A DNA stretch of 63,932 nt, the filler included. It is 21 parts of 21 records of this genome, joined end to end, with 100 filler letters (N's around TTAATTAATTAA, not from the genome) between each part and the next. Parts side by side here need not be neighbours in the genome. Positions count along the whole stretch, not along the records: positions 26,076 to 30,297 come from SRR36015646_12248; 20 more parts are not named here. One strand, written 5' to 3'. The position numbers and the translations under genes are program-made. Numbering within the stretch: position 1 is the first letter of the stretch; every line of letters begins with the position of its first letter. Under the pieces are notes generated by a model. It had not been told where the DNA came from. It made no database searches and was given only the letters and a program-made list of their open reading frames with translations. Below are positions 1 through 63,932 of the stretch, piece by piece.

Positions 1-23
1 TAAGACTTTAAATAAAAATCAAG

Positions 24-70
24 ATTGAATCTACGCGTTTCGTATAATTTAATATACTTTTCAAAACAAT
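24..70 (-). ncRNA. Minimal type I hammerhead ribozyme (U3-A8 core variant)
   Basis: Minus strand reads attgtt-UUGAAAA-GUAUA(uuaaau)UAUAC-GAAA-CGCG-UA-gauucaau: core, 5-bp stem II, GAAA, palindromic ACGCGU stem III and GUA cleavage triplet. It lies about 100 nt 3' of the PLE stop, where PLE hammerheads are known to sit. Confidence 0.75.
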
Positions 71-172
71 ATTTTACAATAAATATTTTACAATAAGAAA
101 TTTTACAATAAGAAAACCACAAATATTTTGTGAGCATTCTACAATTAACATGTGCATACAGTAGAAATATAC

Positions 173-2464
173 TTAGTGGATGTTAAGTTCATTATTTAGT
201 TCAGGCTTGAACTTTTTAATAAACTCACTTTCCTTTATTCTTCTAAATTGTACTTCAGAATTATATAGTTTGTAAAATGGTAGAATTGTGAATTTTATTC
301 TTTTTTTAGCAGCGCATTCTCTTATATGCTTGCTGACATACAGAACGCCATAGTTGGGATGCTCTATGTGTTGTCTATGTAGAGTAACTCGTTTTCTTAA
401 ACTACCGCCAGTTTCTCCTATATATTCTTTATTACACCCACAGCATTTTAAAACATATATTACATTTTCTGTGTTACAAGTGAAATTATTTTTGACAGCA
501 AAATCAGTACTGGCATTATTGAACTGAAACTTTTCACCTTCTCTTAAATGGATACATGTACCACAATTTGGACGCAAACATTTCTTGACATCGCAAGTAT
601 TGTCAACAGTGTTAGAAAAAGTTGATGAAGTTAAGAGCTGTTTTAGATTCTTAGACTGACGTTGAGATTTGATAAAGGTTACATTTTTGAATTTTTCTCT
701 TAGTTCTTTGTCCGACTTAATTATATCCATATTATTATTAATCACATTGAAAAAATTTATGTGAGAAGGGTTGTAAGTGTGAACGAATGCAATATTGTTG
801 TTATTAGAGTTTTTGGATGGAGGCGAAAGTAGTTGCCGTCGTGGTATGCTGACTGCTCTAGAAATTCCTTCTTCTATCAGTTGGTGTGGATAGCCTCTTT
901 TAATCAGTGTTGTCTTCAGCTCCTCCAGTCTTTGTGCGCATTTTCTTCCTTCTGAGACAATGGTGCACACTCTTTTTGCCATTGTAAATGGTATATTCCG
1001 TTTGACATGTGGTGGATGGCAAGAGTGAAAATCCAAGTATTGCTTGGTATCTGTAGGTTTACAGTATATATCGGTAGATATATAAGTGTCATTTATGTTG
1101 ACAAAAACATCCAAGAATGGAATACTCTGCTGGTGCATGTCGATAGTGTATTGTATATCTGGGTGCAGTTCATTCAACATTTTGTGAAATTCAGATATGT
1201 CACCCCATTTTTTATTCCATATTATGAAACAGTCATCGAGAAATCTCATGAAGTTGTTGGTTATATCCTCTGCCACACTTTGGGTGTACATGTGTTGGAG
1301 TCTTTCATAGAGAATTTCCTCTAAATATGCTAAAACTAAAGTAGCGTAGGTGGGCGCGACCTTGGTACCCATTGCTGTGCCTTTTAACTGTCTAAAGAAA
1401 ATATCGGCAAATTTAAAAATGTTATTTTTGAGAATTATTTCCAGACTCTCCAATATGAATTTATGCGAGAAACGTGACGGTACTGAAGTGGGAAATTTAT
1501 TTAGCCAGTATTTTATAGCTTTTAATCCTAAGTCATGCGGAATTTTGGTGTATAGACTAACAACATCGAAGCTGGCTAATACAGAATCTTTTTGGCATTT
1601 CTTTGGAAGCCTGCTGAGGAAATCAATATCATCTCGTAAAAAACTCTTCACGTGTTTAGTTAGTGGTTTGAGCACTTCGTCAAGGAAATTACTGAGACGA
1701 TGTGTCGAACATGATGGACCTCCAACAATAGGCCGCATTTTAAGATCTGCAGGACTTGCACAATGAATGTATTCCGAGTTTTGAGCATTTATGGCATCAG
1801 AAATTTCTTGACTTTTATGAACTTTCGGTAGTCCATAAAAATTGCTGGTACGGACATCAAAATTAGAGATAAAGTCAGCTTCTTTAGTTGTCAGAGTACT
1901 ATTCAGCAAGTAGTGTGATGAATGGTTTCGAACCTTAACCATTACATTCTTGTCAGCCTTCGCATCACAACTTTCATAAAATTCATTATCTTGCAGCATT
2001 GGCAAACACTTGTTATAATAATAGTCACGATCCATAACGATTACCGCTCCACCCTTGTCTGCTTCTTTTATAACAATATTATTATTTACCCGTAACCGAG
2101 TAAGCGCACTATTTTGTTCCTTAGTGAGATTATTACTAACTGACGTTATGTTGTCTATGGGGTGTCTTCGCAGCACCTGTATAAAGTGATCCAATGAAGG
2201 ATTTCTCCCTGGCGGTGGACAAAATTTTGATGGGTTGGAAAACAGTGAACCATCGTTATGGAAATCTGATGAGTTTGCATGCCATTCTTTTAGACTGACC
2301 TTCCGGGCTACTGCTTCAACATCCGCTTTAAGTCTCGTAAGGTCAGGTCGTGGTGTAGGTGTAAACTTTAGGCCTTTGCCCAATACTTCCAATTCTACCT
2401 GTGTCAAAGTACATGACGACAAATTTATTACTTTTGGTTCTGTTTTTGAGTTTTCTGTATGCAC
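173..2464 (-). CDS. PLE reverse transcriptase with GIY-YIG endonuclease (frame open to 2554; true start uncertain)
   Basis: VINLSS..LT..E..VLGKGLKFTPTP, IKEADKGGAVIVMD, FYGLPKVHK, SFDVVSLYT, GTAMGT, RFLDD, YCKPTD; Cys motif CLRPNCGTC before NVIYVLKC..C..EYIGET (Neptune-type GIY-YIG). Confidence 0.95.
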   Translation of the reverse strand: MHTENSKTEPKVINLSSCTLTQVELEVLGKGLKFTPTPRPDLTRLKADVEAVARKVSLKEWHANSSDFHNDGSLFSNPSKFCPPPGRNPSLDHFIQVLRRHPIDNITSVSNNLTKEQNSALTRLRVNNNIVIKEADKGGAVIVMDRDYYYNKCLPMLQDNEFYESCDAKADKNVMVKVRNHSSHYLLNSTLTTKEADFISNFDVRTSNFYGLPKVHKSQEISDAINAQNSEYIHCASPADLKMRPIVGGPSCSTHRLSNFLDEVLKPLTKHVKSFLRDDIDFLSRLPKKCQKDSVLASFDVVSLYTKIPHDLGLKAIKYWLNKFPTSVPSRFSHKFILESLEIILKNNIFKFADIFFRQLKGTAMGTKVAPTYATLVLAYLEEILYERLQHMYTQSVAEDITNNFMRFLDDCFIIWNKKWGDISEFHKMLNELHPDIQYTIDMHQQSIPFLDVFVNINDTYISTDIYCKPTDTKQYLDFHSCHPPHVKRNIPFTMAKRVCTIVSEGRKCAQRLEELKTTLIKRGYPHQLIEEGISRAVSIPRRQLLSPPSKNSNNNNIAFVHTYNPSHINFFNVINNNMDIIKSDKELREKFKNVTFIKSQRQSKNLKQLLTSSTFSNTVDNTCDVKKCLRPNCGTCIHLREGEKFQFNNASTDFAVKNNFTCNTENVIYVLKCCGCNKEYIGETGGSLRKRVTLHRQHIEHPNYGVLYVSKHIRECAAKKRIKFTILPFYKLYNSEVQFRRIKESEFIKKFKPELNNELNIH

Positions 2465-2493
2465 GTGTTGTTGGGAATTCCCATTAGAATAGT

Positions 2494-2724
2494 TTAGTAT
2501 TTGTGCCTCGCTGGACGCTTTTGTTGTTGGGCCAAAAAAGACGTTTGTCTTCTGTTAGTGTCTGCCGTAACAAAACGTCCAGAGTTGAGCACCGACACAT
2601 ATGTTGGTTTGTTGTCATTAGTCTCCTGTATGTGAAGGAAATGACACCTTTCTTTATACGGGCACCTGCCAATTTTAGTGAAGTACCAGCAAGCTTTCTG
2701 ATTCCTTTCTTGGAGTTGGGGATC
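2494..2724 (-). CDS. Partial upstream ORF with a CCCH zinc finger (not in the ORF track)
   Basis: Stop-free from the contig edge: DPQLQERNQKA-CWYFTKIGRCPYKERCHFLH-IQETND...TSFLAQQQKRPARHKY*. C-x8-C-x5-C-x3-H at 2632-2691. Confidence 0.7.
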   Translation of the reverse strand, partial: DPQLQERNQKACWYFTKIGRCPYKERCHFLHIQETNDNKPTYVSVLNSGRFVTADTNRRQTSFLAQQQKRPARHKY

Positions 2725-2726
2725 AT

Positions 2727-2826
2727 NNNNNNNNNNNNNNNNNNNNNNNNNNNNNNNNNNNNNNNNNNNNTTAATTAATTAANNNNNNNNNNNNNNNNNN
2801 NNNNNNNNNNNNNNNNNNNNNNNNNN
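2727..2826. other. Artificial contig linker N44-TTAATTAATTAA-N44 (first of 20)
   Basis: The identical 100-bp spacer starts at 2727, 5279, 7964, 10552, 14482, 18279, 21173, 23614, 25976, 30298, 32406, 34625, 38643, 42212, 44836, 47522, 49696, 53150, 58364 and 60912. TTAATTAATTAA gives stops in all six frames, a standard pseudomolecule joiner. Confidence 0.99.
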
Positions 2827-5086
2827 CCATGCACCATACTTTTGAAACTGGCCCATCTACGGTAAATAGATTAGGTCTATAATTAGTACATGTTAACATA
2901 CCTGAGGAAACGTGAGGTGTGAATAGATAATGGGCATCATAGCTCCCGTTAGGACACTCGATATGTAGACCACCATTGACCTTGGATACCATCAGGGTGG
3001 ACACTATGTCGAACATGCACTCCATTGAGCAGTAACGGATCTGGTGAAGCAACGTCACAACTGAGGTACGCATGTCAAAAAGTGCTACATATCCCTGCGA
3101 AGATACAGAAACACACAACAGGGCAAAACGCTTTCCAACGTCGGCTAAACTACGAACGCTCATATTCTCTGTATCCATAATGCTGTTGCCTTCGATGCGT
3201 AACCGACTGTTCCCAAATATGTTGCATATGTGTGTGCGCATCACGATTTCGCCATATTGCAAATCTGCTATGTTAATAGAACACTGGCGGTTCTTGGTTT
3301 CCAAATAGTAAAGCATGTCGTTGCGAAAGATAGTTCCGAACGAGGAGAGACTCAATGACGTCATTGGTTCACTTTGGATATTCGCCTCCAATGTGAACAG
3401 CAGTTTTCCTTTAACGACTTTTTCACAACTTCGCGATTCTACGCCCATAAAAAGTTCCCACACGAAAATTTGATAGATGTCGCTGCTAACAATTCGGAAG
3501 ACACTACGATGGTTCACACCTCCATCACATTTGCAAATAAGGACTCTAATAATAGGGTTTATACATATACTCTTCAAAATTGAATGAAGATGTCCACTAG
3601 AAACTGACCATAACTGAACGCTTCCCTTGCTCATTCCTGCTGCTAACAGATCAGCCTTGTAGCACGTGTCCATCGATAGGATAATTTCCTCGTTTTCAAT
3701 TGGGGCCTCTTCTCTTTCCCGAATTCCTGGAACGAAGTCCATGACGTTAGTTATGGATGTGGTGGCATCCCGCCAACTGCATTCATCATTAAAGCTTCTA
3801 AAACTCTCCACATAGGCACATTTCTTCACGTTGTGTATGAGCGTAACAGTATCATAAAGTGTAACGTCAAAGACAGACATCCTACGAAAGAATCGAAGCT
3901 GGTAATTCTCCAGGTTTATGATCTTTCCATTAGCACTGTATGGCGTGTAGCTGCAGAACACTAACAAATTTCCAATAATCTGTATTCCTGAATTTATTCG
4001 GAAGTTTTTTGTGAATGTGATCTTTTCAAGTGATTCTGCACGTGGCAGTAGCATCACATCTCTTGCCATTAGCCTGTAAGCAGACATCCAAATGGTAGCC
4101 AGTGTGAGGCTCCTATCAAAATAATTTCTAATATCAAATTCAGTACAAGCACCATCATTGGATGAAATGTCACAAGAACAAGATTGCTCTTTATTCTTCA
4201 TGTGACCTCTACTCTCTTTGCCAAATGAAACGAATGCAAAGTGATAATCATAAGATGAACTATTGTCGAAAGAACTTCTAGGACTAGTAAGTCCGAAGCA
4301 TCGCTGTTGAATTCTGGTAGAGGCTGTACCATTTTTACTAGAAGAGGTGCTAGAGATGGTCTCAATGCTACTGCTGGAGGCTGTCTCACGGCCTTCGCTG
4401 GAGGCTGTCTCAAAGAAATCGCTGGATGCTATCTCAGAGACATCACTAGAAGCTGTTTCAGTGCCGTAGCTAGAGCCTGTCTCAAAGTGATAGCTGGAAG
4501 CAGCTGTCTCAAAGCCATTACTAGAGGCTGTCTCAAAGCTATTACAAGAGGCTGTCTCAAAGCCATCGCCGGAAACTTTCTCGATGTCATCGCTGTAGAA
4601 TGCCTCAACGCCATTGAAGGAGGCTCTCTCCACGTCATCGCAGGACGATGTATTCACACCATCGCTGGACACTGTCTTAACAGAATCATTGCAAGTCGTT
4701 GCAACATTATTACTCGAGACACTCGGAGTGCCATTGATGTCGTCTACCTTAATGTAATTACATACATCACTGTGGACACATGACACATATTGATGACTAT
4801 TTTTGGATGCCCGGCTACACATGCGCAATGAGCCTCCTGCATGTCCAATATCAGACGTTAACGCCTTATGGTAGCTAATGAAATCCTCAGAACTTTCCTG
4901 ATTGTCATCAAATATAATCCCATACTGATTACACTTGCTTCTCCATATAGCTCTTGATGTGATTATTCTTTGTCTCCACGCCATGCAAACTCTTTGGCAC
5001 GAACACAGACTACTATCGTCCATATATGTCCCAATGTGCTCAAACAGTTCGTAAGGAAAACCACATATGAAGTCGAAGGGTTCCAT
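2827..5086 (-). CDS. F-box protein with Ser-rich repeat linker and probable WD40-like beta-propeller; 3'-truncated
   Basis: N-terminal DFICGFPYELFEHIGTYMDDSSLCSCQRVCMAWRQRI...IWRSKC fits an F-box; LLAAGMSKGSVQLWSVSSG is WD40-like. Intronless over 2.26 kb. Confidence 0.8.
4375..4680. repeat. Coding 24-bp minisatellite (8-aa ETASSxxF units) inside the F-box ORF
   Basis: GAGGCTGTCTCAAAGC-type units recur at about 24-bp spacing and decay toward both ends. Confidence 0.85.
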
Positions 5087-8063
5087 AGTAACTGATGACC
5101 TACAGTTTTTTAGCTGTTAAATCGCCGACCTAAAAATAGTTTACAAATACTTTAAAAGGGTTTACTTATGCCTGCGATCAAAATTCAGTGTAACACTCGA
5201 GTGTTACCGTACGTACGTTGTAAATTAATTTGACAAGGCAAAAAACGATAACCCTATATTGTGCTATGCCACGCAAAANNNNNNNNNNNNNNNNNNNNNN
5301 NNNNNNNNNNNNNNNNNNNNNNTTAATTAATTAANNNNNNNNNNNNNNNNNNNNNNNNNNNNNNNNNNNNNNNNNNNNCTCAGAAACGTATCCCCGACCA
5401 TATTCAAGAGAGGACGCAATATTGAAATAACATGCATTACTTTACTCTATTTGCATTTAGACCTAGAAAACAAGTTTTTACACGGGATACGCACAAATAG
5501 CCAAAAAGTCTTAATATACCTTCTTTAATTTCTTCGTCATACATATACATAACTACAATAAATAATTGGCTATATCCCGAAAACTTCTAAATAAAAGACT
5601 ATTCGGGACTCATGGATGACTGGAGGCAGAAACCTTCGCAACAAGTTTCCCCAAACTTCCGGATGTACACATAATAATAAACGTGTTGGTAGCGTGGCTT
5701 AACCTAATCATGTCTCAGCTTAAACCTGGATTTAGTTTAACCGGCCGGTTAAAGTAAACCCAGTCTCAAACCTTAACTCTTGTATCAGAATATTGAGTTT
5801 TACGCGCAAGAACCGCATACGCGATCTCCGCAAAACTCGCCACTTTAAACTTCAGGTTTTTACACAAAACCCTCCAAAACTCACAACACGTAAAATAAAC
5901 AGCCGAACAACATACGGCACCGCGAACAATTGAAACTGCGCCTAAAAATAGTGACGCGCGGGGACTAGCCCGAACTTCACCTAGGCTTCAACCGGCTCAC
6001 TAAATAAAACGAGTTTCAACACGATCCCTCGATACCCCAGAAATCACTGACAAATCAGATAGCCTGAACTTCACCTAGACTACATCTGGTCCTATTTCTG
6101 GGTATCCTGACAACCATTGACCAACCTGTCAATTCTAGCTCTCCAACATACGTAAAACTATTGGATCAGGGAATCCAGCATCCCTGTCAATTTCAACAGA
6201 AGTGATTTAAAGACGTCATTTTTTTATGGCTGACATTGCCGCGCCGTACTGATACTTTGCGTCTTACCACTGAACTGATTCAGCTTCGTCATTTTATTTT
6301 TAAGAACGTTTCATTTAAATCACAACTTCAAAATAAAACACCGCAAACTAACGAGCACACGCTACCAACTTCACTACCGAAAACTTAGGAACCATATTTC
6401 ACCTTAAAACCTAGGAATAACAATAGTGTCCCTTCAGAACTAGCTCAGCAACTTAGAGCTTCACTGGACAACTATTAATACCGAACTTTACGTACGCCGG
6501 AATACTACTGCCAATAAAGACCCTATCTTGGAATAGTCTGAACTACACCTAGACTGTACCGGTCACTTATGCAGAGTATCCAGCCCATAATTAAACTACG
6601 TCTGTCCCATAACACAGGGAACAGACAATTTAGACTAATGCGCAGTGTAAGCCACTGAATCTGGAAAGCACGCGTTCCAGACCAGGAACAACTCGAAAAC
6701 TAACTGCCCTCGAGCAAACGGAACAAAACTTGTAAATCTGCGGAGCTGCGATACTACGGATATCACAGCTCATCAAGAACGCTCGCCTAACCTAAACGCG
6801 CGATTGTCACAGTGACAATCAATCAGAGTCTTATGACTTTCACACTTTAACACATTTTGAGCTCTTATATTTCTGCCACGACAACAACAAATATCTGACT
6901 GCTCGGTACGGTATCTGTAATCACAGACTTCGCACTCGTAGTCTAGCTTTTCAACAAAGATATAAATCTTTATTTGGATTTGTGTTTTCCGGCAACTAGT
7001 TTGTGTTAATAAAATAAGCATCTTGCATACAGTATTTTTAAGTAAATTGGTAACGTCTAGATATGAATATTGGCCGGTTTTATCCAATCTGAGGCCTACA
7101 TAATTATACAAGAATTCAACATGCATTAGGTAAAATGGGGACAACAATATATAAGTCATGTCTCATTTGTTCAATACACACGATATCAGTGGAGACAATA
7201 ATATATGAGTCAAGTCTCAACTTCCAGCACGGATTTTCGCGTAATAAGGAATAATTATGCAGATTAGAAGCAGATGGACAACTGTTTTTGAGATATGATT
7301 TTAGCCATACGGCTAATGTTTTATACAAAAACTCAAGAGTTCATGAGCAAAACATGGGGACAAAACGTACCAGGTTTCAGTCTCTCATTGCCATTTATGA
7401 GGATTTTTGTGTGATTAAAAGATTTTTTAATGTACCGAAATCATTGTAGGGAAGAGGAGGCTTGGAGCAATACACTGTTCTCTGTACCCTTTTGCCAGAA
7501 TATCTCATGACCCTGAGAATTCTAACAACAGTGTAACATGAAACCGGTACTTTTTCCAGAACTGTCTTTATATGCCGAAGCAAATAAGTAACAGGTCACC
7601 TCCGGAGTAGTGAGAAAGGATTTTGATACGGAATAAGAGGCTTGGAGCAAGGCCTTGTCTTCTTTACCCTTTTGCCAGAATATCTCACGATAAGCCAACT
7701 CTTTGTTTCAGGCAGATGCCTGACACACAGAGGATGGCTCGCCGAATCTGCATATGTATGAGCCCTCCTTGGAATAAGTCAGCCAGGGACCCTATGTAAG
7801 CCCTCGAATGAATTTCGGCAAGTGTTATTAAAACTATAACTAGTTGTAACACGTTTTACGCCAGAACTAATTCGAGCAAGCATTAACATAGACTATAGTA
7901 TGAAACATTGAGGCCCTGACGCTATCCAAGTTACCAAGAGTTTTACTTAATCATAACATGCAGNNNNNNNNNNNNNNNNNNNNNNNNNNNNNNNNNNNNN
8001 NNNNNNNTTAATTAATTAANNNNNNNNNNNNNNNNNNNNNNNNNNNNNNNNNNNNNNNNNNNN

Positions 8064-8704
8064 TGGAAGCCGATGCGAATACCATGGAAACTAATGCAGA
8101 TGAGGCTGCTGAAGTAGATGCATCAGAAGAAACTGAACGTGAAGAGGAAAACGAAAATAAAGAAGCTCATGTCACAGAAAACATCATCATAGAAAACTTT
8201 AAAAAGAAGAACGAACTAGTAGAATCCAGCCAGAGTTCATGCATGAGCAGCAGTAGCTCCTTCTATGATGTGGAGGAAGACAATACCCATATGTCAAACG
8301 GAAATGAAGAAGATTCATACGAAGGTCCCATCTTACCTCCACACAAACGCAAGAAAACACATTCACTGTCACAGTTACACCCTGGAAACTACGGCACTGA
8401 AGAAAAAATGGAGTTAAATAAAGCTAAAGGCAATGACCAAGGCAAGCATACAAAAGTTCCTCCTGGGCTGAAACCAACATACGTCACACTTCCCTTCATG
8501 GAGCCATATGTCACACAAGATGGTCTTTGGCACTGGAGGAGGAAAGACACAAAAGAGATGGCAAGCAGAAATACACTGATTTTGAGCAAATTGGATGATG
8601 AACAGAAGTCTTTGGTAGAGCAATACAGTAAGAAAGATGCATATTTTCACAGGGGTAGATATTGGTGGAGAGCAAGAAAGCCAGAAAAATCTCTGCAACA
8701 ATAA
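8064..8704 (+). CDS. LINE ORF1, C-terminal part (5'-truncated)
   Basis: Acidic, low-complexity ORF that ends 22 nt before an APE-RT ORF on the same strand. Confidence 0.65.
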
Positions 8705-8725
8705 ACGAAACCTACAGCAACAGAT

Positions 8726-10551
8726 ATGAGGACCCTACATTACCACATAAATATAATAGTAATGGCCATTACATTACTAACACTTAACGTGAATGGCCTT
8801 CAGGACAACACTAAACGAAGAAACATATTTGCATGGCTAAAAAGAAGTAGAGCTGATATCATATTAATTCAAGAGACGCATTCACAACCCTGCGATGAGC
8901 AGCCTTGGCAAACTGAATGGCAAGGGAATATCTTGTTTAGTCACGGTTCCACACACTCTCGAGGGGTCTGTATGCTGTTTAAAGATGATGACTCGGCGAT
9001 TAGTAACATAGGTAAAGATAACGATGGGCGCCGCATTCAGGCAGACATCAAGTGGCACAATGAAGAGATACGAATCATTAATATATACGCTCCAAATACA
9101 GCAAGCGAACGAAAAGATTTCTTCAATGATCAAATTGCCAACACCTTCAGTCCTACCATGTTTAACATTGTAGCCGGAGATTTTAACTTACTTCTAGATC
9201 CAACTTTGGATGCGATGAACAGCAGATCACCAAACGACTCCAGTAGAGCTGTGGTAAAAGAAATAATGAACGACAACAATTTATTAGATATCTGGAGGAA
9301 AAGATTCCCAACACGGAAAGATTTCACATACAGGAATGCAGCCAAAACAATTGCCAGTCGCATAGATCTGGTATTGATAGACGAACGGCTGCAGACATCA
9401 GTTACTTTCACTGACATCCAATCCTGCACATTCAGCGACCATGATGCAGTGATAACTACACTAGACAACATGACAGACATTAGAAAAGGACCTGGTAGAT
9501 GGATTATAAACGATGCTATTCTTCAGGATGAACAATATCAAAATAAAATTGTTAGCTATATAGAAAACTGGAAAACAACCAAACCAATAGGAAAATCATG
9601 GAGTGACTGGTGGGAAAAATTTAAAAGAGACGTTAAAGAAATATCAACAGAATATAGCAAAATGAAATCAAAGCATGCAAATACACTTCATAAAAAACTA
9701 ATGAAAGATCATAGGAGAATATCCCGGAAAGTAAATAACGGACAAACACAATATGCACAACTGATGACTTCAATAGAAAACAGAATAAGAGAGATAGAGA
9801 TAAAGAAGACAGAAGGTGACAGAATAAGGTCAAAGGTGAAATGGGAAGAGGAAGGTGAAAAGCCAACAAAATTCTTTTTGGGATTAGAGAAGCAGCGAGG
9901 CAAGTCCAAGCTAATACGAGCTATAAGGGACCAGTATGGAGCACTGAGGACTACAACAGATGGGATCCTTGATGAGTGCACAAATTTCTACAAAAATTTA
10001 TACACGACTGAAGGAATAGACAGAACAAAAGCAACGGAAATTTTAAACTTTGTTGACCGAAAAATTACAGACGAACAAAAAATTGCCACTGAAAGAGATA
10101 TAACGATAGGAGAATGTGAGAAGGCATTACGACAACTACATGCAGGGAAATCTCCAGGGGACGACGGCATCGGGATACAGTTTTATCGAACATTTTTTAA
10201 CAATATCAAGGTGCCATACCTTGCACTGCTCAACGAGATCTCCCAGCTACAAAATATGACAGCTTCGATGAAGAACGCCTTAATTATCTTGATTTTCAAA
10301 GAAATGGGAACCCGAGAATATCTGAAATTCTGGAGGCCCATTAGTCTTCTGAACACAGACTATAAACTATTGGCGAAAGTAATTGCAAACAGAATATGTC
10401 TTGTACTTCCGTCAATCATCGGTGGCACACAGTCATGTGCAATTAAGGGCAGAATGATAAATGATAACGTCTCAATAATACGTGACACTATAGCATATTC
10501 AAATGAAAGAGACGAACAACTAGCAATAGTGTGTATAGACGAAGAAAAGGC
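8726..10551 (+). CDS. L1/Tx1-like LINE ORF2 (APE endonuclease plus start of RT), 3'-truncated
   Basis: TLNVNGL, LIQETH, NIYAPN, GDFN, SRID, SDH; EGEKPTKFFLGLEK; KSPGDDG; WRPISLLNTDYK. ATG 8762 is an alternative start. Confidence 0.95.
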
Positions 10552-11966
10552 NNNNNNNNNNNNNNNNNNNNNNNNNNNNNNNNNNNNNNNNNNNNTTAAT
10601 TAATTAANNNNNNNNNNNNNNNNNNNNNNNNNNNNNNNNNNNNNNNNNNNNACCTAACATTAATATAACAATGAGCCAGGGGCAGTTTGATGTTCTGAAC
10701 TCGCAATCAGGTTTTTTTATAAGAGGAAACGTGTTGTTATAAAGAGTAGCTACAGTGCGTATATTTTTTGTAGCATTAAAACACTTGATAAAATGAGGTT
10801 GTGTAACAAGTGGACTGTATTAGATTATATTGGGTAATACACATGCCAAATATTGGATAAAACAGATTCCATATATTTGCAACATACGGAAAGAACAAGA
10901 ATATTAAAAAAGTGCATCAATTGATCTCAATGTGACCACCAGGCCCAGAAAAAACTAGTCATAAACTAGAAATATCACAGGAAAAACTACTTAGTCTTTA
11001 AAATATTATGACAGAATTAAAATGCTACGCCGGTACCAATTAAATGATGGTTTTTATTGATTCAAGAAGGAAGCACCGTTATATTAAGAAATGAGAAATC
11101 ATAGTAGTTAATTAAGAGGTAGAATAATATGACAAGCACACATAATGTCGGTACCAATTCCATTCAGTGCATTGACATGTCTACGATGTTTTCTCTTTTA
11201 GTTAAGAAGCATCAGAGAGTCTTCGTTTGTATCCATGAGGTTTAGGTGTTTCATTGGGATCAGCTGCTAGTGGAGGGGAGACGTATGGAGCAGTGATGTA
11301 ACTCTGCTACCCTGAAGACATGCCGGATTGTGGGTAATGTGAAGATTTATACGGGACTTCTATAAAGAGGAATAGCAAATGCAGGCCGGAGTGGAGTGGA
11401 TTTGGAGCCAATTGATGACATCTTACATGTAGGTGAGAAAATTCAGAATTGAATCAGACGAGCATGGTTTATTCCAAGTTGTACTGGGCCATTGTCCAGA
11501 GGAAGAACAAGTAGGATATGTATGTGGTATACGAGGCAGTGGAGACATACTGACAGCTGATTACACCATCTCCCGATGAATGGATAAAATAGGTCATACA
11601 TTGGTTCACTGGAAATTCATTCAGGTACAGGTAGTCTGCAGATAGAGAGTAATGCATTCACGTGCAGGGATGAGATGGAAAGAGCAGGGCGAAGATGATA
11701 CGGTAGATTACGGAGCCTCTTTTACAGAAAGAGTGCGGAGCGTAGACCTCAGGAAGAGACTGTACTTGGAACCTATTACATGTGTAAATTTGAGAGCTGC
11801 TATAAAAAAGACAAAGGCAGCCTGAACTAGACAGCAGATTTTAAAACGGAGAGGAAAAAACAAAAAGCTTAGCATGTCATCAATTTTTTCACTGTAAGAA
11901 CATGCAGAACTCAGTATTTGTACAGTTTTTGTTTACGGTACTTTTCACTTTTTTTGCTTTCAAATT

Positions 11967-14480
11967 TTACAAGCTCTTGAATTTTATCAATCGATCAAGT
12001 TTTTGCCTTTTTGTACGATCTGTTCTTTGATTGTTGAATTCGCGGACGGCATGCGCTTTTCTTAGACCCAAGAATAGTTTAACTATGGACTTGACTAGTA
12101 CGGTTACATGGTTAATAATAGACCCCGATGTTGCCGTCTCCACTGCGTGTGCTGTCAGTGAAAGAAAGAAACGAGAATCCCCTGCTACTTCATAGCACAG
12201 CACTTCCAGCTTCTGTAATTTAAACTGTTCTGTTTTCAAGTGCAGTCTCTTTAAGTCTAAGTAGGCATCAACAATTTTCTCAAATTGTTGTACAAGATGG
12301 CACAAGTTAGAGCTGGGACATGTTAGACCACCACGGTTTTTTATGTTTAGAAGTACAAGGTCTTCCGCGGGTGTGTCTTGAGGGTGTTGTAGTAAACTAC
12401 ACCGGCACTGATCACATGTTAGTGTAGGAATTAACTTGTGGGCAACATATCCGGCAATGTAATTAACAATATTCTTTTTATAGGTGCTAAGTTCATGGGA
12501 TTCAAAGATACCCTGACCAAGTTCAGAGTGAATGGTGACTTCATCAGGGTCGGATGTTTCAGGGTTGCTTTCCACCTGCACGAGCCCAGCTTCCTCGTCA
12601 AGGAGTGTTGCATTTCCATTTTTTGTGTGAACCCCTGCAGGGTTGCTTTCCACCTGCAGGAGCCCATCATGCTCGTCAAGGAGTGTTGAGTTGCCATTTT
12701 TTGTGCGAACCCCTGCACGTGTTAATAACGCACGGTACGCCGATCGGAATCCCATGGCCGTGGGGTTCGTGTTCGCACCCTGCGACTGCCTTACAGAGTT
12801 AAAAAACAGCTCGAGATGGTCTTGTGTGAAGCGATATGTATATATGCAGGACATTCCTTCACTCAACAGCTCCCTACACAAATCAATGGTGCTATTCATT
12901 GTTATTTGGAGACCTACAACACTCAGTCTTCGTGGTGTTTTGTGAGCATATGGTGTTTGGTGAGGTTTTTTCCCTTTACATTTGAGATTTGATAAGACAA
13001 TTTTTGCCCGATCAAATAAAGATTCGGCTTCGGCAATATTGGAATTACATATTGGGTATTTGTATCCATGTGTCATCACTGATCGAGAGTTCAGAACATC
13101 AAATACAGAGTTTATCAACCGACAAAATTCTTCGGTTGTTTCAGACCCCCCAAATGTCACAGGATCGACCTGTCGCATAAATGCAAGGGCATCTGCTGTT
13201 GAAGCACTGAAAATTTGCACAGCTAGTTTGACTTTCATGATTGTGTTTTTAAAATTTATATGACTATCAGATAGTTTGTTTGCAGCTTTTAACCCGGTTG
13301 ATACTTGTGTCTGATGCAGCTCCTCGAAAAACTTAAACTGTATAACCTCATCACCAAGAAAAAGACACTTGTTCTCAGATAAATTGTTACGTATTAGTTT
13401 AATCATGTGACATGTATCAAACATAACATAAATATCATGATTTACACCACTAACGGTTACTTTGTTACAGAGGTTGTGCACATCCATATTTAACCCCATA
13501 GTGTGTAATACTGCCTGGTTAGTTATACACCCATCACAAACTAAAACACGAACACTGACATTTATACTTTCTAATTTCTGAATGCATTTTGTTAAAAGAT
13601 CCAGAAGAATATCCTGTTTTATGTTCTTAACTAAGAAGTATGCAACCGGGATTTTCCAACGACCATTGATACCACATGCCATTAATACAAGGGCATCTGT
13701 TGCCTCTGGTATTTCATCACCCTGCTCACCACCATCACCTAAGTCAACAAACCCAAACATTTTATTTTCCTTGGGACTATACTGTACGTGTCTCTTAATC
13801 TTCATCTCGTCAAAAACAAGAGTACACTTATCATATATATGAGCATTATCAGATTTTAGATAGTTCTCCAACAACTCAATTGCTTCCTTTGTATAGCCTG
13901 GAGAACCATCTATTGTGCTGAGCCAATTTTGAATTGTCCTCTCACATGGCAGAGGAATTTTCATAACATTGCGGACATAGTTGTAGGCTTTTGACGAGTA
14001 ATAACGGAGTGTAACTGCAAGAACGCGCATTTCTGGAGAATAAGTGTTTGTGGATCTGCTGAATGCAGCCATGTCGACATTTTTAAAAATTTCAAATAAC
14101 ATTTTAGATTGATCATCAACAAATTTTAACTTTTCTAGTTCTTGTAAGACGTTCTCCATTTTTTGCGTTTGACGTGCATGGACTTTCCTTGCAGCATCTA
14201 GTTGATGTCGTAGCTTTTCCTCTCTATCTAATGCTTCATACAGGCGCTTCTTAATTGTTCTAGGTGACGGAATGGAATATGTATGATCTAAGGAACAGTA
14301 TGGATCAGGAACAGGTCTTTCAGGAACATCAAAGTCGTCTATTGTGTGATAACTTGGAAAAGAAACTGGATCGTCTATGTACTGGCAATTTGGAGGAGAA
14401 ACTGGCCTGTCTACATTCTGGCAACTTGGAGCAGGAACTGGATTGTCTACATACTGGCAACTTGCAGCAGGAACTGGATT
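11967..14480 (-). CDS. P-element (THAP9-like) transposase; frame open to the contig edge, N-terminus missing
   Basis: YYSSKAYNYVR, LPCERTI, LVFDEMKIK, WKIPVAYF, CDG, FDTCHMIKLIRN, MKVKLAVQIFS, FDVLNS, QDHLELFF, NYIAGYV. The frame continues 107 codons upstream of 14159 through a coiled coil and a DHTY motif. Confidence 0.93.
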   Translation of the reverse strand, partial: NPVPAASCQYVDNPVPAPSCQNVDRPVSPPNCQYIDDPVSFPSYHTIDDFDVPERPVPDPYCSLDHTYSIPSPRTIKKRLYEALDREEKLRHQLDAARKVHARQTQKMENVLQELEKLKFVDDQSKMLFEIFKNVDMAAFSRSTNTYSPEMRVLAVTLRYYSSKAYNYVRNVMKIPLPCERTIQNWLSTIDGSPGYTKEAIELLENYLKSDNAHIYDKCTLVFDEMKIKRHVQYSPKENKMFGFVDLGDGGEQGDEIPEATDALVLMACGINGRWKIPVAYFLVKNIKQDILLDLLTKCIQKLESINVSVRVLVCDGCITNQAVLHTMGLNMDVHNLCNKVTVSGVNHDIYVMFDTCHMIKLIRNNLSENKCLFLGDEVIQFKFFEELHQTQVSTGLKAANKLSDSHINFKNTIMKVKLAVQIFSASTADALAFMRQVDPVTFGGSETTEEFCRLINSVFDVLNSRSVMTHGYKYPICNSNIAEAESLFDRAKIVLSNLKCKGKKPHQTPYAHKTPRRLSVVGLQITMNSTIDLCRELLSEGMSCIYTYRFTQDHLELFFNSVRQSQGANTNPTAMGFRSAYRALLTRAGVRTKNGNSTLLDEHDGLLQVESNPAGVHTKNGNATLLDEEAGLVQVESNPETSDPDEVTIHSELGQGIFESHELSTYKKNIVNYIAGYVAHKLIPTLTCDQCRCSLLQHPQDTPAEDLVLLNIKNRGGLTCPSSNLCHLVQQFEKIVDAYLDLKRLHLKTEQFKLQKLEVLCYEVAGDSRFFLSLTAHAVETATSGSIINHVTVLVKSIVKLFLGLRKAHAVREFNNQRTDRTKRQKLDRLIKFKSL

Positions 14481-14481
14481 G
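14345..14481. repeat. 36-bp coding tandem repeat (about 4 copies visible, runs into the contig end)
   Basis: GAACTGGATTGTCTACATACTGGCAACTTG(G/C)AGCAG units; they encode NPVPAPSCQxVD in the transposase frame. Confidence 0.85.
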
Positions 14482-14581
14482 NNNNNNNNNNNNNNNNNNN
14501 NNNNNNNNNNNNNNNNNNNNNNNNNTTAATTAATTAANNNNNNNNNNNNNNNNNNNNNNNNNNNNNNNNNNNNNNNNNNNN

Positions 14582-15131
14582 CGAAACAACCGAGACAGGA
14601 CGTGCACCTGCTGTGGATACTGTGGCGTCGGGCGACGAGACAGTCCCTACCGTGTCAGGGGACGACGTGCCATCGCGGGGTGCAGACAGCGTGCCAGATG
14701 CCAAAAACGACTGTCCAGCTGAAGCACCGTTATCCGTGCCTTCCCAAACCACGTGCAAGGTATCCGAGGCCAGTGACATAAAATTGGCGCAAAAACGCAA
14801 AAAGGTGAGCACTTCCAGTTCTACCGCTAGCCCAGATGCTAAGAGATCGTGTGACAATGAGTTTGTCAATGTGTTTGTCGGTGAGGCCTCCACTTCAGGA
14901 TGGGCAAATGACAACGTGCCCTGGGCAAATGACGACGAGCCAGTGGGTGTGAACCCTGGAGACGTGCCTTCCATGGATACGGTACCAGTAGAGGAGCAGC
15001 AAACTCCAGGTGACCACATTAACAATGTTGACACTATCAAAACACTACGTGTAGGTGAAAATGATAATTTAGAATGTGTACAAAATGAAATAGACAGAGC
15101 AGTGGCTAGCATTGTGAATCAAAGCTTCTAA
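14582..15131 (+). CDS. LINE ORF1, C-terminal low-complexity part (5'-truncated)
   Basis: Asp/Ser/Val-rich ORF whose TAA overlaps the ORF2 ATG (TAATG at 15129-15133). Confidence 0.7.
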
Positions 15132-18100
15132 TGTGTTGTGTGATACATTCCCTTTACATAATTATGCATACCAAAATGTTTGTGAACTTAATTTTAGTTG
15201 TAACTATTACGAACCTCAGCATGAACTTTGTCTCACTAAACGTTAGAGGCTTAAAAGGCAAAATTAACCATGTTTCCCAATATTTACATGAGCTGAAGGC
15301 CTCCGTTGTAATGCTTCAAGAAGTGCACTTACTATCAAAAAATGAGTTGAGTCAATGGGAAAAATGCTTTGGTAACTGTAATTATTTCAGCTATGTTGAT
15401 AATTGCACTGCTGGTGTATGCATAGCTTTCAACACCAGGCATTTCTCTGATCTTGCGATCACTAATACTATTGAGCATGTGAATGGCAGGTGTATTGAAG
15501 TTGAATGCACCATTGATAAAGTCGCATATCTATTTGTCAATATATATTCTCCAAATGAGCCTGCGGAGCGGTTAGCCTTTTATAATGTAGTAAAAGAAAA
15601 ACTAGCCGGCAAAGGAAACAATTTAAATGATTTAAGGTTGATCATCGGTGGTGACTACAACATGGTTTATGATCAGCTTGATAAGAAAAATGTGTTGAAT
15701 CATTATTCTTTATCAGGCTCTATTGACTGGTTATCTACAACACATTCTCTGAATTTAACTGACATATGGCGTAACTTAAACAAAAATGTTCAAAAATTCA
15801 GTTGGCGTAATCATGCATCAAGCTCTAGAATAGATCGTATTTACATGTCCAGTAACTTACTTAGGTTTGTTTCTAATGTTAACTACGAGAGTTGCTATTT
15901 TTCTGATCATGATGCAATTGTTACTAATGTCATAAATTCTGCAAATCGGACAAGAGGAAAAGGCCTCTGGAAGTGTAATGTTTCAATTTTGACAAACGAT
16001 AGTACAAAAGCCAAAATAAAACATTTCATAAGTAGGTGGACCGAGAAAAAGTGGACCGCATCAGACCCTCTAAGATGGTGGGATAGATGTAAGCAAAAAA
16101 TTAAGCACATATTGATTGCCGAATCTGTAACTTTTGCCAAGCGCAGTAAAGAACTGGAAAATAAATTTGCAAATGATTTGGCTGCAAAAATGTTAGCATT
16201 TGATAATGGGAGTAATGATGTTACATTTGGTGATATTCAGGCTATCAAACTTGAGCTAGAAAAACTTGCTGAAAGCAAAATTAATGCTGACATAGTCAGA
16301 TCACGATGCAGTTACTTCGAAAATGGCGAAACTGATGCAAAATTTTTCAGCCTGCAGGAAAAATTGAATCAAAAACGCAAAGAAATCACTTGCCTCTATG
16401 ACGCCAATAAACAGTTGAAAACAGACCAATCTGATATTAAGAATGTTGTGTATGAATTTTATTCTGACTTATATAAAAGTGAAGGTACAGATCATTTTCA
16501 TCAAAAAACATACCTAGAATGTATTACCAATGTTCTTGGTGAAAATGACCGCAAAATTTGTGATGGTTTACTCACCAAAGACGAATGTTTGCTAGCCCTG
16601 CAACAGATGGAAAATAACAAAGCCCCGGGCAACGACGGATTGCCAAAGGAATTTTATATTGCATTTTGGGATGACATTGGTGATCATTTAGTGGAAAGCC
16701 TAAATAATGCATATTTTGCCGGTTCCCTATCTGACACACAAAAGCTTGCCATATTATCACTGTTATTTAAGAAAAATGATCACAGGCTGCTAGGTAATTA
16801 CCGCTCGCTATCTTTGTTAAATATCGATTACAAGATAATTGCAAAAGCTCTAGCAAACAGGTTGCGCACGGTTATACATAAGTTAGTTCACCATGACCAA
16901 ACTTGTGGAATCCCCGGACGGAGTATTTTTGACAATTTGTATTTAGTACAGTCGTTACAATTATATGCAAATCAGAAAAACATGAACGGTGCAATACTTT
17001 GCATAGACAACGAGAAAGCTTTTGATAGGATTGAACACGATTGGTTGTTAAAGGTGTTGCAGAAATTTGGTTTCGGCGATAGCTTTCGTCGTTGGATCAA
17101 AATTATGTACAGTGACATTAGTTCTCAGGTGTTAATAAATGGTGAATTAACTGATGTAATTTCGATTAGTCGTTCAGTGCGTCAAGGTTGCCCTTTATCG
17201 ATGCTTTTATATATTCTGTGCTCTGAGCCCTTAGACGCATTTATCAGAAAGGACACAGACATAAAAGGGATGAAATTACCTAACAATACAGAAGTAAAAT
17301 TATCGTCTTACGCAGATGACAAAACTGCCTTTGTCAGTACGGAAGCTTCAGTAACTAAGTTAATGTCAGTTCTAGATAACTTTCAGCTAGCTTCTGGTTG
17401 CAAGCAAAACTGCGATAAAACTGAAGCACTATTACTAGGTAACTGGAATGAAAACCGTCACTTGGTCACTATTAGGCAATGGTCCAAAAAGTATGTTAAA
17501 ATTTTGGGTGTAATTTTTGGTCATGGGGATTGTACAAATTTAACCTTAGACCCCATTGTTAAGAAAATAAAGAGCAAATTTGACTTTTGGCGACTGCGCA
17601 ACCTGTCTTACAGAGCTAAAGCAACCATCATAAACGTCTTTGGTTTGAGTAAGCTATGGTACGTTTCGAGGGTAATACCCATCCCACCCTCATATGTGAA
17701 GGTAATTAACAGTATGGTGTTCAGTTTTTTATGGAACATTCCTGTGGAGCCTATAAAGCGATCAATTCTTACTCTCCCCATTGACAAAGGTGGTATGAAC
17801 ATGATTGATGTAGAAATGAAAGTTGAATCAATGTTGGCTCTAAGGGTACCTGCTCTGTTATGCACAAGTCACCCTTGGAAACAATTAGGTATATACTGGC
17901 TGGGTTTCAGTCTGAGACGCATTAATCCGGACTTTGCATCCAATAATTATTTGCACTCTGAAACCACACCCAGTATATATAAGGCTATTAGATCTATACA
18001 TGACAAAATTGCTAGGTTGGATAATATGTTGTCGTGGTTTAAGGTAACTCTTAAGAAACTGTATCGTACATTGCTAAATGACAGACACAGAAATGCCAAG

Positions 18101-18278
18101 CCCGCCATTGAACTCACTTTTCCCAACTTTGATTGGGCCACTATATGGTGTACATTAAACGCAAAATACCTTGAGAGTAAACAAAAGGATCTCTGCTATA
18201 TGGCAGCAAATAACCGGTTACATACGGGCGACCGTAGGCAGAGGCACGGAGTTATCAGAAATTCTCACGGTCACCGGT
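15131..18278 (+). CDS. L1/Tx1-like LINE ORF2 (APE-RT), 3'-truncated just before the C-terminal zinc finger
   Basis: SLNVRGL, LQEVH, GGDYN, SRIDRIY, SDH; KAPGNDGL, DNEKAFDRI, RQGCPLS, YADD. Confidence 0.96.
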
Positions 18279-18378
18279 NNNNNNNNNNNNNNNNNNNNNN
18301 NNNNNNNNNNNNNNNNNNNNNNTTAATTAATTAANNNNNNNNNNNNNNNNNNNNNNNNNNNNNNNNNNNNNNNNNNNN

Positions 18379-18557
18379 TATTTACAAGTATGTTTCACAT
18401 TAGTGATACCAATTCATTTATGTTGTAGATATCAACTGTAGATGTCAAGCAATCAGAGTGACCGGTGGGGTTTAGTCATATCAGCAATAAACCATTTACG
18501 TTTTATATGGTTATACGCGGCATTGGATTATATGTACACTAGGGTTCCAGCAACACA
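18379..18557 (+). repeat. Probable 3' part of a 5' LTR
   Basis: AATAAA at 18486 and a ...CAACACA end a few nt before a PBS. The second LTR is not in the contig, so the limits cannot be verified. Confidence 0.5.
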
Positions 18558-18564
18558 ATAATAT

Positions 18565-18576
18565 TGGTATCAGAGG
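18565..18576 (+). promoter_or_regulatory. Primer-binding site complementary to the 3' end of initiator tRNA-Met
   Basis: TGGTATCAGAGG, 27 nt upstream of the gag ATG at 18603. Confidence 0.8.
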
Positions 18577-18602
18577 GACCGATCATTGAGAACGAGTACA
18601 TC

Positions 18603-21172
18603 ATGGCTACAACCGATAAAGAAGAGAAGACCGAGAAACTAACCCCACCGGTATGGAAGCCAGACGTCATGCCATACGCTGACTGGAGGTTCCACGTGGA
18701 CTTATGGGTGCAAGCATGCGATATGCGGAAGAAGCCAAAAGAGGAGCGGGGATATATCTTGTTCGAGAAGCTGAGGAATGTCACAGAGAAAGGTGTGGCG
18801 AAAAAACTGACGATTGCGCTCCAAAGTGGCGACATAAAGTTATTCCAGGAAGATGGCGTTAAGCAAATACTGGACATGTTGGACAAAACGTTCAAAAAGG
18901 AGGACCTAAGCGTATTAGCACAAAACTGGGGATCATTTATCAGGATGAACAGGAATGCATCTGATAAAATGGATGACTTCATTAACAATTACGAAGAAAA
19001 AGTTGCAGAATTGAAGCGCGACGGAGTAACATTGCCGGAGGTCGTATACGCAATGCAAATGCTGGAAGCTACAGGCCTAACCGAGGGAGAAAAACAGATT
19101 ATTCTAACCGGAGTCGACTATTCGAAAAAAGAAGATGTGTATGATGATATGAAGAAGTCGCTTCGTAAATTCTATGGTGATCAAATCGTGAAAACTGGAC
19201 CAGTCGACTACTCTGAAGATGTAAACTACACATATTATGGTGGAAGAGGTCGACGTGGATACAATGTGCGAGGGCAAGGGTTTTGGAGAGGTAATCAACG
19301 CGGACGTGGCAACGAGCGAGGATTCTGGAAAGGTGATCAGCGTGGACGGGGAAGTGGACGTACGGCTGAACGAGCAAATCCGACAGATTCGCAAGGAAAT
19401 ACTATGAGATGTCGAATATGCGATTCAAAGATGCATTTCCAGAGAGGCTGTCCACATGCATATGTAAATTCAAACAAGGCATCAACCAACGAATGCAAGG
19501 AGGTAGAAGACGTCCAAGCATGCTCAATATACGACGTAGATGAACATGTGCTCATGGCAGAAGCAGCATACGGAGCAGTTCTAGATAGCGCTTGCACGAA
19601 AAATGTGGCAGGAAAAATGTGGATAGAAGCATACATCGACTCATTGCCAGAAAACGAGCAAAACTTAGTAAGAAGAGAACAGGGCGGAACAAAGTTTAAA
19701 TTTGGGGGATCGGCCCCAGTAACCTCTGCAGAGAAGATAGAAATACCATGCACACTCACAGGAAAGAAAACGACAATCACAACTGACGTAGTGGATCGTA
19801 ACATTCCACTTCTGTTGTCAAAGCAAGAAATGAAGAAGAGGGGTTTTAAGCTAAATATGGAGAATGATACGCTCGAAACGGATGGTGAAATATTCGATCT
19901 AGAAACAACATCGTCTGGCCACTATCGACTGAAGCTAAAAGAGGAAGAAGTAAATCTGGCCGTAAATGGGAACACGTATGCAGAAAAAGAGAAAGTAGTA
20001 GTGAAGCTCCACAAACAATTTGCACATCCTTCCGGTGAGGCATTAAAGGGATTATTAAAAAATGCCGAAGTTTTGGATAAGGACTATAAAGGTTTAATCG
20101 ACAAAGTCAGTAGTGCATGCAACATATGCAAAATGTACAGGCGTAGGCCATCTACTCCAGTAGTTTGTTTGCCGTTAGCAAACCGATTCAATGAAACTGT
20201 CGCAATGGACCTCAAACCATTTCGAGGTGGACATTTTATCCATTTCATCGATCTGTACACAAGATTATGCAAGAGCAAGTATATCCAGAACAAGCTTCCA
20301 AAGACAATTGTAGACAGCGTGGCCACGGTTTGGATAGCAGCAGGACTTGGTGCACCTGAAAAGTTTCTCGTGGATAACGGAGGGGAGTTCAATAATGATG
20401 AGTACAGGGAACTGGCCGAACAATTCAACGTGTCAATATGCACCACAGCCGCAGAGTCGCCATGGTCGAACGGGATTTGTGAAAGAAACCATGCGGTAAT
20501 CGACACCTGCGTAGAAAAGATGTTAGAAGAAGAGCCTAACACGAGGTTAGAGGTGGCTCTAGCATGGAGCGTAAATGCAAAGAACTGCATGTTAAATCAC
20601 AACGGTTTTTCTCCAGTACAGCTTGTGACGGGAGTCATGCCAAACTTGCCATCGGTTTTGGTGAATAAACCACCAGCAAATGAGAGCCCCGAGAAAAGCA
20701 ATGCAGTGCTAAACCAGCTGACAGCAATGCATGCAGCACGTCGTGCATTTACCGCAGCAGAGTCATCTGAGCGCATTAAACGAGCACTAAAACATCCTAT
20801 CAGGGCACGGCAGGAAAAATATGGGAACGGAGATAAAGTGTATTACAGGAGAGAAGGTTGCAAACGTTGGAGAGGACCAGGTCGAGTTATTGGTCAAGAC
20901 GGAAAAATTGTGTATGTTCGCCATGGGTCACAGATTGTCCGCGTATCTGTTTGCAGAATTCAGAAAATAAACGAACATACAACCGATAATGAGCAAAATG
21001 ACATGGCCTCAAATACTGCGCCCAGAGATGACATGCGAACAAAACATAACAAACAAGCTGAGAAAGACCATACAACTGAGAGTAAGGAAGACTCGGATGA
21101 TTCAGACGAAGAAGATACTAATAGCTTTACGAGAGAAAGAAATGAACCGGCACAAGTGAACCCAGAAGATCG
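18603..21172 (+). CDS. Ty1/Copia (GalEa-like) gag-protease-integrase polyprotein, truncated before RT
   Basis: RGG-rich stretch; CRICDSKMHFQRGC knuckle; protease AVLDSACTKNVAG; integrase HKQFAH..CNIC, AMDL..VDNGGEF..SNGICER. Integrase directly after protease is the Copia domain order. Confidence 0.9.
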
Positions 21173-21274
21173 NNNNNNNNNNNNNNNNNNNNNNNNNNNN
21201 NNNNNNNNNNNNNNNNTTAATTAATTAANNNNNNNNNNNNNNNNNNNNNNNNNNNNNNNNNNNNNNNNNNNNCA

Positions 21275-21937
21275 GTAGCAGGCCTCCTTAACTTCTGTTG
21301 CAGAGTAGTGGTTCCAGGTAGAGCATTTTTACGCAGATTGTACGAGGCAATGTCAGGTGTTACGAAACCACATCATCGCATTAGGGTGACAAATGAAATC
21401 AAAGAGGATTTAATTATGTGGCAAAAATTCTTAGACAGGCATAATGGGAAGTCTATGTTTCTCGAACAACGTTGGGTATGGGCTTCTGCTTTACACCTGT
21501 ACACGGATGCTGCAGGTGCATTTGGTTGTGGCGGAATTTTGGGGAGTCAGTGGTTTGTTGGTGAATGGCCTGATAGCTGGAAAACTTTGAATATAACATT
21601 GTTAGAGTTCTACCCTATTTTGGTGGCAGTACATATTTGGGGGACAACACTATCGAATAGATGTATTGTATTACACACCGATAATGAAGCATTAGTGTCA
21701 ATTATAAACAAGCAATCCTCTCGCGAAAAGTTGGTTATGAAAATGATGAGAATGTTTGTTTTATGCTGTCTCGAAAATAATGTATGTTTTAAAGCAGAAT
21801 TTATACGGGGCTCCACAAATGTATTATCGGATGCTATTTCTCGATTTCAGCTCAATCGATTCCGACATTTGGCACCATGGGCAGATCAAATGCCACAGGA
21901 AATACCACAAGGACTAAGGCCAATAAATATTTTCTAG
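21275..21937 (+). CDS. Ngaro/DIRS-type retroelement RT C-terminus plus RNase H (5'-truncated)
   Basis: PGRAFLRRL, LYTDAAG, ITLLEFYPI, HTDNEA, NVLSDAISR; no methyltransferase follows. Confidence 0.93.
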   Translation, partial: VAGLLNFCCRVVVPGRAFLRRLYEAMSGVTKPHHRIRVTNEIKEDLIMWQKFLDRHNGKSMFLEQRWVWASALHLYTDAAGAFGCGGILGSQWFVGEWPDSWKTLNITLLEFYPILVAVHIWGTTLSNRCIVLHTDNEALVSIINKQSSREKLVMKMMRMFVLCCLENNVCFKAEFIRGSTNVLSDAISRFQLNRFRHLAPWADQMPQEIPQGLRPINIF

Positions 21938-22857
21938 TCGCAAAAAAGCTGCTTAACAGATCCACTGAAAACTCATCCAAGCAGACATACAAACAAGCAT
22001 GGAACATGTACAAAAAATTTTCAAGTGAATTAGGACTGCGTGAAGCAATTTTTCCTGTACCAATTTTCTTGCTATCGGCTTTTATAGGTTATTTGTTTGA
22101 CTTAGGCTTAGCATCAGCATCAATACATACATACACTGCCGCGATTGGAGCAGCACATGCTCTGATTGATGCTCCAGATCCAGTAAAAGCCAAAATCAAT
22201 AAGAAAATACTTGTTGGTGTCCGAAAATCACGACAATCTCGTGACACTCGGCAGCCCGTCTCATACAAAATGTTGAAAAACTTAGTGGACTCAGTAGATC
22301 ATGTATTATGCTCTGCATATAGTAAACACTTGTACAAAACTATGATTTTGTTGGCATTCAAAGCACTGTTACGAATAGGAGAGATGTGTGTCCGAGCAGG
22401 TGTAGGCAAAAACCATACGCTGCAGCGAGATAGTTTGTCTTTTACTTTTGATAAGCAAAAGAAAATAAATGGGTTTCTGCTGACTTTCCACACATTCAAA
22501 CATCACATTAACCTGCATCCTGTTTCTTTATGTATTGGGTTGGAAAGAGATCAGAATTACTGTGTAGTCACAGCCATGCATAAATACCTACTGCTTAGAT
22601 CAAATCAAAGTGGGCCATTGTTTCTAAGTGAGCGCGGGGGAGCTGTGTCATGCTCGGTATTCAATAAGATCCTAAGAAGTTTAGTCGCGTTCATGGGAGG
22701 TGATATTAAAAGAGTTAAATCCCATTCTTTTAGAATTGGTGGGGCCACATATTTAGCTAGCAAGGGGGTCCCAGCCGACCAGATAAAAGCAATGGGAAGG
22801 TGGAAATCGGATGCATACAAAGGATATATCCGCATTCCAAAGTTCAGATTAACATAA
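21877..22857 (+). CDS. Tyrosine recombinase of an Ngaro-type retroelement
   Basis: LLRIGE, HSFRIGGAT, GRWKSDAYKGY (R..HxxR..W..Y); overlaps the end of the RNase H ORF. Confidence 0.95.
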   Translation: MGRSNATGNTTRTKANKYFLVAKKLLNRSTENSSKQTYKQAWNMYKKFSSELGLREAIFPVPIFLLSAFIGYLFDLGLASASIHTYTAAIGAAHALIDAPDPVKAKINKKILVGVRKSRQSRDTRQPVSYKMLKNLVDSVDHVLCSAYSKHLYKTMILLAFKALLRIGEMCVRAGVGKNHTLQRDSLSFTFDKQKKINGFLLTFHTFKHHINLHPVSLCIGLERDQNYCVVTAMHKYLLLRSNQSGPLFLSERGGAVSCSVFNKILRSLVAFMGGDIKRVKSHSFRIGGATYLASKGVPADQIKAMGRWKSDAYKGYIRIPKFRLT

Positions 22858-22941
22858 TTTAGGACATGCAGCGTATGGTTTTTTGCAAAGTTAGTTTCAG
22901 AGGATTTTTAGCATTTATGCATATTAGCCTAGCAGTAAGGC

Positions 22942-23400
22942 CTGCAGGAGCTGTACCTTATTGCTGTTAGGAATTTTCCAACATTTATATGCACATACAT
23001 TTATTGTCAGTATGGTCTGCAGGAGCTGTACCTTATTGCCGTTAGAATGTTTTTGTTCAACATTTATGTACATAATTATTTTAAATAGCAGTTGGGTTGC
23101 AGGAGCTGCACCTTATAGCTTTAAGCCTATTACGATTTTGGCATACATATATATCGAAATAAGTTTACAAGTTCTTTGTTTTGCCATTTTAATTTGCATC
23201 AAGCCATCAACTAGTGCCATTAGTGGGCTGCCAACCACTTTCTTTTATCTAGAAAATATACATTTGAAGGCATTGATTATGCCTGCAGTGTTATATTCTG
23301 CCTGTCCCATTGTCATGGCCCGGCGGGTTTTTAAACCATTATTTACAAGGATATATATAATTGTTGTGAGAATTCTAATGGGTCTGCAGGAGCTGATCCA
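22942..23400. repeat. Repeated TGCAGGAGCTG motif downstream of the recombinase
   Basis: Copies at 22942, 23017, 23098 and 23384; the first two are part of a roughly 75-bp tandem duplication. Confidence 0.8.
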
Positions 23401-23921
23401 TTTATATTCTTACTGCCCAGCTGTTGGGTTGTAAAGCAGAGTGTACAGATTTCTGGCTCTTTCATTGGGGCATTCAGGACAGGTTCACTGTTTCTAGGGT
23501 CAGGTGGGGGGAATTATTGAGGGAGGTCTCCAACGGCGGATAACAGGTGACCGGATCTGTCAGAGACTCACTCAATAATTCAGTGGCGTTTAGGCCCACC
23601 TGGTCTACATATANNNNNNNNNNNNNNNNNNNNNNNNNNNNNNNNNNNNNNNNNNNNTTAATTAATTAANNNNNNNNNNNNNNNNNNNNNNNNNNNNNNN
23701 NNNNNNNNNNNNNGATGTACCCGTACTATACAGAGAGATTCTTGTTGCCCTCTAGTTTCTTTGGTTCTACCGTACCACATGCACCACGGTATAGTTATAT
23801 AAATGTAATTCACACTACACACTTATTTGGCTCACTTTAGGCAAACAATAGGTCTAGGTAAATGAAAATTGACACAATTTTGCTAAAACCATGGCTATGT
23901 AATGTCTACATCCGTGTAGCT

Positions 23922-25691
23922 TTATACTGCCAGTAGCCTACAGTAATTATTTAGTTGGCTACCAAGCATATCTCTCCATTTGCAGAACTCTTTAAGCATT
24001 GTTGTATTTCCTCTTTCCACTTCCATTGACACGAACGTTTCCAATTTGACAACCTTTACACCATCCACCCAAAAATGTAGTCTTGGATCAAACAATAGAT
24101 CATCTAATGTCACCCCACCATTTCGTTGTGGCACATAACTGCTAGGATATTCTATAAAGTTCTCTAAGTGCACCAAAGATTGATACCTGGTTCCATCTCT
24201 CATGATTAGACTTACTTTACTTATATTGCATATACCCAGCACATTAAGAACACTCTCGGATACAACAATCATATTTCCGAATATATCTGGATATTTGGCG
24301 TGCGAAGTAAGAGGAGCTAGTGAAGATGTGAGTCTATTTACAACTGGTGTATATTTAGCACGGTTTAAGAATGCAATACTATTATCGTTTAGAAGCATTT
24401 TGCCCAGATGCACTGACTCTATATGGTTGTCTGTGCAGTGAATTGACGCAAACGACAAGTTAAAAAGATCCCTTATTTCCAGTTTTGTTTGCACGACCAA
24501 CTCTATGGTACTTGCTAAGACAAAAACTCTCATTGGATTTTCTGTTATTGGTGGCACACCATACATTTCATGTGCCTTTTGCTGGACATACTCGGTAGTG
24601 TTTATCCGACTGTTGAATTTTTCTTTAAATGGATACATATGCTGCACCAGGAGAAGTGGACCATCCTCTTTTAAATAGACGTCCTTCCTGTATATTATTT
24701 CACCAATTGTTTTAAACATATTTTGTAGTTCATCATCCATTCCACGGGCAACCGGAAATACCAAACAAATGAACATCTCTTGTTTTATCATAAGATACTG
24801 TAAAACAGCTTCGTCAATGAGAGCATTGTGCATTTTTACAGATTTAGTGAATTCATCATCAATCGCTCTAGTTATACAATAATCATTTTTACATGTTAAA
24901 TATTTCATATGCATCTCTAAATTTTTCTCGAAATCGATAAATATTGCCATTTGTAACTTGTTGAGCGATGATGATGAATCATTTGTTCCCGTCGAGACCA
25001 AGTTGTAATTATATTGTATGCACGCTTTACTTAATATGTTCCTGAGATCGCAGGCTTTGCGAACAATAGAGTCATAAATTTCAACTTCACTTGCGAAGTA
25101 GCCATTATCAAAGATATATTCAGTATCATAATAGTACATTGTCTTTAAGTAAGTCTCAACCATCCACCTTGTATCGTACTGCTCCATTAGATACTCTGCA
25201 TACAGATACAAAGGAATCAGACCTAACTGTTTTTCTGGCGTCTTGACAATGCGTCCCAAGATAAGTTTTTTTAAAGTTTCGTTTACTCCATCACATAGCC
25301 TTCCATTATTTTTATTTAGGAATAATCTCTCATCTTGCAAATCATTGTTAACACAATTTCCCGAACTAGTATCATTGATAAAAGTATTCAAAACCCTGTC
25401 AAAATTGCTGAATAGAAGCACTCGCTCTAGAAGTTTATTATTTAGTATTTGAGCCGTGATCTTGTTATTCTTGGCGAATTCTTGCAAACGATCCATTTTC
25501 TTCGAATGCCACCCATCGTTTTGGAGTTTTCTCGAGCCTTGGTGTATTATTACGAAACACAAGCCGCCAAAAATCGATGCTAGAAGAATGACAGGCAGTG
25601 AAATTCTGAGATACCGGCACAACTGTCGTTTCCACGCTTGTTTTCCGATCATCGCAATAATGTGGGTTGGCTTTTGACAAGTATTGGACAT
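23922..25691 (-). CDS. Uncharacterised intronless type II membrane protein (589 aa)
   Basis: Short basic N-tail, then a single TM segment ISLPVILLASIFGGLCFVII, then a long globular region; complete ATG-to-stop ORF. Confidence 0.75.
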   Translation of the reverse strand: MSNTCQKPTHIIAMIGKQAWKRQLCRYLRISLPVILLASIFGGLCFVIIHQGSRKLQNDGWHSKKMDRLQEFAKNNKITAQILNNKLLERVLLFSNFDRVLNTFINDTSSGNCVNNDLQDERLFLNKNNGRLCDGVNETLKKLILGRIVKTPEKQLGLIPLYLYAEYLMEQYDTRWMVETYLKTMYYYDTEYIFDNGYFASEVEIYDSIVRKACDLRNILSKACIQYNYNLVSTGTNDSSSSLNKLQMAIFIDFEKNLEMHMKYLTCKNDYCITRAIDDEFTKSVKMHNALIDEAVLQYLMIKQEMFICLVFPVARGMDDELQNMFKTIGEIIYRKDVYLKEDGPLLLVQHMYPFKEKFNSRINTTEYVQQKAHEMYGVPPITENPMRVFVLASTIELVVQTKLEIRDLFNLSFASIHCTDNHIESVHLGKMLLNDNSIAFLNRAKYTPVVNRLTSSLAPLTSHAKYPDIFGNMIVVSESVLNVLGICNISKVSLIMRDGTRYQSLVHLENFIEYPSSYVPQRNGGVTLDDLLFDPRLHFWVDGVKVVKLETFVSMEVERGNTTMLKEFCKWRDMLGSQLNNYCRLLAV

Positions 25692-26093
25692 ACAGCGGAT
25701 TATTGTCTAAGAGAACTATAGATTATAGTAGTTCAACTATTGATCTAAAATAAGATGAATATGCAAAAAGTACAGAAAACACAAACATAATTAATTTGAA
25801 TACAAAAAAACTAAGATGCATTTGCCTAAATCTTTATTGAAGACTGCACATATTTTTTACAGTGGTGTAGCAGACCAGTAGCCCTACTCCTCTGGACCGG
25901 CTCCAAGCACTAATGGGTAATATTTAAACTGCGGTCGGTAGACATCTAGAGGCCCGGTCATCGCTACGCTCTGGTNNNNNNNNNNNNNNNNNNNNNNNNN
26001 NNNNNNNNNNNNNNNNNNNTTAATTAATTAANNNNNNNNNNNNNNNNNNNNNNNNNNNNNNNNNNNNNNNNNNNNTTTTATTCTCAACCCAGT

Positions 26094-28871
26094 ATGATGG
26101 CTTCTCGGGCCAGTTTGGCCGCGGCTCCAGTGACGGCTATCCACGGACAGCGCACACGGGAAGACGGAAGCTTAGCAGAATTGAAAGGCCGCTATGCAGC
26201 ATGGAACTCAAGCATAGCCACGTATGTGGCTGAGAAGATGAATCTGGCAGATTCAGACCAAATGAATGACACCGTCGGGATAGATGTGATAGAGGCATTT
26301 TCCCGCGTCCAGGTTTACACCCAGCAAGGATGGTCTGAACTGCTGGCAATCTTATCGGACGTCGAGAGGCAGTTGGATCGATACCGCCTACAAAGACGGG
26401 ACAACATTCGACCAGGTGAGAATCAAGCATACACACGGTTTGTAGATCTCCTCTTAGGCGAATGCCAGGAAATGGTGGACTTCTCTGGGAAATTGGCACG
26501 GATAACCATGTGCCCAACACTAAGAATTCTACTCCAAGCAGGAGAAGCTGACCCAACATACCATGACATCGTCCGGGAAGTCACAAGCAACCCAGCTAGA
26601 CTGGAAGAGAGGGAGGTAGCACTGCTTCAGCACTATGCCCCAAGGGCAGTAGAGTTAGGCCAGGCCATCCGACGAATGAGAAACTTCCAGGAGCAATTGC
26701 TACACCAACAATTCATGGTCAAGTGGAGACCATTGGGAGAAAAACCAAACTCGACAGTGGTACGGGGAAGAAGCCAAGAAAGACGACCCCGAAGAAGTGA
26801 AACCACACGGGCAGACGAATACGAGAGGAGGGCAAGCCGCGTACGGTTCGAGCAAACTGGCAGTGAGGCGTCCAGCAATAGTGAACAACCAACAACAGAA
26901 ACCCGGGACAGAAGACTCTTTGACAGGCACACCAGTCCCGATAGAGGAATAGCCAGTAGATCTGCAGAGAGACAGTCCTATACCACCACCGCAAATGACA
27001 GAGAAAGGCTACGGAGAGAAAGACGGTCAGATAGATGGTTAGAGAGACGGACCTACATGGACTCGTCGGACGACGACATGGCTCCCACGGAAAGGCAAAG
27101 GACATATGGACACCAATTATTAGAGGACAGGATCCAAGGAGAGAGGTATGAAAACAGACATGGACATAGACAGTTTGAGCGACAACCAAGCAACACGGCT
27201 TCAGGTGACTATTTCACCCACCGGACTGAAAGAGAAACTGGACGGCCAGCGCCAACGCGGGATGACGTGACGTGGGGCCTAGAAGATTTAGAGCTGGAGG
27301 ACGCACAGACTGAGAGCCAGGAAGGCGGATCAGCACCACAACCATTCATAAGAGACAATCACTCATTGGGTGCAGGAGAAGAGACAAGGATAAAACAACC
27401 TAGAATCAGCTCCCATAAAAAATACCGGGCTCCCCAACCAGTACCGGCCGAAACACCAAGGCAGCAATGGTACGTAGGGACACCAGAATCGTATATACCA
27501 ACGTGTGTTCCCCAACCCATAGGCTATGGGCAAGGACCAAATACACTTACACAGCGAACGCCGCTCTATACGATGGCTCAACCAACACGGATACCACAAC
27601 ACCTCACCAGTACACCAGGGATCCCAACGGAGCGAACAACACCAATATTCTCTTTAGGCGCACCACCCATGACAGACACGCCAAGAAGACCAAGTGGAAC
27701 CAGGTGGAGACATGCACAAGGAGAACAAGATACTTGGCCTGTAACATATCCCGATGTTCAGAGCCCGATGCCGTATCAAGTCACCGAAGATAGGCCAACA
27801 GTGAGTAGGAGAATACTGACTGCGGGAACGTTCCCACAAGCATGGGTTAAGAAAATGGATGGATTATCAGATTCCCCTTCGGAGGTTCAACTGAAAAAAT
27901 TCTGGACCCAATTCGAAGGCCTAAGAAGGGGTAATACCTATTTCATTACCTACCCAAATGAGGTGTTCACCGTTTTTCTACAGAAGTGTCAACGTGCAGG
28001 AGAGATGTACTCTTGGGCACTGGACAAACTGGAATCGCCCGAATTCCGAAGTCTGGATGGGTCGTACCATAATTGGCCAGTGTTCGCTGAGGCCTTTGAG
28101 GAACGATATGTCCGACCACAACCCGGACGAGTAATGGAGATCAAGCAAGGAGATCGCAGTGTGAGAGAATATTTGTATGCACTGCGGGAGGAGACTAAAT
28201 ATAGCCGCCTCCCTTGCTCAGAAGAACGGCTAAAGGAAATCTTCTTGCATGGATTGAATAACTATCTAAAAGTACATGTGCTAAGCCAGGACATTGAAAG
28301 GAAAAGTCTAGCAGAAACGGAGCAGCTAGCCTACCGACGCGAGCAAGCACAAGAGAATGCCAGGGGCCAGGACCGGTATCAATCAGGACCACAGCAGCCA
28401 CGTCGTGCAAATAATGTTAGGCAAGTACAGATTGCTGAGGACCAACAGGACCAGCGACGCGAGGCAAGTGCCAGAAAGCCGGAGTCAACAGCAAATAATC
28501 AACCCCCCTCAAATGAACAATTGCAAAACGGACCACCATCTCGAGGCAACCAGGTGAGAACAGCACAGGACACAAGACGACCGGAAGGTCAGCGAAACGA
28601 ACGGAGATCCGTACCTAGACCAACCTATCCACCGTGCCCAAAGTGTAATAAGACGAATCATCAAGAAATCGACTGCTGGTCAATCCTATACTGTGAGTTT
28701 TGTAGAGTCTATGGACATCCTACTGAACGATGTTTCGTCCGCCTGAAAAGTGAAGGAAGGAGCTCACATCCGCCCAACAATAGAAATGTGAACAACACTG
28801 ACAACAACAACTCTCGAACCGAGCGCGCATATATGATCCGAGTCGGAGCAGGACCCGGACGGGCCGAATGA
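26094..28871 (+). CDS. Gypsy-like gag (925 aa)
   Basis: Retrotransposon-gag motifs (WPVFAEAFEERY, IKQGDRSVREY, IFLHGLNNYLK) and two CCHC knuckles, CPKCNKTNHQEIDC and CEFCRVYGHPTERC. Confidence 0.85.
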   Translation: MMASRASLAAAPVTAIHGQRTREDGSLAELKGRYAAWNSSIATYVAEKMNLADSDQMNDTVGIDVIEAFSRVQVYTQQGWSELLAILSDVERQLDRYRLQRRDNIRPGENQAYTRFVDLLLGECQEMVDFSGKLARITMCPTLRILLQAGEADPTYHDIVREVTSNPARLEEREVALLQHYAPRAVELGQAIRRMRNFQEQLLHQQFMVKWRPLGEKPNSTVVRGRSQERRPRRSETTRADEYERRASRVRFEQTGSEASSNSEQPTTETRDRRLFDRHTSPDRGIASRSAERQSYTTTANDRERLRRERRSDRWLERRTYMDSSDDDMAPTERQRTYGHQLLEDRIQGERYENRHGHRQFERQPSNTASGDYFTHRTERETGRPAPTRDDVTWGLEDLELEDAQTESQEGGSAPQPFIRDNHSLGAGEETRIKQPRISSHKKYRAPQPVPAETPRQQWYVGTPESYIPTCVPQPIGYGQGPNTLTQRTPLYTMAQPTRIPQHLTSTPGIPTERTTPIFSLGAPPMTDTPRRPSGTRWRHAQGEQDTWPVTYPDVQSPMPYQVTEDRPTVSRRILTAGTFPQAWVKKMDGLSDSPSEVQLKKFWTQFEGLRRGNTYFITYPNEVFTVFLQKCQRAGEMYSWALDKLESPEFRSLDGSYHNWPVFAEAFEERYVRPQPGRVMEIKQGDRSVREYLYALREETKYSRLPCSEERLKEIFLHGLNNYLKVHVLSQDIERKSLAETEQLAYRREQAQENARGQDRYQSGPQQPRRANNVRQVQIAEDQQDQRREASARKPESTANNQPPSNEQLQNGPPSRGNQVRTAQDTRRPEGQRNERRSVPRPTYPPCPKCNKTNHQEIDCWSILYCEFCRVYGHPTERCFVRLKSEGRSSHPPNNRNVNNTDNNNSRTERAYMIRVGAGPGRAE

Positions 28872-30297
28872 CTAGGCCGGGACGGACAAGGGTTTCCGAC
28901 CATGTCTGTCGCTTGGGCCCAAACGGACAAGGAGCTAAAGGCAAATATAAAAATGGAAGACACTCAAAACTGCTGTGAAATGCCCAAAGTCAACAGGCGA
29001 GTTGGAATACTTGTCCACATAGGAAATTACGAAGTTTATGCGCAGCTCGACACCGGCGCTAGTGTGTGCCTGTTGTCGGAAAGATTAGGACAAAACATCA
29101 TTACCAACTTCGAAAGTTACATCTCCCCTCTACCGTCCGAATGGCGGGCCTTCGATATCGAAGGTGAAGAGCTCCACTGTATTGGGAGAATTAAACTTTG
29201 CATCATGTGGCTAAGTCGCCCAACCGTCTGCTCCTTCTTCGTTGTAAATAACCCGGAGCAGAAGAACTTATTTCTCTTGGGACTCGACAGTATTATGGGC
29301 ATAGGAGCGGCAATCGACCTAAGAACACGGACTTTAAGGGACAGCGATTCACTAGGTTCAATAAACAGCACGTGTTTACATTATGGTCTACATGAGCCCA
29401 GGACAGCCAATACGACCACCATAATTAGCACGGATCAATGCCTACTCAGGACCGCTCCCCCAGACAACCTGAATGAAGATACAGGGGTGGCCATAGACAA
29501 CACAGAAATGAACGGCGATATGTTGGTCTTGTCTACCGTATTAGCCGAAATGCAAAAGGAGCTCCTGGCAAGAATAAAGATTGAGACTAGCCAAAGCTGT
29601 TGCCAAATGCCCAACGTAAATATGCAGATCGGAATTTTGGTCAACCTAGGTGACTATGAGGTTTACGCCCAGATCGACACGGGAGCGAGTATTTCGCTGT
29701 TATCATACAACTTGGGATTGGAGATAATTCCCGACTTGGCAAATTATCTCTCGCCTCTGCCACATGGTTGGCGAGCACTCGGAGTAACCGGAGAGGAATT
29801 ACACTGTGTGGGAATGGTAAAAGTGTGCATGAATTGGCTGGACCAACTTACTGCCTGTTCCTTCTTCGTTATCAACAATCCGGCGCAAGACGATATGTTT
29901 CTTTTAGGACTAGACACCATCCTGAAGATGGAAGTAACGGTGGACCTAAAGTACCGAACATTGAGGGATGATGACCTACAAAGATCTAGAGGCTGTACTT
30001 GTCTACATTATGGCCTACATGCCCGACGAGCAGTGAGAACAGTGACGACAGGGTATGAAGGAATACGACCAGATTCACCTAGCCAATGCAGCTCTACGGA
30101 GCCAACCGAAAGGGTGGCAGGGATTAACATAAATGAGAAAGCTACCTGGGATACCGTCGGCCAAGGATTACCGAATGCCTCCAGGGCCGCAAAAGAGACA
30201 CACTGGAATAAAAACGGCCTGCCATCCATTCAGGAAGATGCAGACGAGCACTTAAAGACAAACAAGAACAGAAGCCAAGACAGACCACCCGAGGAGA
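28872..30297 (+). CDS. Tandem double retropepsin (aspartic protease) ORF, in frame with gag, 3'-truncated
   Basis: YAQLDTGASVCLLS...FLLGLD (Asp codon at 29049) and YAQIDTGASISLLS...FLLGLD (Asp codon at 29676). Same frame as gag and separated from it only by TGA 28869-28871. Confidence 0.88.
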
Positions 30298-30694
30298 NNN
30301 NNNNNNNNNNNNNNNNNNNNNNNNNNNNNNNNNNNNNNNNNTTAATTAATTAANNNNNNNNNNNNNNNNNNNNNNNNNNNNNNNNNNNNNNNNNNNNTAG
30401 AAATATTGATACGCACAGGCTGTTAGCTACAAAGATGCCGATAGCATTTCAGTATGCTGTTTTCAAAAATACATCCTTTGTGTGTGGGCGTACATATACT
30501 CATATATAAATAGTCATATGCCCAACCACTAATCCCTATAGTATATACACGCATTATTTTGCAAATATTTATTTCCCTATAGAATATTTTAAGGAATTTA
30601 TTGTTGGACAATGATAATAAATAACGGTGGCTAGAATTATAACATCTGCTATGGTAGTAATATTATGAACTATGCAGTGTAACTGGCGTGTAGG

Positions 30695-32405
30695 CTTGCA
30701 AAACAGCGGTTATGCAATGCCATGCTTGCAGTAGAGTGGCAGCGCACGTATACAATGCCGTACTTGCAGTAAGTATACCAAACAGTGTGCATGCAATGCC
30801 GTGCCTGCAGTGTAAGAATGCCAAACAGCATGTATTCAATGTCGTACTTGCAGTAAGTATGCCAAACAGCGTGTATGCGATACTGTACTTTCAGTGAGAA
30901 TGATAACCAGCACATGATTATGTAAAACAGCTTGTATGCAATGCCTTACTTGTAGTAAGTATGCTAAACCGCACGTATTCTATGCAATGTACTACTTGCA
31001 GTGAGAATGACAAGCGGCGCGTATGCAAGGCTGTTCTTGCAGTAGAATTGCCATACAGCATGTATGAAATGTTTTTCGTGTCATTAGGGCGGATGACAGC
31101 GCATGATATTAATTGCCGTTCTTGGCATAGAAAAGCCAAACAGCGCGTATGAAATGCCATTCTGGCAGTCCGAATAACACACAGCGAGTATACAATGCCA
31201 GTCTTGAAGTATGAATGTTAAACAGTATAATATGCAATTACATTCTTGTAATGGGAATGCCAAACAGCACGTATGCAATGCCGTTATTGCAGTAGGAATG
31301 TCAAACCGCGTGTATGCAATGCGTTCCTGAAGTAGGAATGCCATACAGCACGTATGCAATGCCATTCCTGCATTAGGAATGTTAAACGGCCCGTATGCTG
31401 TGCCGTTCTTGAAGTAAATATGCTATATAAAGCGCGTATGCAGCGTCGCTCCTGTAGTAGGAATGCTAAACAGCACGCATACAGTGCCATTCTTGTAGTA
31501 GGAAGGCCAAACAGTGTGTATGCAATACAGCACTTGCAGTGAAACTAACTGTCAAACAGATTGTATGCAACGCCGTAATTGCAGTAATATTGCCAAACAG
31601 CGCGTGTGCAATGTTGTATTTGATGTCAGAATGCCAAACAGCGTGTATGCAATGCCGTAGTTGCAGTAACACTGCCAAACAGAGTGTATGCAATGCTGTG
31701 ATTGCAGTAACGCTGCCAAACAGTGCGTATGGAATACATCCTTTCAGTCAGAATGTCAAACAGCGTGTCAATTGCTGTTCTTACAGTCGGAATGCCAAGC
31801 AGCGCATATGCCATGCCGTTCCTGCAGTAGGAATGCCAAACAGCATGTATGCTATGCCGTTCCTGCGCGGGGAATGCCAAACAGAGCGTAGGCAGTGCCG
31901 TTCTTACAGTAAGAATACCGAGCAGAGTGTATGCAATGCCGTTCTTGCAGTAGGAATGCCAAGCAGCATGTAGGCTATGCCGTTCCTGCGCTCAGAATAC
32001 CAAACAGAGTGTAGGCAGTGCGTTTCTTACAGTAAGAATGCCGAGCAGCGTGTATGCAATGCCGTTCCTGCACTAGGCATGCCAAACAGCATGTATGCTT
32101 TGCCGTTCCTGCAGTGGAATGCTAAACAGTGTGTATGCAATGCGATTCATTCAGTAGGACTGACAAATAGCACGTATGCAAGGCTATTCTTGCAATACCA
32201 AAGAGAAACAGCTCGTATGCAATTATGCAATTCTTTCAGTAAGAATGTCAATCAGCACGCATGCAATGCCGTGATTGCAGTAATAATGCGGAACAGGGTA
32301 TATGCAATTCCATTCTTTGAATAGCAATGACAAACAGCTCGTATGCAATGCCGTTCTTTCAGTAGGAATGCCAACTAGTGCATATATGCAATGCCACTGT
32401 TGCAA
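30695..32405. repeat. 41-bp satellite array (about 40 diverged copies)
   Basis: Consensus close to GCCAAACAGCGTGTATGCAATGCCGTTCTTGCAGTAGGAAT, head to tail with no unique spacers; runs into the contig end. Confidence 0.95.
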
Positions 32406-32920
32406 NNNNNNNNNNNNNNNNNNNNNNNNNNNNNNNNNNNNNNNNNNNNTTAATTAATTAANNNNNNNNNNNNNNNNNNNNNNNNNNNNNNNNNNNNNNN
32501 NNNNNCCAGGTCTACTGAACGATTTTGTGCCCCCTGCCCGTGAGTTTAGATTTTTATTTCTCTGCTTTTTTCGCTTCTCTAAAAATAGAGGGAACCAGTA
32601 AGTGACTACTGGTTGCCTCTATTTCCGCGGAGGAGAGTGCTGGAAGAAGAGAGGAAAAGAAAATTATTATTTAGTTATTCTATTCATTTATTATTGTGTT
32701 ATTACTAGATCCTTATAATCTTTTATTTTATTTATTTTTATTTTATTAATAATTTTTTTTCTTTTTTATTTGGTATATATATATTTTTTTGTCAATATAT
32801 AGTCATATATATTCTTCTTTTGTATACACCTTTTTGTTTGTTTTAGTATTCCCTTATTACCGTCATTTATTGTTACTTAACTCATACGTTACTTAAGACT
32901 CGTTCCCCTTTACCGGGAAG

Positions 32921-34624
32921 TTACATTTGGAGTGCTTTCCCTAGCATTCCGAAACGAGTGGGAGAGTACGTTTCATCGATTTCAAATGGGGCGGATTCCA
33001 GACAATTTATGTGCGCACGGGGTGGGCTAAGGTATATCATTTTTCCCCGGTGGGACAAAAGGAGATACGTTTCCGTCTGTAGAGAATCTATGATTCGCTG
33101 CAGGACGCGGCAAGGATACGGTCCGATAATTTTTAAAGAGGGTAGAGTGACCTCCTCCTTGCCGCCGCAAACCCTTATCTTCCACTGTAGTCTGACATAC
33201 CCGCGGACGCTGCAGGTCATTCGGTTTAGACGTATGGACTCAACCACGTTGTTAGCCTGTAGCCCCGAACTAGCCCGAATCCTCAAAATTGAGGGGCAAT
33301 CCTTCGTGAGCGTGAGGGGTATGAGTAAGGATTCGTGTGGTGACCTGACTTCCAGATACAATCGATCTAGGATGAAACATTTTCTATACATTTTCCAAAG
33401 GATGTAGAGTATGGTTGCAAGCGTCATTACGAGCAGTAGAGGCGAGACGGCAGTGGAAACTACCTCGACATGGTTTAGCGGCAGGTCATGGTCGTGTGTG
33501 CGGTCGTTGGTGAGATTGGTGGTTGCCAGTGTAGGCAACAGCCAGTTTAAGTCAAGGGGCCTTTCGCGCCTTGAATCCGCGCCTCGAGCGATCATTGCAA
33601 ATCCTGCGACTTTTCGTCCTATGGTCGACTGTCGGGCCACCCAGAAATATAGAATTATCGAGGTTATCCAACCCGCCAGATTGACATATGGTAGCGTGTT
33701 CATTACGCTAGTGGTCCACCAGGACGAGGTATCAGGCGTAGGGACGGGCAAAAGGAGGGTGTCTCGCGCCTTCTTCAGTCTTTGCGTGACCGCCGCTAAT
33801 TGAAGGTGGGCATTGCGCTGTTCCAAATTTAGTTTGGAGAAGTTCAGTTTTGGTAGCTCAATCGGGGTGTGGAGTATACTGGAAATGTCAAAGTCTACTG
33901 CGAGCATTTGCTGTTGTTGGAGGACTTGCGTTAATATCACAGGAACTACGGGGGCTGTTTCCGATGCGCCTGAGGAACACTCTAAAATTCTCAGCTGCGG
34001 TAGCTTTCGCTCGATCTTGTCCTGGTGCAGTGAGGCATAGTCACAATTACAGCGTATTATGAGGACGCAGGCGAACTCGCATTCTAGTATTGAGCGCGCG
34101 TCTACGCAGTCGGATTGCAATTTGACGATAGATGGATCCTGTATTAGGACCATGGAGGGGGCGAGTGGTTTGATGACCATTTCTTGTATGGTGGGCGTAA
34201 TGCGGGGGAAACAAAATTTAGCCACCCGGGTTATGTTACTGGCTAGTAACGCTTGTATGCAATCGTCGACGGCTTGATCGTAATTCGGATTATCTTGACA
34301 AAGGAGGTAGAGCTCATGTTGTTCACAAGAGTAATCTGTAGGCGTGGCGGGGTAGAATTTTGCCCCTATTCGTCCGTGGACATAGTCCGGGAGAGTGAGT
34401 GTGTAGCTTACCTCTTTCTCATTTTGAGGTAGCAGATAATTCACTAGGTCCACTCTATACAACGTATGGTGTCCCCCCTTCAACACCGCATGGGTCTCTA
34501 TATTGATAAGAATTTGGTCATGGTCTAATTGATAATTCCTCACAATGCTGTGGGCCATCTCATTTTCGTTGGCCGGAATTAATTGGCGGGGGGAGGTTAT
34601 TGAGGCCAATAAAGCTTTGGCTTC
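32921..34624 (-). CDS. Env-like membrane glycoprotein ORF, probably from an LTR retroelement (5'-truncated)
   Basis: Cys-rich ectodomain (SCEQHELYLLC, DDCIQALL..KFC, CEFACVLIIRCNC), heptad-like LQLAAVTQRL, TM LPYVNLAGWITSIILYFWV and a second hydrophobic segment LLLVMTLATILYILW. Family inferred from architecture only. Confidence 0.6.
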   Translation of the reverse strand, partial: EAKALLASITSPRQLIPANENEMAHSIVRNYQLDHDQILINIETHAVLKGGHHTLYRVDLVNYLLPQNEKEVSYTLTLPDYVHGRIGAKFYPATPTDYSCEQHELYLLCQDNPNYDQAVDDCIQALLASNITRVAKFCFPRITPTIQEMVIKPLAPSMVLIQDPSIVKLQSDCVDARSILECEFACVLIIRCNCDYASLHQDKIERKLPQLRILECSSGASETAPVVPVILTQVLQQQQMLAVDFDISSILHTPIELPKLNFSKLNLEQRNAHLQLAAVTQRLKKARDTLLLPVPTPDTSSWWTTSVMNTLPYVNLAGWITSIILYFWVARQSTIGRKVAGFAMIARGADSRRERPLDLNWLLPTLATTNLTNDRTHDHDLPLNHVEVVSTAVSPLLLVMTLATILYILWKMYRKCFILDRLYLEVRSPHESLLIPLTLTKDCPSILRIRASSGLQANNVVESIRLNRMTCSVRGYVRLQWKIRVCGGKEEVTLPSLKIIGPYPCRVLQRIIDSLQTETYLLLSHRGKMIYLSPPRAHINCLESAPFEIDETYSPTRFGMLGKALQM

Positions 34625-34927
34625 NNNNNNNNNNNNNNNNNNNNNNNNNNNNNNNNNNNNNNNNNNNNTTAATTAATTAANNNNNNNNNNNNNNNNNNNN
34701 NNNNNNNNNNNNNNNNNNNNNNNNTTTTATTGTGCTCCTGTTATTTTCCTGTTTTTCCTGTTTATTTCCGTGTATTTTCGTGTGTTGCTGTACAAAGGTT
34801 TGTTTATCGTATGTAGGAACCTCTAGGGGTCACCAAAATGTGAGTATTGGGGTTTGGAAAGGGAAGGGGTGTCCATACTAAGCGAGTTGGCTCGCTGTAG
34901 TACGGTCACTACCCAAGTACACGGAAG

Positions 34928-37582
34928 ATGGCAGAAGGTGGGGAGAACATAGATGCAGTCTGTGTGTCTGGAAATTTTGATCTACGGAATAAAGAGCAAA
35001 TTATAGATCCTACACGATCCTTAAATCCTGACGAGCAAGATAGGCGCAGACGGCCTGTTCCCGTCCAAAGAATTTCTATTCGAAGTAAGTTGGAAACTAT
35101 AAAGTTGGCAAAATCAAAATCAAATAATGAAAATAATGAAAATGATTGTACAGAGAATATTCCCATTAGACCTTTAAACGTGCATGATGAATATGCAAAT
35201 CTGGACGCCCTGCCTGGTAGACGTATGCAAGATTATATGCAAAGTAATACCGCTGTAGAGCCAAAACATGTCAGTGATAAACAAATCAGAAATAATCCGA
35301 GTACCGGCAGTGAATACGCCGTGAATGCAAATTACAATGATGCTGGACAGAATAGCAGTGTAGTACATGTAGGCCTACAACAGACAAAAGTTACAATTGA
35401 AGCCAGTAGTGATAATTCACTGCAGATAAAAAACGTTGACAGCCAGACAACCGACACAAATAGGAACAGAGGGGACATGCAAAAGGATTCTGCTATTACA
35501 CCCGATAGTAGGCCTAGCGGAGATTTTTCAAATCAGGAAGGCAACAAAACTCAGCCTAGGAATGATAGGACGTATGCTTCCACCGTGCGGAAAGCAGATA
35601 GTTTCTACCAACACTCGGGTAGGAATAAGGGGGTCTATATAAATCTGGGTAACGAACACGAAAAAACAATTCCCCTAGGAGTTTTTATAAGTGCTGTTAC
35701 TGACATTGTAGGAGCTGAAACAATTACACATATGGCAAAACGCGCAGGAAAAATTTTCATATTTTTCTCCGGTATAGAACCCGTCGATTTAATAACAGCA
35801 ACTGGAATCAGTGTAAATGGGATCTACAAAGAGGTGCACAGAGCTCAAACAGTTTATTCTAGTCTAATAGTTTCTGATATTTTCCCAGACATGCCAAATT
35901 CTGCTCTGGAAGATGCTCTACACCAAATTGGCATGAGAGTGCACAAAATTTTGCCTGTACCATGCGGGTTTAAAGATCCAAGACTCAGACATATAATGTC
36001 TTTTCGAAGAGAGGTGAAGTTTTCAGCCAATGGGAGAGCAGCATTTGAAACAATACCAAGAGAAATAATACTGCAATATGGAGAAGGACTGTCACACAAA
36101 GTTTATCTCTCGGAACCTGGAAACCCACTATGTTTTTATTGTAATCGTTATGGACACATACAGGTGAAATGTCCAGAGAAGGAGAAACGATTTCAAAGAC
36201 CATATCAACCTCAAACACATCGGTATACAAATGACAATGAATTTTTCCAGCAGAACACAAAACGCAGTCAGGATGAGCAACCCAAGGATCAGAATCAAAA
36301 TAGAGAGCAAATGGGGGAAGCGGACAATAAGGGGAGGAAAGCAGTGGCAGACATCAGAACGCTAAGGGCGGAGGTTCACAGCGCACCTAAAGAACAAGAA
36401 CACACGATTGCTAAACTTCCGGAACATGGAGAAAACGGTTCCAGTGGAAGCGCGGAAAACACAAATAATCTCGGCCAACGAGAACAAACGGCAGGGGGTA
36501 GCACAACGAAGGAAAACATAGAAAATTCAAATGACGGGGCAGAAAATATCAAAGATATGTTAAATAACATTGCAAATAACACCTTTGCTACTGTAGAGCC
36601 AGAGTTTAGAGCAAGCAGCCAGCATGAGCTGAAAACTCAGGCAAGTGTGGTTACAGATGATGTAAATGAGTTCCAAACTAAGCTCTATGGGAAAAGGAAG
36701 AAAGGCGGAAATATCAGTCAAAGCAAATCTCTTAACCAAAGTAGAGAAATTGACGCTGCTGAGACATGTACTCCAATAGCAAACAATCGTTATGACATAC
36801 TGAACCACATAACAGATTCATCGGAATCAGAGAACAGCCGTAGTGAAAAGGAGAGCAAGAGATCTCGGTTTCTAAAGCAATTAAAAAAAATCAGAAAGAC
36901 AATTGCTACTAGCCAATCAAGCGAAGACACAGAACGCTCAATGGATCAGTCAAACGCATCAATACCCGAGGCCAACGAAAGCCACAAGGAGGACATTAAC
37001 GACACCTTACCTACTTTAGACAAGCAAATAAGCCAGACTGAGGAAAGTCAAGAAGTATTCCCTACACAAGTAGCCACACTTACTGAAACTCCTAGAAGTA
37101 GTAAAAGTAACAATACAGCAACCAAAGGGGCAATTATAAAACGTCCAACATTCCTATTCAAGGACAATGACAAATCTCATGCAGAAATTGACCAAAACTG
37201 CAGTTTTTCAAGCATCAGCGAGTCAATTGTAGAGAATGAGAACGGAGTTGCAGATGACTGTGATGATTTCTCACAAACGTTCTACCTTGAAAATAATGAC
37301 GCAGAATGTCCTCTGTCGAACGACCAACTACGGCATATTCTCAAAGAAACGAAGTACAAACGAAACGAAGAGTGTATCCGTATTGTTAATCAAGTCTCCA
37401 CAGATATCCCCAGCGTTATAGATCAACTAAAACGTATTGAAAATATTGGCGAGCTAAAACAACTAGCTACAGAATTAAATTCGCCTAAATACAATGCAAT
37501 ACATAGGATACGAAAGCAGGTAAATAGCTTAGCCAAAAGACTGAAACAAGGTTTTGGGTCTGGGAACGAAGCTATCACCTAA
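34928..37582 (+). CDS. L1/Tx1-like LINE ORF1 (884 aa; RRM-like core, one CCHC)
   Basis: LIVSDIFPDMPNSALEDAL, LRHIMSFRREV, CFYCNRYGHIQVKC; long disordered flanks. Confidence 0.85.
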   Translation: MAEGGENIDAVCVSGNFDLRNKEQIIDPTRSLNPDEQDRRRRPVPVQRISIRSKLETIKLAKSKSNNENNENDCTENIPIRPLNVHDEYANLDALPGRRMQDYMQSNTAVEPKHVSDKQIRNNPSTGSEYAVNANYNDAGQNSSVVHVGLQQTKVTIEASSDNSLQIKNVDSQTTDTNRNRGDMQKDSAITPDSRPSGDFSNQEGNKTQPRNDRTYASTVRKADSFYQHSGRNKGVYINLGNEHEKTIPLGVFISAVTDIVGAETITHMAKRAGKIFIFFSGIEPVDLITATGISVNGIYKEVHRAQTVYSSLIVSDIFPDMPNSALEDALHQIGMRVHKILPVPCGFKDPRLRHIMSFRREVKFSANGRAAFETIPREIILQYGEGLSHKVYLSEPGNPLCFYCNRYGHIQVKCPEKEKRFQRPYQPQTHRYTNDNEFFQQNTKRSQDEQPKDQNQNREQMGEADNKGRKAVADIRTLRAEVHSAPKEQEHTIAKLPEHGENGSSGSAENTNNLGQREQTAGGSTTKENIENSNDGAENIKDMLNNIANNTFATVEPEFRASSQHELKTQASVVTDDVNEFQTKLYGKRKKGGNISQSKSLNQSREIDAAETCTPIANNRYDILNHITDSSESENSRSEKESKRSRFLKQLKKIRKTIATSQSSEDTERSMDQSNASIPEANESHKEDINDTLPTLDKQISQTEESQEVFPTQVATLTETPRSSKSNNTATKGAIIKRPTFLFKDNDKSHAEIDQNCSFSSISESIVENENGVADDCDDFSQTFYLENNDAECPLSNDQLRHILKETKYKRNEECIRIVNQVSTDIPSVIDQLKRIENIGELKQLATELNSPKYNAIHRIRKQVNSLAKRLKQGFGSGNEAIT

Positions 37583-37597
37583 TAAATTTAACCAATC

Positions 37598-38642
37598 ATG
37601 TGGACTGCCATCAGTATTAACATACGTGGGATTGCACAGCAACACAGAGCTCAACAACTTCTAGACTACATTGAAAATTATGCCCCTGATATAGTTTTAA
37701 TTCAAGAAACCAACATAACAAATAATGGTATCGATACAATATTCTGGAATAGTCAAAAGTATACACCATATTTCTTTTCCTTGACCCACAGGTTCTCTGG
37801 AGTTGGGTTTTTACTTCTAAACAACAGTAGTATTACAATTAAATCGTATAGCGAAGTGGTTCAGGGGCATCTCCTACATATTGAAATAGAAAACGGAAAC
37901 CAGGTGTACAACATCTATAATGTCCTTATCCCACAAATCGATACTGATGCTCTACATGTAATTGATTGTTTAAATAACTGTATAGCTACTCAAAACAACA
38001 CGAACACAATACTATGTGGTGACTGGAACGTCACACTAAATCCGTCTATGGACAGATCCAATACCATACGGGAAAGGAGAAGTGTTTTGAAAACATCCCT
38101 AGCGGAGTTAGTTACAACGTACAGATTAACAGACATATGGAGAGTTATAAATCCCAGAAAAAAAGAATATACATGGGAGGGTAATCGCCATAACCAGCGC
38201 GTACTTGCGAGGTTAGACAGATTTTATGTGTCAAGACCGATAAGACAGAATGTTACGTCCAGCAGTATTGAGGAATGTGTTATGTCTGACCACAAATTTG
38301 TAAAAATTAAAATTAACGATCCCAACCAAAAAGGTTGTTCACACTACTGGAAATTTAATAATACCCTATTGAATGATAATGTTTACTGCAACATTATAGA
38401 AGAATTTATAGACTTATGGGGTACCAAAATACAAGAGTACAACGGAGATATGAATAATTGGTGGGATGCCCTAAAATCTCACATTAAATGTATTTCTATC
38501 AAATATGGGATAGATAAAGCAAAAGAGGGAAGAAGCCAAATCACAGAATTACAGGAACAAATCAATAATCTGACGAGAAATGGTGATAATCGGCTTGGGA
38601 ACGTAGAATTGGATGAAAAACGGAGTATGCTTAATAATATTC
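37598..38642 (+). CDS. LINE ORF2 APE endonuclease (3'-truncated)
   Basis: SINIRGI, LIQETN, CGDWN, ARLDRFY, SDHK, YWKFNNTLL. Confidence 0.93.
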
Positions 38643-38742
38643 NNNNNNNNNNNNNNNNNNNNNNNNNNNNNNNNNNNNNNNNNNNNTTAATTAATTAANN
38701 NNNNNNNNNNNNNNNNNNNNNNNNNNNNNNNNNNNNNNNNNN

Positions 38743-40089
38743 GTAGGCATCAGATTTCCACCTGCCCATTTCTTTGATATGCTCAACTGGGACTCCTTTG
38801 GAAGCTAGGTATGTGGCGCCGCCGATGCGGAAAGAATGTGATTTAATTCTGCTGGTGTTACCGTGACAAAATTGTGTCACATTTCTCAAAACTTTGTTGA
38901 AAGTTGTTCTGGTTATCGCGTTGGCGTGGTTGTCTAGGAACAGCGGGCCTGGTTTTGAGCCTCTTTGCAGCAGGTACTTACGCAGCGTTTTTACTGTGCA
39001 ATAATTTTCAAGTTTTTCGCATTCCAGATGTAGTGTTACTGGTTGGTGAGCGGTGTAATGCTTGAATTTGCGAAAATTTATAAGGATGCCGCTGAATGCC
39101 CCTCTTTTATTGTAGGTAAAGGTTATGTCACTTAACTGGATTATCTGTTCTGCCCGCTCCTTAGACACAAAGCAAATTTCACCAAGCCGTAACAGTGCCT
39201 TGAATGCTAAAAGGAACATTGCTGAGTACAAATATTTCTCGTAGGATGTTGCTAGGATAGAATTTACAGTGTCTACGAAACGTATGAGCATACTCCGAGA
39301 AATGGGCATGCGCGTATCTGAGGACTGTCTTGTCTTACGTATACCACATAAGATACGTTTATTTATTTTGGCACTTAGTGGGTCTTGTTCATGCGCTAAA
39401 GTGTGTACCGCACTTATGGCACCCATGTATGTTTTTATCGTCGCTGGCGATAGGCCCCTCTCATACAAATACCCGATAAAAGCTGACAGCACAAAACATG
39501 GGATTGGAATAATTGCAGTTTTTAACCCCAGAGTTGTCGAGAACATTTTGTACAGCCGCCATGCTTGCTTATAAGTTTGGCGAGATGAGTTTTCCAAAGA
39601 TTTCCGGATTAACTTCTGTGCTGTGGCAAGATAACCTCTGGCATTATGTATAGAGGGATTGTTTGTGGCACTTTGTCTGCCCACGGAGCCAATCTTCGGA
39701 ATTGATTGACCTGTAAACGAGAAATTAGGTCTGGTAATACATTTTTTTGGCCAGCAATCCAGGTGGACCGGAACAAAATATTCTTTTTTAAACAGTGTAG
39801 TACAAAAAGCCGCATAATTTTCATGGTAGCCTTTTCTTTTGATGTTTGATTGTTTATGACTGACACTAGAGCCTGATTGTCGGTGTGTAAAACTATACAT
39901 CTGTTGGACAAAAATCTTTGCCATAATACCACAGCACAGAAAATTGGATAGAATTCTAAAGCCATTATGTTTAGCGTTTTCCACCACTCGGGCCATTCTC
40001 CCCCAAACCACTCGCTTCCCATAATGCCCCCATATCCCAGGGAGCCAGCAGCGTCCGTGAACAGGTGTAAAGAAGGAGTGGATTGCCAA
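38743..40089 (-). CDS. Tyrosine recombinase of a second Ngaro-type element (conserved part starts near 39620; last residues truncated)
   Basis: LLRLGE, HSFRIGGATYLASKGVP, GRWKSDAY; clearly homologous to the recombinase at 21877-22857. Confidence 0.93.
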
Positions 40090-41423
40090 ACTAGATCGAG
40101 GAAGAGTGACTTGCCGTTATAGTCTTCCAGAAAATTTAACCACATCTTCAGATCTTCTTTTATTTCATTTGTTATTCTGATACGATAGCAGGGTTTAGAG
40201 ATTCCTATCATAGCATTGTACATACGCCGCAGAAACGTACGGCCAGGTAATACCACTTTGCAACAAAAATTGAGTAAGCCTACTAGAGATTGCAGCTGTT
40301 TTAAGGTGGTTTTCTTCATAGTTAATAGAGTTTTGATTAGGAGTCTGCACTTCTGCAACTTCTCTATTGGTAAGCTGGCTTCCATCTTTACACTGTTCAA
40401 TTCAATGCCCAGAAAGACCAACGTAGTGTTGGGACCAACGGTTTTTTCAGGGGCGACTGGGATGCCCAGGTTTTCCAATAATTTTAAGAAAGAATGTAAC
40501 TGCTTCTGGCAAATCTCTCCTTGTGGTGGGCCTACTATTAAAAAATCGTCTAAAACGTGGACCATTGACTTGATACCTAGTTTTGTTTTGGCTATCCATT
40601 CCACCGAACTACTTAGACTTTCAAAAGAGCGACAAGCGGTACTGAGGCCCATTGGCATGACCCGATCAAAAAACATTTGGCCACCGCACATAAAACCGAG
40701 TAAATAGTAATCATCTGGGTGGATTGGTAAAAGGCGGAATGCTGATTTGATATCTGTTTTTGCCAGTTTGGCCCCTTTCCCCCTCTTTAAAATTTCTTTA
40801 ATAGCATCATCGATTGTTGCGTAGGATACCCGGCAGTACTTTTCATTAATACCCGAATTTACAGAATTACCGTCATGTGGGTAAGATAGATGGTGAATTC
40901 GCCTGTATTCCCCTGGTGTGTGTTTTGCTACGACCCCTATCGGACTGATTACAAAAGGATCCAATGGTGGTGCATTGAATGGACCAGCTATTCGACCTAG
41001 ACTTATTTCCTGGTTAATTTTATCTATGAGAAAGTTTTTGTGGTCGAGGGCTGATTTTAAGTTATGTGCTCTCATACATGTGTGTGTTCCTACATAATGT
41101 ACGCGAAAGCCAGAGGTTAGGTTTTTGATTAGATCAAATTTCAGTTGTTTGTCGTAACCTGTGAGAAATTCATTGAGTATGTTTACTTTGATTGGTGTTG
41201 GTAACTTGTCTCCCGCTTTTAACGGTGCTGGTCTGCCCAAGCTTGTTACTACCCATGTGTTTTTGGATGAAATGGGTGTTTCTGCCTTCAGGTAAGTACT
41301 GTCCCCCCCTTGGGCCTTTAATATGTGGGAACCGGCAGCCGAGACCATACGAGCAGAAACCCTTTTCTGCGAATTGGTGGCAAGTGCCCCTCCCAGACTT
41401 AATTGTGCTTTGCATGGGGCCAC
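39609..41423 (-). CDS. Ngaro-type RT-RNase H
   Basis: LPTPIKV, ISPIGVV, IHHLSYP, AKTDIKSAFR, MPMGL, HVLDDF, LFTDAAG, HTDNQ. Confidence 0.95.
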   Translation of the reverse strand: MAPCKAQLSLGGALATNSQKRVSARMVSAAGSHILKAQGGDSTYLKAETPISSKNTWVVTSLGRPAPLKAGDKLPTPIKVNILNEFLTGYDKQLKFDLIKNLTSGFRVHYVGTHTCMRAHNLKSALDHKNFLIDKINQEISLGRIAGPFNAPPLDPFVISPIGVVAKHTPGEYRRIHHLSYPHDGNSVNSGINEKYCRVSYATIDDAIKEILKRGKGAKLAKTDIKSAFRLLPIHPDDYYLLGFMCGGQMFFDRVMPMGLSTACRSFESLSSSVEWIAKTKLGIKSMVHVLDDFLIVGPPQGEICQKQLHSFLKLLENLGIPVAPEKTVGPNTTLVFLGIELNSVKMEASLPIEKLQKCRLLIKTLLTMKKTTLKQLQSLVGLLNFCCKVVLPGRTFLRRMYNAMIGISKPCYRIRITNEIKEDLKMWLNFLEDYNGKSLFLDLVWQSTPSLHLFTDAAGSLGYGGIMGSEWFGGEWPEWWKTLNIMALEFYPIFCAVVLWQRFLSNRCIVLHTDNQALVSVINNQTSKEKATMKIMRLFVLHCLKKNILFRSTWIAGQKNVLPDLISRLQVNQFRRLAPWADKVPQTIPLYIMPEVILPQHRS

Positions 41424-42210
41424 GAAAATTTCTCCCCCCCTGGTTGTTCCGAAAATTGACCGTGTTCCGTGTACCGGTAGTAAAATTTCTCGGCCTTGTT
41501 AGCCCTACCTCAGCTTTGCTCAAGGCGAAAGCCCAGACTTCTAAATTTACTCTATCCCAGGGGAAGCCTTCTATGGCTTCTGCTCGTAGCTTGCGGAATT
41601 CTATGTCATACTGGTGCCAAGCGGTTCCTTTAAAACTGTAATGCATTTGTCTGATGCGGCTCATATACTTGATGAGTGCTTGCGCTTCACGTGGGAATTT
41701 TTGCAAGAATAGGGCCAAGTACACATTGAAAGCAGAAGTCCATTGCCCGATTCCCAAAAGTTTACCTCCCTGGTTACATCTAGGGCCTACTGTTAAAATC
41801 TGCTGACCCCCCACAAATTTCAAGATTAACTGTTTCCCCTCCTCGAAATCATCATCTTCCGGCCCTTTATCCTTGGGCAGGAGATCGAACATATCAACAA
41901 ATTCATTGTTAACTACTTTATCCCTAATTTTTTGAGAGACATGAGAGTAAATAGTACCATGACACACTGCTTTAGTTCCTGTAGCTATCCCTGTTAACTC
42001 GACGAGTTCCTCCTGTACTATCCTCTCTCCTCCTAACTCCAGTTCTTTCTGAATGGCTTCCCCGGCGCTTACTTCCATGTCGATGGGCTCGCTGGTTGTA
42101 CCAGCCGAAAACAGGTCCGCGTGGGTCATACCTGCGGGCTGCGGTGTTGTGACAGGTGCCTTCATTGTTTCTACAGTAGCGGTGAGTGAAACAATCGATT
42201 CCTGCAAGGA
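41170..42210 (-). CDS. Ngaro-type gag-like ORF1 with CCCH finger (5'-truncated)
   Basis: EFVDMFDLL, WTSAFNVY, WHQYDIEFR, CHQFAEKGFCSYGLGCRFPH; overlaps pol. Confidence 0.88.
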   Translation of the reverse strand, partial: SLQESIVSLTATVETMKAPVTTPQPAGMTHADLFSAGTTSEPIDMEVSAGEAIQKELELGGERIVQEELVELTGIATGTKAVCHGTIYSHVSQKIRDKVVNNEFVDMFDLLPKDKGPEDDDFEEGKQLILKFVGGQQILTVGPRCNQGGKLLGIGQWTSAFNVYLALFLQKFPREAQALIKYMSRIRQMHYSFKGTAWHQYDIEFRKLRAEAIEGFPWDRVNLEVWAFALSKAEVGLTRPRNFTTGTRNTVNFRNNQGGRNFRGPMQSTIKSGRGTCHQFAEKGFCSYGLGCRFPHIKGPRGGQYLPEGRNTHFIQKHMGSNKLGQTSTVKSGRQVTNTNQSKHTQ

Positions 42211-42605
42211 ANNNNNNNNNNNNNNNNNNNNNNNNNNNNNNNNNNNNNNNNNNNNTTAATTAATTAANNNNNNNNNNNNNNNNNNNNNNNNNNNNNNNNN
42301 NNNNNNNNNNNAAAATGTGACTAATGTGTAAGACAAAAATAGCGAAAAATGCCAATAGCTATAAAATCAATCATTTATTAGATTAGTTTCATTATTTGTC
42401 ATTAATGCATAATTATGCAATTGCAAATACAGGCATCCACCGTCATTGTCACATCTCGGTATACATACATGTAGTTTCCATATGTAGTTGTTATACATGT
42501 ATATTACGATTGTAGGTATTTTAGATATACCACCAAATGTAGGTGTGTAGGCTACAAATGCACAAAAAATGCAGGAAAAAGTCAAATGGACAGAATTCAC
42601 TTTAT

Positions 42606-44798
42606 CTAGACATCATAGTCTGTGTCAGATTCTGATTCCGAAGCGTTAGCTGGCTCTTCCATATCCGAGGTATCCGTGGCATCTTCATCCAAGACTTGAT
42701 GTGCACCTCTAGTTTTGTTCTTGCACTCTTTTGAACAAGTGCAAATCCCGGTACAGTTAAGTGCATTCTTCTTACACCCACAGCGGTTAGAGTTGCAGTC
42801 TGCTTTGCAGCCACAGCATGTCATTGCCAGCACAACAGATGGCGCCGGTTGCACATCCATCCAGTCAATTTCGATACTTGTGCTTCTTACGATCCATCCA
42901 TGGCCATGTGGAGACGGAATGTCATCATCCTGATGGATGCAACTCCTATTTATATACGCCTGGTAGTTACATCTTAGTACCTTTTTTCTTAAGGCATTTT
43001 GACATGGCGGCAGTTTGGCTGGGTCAGATGTACCACATCGGAACATGATTGCTCTAAGCTTGTTCACACTGTAAGTAGGAGGAGGATTGAGCTTCTTTGA
43101 TCTTGCATTGAAGTTATATAGTATGCAAACTGCTTCCTCACAAGATGTGAATAGTGCTTCTGTTGTAGATAGGCTTCTTCCAAGGGCTGTCATTGCAGTG
43201 CAGAACATAGCATCATTCTGAAGCAACCACAGCACACTAACTTTTCCTCTACCCTTAAAAGCTGAAGTACTATCACAACCTGTGAATGGATGGGCACCAA
43301 TAATACCGTCACATACTGATTCGCCGAGTTTTGTTCCAATGGCTTTAACATTGATGTATCGCTTGTTTAATGCAGTTCCAGTGTGAAAAAGACACTTGGT
43401 TGTAATCCACCCCAGTCCACAAGCGGCGGTTGCTAATATCATGACATCAGTATCTGGAGAGCGAATTATAACTACATCTGGGTTAGGCACTTGAGAAGAT
43501 GCGTAATGCGCATGCAGTATTAGTCGTTGGTCGGCTTCCTCCATCTTATATACCAACTCTGGAATTTCCCGGCATTGCATCAGACCTTGGACTTCATTAA
43601 AAGCATAGCATTTAGACCCTGATGTTGCAAACAGCACGTGTCTGCCTACAATCATTGCATACTTCGGCTGCTTCCATTCCTCTATCAAGAACTCTGCCAA
43701 AGATTCTTTGAATTTCCCATCTCTTAATGCTTTCTTGAGCTGTTTGTCAACTCGTTGATTTGCAGTAGTAATTGTTGTGGCAAAGCTACCTTCAGCTGAG
43801 TCCATACGGGATTCTCGTTCTAAATTCTTGATTGATATGTCAGGGTATGTATCACACACCCAATGCACAGGGGCATCGTTATTTACGGTAACATGCTCCA
43901 TGATGATCTTTAATAGTGTTTCCGCCAAGTCTCCAAATGTGGCATTTTGATTCACTTTCAAGGTGTGAAGTAGTGCCATGGCATCCAAAATAATGACTTG
44001 GTGGGACGTTGTGCCTGGTCTCTCTTCTGGTTCAACCAACTTCTCCAGCTCATGCATCAGATCAGACTTTGATGTTTTCGCAAGACCACCAGTTTCACTT
44101 GCCAGAGAATAAGGCAGGGGTCCAAGCGGATACTCAAGGACTTCATCAATTTGCAACCCTCTTTCCATAGCTATGACTATCATTTTGTGAAAAAGATCTC
44201 GGGTGTATCGCATCGTGAATGTGTGTCCCTTAATTGAACGTTTCACTGGTTTGTTCATAGAAGCAAAATTACACAGCGCCAGTTTTGTGCACTTATCATA
44301 AAACCTCGATTGCGTTTCTGCTGGCTGCTGGGCTATTGCTTCATCAGAAAGAGGCATATTTTCAGAACTATCTGCTATTTCAACATCTTGTTCTGGTTCT
44401 TCATTGGCGGAACATGGTATCTGCAGCCTTTCTCTTACAAACTGTATGAGTGCCGATTTTCCTTTCTCATGGGCATTCATCATATCATTTGCCACTTCTG
44501 CAGATGCTTGTCTGCCAGAGGAAATATGGCGTAGCGGACCATAATCAGTAAATGGGTCGTTCCACTTCACAACAGTGTTCATGATAAGTTGAACTTTTCG
44601 TTCATCCCGTTTTACCCGCAACTTGCCAGCATCATCTGCTATGTAAGTTTTATCTTTCTGATTGCCACAAAGCATTGAAGATTGACGTACGAACTCGGCT
44701 CTCTGAGTTGATAAGACTCCCCACTTAAGTGTTGCTGCAGGATTCATGCTGATATCAGCTATCCCACCGGGTGACTTGGAGTCTTTGTTGACCCCCAT
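42606..44798 (-). CDS. Academ-like DNA transposon protein, C-terminal part (XPG/PIN-like domain plus Cys-rich tail)
   Basis: ILDAMALL, WVCDTY..SIK..ER, EEADQRLILHA, SPDTDV, TGCDSTSAFKGRGK, LPPC, CGCKADCNSNRCGCKKNALNCTGICTC. An in-frame TAG four codons upstream of the Met suggests a lesion or an intron end. Confidence 0.75.
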   Translation of the reverse strand: MGVNKDSKSPGGIADISMNPAATLKWGVLSTQRAEFVRQSSMLCGNQKDKTYIADDAGKLRVKRDERKVQLIMNTVVKWNDPFTDYGPLRHISSGRQASAEVANDMMNAHEKGKSALIQFVRERLQIPCSANEEPEQDVEIADSSENMPLSDEAIAQQPAETQSRFYDKCTKLALCNFASMNKPVKRSIKGHTFTMRYTRDLFHKMIVIAMERGLQIDEVLEYPLGPLPYSLASETGGLAKTSKSDLMHELEKLVEPEERPGTTSHQVIILDAMALLHTLKVNQNATFGDLAETLLKIIMEHVTVNNDAPVHWVCDTYPDISIKNLERESRMDSAEGSFATTITTANQRVDKQLKKALRDGKFKESLAEFLIEEWKQPKYAMIVGRHVLFATSGSKCYAFNEVQGLMQCREIPELVYKMEEADQRLILHAHYASSQVPNPDVVIIRSPDTDVMILATAACGLGWITTKCLFHTGTALNKRYINVKAIGTKLGESVCDGIIGAHPFTGCDSTSAFKGRGKVSVLWLLQNDAMFCTAMTALGRSLSTTEALFTSCEEAVCILYNFNARSKKLNPPPTYSVNKLRAIMFRCGTSDPAKLPPCQNALRKKVLRCNYQAYINRSCIHQDDDIPSPHGHGWIVRSTSIEIDWMDVQPAPSVVLAMTCCGCKADCNSNRCGCKKNALNCTGICTCSKECKNKTRGAHQVLDEDATDTSDMEEPANASESESDTDYDV

Positions 44799-44935
44799 TT
44801 CTGTCTCCTAGGTAACTTTCTCATGTCACTAGCCTNNNNNNNNNNNNNNNNNNNNNNNNNNNNNNNNNNNNNNNNNNNNTTAATTAATTAANNNNNNNNN
44901 NNNNNNNNNNNNNNNNNNNNNNNNNNNNNNNNNNN

Positions 44936-45250
44936 TAGTATTTAAAAGCGTCCGCCGATGACGAGTCCTAGATGAGCCCTAATAAGTCGTATTCCGAGTC
45001 TATATGAGCCATACAGACATCGACGGCAGAGACGACATGTGGCACTCCTATAGTAGCACTTGTACAGGCTCGTATTGTCACTCGGACTCGTCTCTGGCCG
45101 TCGACGTCCATATAGACTCGTATGGGGACTCGTCTCGTCTCTAGCCATCAACATTTCTATGGCTCGTAGAGACTCGTAATAGGACCCGTTGTTGCTCGTA
45201 TAGGACTCATATTATGTGGACTCGTCATCAGCGGGCACTTTTATATACTA
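44936..45250. mobile_element. Foldback/MITE-like element with 33-bp imperfect terminal inverted repeats
   Basis: 44936-44968 TAGTATTTAAAAGCGTCCGCCGATGACGAGTCC matches the reverse complement of 45218-45250 at 29/33; the interior is built of (G)ACTCGT/ACGAGTC motifs. Confidence 0.75.
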
Positions 45251-45678
45251 CTTGCATGCGACTGTAAAATGTTCATTACCAAAATAAAAATTATTAATCT
45301 GCCAGAAAAATCAACAAATATCGCAAATATTAATTTGATTACGGAATAAAAAACTTTTTAATTATCTGAATTAATTTAGATTTTACAACTCAAAAAGTAA
45401 ATTTGGGTGTAGTCGCACCACCCTATATTCATTTCATCAGAAAATTCGTTCTACAAGTTGTCGAAACTTCGTCTTGGGCTGAAATAACCCTCTATAGATT
45501 GTATAAATTTTAACAATAGTATAGAAGACATTAAATATTTTTTTTGAAAAATACCATTTTTCGCTAATGCACGTTTTGCAACTGCATGTCCAACATTGAT
45601 GTGAATATAAATAGATTATTATAAAACTAATCCATCTTACTTCACTCTATCCTTATGCTTTATTCTTATTATTTTTAG

Positions 45679-47301
45679 GAAGCAGTGACAAGAGTCTGGC
45701 TGACGAGTACGCTGTTAGAGCGAGTACAATAACAGACATCAAAAAAATGAGGACAAAATAAAGGCAACGATCCAGAAGCAGGCAAATTATGGTCGTAAAG
45801 GCAAAAAATTCCGGAAAACACTCAAAGGTTCAACGTACGCTAAGCTAGATAAGGCACTCTGGTCATGGTTTAGTAAGATGAGGGCAAAGGGCATGAGTCT
45901 ATCTGGGGTAATGCTGCAAGATAAGGCCGATGAATTATTCACATTGCTATACCCTGGAAGTCACGGGAAATTTAAGGCCAGTAAAGGCTTCCTGAGCAAT
46001 TTTCAAAAGAGACATTGCATTAGAGTGATAAGTGCGGCCGGTGAGTCTTTGGGTGTTAACCCCCACGTTGTCAAGAATTTTGTGCCAACAATTCACCAAA
46101 TGATTAAAGATATGGATGTGGACATATCGATGGTATATAACGCTGATGAAACGGGGCTGATCTATAAAAAAGTCCCAAAACGAACCCTGGCCTGTATCAA
46201 TGAGGAAAACCCATCCGGTTTTAAAGTATCAAAGGAGCGAATCACTGTGCTACCCTGCGCCAATGTGTCAGGTGAACATAAGTTACCATTAGCCATCATT
46301 GGAAAAGCTCGCAGACCAAGATGCTGGAAGAATACAGACATGCAGACTGTTCCAGCAGTCTACTACCATCAAAGAAATTCATGGATGACAGGCGACATAT
46401 TTGAAGAATGGTTCCTTTATGAATTTGTGCCGGCCATCAAGAAAAGAGCCCTTGAAAAAGGTCTACCTCCAAAAGCGTTGCTGATAGTTGATAATGCGGC
46501 ATCACACAGACGGTTAAAGGAAGGTGACATCGAGGTTGCCTACCTTCCTCCAGGCACAACTTCTAAGCTGCAACCACTCGATTGCAATGTTATGGAAACA
46601 ACAAAAAGGTTGTATTTGCGGAAATTGAGGAAATACATTGTGAATGCAGTTGAAGGTGGCATGTCCACACCCCAAGCCATTACTAGTGTAACAATGGATC
46701 ACGCTACAATTTCATTGCCGAGGCATGGGAGGAAACAACTTCAGAAACAATCAGAAGGGCGTGGCTTAAAACGCTAAAGCTAGGAGTAGGGCTTGCTCTT
46801 GTTGAAGATCAAGAGATTATGCCGGGTGGTGATTCTGATAGCAACGATTCAGTGGCGACGGCAGTGTACGGTCAAGGAGAAGAAGATTCGCTTGATGAAA
46901 ACATGCCAGAGCGGTTCGCTAATGTGTTCTTCTCTTCACGTGGGATGGACATAGATGAGTGGATGCGAGAAATACAGTACGACCCGATTTCAACTGAAAA
47001 TGTGTATGCGCTGGAGGTATCAGAGGATGAGAGGGATGAGGACAAGAGCAGCAGTTCAGAAGACATCGTCATCGTCGATGATGAAGCAGCTGCAGTGCCT
47101 CCGCCAAAGGTAGTTACTGCATCAGAGGCAGCGACAGCCTGCGAAATAGTCCTAAAGTGGCTTGCAAAGGAGGGAGCAAATGACGTGATTGATCCAATCA
47201 TGAGTGTTCAACTAGAACACATAAGGGCAGTTGCTCACTCCCTTGCAAGCAATAGGAGCACAAAACAGAGCTCCCTGCTGAAGTTCTTCAGTCAGAACTA
47301 A
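45679..47301 (+). pseudogene. pogo/Tigger (Jerky-like) transposase with two frameshifts
   Basis: After a tttttAG acceptor: SLADEYAVRASTITDIKK (HTH), a frameshift in the A7 run 45741-45747, LDKALWSWF, FKASKGFL, YNADETG, VDNAASH, LQPLD; a second shift near 46710 restores IAEAWEETTSETIRRAW and joins the ORF ending at 47301. Confidence 0.88.
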
Positions 47302-47870
47302 TCAACTGCCACTACGTTTGGCTGAGGCACTACCGCTGCTTCCTCATTGACGATGGCGATGTCGTCTCACTTTTAATGTGCGATTTGGTATTCAAAAGAA
47401 TTACTAATCTGTATTCTTGAATTTGGACCGTAATGCAAATAAGCAGTATTCTTTTTGTGTGCATATACTAATTTTGGAAGTTATTTAAGTTGTTTGTATT
47501 GTGCAGACATTAAATGTTTGCNNNNNNNNNNNNNNNNNNNNNNNNNNNNNNNNNNNNNNNNNNNNTTAATTAATTAANNNNNNNNNNNNNNNNNNNNNNN
47601 NNNNNNNNNNNNNNNNNNNNNGAATGGCTTCATTATGTTTGAAGTAGAAAGCAATGTTGGAAAATAGGGCAATTCGCATTATTGTGTATTTTGTATTTCA
47701 TGACGAAGTGACAGCTCGAAGGACAGATCAGATGGAAGAACAGACCGATGACTAGTAAAGGACAAACAATTTTTATAAAATTTGTGCCTAATCAACCACA
47801 AATACTGTATTGATACTTATGTCTTAATTTTCCCTAAACATCATATTATTGAAAAAATAGCGTCAACGAC

Positions 47871-49684
47871 CTAAGATGTCGGAGAGAAACTACGCCATGC
47901 ATATTCCTCATCTGATGTTTGACTGTGCATGTTAACATGGTGATGCAACTTCTTAGGCAACCTATCAGGTAACGTTTTACATTGAGCAATGCTGATAGCT
48001 GATAGACATTGCAAAGTCAGAGGAAGACACATGGATAGCTTATCGTGCAAAGTGCATAGCGCACTTCTTTCGATCGACGTTTCATTGCAAATCGAACCTA
48101 ACTCAATCACATATTTGTGGACTTCGAAATCTAAGTGGGCTCCACATTCTAGTAGCTTTAATGACATATTAGCAAGCCGTTCAACATACTGGTGGGGCTC
48201 AACTCCATGTAGGTTGCGGAAATAGTGTATGTAGTCCATAACTTTAGAATGAAGTCCGTTTTCATTTATGAATTCCATAATGATAGCGAGTGGAGTAAAC
48301 CCGTTTGAAAGTCTACTCCTTACATCAGCTCCCGACGCCACTAATAGTTGAATTATATCCAACTGCGTTGCAGTCACAATGCTCATAGGACTACCGGGTA
48401 TCTGAATTTCTCATCCATGACATATTCTGCCACTTTCTGAGCACTTCTTCAAGGCAACGTTGCGTGCTATCTGGTGCACAATTTGGATCTGCATCATAAT
48501 TCAAGAGTAATTTTACAATGCCTACTTTGCTGCCACGTACAGCTAAGAATAACGGTGTGGTTATACACTTGCTGGGAAGGCCTCGACTACTGTAATATGG
48601 ACTTGAGTCATTTACGTTAGCCCCAGCATCTAGCAGAACCTTTACATAATTCACATTACCTGCCTGTATAGCGGCAATTAAGGGTGTTATCAGACTGTCG
48701 CTCGAAGTACACAGACTATTCTCAGGAGCGTAGTTCACTTCAGCACCTGCCTCTAGCAGCACCGTTACCATATCCACAGTCTTTTTGTGTGTCTTTATAG
48801 CATGAATTAAGGGTGTTGTTAAAGTGTAGATAGAAGTGCTTGGGTCAGTGTCCTGTACGTAGTTTACTTCTGCGCCTGCATCTAGCAGAACCTTTACAAT
48901 ATCGACATTGTGTGTCTCTACAGCGGCAATTAAGGGTGTACTTAGACGGTAGTTAAAAGTAGTTGGACTACTCTCTCCTAAGTTCACTTCTGCACCAGCA
49001 CCTAGCAGTGCCTTTACCAGATCCAGATTTCTGGTGTTTACAGCAACAATTAAGGGTGTTGCTAAACGATCCCCAATCATATGTCCAACCAGGGCGAAAT
49101 TACTCGAACTATTCACTGGTACGTCGTTCACTTCTGTTCCAGCATCCAGCAGAAGGTTTACGATACTCAAATTCTGTGTGATGATAGCAACAATTAGTTG
49201 CTCGTATATTATACGTTTTTTGGAAGTGGTGACATTCTTGCTATTTACATAAGAACCTGCTTTGATGAGTAAACGCACAACGTGTTCTTGCTGCTTACGG
49301 ATTGCCCACAACAAAGGAGTTCCACCATAATATGGGATCGATGCAGTTGACATCCACATTTTTCTTCAGCAGAAATTTCAATATATCTTCGTGTCCTTCC
49401 TCGCATGCCTTGTGAAATCCCCTAAATTTTATTTTACTGTCTTCAGTCATTATTCCTTCAGGTGGGACGTTGAATTCTTCGACTAGTTTCCCTGCTAATA
49501 GTATATCATTTTCTTTTAGGGCGTTATCATATAGGATGAATAGACCAGTTTGACAAATTGCGGCACCTTGATCAAAGAGATAATGCAGACATTTGGAAAT
49601 ATTTGCCATATCCATACCTTGTTTCTGTTTTCCAGATAATACACTCCGAAATAGAGCGTAATCAACAATACTTCTGAACTCCAT
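47871..49684 (-). pseudogene. Ankyrin-repeat protein with a C-terminal BC/VHL-box-like motif (FEM1/ASB-like), split by two frameshifts
   Basis: Three consecutive ORFs (49295-49684, 48391-49359, 47871-48386) with TPLIxA..N.DxVKxLLxAGAEVN repeats; ends PLTLQCLSAISI...LPKKLHHHVNMH. Shifts near 49335 and 48400. Confidence 0.75.
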
Positions 49685-49930
49685 ATCAACATATGNNNNN
49701 NNNNNNNNNNNNNNNNNNNNNNNNNNNNNNNNNNNNNNNTTAATTAATTAANNNNNNNNNNNNNNNNNNNNNNNNNNNNNNNNNNNNNNNNNNNNGCCTG
49801 CCACGGCACCTGCCACGTCAGGCCTAAAGATAAAAAAATTACATTTATTATTGGCACTGTTAATATCGTCCCCCAAACTTTCACTAAGCCTTGTAGTACA
49901 TTAACATGTACTACATGTATCATTTTTAAC

Positions 49931-52900
49931 CTACTTTTGTATTGTTCTTGGTAATTTATAAATGTTTTCATGTTGACCTCTTGTGGAGCGTGAACTCTGC
50001 CGACGAGGAATACGTGAAACCGGTGTAGAGGGTTCCCCGATTGGTTCCTGTTGTAAGTTAGGCCTAGGTTGATTTGATGAAATGACATATCTTGATACAT
50101 ACTGTTCTTCATCATCTGAATATCCACCTTCCTCCTCCCCCTCACTTTCATCAAAATCCGACCTATCCCCTAAACTCAGTTCCTCCTCATCACACGCCTC
50201 ATCTGCTTCCACCCCCCCTGGCAAAGTGAACCTTGGTAAATCTGGTAAAAGATCTATCAGGCCCCGATGTACCCGCTTTTGCTTCCCTCCAAATTGGGGT
50301 CTAATTAAAATGACATCCCCTGGTTCATTTATTTCTAATACAATATATGCCCCCTTTTCGTATGCATCCACCAATTTATGTCTCCCACCGAACTTTGTTC
50401 TTTTTAATTTAACCAAATCCCCAACTAACAGCTTTTTTTTGTAAGTAAGCTTGCGATCATGCCTGCGTTTATTATTTGCATTTGCCGATTGTAACATTTC
50501 TGTGGCATATTCCGTAGTTTTTTTAATTAACTCAGCCTGTTCTACCATGTAATCTACGTCTGGACTGACCTGTATATTTAGGAAATTGTCGAGGTCCACC
50601 CGGGCCTCCCTCCCAAACATTAGAAAATATGGAGTTACCCGTGTTGATGCATGTGGAGTCGTGTTATAAATAAATACTAAATGCGATAGCATTTCTGGCC
50701 AACGATACCTAACAGACTCATCTAATGACTTGATCAACCCGAATAGGGTCCGATTATATCGTTCTGCTTGAGAATTACCTTGTGGGTGATATGCCGTCGT
50801 ACGGGATTTCTTGATGCCGTACAGCTTACACAATTCCCCTATGATGTCACTTTCAAAATTTCTTCCTTGATCCGAGTGTAATCTGCCGGGTATACCATAA
50901 CGTGTAAAGAAATTGTCCCGCAATGCCTGAGCCACAGTCTTAGCCGTCTGATCCTTGCACGGTACGGCTTGACTAAATTTCGTAAATATATCTGTCATGA
51001 CCAACACATCCTCATACCCCCTAACACCCTTGTCCATTTTTACAAAATCTATCGCCAAAACTTCTAGTGGCCTAAATGCAATTAGATGACGCATGGGAGT
51101 TCTGGTTTGCTTAGTGGCTGGCTTGGAAAAGACGCATTGACTGCAATGTTTTATGTGGCTGTCTACATCCCGATACATTGATGGCCAAAAACAGCGTGGA
51201 TATAATAGAGCTAGAGTTCGATTCCTGCCCTGGTGCCCCCATCCATCATGTGCCGACTGTAAAATCTTATCTTTCACCCTGAATGGCACCAATAATTGTA
51301 GCAAATCTTCTCCGATGGGACCCTTAACTTTACGGTACAGGACCCCCTCATGCTCCACTATATTATCCCAGTGTTTCAACCAAGCCCTCAATTCCAAGTC
51401 AGTCACCGCTGTAAGTTCTGGTTTTTGCCCCAAAGACCACACCTCCCACACCTGGTTGAGGATAGGGTCCTCTTTTTGCAATTTAGCTAACTCCGCATTT
51501 CCCAAGGAGCTAGTAGAGAACATGTTAGTTGACTCTTCCACCGGGTCTTGCCTGACTTCCCCAACATTCATATGTGCATCCTGCCCTCCCAAAATAGGCG
51601 GAACCGCAGTACTGTGCAAGAGATTTTGGAATATATTCTGTACCTCGTCTTCTTTCACTAACTGTGGGTACCTACTCAATGCGTCGGCACAAAGATTACT
51701 TTTTCCGCTTCGATATTGGATTTCAAAATCAAATGCAGCCAACTGTGCGGCCCACCGCATCTCTGTGGCCCCCAGTTTTGCAGTTGTTTTCAAGTATTTG
51801 AGTGGATTATTGTCAGTGTAAACTATGAAAGAACTACTCAGCAGGTAATTCTTAAACTTATCCACTACCGCCCACTTTAAGGCTAACAATTCTAGCTTGA
51901 ATGAACTGTAATCTGGGTAATTCCGCTCAGCTGCCTGTAATGTACGGCTTGCATATGCGATGGGGTGCAGCTTACCCTCAGCATCAGGCTGTGATAAGCA
52001 GGCGCCAATTCCCTCCAAACTTCCGTCCGTTTCTAACACAAAGGGTTTTGAAAAATCTGGGTACGCCAGCACTGGAGAATCACACAACCTATCCTTGAGT
52101 GTTTGAAAAGCCTCCCTTGCCCGATCAGACCACTGCAACTTAAATTTACCCAACCGTTTCGTATTACTTTTACCCCCCGTGCTAGTAGCGATTAAATCGT
52201 ACAAGGGTTTACCAATGACTGAAAAGTTCCTAATGAAGTGCCTATAATATCCGGCCAACCCTAAAAACTGACGTAATTTTTCAGCTGTTTCTGGTACTGG
52301 CCAGTCACGAATTTTGTCTATTTTTCCAGGGTCTACTTGTATTCCACTGCTACAAACAACATGTCCCAAATATTGAATTTCGGAGCGAAAAAATTTACAT
52401 TTTCTACCTTTAACTCGTAAGTTGAACTTTTGCAACCTATCAAACACCTTTCCTAACCGTTGCAAATGTTCATCATCCGAGCCTGAAAATATAAGTACGT
52501 CATCCAAAAATATCAGAATTTCCTTCAAGTTCATATCCCCTAGGCAGTTTTCGATTAGCCGCTGAAAAGTCGCAGGACTACCCGCCAGACCCATTGGCAT
52601 TCGTAAAAATTCGTAAAGGCCGAAAGGTACTCTAAAGGCAGTCAATGGAATGGACTCTTCGTCCATGGTCACCTGGTTATAACCATGTGCCAAGTCAATA
52701 CAGCTAAACCGTGACGCGTCAGATAAACTCTCCAAGGACTCCGAGATCCTGGGAAGAGGAAATGCGTCGCGATGGCATTTTGAGTTCAATGCTCTATAAT
52801 CAATACAAAGCCTTATTGAATTATCCCGTTTACGAATAATTACCACTGGTGACGCGAAGGCACTACTACTCCGCCGAATAATTCCATTATCCAACAGCTG

Positions 52901-53131
52901 TTGTATATAATCCCTAATCTCCTGCAATTGCTTTGGTGGTATCCTACGGTACGGCTGATTTACTGGAACGTCATTAGGATCCTTTAGCCTAATTACATGC
53001 GGTATTTTGTCACATTCCCCTAAATCAAACTCTGACTTGGTAAAAATACCATCATACTTTTGAATCAGTCTGCCAAATTTTTCCCGTAATTCGCTAGTTT
53101 TACCGGGTGTATCTGATTCCACCTGGTTCAT
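49931..53131 (-). CDS. Ty3/Gypsy pol (RT-RNase H-integrase), 5'-truncated
   Basis: RLCIDYRALN, MPMGL, FLDD, ETDGS, LELLALKWAV, YTDNNPL, HDGWGH..CSQC, AIDF, HSDQGRNFES, ERYNRT. Confidence 0.97.
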   Translation of the reverse strand: MNQVESDTPGKTSELREKFGRLIQKYDGIFTKSEFDLGECDKIPHVIRLKDPNDVPVNQPYRRIPPKQLQEIRDYIQQLLDNGIIRRSSSAFASPVVIIRKRDNSIRLCIDYRALNSKCHRDAFPLPRISESLESLSDASRFSCIDLAHGYNQVTMDEESIPLTAFRVPFGLYEFLRMPMGLAGSPATFQRLIENCLGDMNLKEILIFLDDVLIFSGSDDEHLQRLGKVFDRLQKFNLRVKGRKCKFFRSEIQYLGHVVCSSGIQVDPGKIDKIRDWPVPETAEKLRQFLGLAGYYRHFIRNFSVIGKPLYDLIATSTGGKSNTKRLGKFKLQWSDRAREAFQTLKDRLCDSPVLAYPDFSKPFVLETDGSLEGIGACLSQPDAEGKLHPIAYASRTLQAAERNYPDYSSFKLELLALKWAVVDKFKNYLLSSSFIVYTDNNPLKYLKTTAKLGATEMRWAAQLAAFDFEIQYRSGKSNLCADALSRYPQLVKEDEVQNIFQNLLHSTAVPPILGGQDAHMNVGEVRQDPVEESTNMFSTSSLGNAELAKLQKEDPILNQVWEVWSLGQKPELTAVTDLELRAWLKHWDNIVEHEGVLYRKVKGPIGEDLLQLLVPFRVKDKILQSAHDGWGHQGRNRTLALLYPRCFWPSMYRDVDSHIKHCSQCVFSKPATKQTRTPMRHLIAFRPLEVLAIDFVKMDKGVRGYEDVLVMTDIFTKFSQAVPCKDQTAKTVAQALRDNFFTRYGIPGRLHSDQGRNFESDIIGELCKLYGIKKSRTTAYHPQGNSQAERYNRTLFGLIKSLDESVRYRWPEMLSHLVFIYNTTPHASTRVTPYFLMFGREARVDLDNFLNIQVSPDVDYMVEQAELIKKTTEYATEMLQSANANNKRRHDRKLTYKKKLLVGDLVKLKRTKFGGRHKLVDAYEKGAYIVLEINEPGDVILIRPQFGGKQKRVHRGLIDLLPDLPRFTLPGGVEADEACDEEELSLGDRSDFDESEGEEEGGYSDDEEQYVSRYVISSNQPRPNLQQEPIGEPSTPVSRIPRRQSSRSTRGQHENIYKLPRTIQK

Positions 53132-53499
53132 ATTAACCCCCGGGGGTAANNNNNNNNNNNNNNNNNNNNNNNNNNNNNNNNNNNNNNNNNNNNTTAATTA
53201 ATTAANNNNNNNNNNNNNNNNNNNNNNNNNNNNNNNNNNNNNNNNNNNNGTACAATGGAGTGAGTGCCTGGCACACGACCATCTCTGTGTGAACTGTGTT
53301 TGAACTTTCGCGCCTTTGGGACGCTGTTATTGTGTTCATAGAAGAGGACTAACGTTTGTATCTTTTGTTATCTAACAGGCCACAATATGTAAGTACTATT
53401 ATTATTAATTGTGTCTGGACGGCGTATCCAGGATTGGACGCCTGTCAACAGTGATCGCCAGTTGCAGGTTCTCAGACTTTCGTGGGCCTAAAATAAACA

Positions 53500-54663
53500 A
53501 TGGCATCGCAAGTAAATATGCCAAAGGGGCGTAATATGAATGTGAACTGCAGACCGAACTGTATTATTTTGAAATGTGATAAAGTAGAAACAACGCAGGT
53601 GCAAATTCTGCAAAGTCTAGTGGAAAAGGGTCACAATCCAAATGGCGTCATTAAGTGCTTTTCTAGGCCCGACCCTAGAAAGCCAGTCTACCTAATGACA
53701 ATGCATACCAAAGAAAAGTTTGAAGAGATGCGCGACTTTCTGTGCACTGAAGCAGGGGTTGATATTGGTGTGGACAAAATCAAGGGGCAGACCTGGGAAT
53801 CATCCGTGAACCGACCAGCGGCTGTAAATCCATACACTACATATCATTTGTATGGCGCTCCGGAAGAACTAGGTGACCCTGATTGTAAAGCTGCATTTGC
53901 CAAATTCATGCACATATCCGACTACAAGAGAGGCTATCTAAAACAGTTTAGGTCAATAGAAAGTGGCGTGCGTCATATTAGCACCACTCGGCTAATAAAA
54001 CCGGTCCCAACATTTGTAACAGTATTAGGCTGCAAGCTAAGAGTGCGTTATAACGGTCAAATACAAAACGACATGTTCTGTTATAACTGCGGGAGGAGAG
54101 GCCATCTAGCCGAGGAGTGTCCGGATCCCGTGCAATGTCGTATCTGTAAACAGCCAAATCATAAGTCGTGGATGTGTCCACAAAAGAAAACAACCGGCGT
54201 CCCGACACAGCCAAAGCAAACCGTGCCTACGTCATACGCCTCCGCCGTAAATAATGACAGCCTTTACGATGATAGCGTCGATTTGCATGGTGAAAGCGTG
54301 CAACGGGAGGATGAGGACCCGTGCAACACATCAGATTGTGAAAATAACGGAGATGCAGATGACACACCAGTGGAGGCCAGTGAGGCTGAAAACGATTGTG
54401 TTCCAAGCTCAGTACAAACCCGTCATGCGTTGAACAAAACCTTTGAAGCTGGAAAACGGAAAGAAATGGAATCGAGCTACAGTGGTGACAGTAGCAGTGA
54501 AAGTGTAATTGTGCGCCCGACGAAAAAACATGCTGAAGCAGATCTACTGAGTGCAGATTTAGAGCTCAGCTCACACACTTTGGTCATAAATGAGGATCCC
54601 ATAAACCAGTCAACCGATTCCGTGCGAAACATTCAAGTGACATCAACACCATTAAAGAACTAA
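53500..54663 (+). CDS. LINE ORF1 with two CCHC zinc knuckles
   Basis: HLYGAPEEL, IESGVRH, LRVRYNGQ, CYNCGRRGHLAEEC, CRICKQPNHKSWMC. Confidence 0.92.
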   Translation: MASQVNMPKGRNMNVNCRPNCIILKCDKVETTQVQILQSLVEKGHNPNGVIKCFSRPDPRKPVYLMTMHTKEKFEEMRDFLCTEAGVDIGVDKIKGQTWESSVNRPAAVNPYTTYHLYGAPEELGDPDCKAAFAKFMHISDYKRGYLKQFRSIESGVRHISTTRLIKPVPTFVTVLGCKLRVRYNGQIQNDMFCYNCGRRGHLAEECPDPVQCRICKQPNHKSWMCPQKKTTGVPTQPKQTVPTSYASAVNNDSLYDDSVDLHGESVQREDEDPCNTSDCENNGDADDTPVEASEAENDCVPSSVQTRHALNKTFEAGKRKEMESSYSGDSSSESVIVRPTKKHAEADLLSADLELSSHTLVINEDPINQSTDSVRNIQVTSTPLKN

Positions 54664-54719
54664 ACAGAAACACTTTAGTGATCAACATATTGTAACAATT
54701 CACTTTTCAAATTCCTACA

Positions 54720-57700
54720 ATGGAACTGTTAAAACACATCGCAATCTTGCTGTTGGTATGCATATCCTGTATCATGGTAAACCACATCAATCTTCTATCG
54801 TGCAATGTGAGAGGTTTAATACACAAGCAGAACATGGTAAGCCAACACATACTTAGAAAAAAGGCACATATTAGCTTACTGCAGGAAGTTCATAAACTAA
54901 CCAAAGCAGAGGAAGATTATTGGAATACGAATTACAAGGGGAGAAGCTACTGGTCATATGGTACAAGAAACAGCGCAGGTGTTGCTATTTTGTTTAGTCA
55001 GAACATTTTAGACGACCTGGACATTGTAAGTGTAACAGAAATATATCCAGGACGGTGTCTCATAGTAGACTTTAAATTGAATGATATACTATATCGTGTA
55101 TGTACTATCTATGCACCAAATCTAGTCACAGATCGCAAAGCGTTCTATGCAGCAATAGCAACTGACATTATACAACATGTCGAAAATAATCCATGTGAAA
55201 ATTGTATTATAGGCGGAGATTTTAATATGATTGAAAGACTCATTGATAAGAAAGGCAATGCATCAATTTACAGCATGGCTGGGAGTGATGAATTCAGAAT
55301 TCTGAAAAATACCGATACAGGCTTACTACATGATGTATATGCAAAGTTGCAGCCAGATAAACAATCTTTTACATGGTACAATTACGACAAAACAATTGCC
55401 TCAAGACTGGATAGATTCTATGTATCAGACAACATACTGAAGAATGTCATATCAATTGAGCACACACCAAATGCAACAACGTTGTCAGATCATAGTAATG
55501 TTCTTATGAAAATGCTGGACATTAGCAAACAAACACGAGGGAAAGGTGTTTGGAAACTGAACAACAGCATTCTAGAAAATGTCGAAGTTATAACCGAAAT
55601 CCAGAACTTCATAACAACCTTCAGAAATCAAAAGATTAGGTACTTATCCAACACCATGGTATGGTTTGATAAACTAAAACTAGGATGCAAAAAAATTCTG
55701 ATCAGACACAGCATAGCAATAGCAAAGAACAGACGTGATGAATTGAAAGACCTGGAACAACAGCTGACCTCAAAGCTGACTAACTATAACAGTGGTACAC
55801 TACACAGCACAGATGAAATTACTAATCTACAAAATCAAATTGACACAATTACCACAGACAATGTTGAAGGGGCAAAGATCAGGTCTCGTGCAACATATTT
55901 CGAGAAAGGAGAAAAATGCAACAAATACTTCCTCTCACTAGAAAAACAACATCAGAAAAAGAAACAGATGAACTGCCTGTTAAACAAAAATACGGGTATA
56001 TATGAAACAGATGAAGACAAGCTGAATTCAATAGTTTACAACTACTATGCAGAACTTTACAGCGAAGAACAAGTGAGCGTCGCCGCTCAAGAAAAGCTCC
56101 TACAAAATATTAATAAACTAGGGGAAGAACACAAAAGCTTATGTGAAGGATTCGTAACTATGGAAGAATGTTATACTGCATTGACATCCATGCAAAACAA
56201 CAAAACGCCAGGTTCTGATGGGCTAACCAAAGAATTCTACATCGCTTTCTGGAAAGACATTGGGATGGAGCTCGTTGAAACTTACAACAACAGTTACCTC
56301 TGGGGAAAATTAACACAAACACAACGAGAAGCGATAATAGCGCTACTCTACAAAAAAGATGATCACAGAGATCTCATAAACTGGCGTCCAATATCGTTGC
56401 TAAATTGCGATTATAAAATTCTTTCAAAAGCACTAGCAAACAGACTACGTAAGGTAATAGCAAAGATCGCCCACCCGCATCAAACATGTGGAGTGCCAGG
56501 CCGGACCATTTTCGATAACTTATACACCATTCAAGACATCATAAACTTGACACAGGAAAAAGACGGCAAAGTAGCTATTATCTGTTTGGATCAAATGAAA
56601 GCCTTCGACAGGGTAAGCCACGCATGGCTCAAAAGAGTGCTAGAGAGATATGGTTTTGGGGAGTCATTCATCAGATGGATAGAAACACTGTATAACGACA
56701 TCAACAGTAAAGTAATGGTAAATGGGCATATAACAGAAAGCTTTCCGGTGACAAGATCACTTAGACAAGGTTGCCCTCTGTCAATGCTGCTTTTCATATT
56801 ATGTTCTGAACCACTAGCTGATATGGTGAGAAGTTGTAATAAAATTGATGGAGTGAAACTACCAAACAATGAAGAACTTAAAATGATGCAATACGCTGAT
56901 GACAACACAGCTTTCATCAGAAATTACAAGTCACTGAAACACATGTTTGATGTATTTACACTCTACGAACAAGCGTCTGGTGCAAAACTACATCCTCAGA
57001 AAACTGAAATCTTGCTTATAGGCAAATGGACAGAATTCGAGTTTCCGTGCAATCCAGAATGGGTAAGGACAAGTATAAAAGTTCTGGGAGTTTTTTTCTC
57101 AACCGACAATGTCGTCACTCAGAACTGGGATCCTCTTATGAAAAAAATTGAAGCTGCATTCAACATGTGGAAAGCAAGAGACTTATCATGGACAGGAAAG
57201 AAGGTCATAATTAACACCTGTGCACTGAGCAAATTATGGCATGTGGCAAGGATAACTGGACTACCCAACTTGTACAAAAAACGGCTAGATCAACTGGTTT
57301 TTAAATTCCTATGGGGCGGATCATCTGAACCTATAAGCCGGAAAACCATGTACATGAGCCCATCAGAAGGTGGTATCGGAATGGTGCATGTCGAATTAAG
57401 GATTAAGGCACTTCAAGCACACCGCTTGAGTCACGTAGAAAAAACAGAGAAACCTTGGCTACCATTCCTTGCTTATTGGGCAGGAATCAGCCTTCGCGAC
57501 CTAGACAGAAGCCTAGCAAGTAACCACCTGGCGCATGCAGAGCAAATGAATACGACTTACAAAAATATGGTGACAACGTACCGTAGTATACGTAGGGAAG
57601 TCGCAACATTCCAGTGGCGAAAATGCTCATCTAAACAAATCTATGAGGTGCTCAAAAACATAACACTGCAAGAAAATGTGCCTAAAATAGTTCAAAGGAA

Positions 57701-58214
57701 TCCGGACAAACCATGGACAGACATATGGTCCAACATTGCGCATCCTTGGTTGGAAAACAAAACGAAGGACTTTTGCTTTAAAGTAATACACAATGCCCTA
57801 TTCACCGGAGGAAATCGGATCAAATTTGGCATGACTCGCTCAGTAACAAATAAACGACTGGACAACTATTGCCATTTTTGTCACAAATCAGTGGAAACAC
57901 TTGAACATATCTTCATATTTTGTGAAAATCTGGTAAGAATGCGCTCCTCTCTCAGAAACAGATGCATAGAAGGAAATCACCAATACAACGTGTTTAAAAT
58001 AGACACAATGATCTTTCACCAACTAAGCACGGCACATAACAGTGGAAAGCGTGCAAATGTATTAATTGGACTCTATAAGCAAGCTATCTGGCTACACAGA
58101 AATAAAATTGAGTATGAAGATGCCGTCTTCAACGTGGAGGCCATAATAAAGCAATTCGAAACAAAAATAGCACTAGGAGACAAAATAAGAAATTATATTT
58201 TAGATCACAACTAA
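54720..58214 (+). CDS. LINE ORF2 (APE-RT-CCHC), complete
   Basis: SCNVRGL, LQEVH, GGDFN, SRLDRFY, SDH, KTPGSDGL, WRPISLLNCDYK, RQGCPLS, QYADD, CHFCHKSVETLEHIFIFC. Confidence 0.97.
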   Translation: MELLKHIAILLLVCISCIMVNHINLLSCNVRGLIHKQNMVSQHILRKKAHISLLQEVHKLTKAEEDYWNTNYKGRSYWSYGTRNSAGVAILFSQNILDDLDIVSVTEIYPGRCLIVDFKLNDILYRVCTIYAPNLVTDRKAFYAAIATDIIQHVENNPCENCIIGGDFNMIERLIDKKGNASIYSMAGSDEFRILKNTDTGLLHDVYAKLQPDKQSFTWYNYDKTIASRLDRFYVSDNILKNVISIEHTPNATTLSDHSNVLMKMLDISKQTRGKGVWKLNNSILENVEVITEIQNFITTFRNQKIRYLSNTMVWFDKLKLGCKKILIRHSIAIAKNRRDELKDLEQQLTSKLTNYNSGTLHSTDEITNLQNQIDTITTDNVEGAKIRSRATYFEKGEKCNKYFLSLEKQHQKKKQMNCLLNKNTGIYETDEDKLNSIVYNYYAELYSEEQVSVAAQEKLLQNINKLGEEHKSLCEGFVTMEECYTALTSMQNNKTPGSDGLTKEFYIAFWKDIGMELVETYNNSYLWGKLTQTQREAIIALLYKKDDHRDLINWRPISLLNCDYKILSKALANRLRKVIAKIAHPHQTCGVPGRTIFDNLYTIQDIINLTQEKDGKVAIICLDQMKAFDRVSHAWLKRVLERYGFGESFIRWIETLYNDINSKVMVNGHITESFPVTRSLRQGCPLSMLLFILCSEPLADMVRSCNKIDGVKLPNNEELKMMQYADDNTAFIRNYKSLKHMFDVFTLYEQASGAKLHPQKTEILLIGKWTEFEFPCNPEWVRTSIKVLGVFFSTDNVVTQNWDPLMKKIEAAFNMWKARDLSWTGKKVIINTCALSKLWHVARITGLPNLYKKRLDQLVFKFLWGGSSEPISRKTMYMSPSEGGIGMVHVELRIKALQAHRLSHVEKTEKPWLPFLAYWAGISLRDLDRSLASNHLAHAEQMNTTYKNMVTTYRSIRREVATFQWRKCSSKQIYEVLKNITLQENVPKIVQRNPDKPWTDIWSNIAHPWLENKTKDFCFKVIHNALFTGGNRIKFGMTRSVTNKRLDNYCHFCHKSVETLEHIFIFCENLVRMRSSLRNRCIEGNHQYNVFKIDTMIFHQLSTAHNSGKRANVLIGLYKQAIWLHRNKIEYEDAVFNVEAIIKQFETKIALGDKIRNYILDHN

Positions 58215-58236
58215 GGAATTAGCATATAGATAAAAA

Positions 58237-58363
58237 CCCGTGCATTATTCTAACCGTACTTGGGTGCCAAACCTAAGTTGCTCGGGTACTCAACCCGTGC
58301 ATTAGCCGTACTTAGGTGCCGAACCTAATTCCGTACTTAGGTGACGAACCTAAGTTGCACGGG
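58237..58363. repeat. Short tandem/palindromic repeat flanking the LINE 3' end
   Basis: CCGTACTTRGGTGMCRAACCTAA at 58254, 58306 and 58331, bracketed by CCCGTGCA...TGC(A/T)CGGG inverted motifs. Confidence 0.8.
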
Positions 58364-58463
58364 NNNNNNNNNNNNNNNNNNNNNNNNNNNNNNNNNNNNN
58401 NNNNNNNTTAATTAATTAANNNNNNNNNNNNNNNNNNNNNNNNNNNNNNNNNNNNNNNNNNNN

Positions 58464-59138
58464 ATTCCCGTTAATGTGGGCGATGGTGACACTTTACTTC
58501 GTGAAATAGAAAAGATGATAGAGAGAAAGCTAAAATGTTTAGAAGATGAGCTTAAAAAGACGTATGAACAAACAATCACTGAACTAAAGAATAACCACAA
58601 ACAGCTGGAGGAAAAATGCAACAGATTGGAATCACTTGTTCTTGAGCAACAGAAATATATGTTACGAATGGATAAAAAAGAGCGGGATAAAAAGATTGTT
58701 GTGTTTGGTATACCGGAAAAAGAACCCCTAACTATCGATAATAGAGAGGGAGTAAGCAACCGTGAAAAGGTTGATGTGATCCTGCAGAAGATCGAGTGCA
58801 GCAACTTGCCAGTTGCTGTTCACAGGATTGGAAAGAAGGTAGATGACAAGCCGCGGCCTATGATAGTAGAGTTTAGTTCATTCTATGGGCGTAATGAAGC
58901 CTTGCAGAAGGCAAAGAACTTGAAGAACATCACACCAAGATTATTCATTAAAGCGGACATGACAAATGGTGAGAGGAAGGAAAACGTTCGGCTCTTGAAA
59001 AAGAAAAATGACCTGATTGCTCAATATAAGGATGATACCAACACTCGTATCTACATAAAATGGCCGAAATTGTATGTCAACAATGAAGTTGTGGACGAAG
59101 CAAAATCAGACACGCAGGTTTTTATCACACAGGGCTAA
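58464..59138 (+). CDS. LINE ORF1 (coiled coil, RRM-like and CTD), 5'-truncated
   Basis: Heptad-rich N-terminal part, KKIVVFGIPE, HRIGK...PRPMIVEF, LFIKADMT..ER, LYVNNEVVD. Confidence 0.85.
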   Translation: MPVNVGDGDTLLREIEKMIERKLKCLEDELKKTYEQTITELKNNHKQLEEKCNRLESLVLEQQKYMLRMDKKERDKKIVVFGIPEKEPLTIDNREGVSNREKVDVILQKIECSNLPVAVHRIGKKVDDKPRPMIVEFSSFYGRNEALQKAKNLKNITPRLFIKADMTNGERKENVRLLKKKNDLIAQYKDDTNTRIYIKWPKLYVNNEVVDEAKSDTQVFITQG

Positions 59139-60911
59139 ATAATCATGAAACTATAAAAATAAAATGCTTGTTCTGGAACATAAACGGTCAGACAGATTTT
59201 ATCACTTCAAAACATTGTACATCACTTTTCTGTGAATGGATTATGAAGGAAAACTACGATTTGCTATTCTTCACTGAAACTCACCTTTGTAAAGGTCAAC
59301 AAGTTGTTATCACAGGATATACCGCAGTGCATAATTCATTTTCCGAAGCACATTGTCTTCACCCAAGGGGTGGGGTGTCAGTGTTCGTTAAAGATGACTT
59401 ACTTAAATACGTTGCTTCAATAAATACAAACGATCCAGATATGGTATCCTGCTATTTCAAATTTGACCAAACACTGTGTATAGCGTGTGTATATATACCA
59501 CCACATGACTCGCCTTACTATAACTCGGAACAATTTGATAGGATAGGGACGTTTCTGCAAGAGCACAAACATATGCCTACTGTGATCGGTGGTGATTGGA
59601 ACTCACGTGTCGGCAACCTGCGTAATAAACCATCCCTGAATGTGCAGTATGAGAAGAATGTAGACACTGTTAAAAATTGCCATGGAACAAAACTACTGAC
59701 CATTTGCAGTAACGTGGGCGCAATTATTGTGAACCATATGATTTACAAAGACAGACTATTTAATGGAGGTTTTACATTCCAAAGGGGCGAGTCAAAATCA
59801 CAGGGTGACCTTGTTGTTATTAATAAGCTTGGATTAAATTGCCTAGTCGACCAACATATTAACCATGTGGGATGGAGCCCATCCGACCATTTCTCAATTG
59901 CAACTACTTTGGAAGTTAAGAGGCAGAACCACCTTCTTCTAGCTCTAAAAGCGGCAAAGGACATAAACAGTGAATATACGACTAGCACTTTTAGAAAGGC
60001 GAAGAAGATAATTAGCAACAAAGTAGATTGGAATATCTATAACACGTTGGTCGAGAATTGTGTTCCTAGAATAATGCAAAACATGGTTTCTGCTACCACA
60101 GATTGTAACATAAACACCTGTGTTGATGATTTGTCGCAAACTTTGTACCAGGCTGCCCGATTGAGCCTAAATTCTTCCACTGTTAGAAACGAAACTGGCC
60201 AACATGTGTCGGATAATGAGAAAATTGATTTGCAAAATATGTGGAATAATGCGGATATTTGCTATCAGGAATATAACAGAAATCAGTCCATGGAAAATTT
60301 GGTGCAGTGGGAAAAGGCCAGAAAAGAGTCATTATCTGCAACTTACTCCTATCAACGGAAGGCAGAGAACGATCGCTGGAAATCTCTTGTTAATTCCGAG
60401 GACTCACGCACCTTATGGCAAAGCATAGACTGGAAGGGAAAACTGCATAAGGTTAAGCCTATCCAGGGAGGAGACGAACCGCCTGACGTCAACAGTCTAG
60501 CGAGCTGTTTTCAAGAAAAAAGCCGTTTGGAAGACAAATACAATGACTTGAAACACATACGGTCAAATGTGTACGTTCCAGTTCTAGACGACCCAATCTC
60601 TGCTGAAGAAATAACAGCGGCTGCTGACAAATTGAAGGATGGTAAGGCATCAAGTGATGGATGGTGCGCCTCCATGGTTAAAAACGTGCTAGGTGTGTTA
60701 ATGCCGATTTTGATACTATTAATAAACTGTATCTTTAAATCGGGGGCATATCCCTCTAGTTGGTGTGTATCCATTATCCAGGCTCTGCATAAAAAGATGT
60801 CGATTAGTGATCCGAACAATTATAGAGGAATTTCACTGGTGCATTTGTTAGCTAAACTCTATGACTTTATTTTATGTGAACGTTTCAAACTCTGGTTTAA
60901 GCCACACAACG
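59087..60911 (+). CDS. RTEX-like LINE ORF2 (APE plus start of RT); no in-frame AUG before the APE; 3'-truncated
   Basis: CLFWNING, FTETHL, GGVSVFVK, YIPPHDSPYY, GGDWNSRVG, SDH, LDDPISAEEI, NYRGISL. The frame opens after TGA 59084-59086. Clade call is tentative. Confidence 0.88.
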
Positions 60912-61011
60912 NNNNNNNNNNNNNNNNNNNNNNNNNNNNNNNNNNNNNNNNNNNNTTAATTAATTAANNNNNNNNNNNNNNNNNNNNNNNNNNNNNNNNN
61001 NNNNNNNNNNN

Positions 61012-63930
61012 AACATGTGGAATCAAAGGTTCCTTTACTTGGCGGCACTGAAAATATCTGCATGTGTCACATCGAGATACAAAATCCTCTATTTGTGCAT
61101 TCATACTCGGCCAAAACACTACGTCTCTTGCTCTTTGTTTGCACTTTTCGATGCCAAGATGACTTTGGTGTAGTTTCTGTAACGTTTCCCGCCTTAATGC
61201 TTCTGGGACTATCAGTCTCTCTCCTTTGAGAACCAAATTATCCTGCACTGTAATTTCTTCCTTGTAATCGTAATACGCTCTGATATCAGGATCAACATTT
61301 TTCTTGGCATCCGGCCATCCATGTTGAACTACCGATTTCAACTTTTTCATAGTTTCGTCGCTGTCCGTTGCACGCTTGAATTCATCCAGTTTCGAGTCGC
61401 TAATAGGTAACTGCTGAAGTGTGTGTATTTCGTATTCGTCCATAGTGTCTATTTTGTTGTCACTGACAAATGCGCGACTTAGAGTGTCGGCCACCACTAG
61501 TTTTTTCCCAGGAACATAACGAACCTGCAGATCATATGTCTGCACTTTTAGCATCATCCTTTGAATTCTAGGAGGTGCTTCTGAGATGCACTTCTCAAAA
61601 AGTCTCTCCAGTGGCTTATGATCCGATTCAACATCAACACTCTTGCCAAAAATATACTGATGGAACTTTGTACATCCGAAAACTATAGCCAATGTTTCCT
61701 TCTCGATTTGAGCATAGTTTTGCTCTGTCTTTGTCAGTGATCGGGATGCATATGCTATTGGCTTTTCATTTTGTAGCAAAACAGCACCGAGTCCTTGAGA
61801 TGATGCATCTACAGATACCGTGACCGGGGCGTTAACATCATAATACTGCAACACAGGTGTGCTTGTCACCATTTCTTGCAACTTCTGGAAACAACGTTCG
61901 TGCGAATCCATCCAGTGCCACTCTACTTTTTTCTCTAGTAGCTCTCTCAGTGGCTTACATTCATTCGAGAGGTTTGGCAAAAACTTTGCCAAATAGTTCA
62001 CCATGCCCAAAAATCGCATAACATCCTGTTTGTTCTCTGGCTTTGGCATCTCCAGGATGTCTTTAACTCGTTCGTTGCTAGGTTTTAAACCACTTGCTGT
62101 TATAATGTGTCCAACATATGGTACTTCCTTCACACACAACTTGTACTTGTCAGGGTTCAGTGTGATATTGTGTTTTCTTAATGCTTCCATCAACATACGG
62201 AGAGTCTTATTGTGTTCTTCAATATCACGACCCCAAATTAGAATGTCATCCATCACAACGTCACAGCAAGGGATTTGTTCAACCACACCAGAAATTCTCT
62301 TCTGGCAGATTTCTGGCGCGGATTTTATTCCAAATGGCATACGAAGATACTTATATCTGCCAAATGGTGTGTTGAATGTAGTGAGTTCTGAACTTTCATC
62401 GTCAAGTTTTGTCTGCCAGAAGCAGGCAGTCCCGTCGAAAACACTGAATACCGTAGCTCCGGGCAACTTTGTAGCTACTTGCTCGACCGTCTTCATTGGG
62501 TAATGCTCCCTCTTAATAGCTTTGTTGAGATCCCGAGGATCCAAGCACACACGTGTTTTATGTGGTTTCACTACAGCCACAAAACTGTTTACCCAGTCCG
62601 TGGGCTTATCCACCTTGACGATTATGCCATTCGTTTCCATTCGATCCAGTTCTTGTTTTACTAAAGGTAGCACCGGGTAGGGAATTTTCCTGGGTGCATG
62701 CACAACGGGCGCTGCATTCGGATCTATCTTAATGTGATATTCACCATCCATACAACCAATTCCGGAAAACACGTCACTATATTCATTTATAATGCGCTCG
62801 GCTTCATTCGGCCCTTCTGAATCCGTTCCCGACGTTAGGGAATACACTCTCTTAACCAAGTTCAGTTCGAGGCTACTTTCCAGTCCTAGAACTGGCGTTA
62901 CATTTCCTTCAACAATTGCGAAATCAAGCGTATAATACCGCTGTTTGTGACTAACACACAATGTATCCTTCCCAACGATTGGTATTTTGTGTCCCGAGTA
63001 CGAAACTAGTCTCGCTTTTGACTTATGCATAGGCCTACCCGTCTTCCCAACTTTATCGTACATGTTTTTGGGAAGCGTATTGCATTGTGCACCTGTGTCA
63101 ATTTTGAAGTTCACCACGATATCGTTAACCCGCAGTTCAATCATCCAGTCTTTGCCATTTTTAGTGCACCCTTTTTCCGAAACACAGTGCATGTAGAACA
63201 TATCCGAGTTATTGTCTATTATATCCGATGAAGACAGTTCAGGTGAAAGTGCGGCCGGATTATCCACAGTATCTACTTTCACTCTTGTTGAACGACACAT
63301 TTTTGCAAAGTGATTGTCTTTGCTACATTTTCTGCATTTCTTACCAAACGCTGGGCATCTTTGCGGCGCATGACTATAGCCACAATAAACACAATCTTTA
63401 ACAAAGTTATCCTTGTTACGTACACCGTCCCAATGTTTTTTTCGCGTGGCAGTTTGTACGACGTGCACCTGGTCTTCCTGCTTATTCGAAAGTTCTTGTA
63501 GTTGCTTTACGCTCACCTCCGCTGCACGGCAAATATCCATAGCTTTGGCTAATGTCAAATCAGGTTCTCTCAGGAGGCGGGCTCGCACCGAGTCATTTCG
63601 GACCCCACAAACAACGCGGTCGCATATTAATGACTCTTGCAGTGGGCCAAATTCGCACGTTTTGGCTTTGACTTTTAAATCGGTTACGTACATGTCTATG
63701 GTTTCTGATGCACTCTGTGTTCTCGTATTGAAAATGTGTCGTTCATATGTTATGTTTTTTCGAGGATTACAGTACTCTTCGAATTTCTGCAGTATCGTGT
63801 TCAAATCCTCTTTGGCGTTTTCGGGATTTGGCGGCCAGTCAAACGTATTGTATATTTCCAGTGCATCGCTACCGATCACATGTAACAACGTCATTGCTTT
63901 TACTTGGGCGGTTTTATCTTGTAGGCCGCT
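61012..63930 (-). CDS. Ty3/Gypsy (Mag-like) single-ORF gag-pol, truncated at both ends
   Basis: CVYCGYSH...CPAFGKKCRKCSKDNHFAKMC, IDTGAQCN, CLDPRDLN, MPFGI, VMDD, VDASSQGLG, YAQIEKE, HQSHLG..CDTC. Confidence 0.96.
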
Positions 63931-63932
63931 GG

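Follow-up and report, generated by a model that had tools for sequence, protein, structure and literature searches.

A candidate readthrough stop codon between gag and a tandem protease in an LTR-retroelement-like contig

Results

The DNA that we analyzed (the window; 63,932 nucleotides) consists of 21 short contigs with N44-TTAATTAATTAA-N44 linkers between them. One of these contigs (positions 26076 to 30297) carries a gag-like open reading frame (ORF), a TGA stop codon and a protease ORF, all on the plus strand. ORF analysis places the gag-like ORF at 26094 to 28868, with 925 codons counted from an ATG-ATG. Because its frame is already open at the contig start (26076) and stays so up to the TGA, the true start of gag may lie upstream of 26094; only 18 nucleotides (nt) precede this ATG, and the 3′ part of the element is missing from the contig. 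Residues 656 to 722 of Gag give a sub-threshold match to Pfam Retrotrans_gag (22.1 bits against a cut-off of 24.1), and a phmmer match to gag, P0011 (E = 3.7e-5), is a Retrotrans_gag/Ty3_capsid/zf-CCHC protein. Two nucleocapsid-type CCHC zinc knuckles (28635 to 28733; individually 28635 to 28676 and 28692 to 28733) both fit C-X2-C-X4-H-X4-C exactly, and the ORF has the capsid-like domain and knuckles of a Ty3/Gypsy gag.

The end of gag reads GCC GAA TGA CTA GGC, as the preliminary description of this locus had it, with the TGA at 28869 to 28871 and CTAG at 28872 to 28875. This stop falls in the linker between nucleocapsid and protease, 45 codons past the second knuckle; the protease unit follows 10 codons later. 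It is the only TGA, and the only in-frame stop of any kind, in the 1401 codons of this frame across the contig, and no frameshift was found over the same 4.2 kb. An earlier count of at least 475 open codons after the TGA holds for exactly 475 (28872 to 30296), since the run stops only where the contig itself ends (30297). That end lies 83 codons past the second protease domain and ahead of any reverse transcriptase. Between gag and the open, coding protease frame there is just one in-frame stop. Frameshifting between the two ORFs was considered and rejected as unnecessary, because both occupy one common frame.

The downstream ORF encodes two retropepsin-like domains in tandem. Domain 1 (28902 to 29420) contains DTGAS (29049 to 29063), FLLGLD (29271 to 29288) and CLHYGLH (29373 to 29393); its paralogue, domain 2 (29529 to 30047), repeats them at 29676 to 29690, 29898 to 29915 and 30000 to 30020. 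Gag is followed by a retropepsin, as in Ty3/Gypsy elements, with the DTGAS and LLGLD motifs each present twice. The copies are offset by 627 nt and share 55% amino-acid identity. Their identity at codon positions 1, 2 and 3 is 73, 75 and 39%, with a pN of 0.265 and a pS of 0.76. The downstream frame is therefore truly coding, and both diverged retropepsin domains evolve under purifying selection.

Pfam protease families match the two domains below their cut-offs (the DDI1 match to domain 2 has E = 0.0044). P0012, the nearest protease relative, and P0037 both pass the Pfam cut-off as RVP proteins, and P0037 continues into RVT_1. Profile searches with an alignment of PR1, PR2 and P0012 gave a single match each: P0037 in the longer search and P0012 itself in the near one. 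Matches in the ESM Atlas were confined to generic retropepsin clusters (0.88 to 0.90, with low recognition of 1861), and an AlphaFold2 model built from the single tandem-protease sequence was unusable (mean pLDDT 31.3). The protease of LTR retroelements is described as having one domain per polyprotein and being active as a homodimer (PMC2642776); here, two tandem domains are found instead, with a predicted pairing that resembles the retroviral protease dimer. Among the matches listed in the open-access literature, we found no account of a tandem or duplicated retrotransposon protease, and the available text of PMC2642776 raises duplication solely for the origin of pepsin. The tandem protease is a more unusual feature than the candidate readthrough stop.

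The sequence around the stop (GAA TGA CTA G, 28866 to 28875) is unfavourable to termination, with UGA followed by C, CUA and CUAG and preceded by A at −1 and −2. UGA-CUAG had been put forward as a strong readthrough context, and it is the same as an experimentally defined motif, for which UGA-CUA alone is reported to give 1.5% readthrough and OPRL1 about 31% (PMC4132726). The whole window contains 15 ORFs of at least 250 codons that end at a stop (10 at TAA, 3 at TAG and 2 at TGA), and gag alone among them terminates at TGA-C.

Downstream of the stop, the stem that had been proposed is present: GACGGACA (28881 to 28888) pairs with TGTCTGTC (28903 to 28910) through 8 bp, one of them G-U, after a 9-nt spacer from the TGA. 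Its GGCC/GGCC extension (28875 to 28878 with 28916 to 28919) also forms in the minimum free energy (MFE) fold. The resulting local hairpin spans 28875 to 28919, its outer helix joining 28875 to 28879 with 28912 plus 28916 to 28919. The inner helix alone contributes −13.9 kcal/mol, and the 57-nt local fold has an MFE of −23.9 kcal/mol (z = −2.58), a stability that 3 of 200 dinucleotide shuffles reach. These z scores are moderate and depend on the window, being weaker at 80 nt (−1.83), 69 nt (−1.41) and 150 nt (−1.78). The 45-nt window at 28875 ranks first in stability among 4178 contig windows (−22.9 against a mean of −6.6, s.d. 3.5), and the region just 3′ of the TGA also ranks first at window sizes of 30, 40, 50, 60 and 80, although a local GC content of 67%, against 50% for the contig, accounts for part of this stability. 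Only 0.5% of 3000 synonymous recodings were as stable as the local fold, or 0.2% when CTA was kept. By eye, we also spotted a possible pseudoknot between loop GGGUUU (28891 to 28896) and GGGCCC (28915 to 28920).

An alternative, extended stem-loop (28884 to 29016) begins 12 nt after the stop and excludes the local hairpin. It is predicted to comprise four helices (28884-90/29010-16, 28894-900/29001-07, 28903-09/28993-99 and 28911-18/28982-90). When at least 150 nt of downstream sequence is included in folding, these helices reach pair probabilities of 0.74 to 1.0, and the displaced local hairpin falls to 0.0. The extended fold has an MFE of −41.0 (z = −2.89), matched by none of 200 shuffles and by 1.0% of 1000 recodings, yet among the 133-nt windows of the contig it ranks only fifth (2.9% of windows are as stable). 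A statistically unusual pairing 3′ of the stop is thus predicted, but the hairpin is not its sole candidate form: there are two mutually exclusive candidate folds, equally supported, whose 9- and 12-nt spacers both lie inside the published range of 7 to 12 nt (PMC3159437). Folding of the homologous sequence in protease copy 2 is unremarkable (z = −0.34, with its stability reached by 68 of 200 shuffles; z = −1.51, with 18 of 200), and both candidate folds are absent there. Against Rfam, region 28700 to 29100 gave only three chance snoRNA matches (E = 1.3 to 6), and the whole contig nothing at gathering score, SECIS elements included.

An in-frame ATG (28902 to 28904; ACC ATG T) lies 10 codons past the stop and borders on the local hairpin's 3′ arm or, as previously noted, overlaps it. 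Unfused PR-PR(-Pol) might start there, after termination and reinitiation or on an internal or spliced transcript. Foamy viruses express Pol unfused, and some non-LTR elements use reinitiation. The AUG is 31 nt past the stop, has A at −3 and, as its first codon, opens the duplicated protease unit. However, both candidate folds pair the U and G of this AUG, and copy 2 has Leu at the equivalent codon, so that Met 28902 need not be a start. Reinitiation past a 925-codon ORF would moreover require special signals, of which none are evident, and such a start would leave the UGA-CUAG context unexplained. We regard this route as very unlikely.

Could the UGA not be a stop at all? It might encode selenocysteine, belong to a host code with sense UGA or reflect a base-calling or assembly error. 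A single-base error is possible in a short contig, and a UGA-proximal hairpin can aid redefinition, as in SEPN1 (PMC3159437). Yet the contig holds no SECIS at the Rfam threshold (the 3′ UTR lies off the contig), and window ORFs run for up to 1172 codons without an in-frame TGA while TGA terminates another ORF, which shows that UGA does not serve as a sense codon in general. We rejected an alternative genetic code and selenocysteine on these grounds and because the TGA is alone in 1401 codons; taken together, non-stop readings of the UGA are highly improbable.

We found no second copy or relative of the element that spans the stop in window, protein or genome-contig searches. Searching the contig against the other 20 window contigs with blastn and tblastn gave no match, and a word-indexed protein search with residues 640 to 1150 of the readthrough protein gave none among 8000 scored candidates (lengths 770 to 2452). 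An exhaustive phmmer search with a 762-residue junction query returned 35 matches at E ≤ 1e-3 (best 9.8e-8; none at E ≤ 1e-10), 33 on gag upstream of the stop, in its zinc-knuckle part, two on the protease and none spanning the stop. Across the genome contigs, a protein-pattern scan gave seven pattern matches and no confirmed loci, and a DNA-pattern scan gave no matches.

That just one copy was seen leaves room for a private nonsense mutation, in which the family would normally have one gag-pro-pol ORF, the TGA would have arisen by chance (for example, from CGA at a methylated CpG), and CTAG and the fold would be coincidental. CGA to TGA at CpG is a common mutation, and the ORF has 27 CGA codons and a CpG observed/expected ratio of 0.77. 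A single ORF is also common among Ty3/Gypsy elements, where it is one of three strategies (PMC10085805, legend to Fig. 4c). However, among the 619 to 620 nonsense substitutions possible in the frame, those that create TGA-CTAG hold 0.3 to 1.2% of the mutational weight, and those within the nucleocapsid-protease linker 3 to 4%. Even with a CGA ancestor given 10-fold weight, the site holds about 1% of the nonsense weight (10/998); with other ancestors it holds 0.1 to 0.2%. A random nonsense mutation is therefore a poor fit. A chance stop would also have to adjoin the local fold that ranks first in stability on the contig, one that is kept by codon choice and absent from the paralogue, in a contig that shows no further stop and no frameshift. 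We consider such a mutation unlikely, although less so than the AUG start.

Discussion

The contig is best explained as the 5′ portion of a unit resembling an LTR retroelement, in the order gag, UGA, protease-protease; pol presumably lies beyond the contig end. Because reverse transcriptase, integrase and LTRs are absent from contig 26076-30297, neither a Gypsy assignment nor an intact, active element is established. The anatomy of the locus, its non-random context and fold, and its coding downstream frame are established here. The best-supported reading is the one first proposed, programmed UGA readthrough at the gag/protease boundary, to which linker position, UGA-CUAG context and the unusual 3′ RNA fold all point. 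We give a probability of roughly 0.78 to this reading, with Gag-PR-PR(-Pol) as the product. The stop looks selected rather than accidental, because of its linker position, its context, its top-ranked fold, the rarity of recodings as stable and the fold-free paralogue.

Readthrough itself and its efficiency are inferred, and either of the two candidate folds may be the active one. Most ribosomes would terminate at UGA 28869-28871 and release Gag. In a minority, a near-cognate tRNA would decode the UGA, helped by a GAA-UGA-CUAG context that is poor for termination and by RNA structure 9 to 12 nt downstream, which would sit at the ribosomal mRNA entrance while the stop occupies the A site. Such ribosomes would stay in frame and make Gag-PR-PR(-Pol), and the ratio of enzyme to structural protein would thereby be kept low.

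Gag-pol readthrough at these same 8 nt has been described before in Ty3/Gypsy elements. In fission yeast, Tj1, Tcry1 and Tosmo1-3 likewise have one in-frame TGA before a protease-first Pol, and the 8-nt sequence GAATGACT (GAA-TGA-CT), identical to that found here, is strictly conserved at their gag-pol stop (PMC10085805). Transposition of Tj1 is reported to be abolished without its stop (PMC4600332). The preliminary description had taken frameshifting or a single ORF as the Gypsy norm; the single ORF is indeed common, and the in-frame stop is a published strategy as well. Compared with the fission-yeast elements, the contig has a far longer gag (at least 925 codons) and a duplicated protease. 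The available text of PMC10085805 does not mention 3′ RNA structure, whereas the present contig has candidate folds.

Other systems share parts of this design. The 7-nt UGA-CUAG is described in four mammalian genes and is identical in the vertebrate readthrough genes OPRL1, OPRK1, AQP4 and MAPK10, with OPRL1 adding further 5′ and 3′ signals (PMC4132726). These are cellular genes with short C-terminal extensions, whereas the extension here is a whole mobile-element enzyme module. Alphaviruses and plant viruses use UGA-CUA, the consensus, or UGA-CGG, with a stem that starts 7 to 12 nt downstream and spans about 100 to 150 nt, and a TGA/CGA mix is described for some alphaviruses (PMC3159437). The predicted anatomy of 28884 to 29016 is alike. 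The viral stems, however, have 10 to 14 pairs, unbroken or with a single bulge, and are supported by covariation and mutagenesis (PMC3159437), whereas the extended fold has four predicted helices of 7 to 8 bp and the local hairpin an inner helix of 8 bp, shorter than those stems. In the gammaretrovirus MuLV, an in-frame stop between gag and pro-pol is followed about 8 nt downstream by structured RNA and keeps Gag-Pol low (PMC3159437, PMC5009743), and the arrangement proposed for the contig is alike in this. MuLV combines UAG with a compact pseudoknot; the contig has UGA with a primary-sequence context and no Rfam family match, and so is not of the MuLV type.

In the Dictyostelium element Skipper, a stop reportedly separates gag from the protease ORF. 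Skipper is cited as an example of an in-frame stop (Leng et al. 1998, in PMC10085805), and the available text of review PMC5911963 holds no description of its recoding site.

A bolder proposal, which we offer tentatively and hold to be somewhat doubtful, is that readthrough yields a natural single-chain retropepsin, whose two long-diverged domains, each with its own DTG, would fold onto one another as the subunits of a retroviral protease do. Stop and tandem protease would then be co-adapted: a rare Gag-PR-PR would be competent without a second Gag-Pol, and very low readthrough would be tolerated because dimerization is no longer limiting. The element might then represent a surviving intermediate of the presumed duplication that gave rise to two-lobed pepsins.

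A readthrough stop is a known route to making little enzyme beside much coat protein. The contigs neighboring this one are animal-like (P-element/THAP9-like, DIRS-like and LINEs) and not yeast-like. If confirmed, our findings would extend the GAA-UGA-CUA(G) gag-pol design beyond fission-yeast Ty3/Gypsy elements to a very divergent retroelement among animal-type transposons, which would argue for the short context being a portable recoding signal, either convergently reused or very ancient. The locus would also be a compact natural test case for primary-sequence context combined with 3′ structure, in which a local and an extended fold compete. Finally, a natural fused protease pair is relevant to the origin of two-lobed aspartic proteases and to the coupling between protease activation and Gag-Pol stoichiometry.

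Window composition and the retroelement on contig 10

The window consists of 21 contigs of 2.0 to 5.1 kb, not one locus. These are joined by N44-TTAATTAATTAA-N44 linkers (e.g., 25976–26075 and 30298–30397), and neither open reading frames (ORFs) nor repeats may be followed from one contig into the next. Contig 10 (26076–30297; 4222 nt) has a GC content of 0.496, the highest of the 21 (others, 0.36 to 0.45), and blastn and tblastn found it unrelated to any of the other 20. Those contigs carry LINE-like ORFs with endonuclease and reverse transcriptase (RT), a P-element/THAP9-like transposase, DIRS-like units with tyrosine recombinase, a pogo/Tc5 transposase, two Ty3/Gypsy pol fragments, an ankyrin ORF and an F-box ORF. 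Judging by this content, the source genome appears to be animal-like and rich in transposons. The P-element/THAP9-like ORF at 11970–14480 (−) runs uninterrupted for 837 codons and contains each of the five TNP-like/THAP9 Pfam domains (E = 7e-43 to 3.6e-14); this copy may have been active recently or have been domesticated. The DIRS-like units (21793–22854, +; 38743–41498, −) have tyrosine-recombinase (Phage_integrase) ORFs, one of which adjoins an overlapping RT ORF.

Contig 10 is open in one frame from its first base, with an ATG-ATG at 26094, up to a TGA at 28869–28871. The start of gag is thus uncertain, because the frame reaches the 5′ end of the contig. At residues 656–722, the 925-codon ORF upstream of the stop matches Pfam Retrotrans_gag below threshold (22.1 bits; cut-off, 24.1), and it has two exact C-X2-C-X4-H-X4-C knuckles (28635–28676 and 28692–28733). 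Its top gag-wide database match (P0011; E = 3.7e-5) is a Retrotrans_gag/Ty3_capsid/zf-CCHC protein. This gag is unusually long, at 925 codons or more; in its 26094–28000 part, about 600 N-terminal residues match no family, and Arg, Thr, Pro, Glu and Ser are abundant at residues 201–600. Downstream of the stop are two retropepsin-like domains; DTGAS, FLLGLD and a C-terminal CLHYGLH motif occur in both. Pfam protease families matched this ORF under their cut-offs, and among solved structures yeast DDI1 comes closest (E = 0.0044). The nearest database relatives of the protease, P0012 and P0037, are RVP proteins that exceed the Pfam cut-off, and P0037 has RVP followed by RT in one protein. The stop lies 45 codons past the second knuckle and 10 codons ahead of the protease unit. 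With gag-type matches upstream and retropepsin domains downstream, it therefore sits where gag (NC) canonically meets protease in a retroelement. Contig 10 itself carries no RT, integrase or LTR, so the Gypsy label of the preliminary description goes no further than plausible, and we regard the element as plausibly Ty3/Gypsy.

Relatives were few. A word-indexed protein search gave no matches among 8000 scored candidates, and two pattern scans of a genome-contig collection for relatives were both empty. When 1.84 billion representatives were searched exhaustively with phmmer, 35 matched at E ≤ 1e-3 (top, 9.8e-8). Thirty-three of these fell before the stop, chiefly on the knuckles, and two on the protease; none of the 35 crossed the stop. 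Each of two profile searches yielded a single protein.

Stop codon context and candidate RNA folds

The sequence across the stop reads ...GCC GAA TGA CTA GGC CGG GAC GGA CAA..., with CTAG at 28872–28875. Transposon ORFs in the window strongly prefer TAA: among the 15 ORFs of at least 250 codons that have a terminal stop, 10 close with TAA, three with TAG and two with TGA, and the gag ORF alone has a TGA-C context. Past the TGA the gag frame stays open for 475 codons. The openness that had been described is thus borne out, but the run ends at 30297 because the contig does, and "at least 475" is not a natural length. The stop, its context, the stem pairing and an in-frame ATG (28902–28904) had all been located correctly.

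Two candidate folds begin just 3′ of the stop, each excluding the other. The first is a local hairpin (28875–28919) whose inner helix pairs GACGGACA (28881–28888) with TGTCTGTC (28903–28910) after a 9-nt spacer (8 bp, one G-U; −13.9 kcal/mol alone). In the minimum free energy (MFE) fold, an outer helix pairs GGCC (28875–28878) with GGCC (28916–28919), in agreement with the pairing and extension first described. The MFE is −23.9 kcal/mol (z = −2.58; 3 of 200 dinucleotide shuffles equally stable). Weaker shuffle scores in other folding frames (z = −1.83, −1.41 and −1.78) and the local GC content of 67% count against the hairpin. Contig-wide, the region is the most stable of 4178 45-nt windows (−22.9 against a mean of −6.6, sd 3.5), and it ranks first at window sizes of 30 to 80. 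Synonymous recodings, drawn from the codon usage of the ORF itself, were as stable in 0.5% of 3000 cases, or 0.2% with CTA fixed (17 codons).

The second candidate is an extended stem-loop (28884–29016) of four helices (7+7+7+8 bp) after a 12-nt spacer. When at least 150 nt of downstream RNA was folded, its pairs had probabilities of 0.74 to 1.0 and those of the local hairpin fell to 0.0, a further point against the hairpin. Its MFE is −41.0 kcal/mol (z = −2.89; 0 of 200 shuffles equally stable); it is the fifth-best 133-nt window contig-wide (2.9% as stable), and 1.0% of 1000 synonymous recodings matched it. Homologous stretches of the second protease copy showed nothing unusual (z = −0.34, 68 of 200 shuffles as stable; z = −1.51, 18 of 200), and the structure therefore belongs to the stop-adjacent copy, not to the encoded protein sequence. 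Rfam gave no family match. Both folds remain candidates. A second small hairpin (28841–28873; AGUCG...UGACU), seen in an 80-nt fold, pairs the stop codon with sequence 25 nt upstream and would be melted by a translating ribosome.

Because of its context, fold and boundary position, the stop is best explained by programmed UGA readthrough, as had been proposed; with one sequence as the basis, we put the probability at about 0.78. Readthrough would yield a minor Gag-PR-PR(-Pol) beside Gag. The only serious rival, a private nonsense mutation, is improbable, as it requires three coincidences: the boundary position, an optimal context and a contig-best structure kept by codon choice. We enumerated all 619 to 620 single-base stop-creating changes in the 1401-codon frame, weighting transitions twofold and CpG transitions 10-fold. 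Changes yielding TGA-CTAG made up 0.3 to 1.2% of the weight and those inside the NC-protease linker 3 to 4%; the observed site holds at best ~1%, given a CGA ancestor. Separate initiation at the AUG at 28902, which lies at the 3′ arm of the local hairpin, is less probable still because both folds pair that AUG and the stop context would stay unexplained. Selenocysteine, a variant code or sequencing error is the least credible account, and very unlikely.

A tandem protease downstream of the stop

The two protease copies, PR1 (28902–29420) and PR2 (29529–30047), are offset by 627 nt and separated by 36 residues in tandem. Over 173 aligned codons they share 55% amino acid and 62% nucleotide identity (73%, 75% and 39% at codon positions 1, 2 and 3), with pN of 0.265 and a saturated pS of 0.76. 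This pattern indicates that both copies have long been under purifying selection, in the frame continuing from gag. LTR-retroelement proteases are described as single-domain and dimerizing, and duplication of such a protease is the presumed origin of pepsins (both in the cited part of PMC2642776).

A predicted PR1–PR2 complex, run without our own alignments, scored 0.68 (runs 0.71, 0.66 and 0.68; top of three controls, 0.00). Solved retropepsin dimers are abundant, so this pass may reflect memorized structures; it denotes resemblance to the dimer of a retroviral protease and not binding of these domains. In calibration, 51 of 78 solved complexes and 2 of 108 mismatched pairs reached the mark. 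Runs shared at least 49% of contacts, with partner pLDDT of at least 61, and the tightest predicted contacts join the two DTG loops (1:50–52 with 2:49–51) and 1:137–140 with 2:136–139. A single-sequence AlphaFold2 model of the tandem was unusable (pLDDT 31.3). The tandem may represent a natural protease of retroviral type in a single chain. Our literature look-up found no natural tandem retropepsin in a retroelement, which is weak evidence of novelty. The database protein P0027, a 1413-residue Ty3/Gypsy-type polyprotein, has two separate retropepsin domains, at residues 152–251 (ahead of RT) and 1071–1158 (between RNase H and the integrase zinc domain). Its protease is thus also doubled but, unlike that of contig 10, non-tandem. 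The tandem protease and the competing extended stem-loop are the parts most worth follow-up.

Relation to known readthrough systems

Gag-Pol expression across an in-frame stop is established in gammaretroviruses (cited sections of PMC5009743 and PMC3159437). In the Ty3/Gypsy elements Tosmo1-3, Tcry1 and Tj1 of fission yeasts, gag and pol are separated by an in-frame TGA within eight strictly conserved nucleotides, GAA-TGA-CT(A/G), as described in the relevant part of PMC10085805; these eight are identical at 28866–28873 of contig 10. Deleting the Tj1 stop abolished transposition, according to the passage cited (PMC4600332). UGA-CUAG is also the motif of four mammalian genes with efficient readthrough, where UGA-CUA alone gives 1.5% and OPRL1 ~31% (figures from the cited part of PMC4132726). 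Alphaviruses and plant viruses combine UGA-CUA or UGA-CGG with an extended 3′ stem (PMC3159437), and the same paper reports stimulator spacers of 7 to 12 nt, a range that includes both folds here (9 to 12 nt past the stop). Given these matches, the contig 10 stop probably works as these systems do: it is a well-formed instance of a known recoding strategy, not a new strategy.
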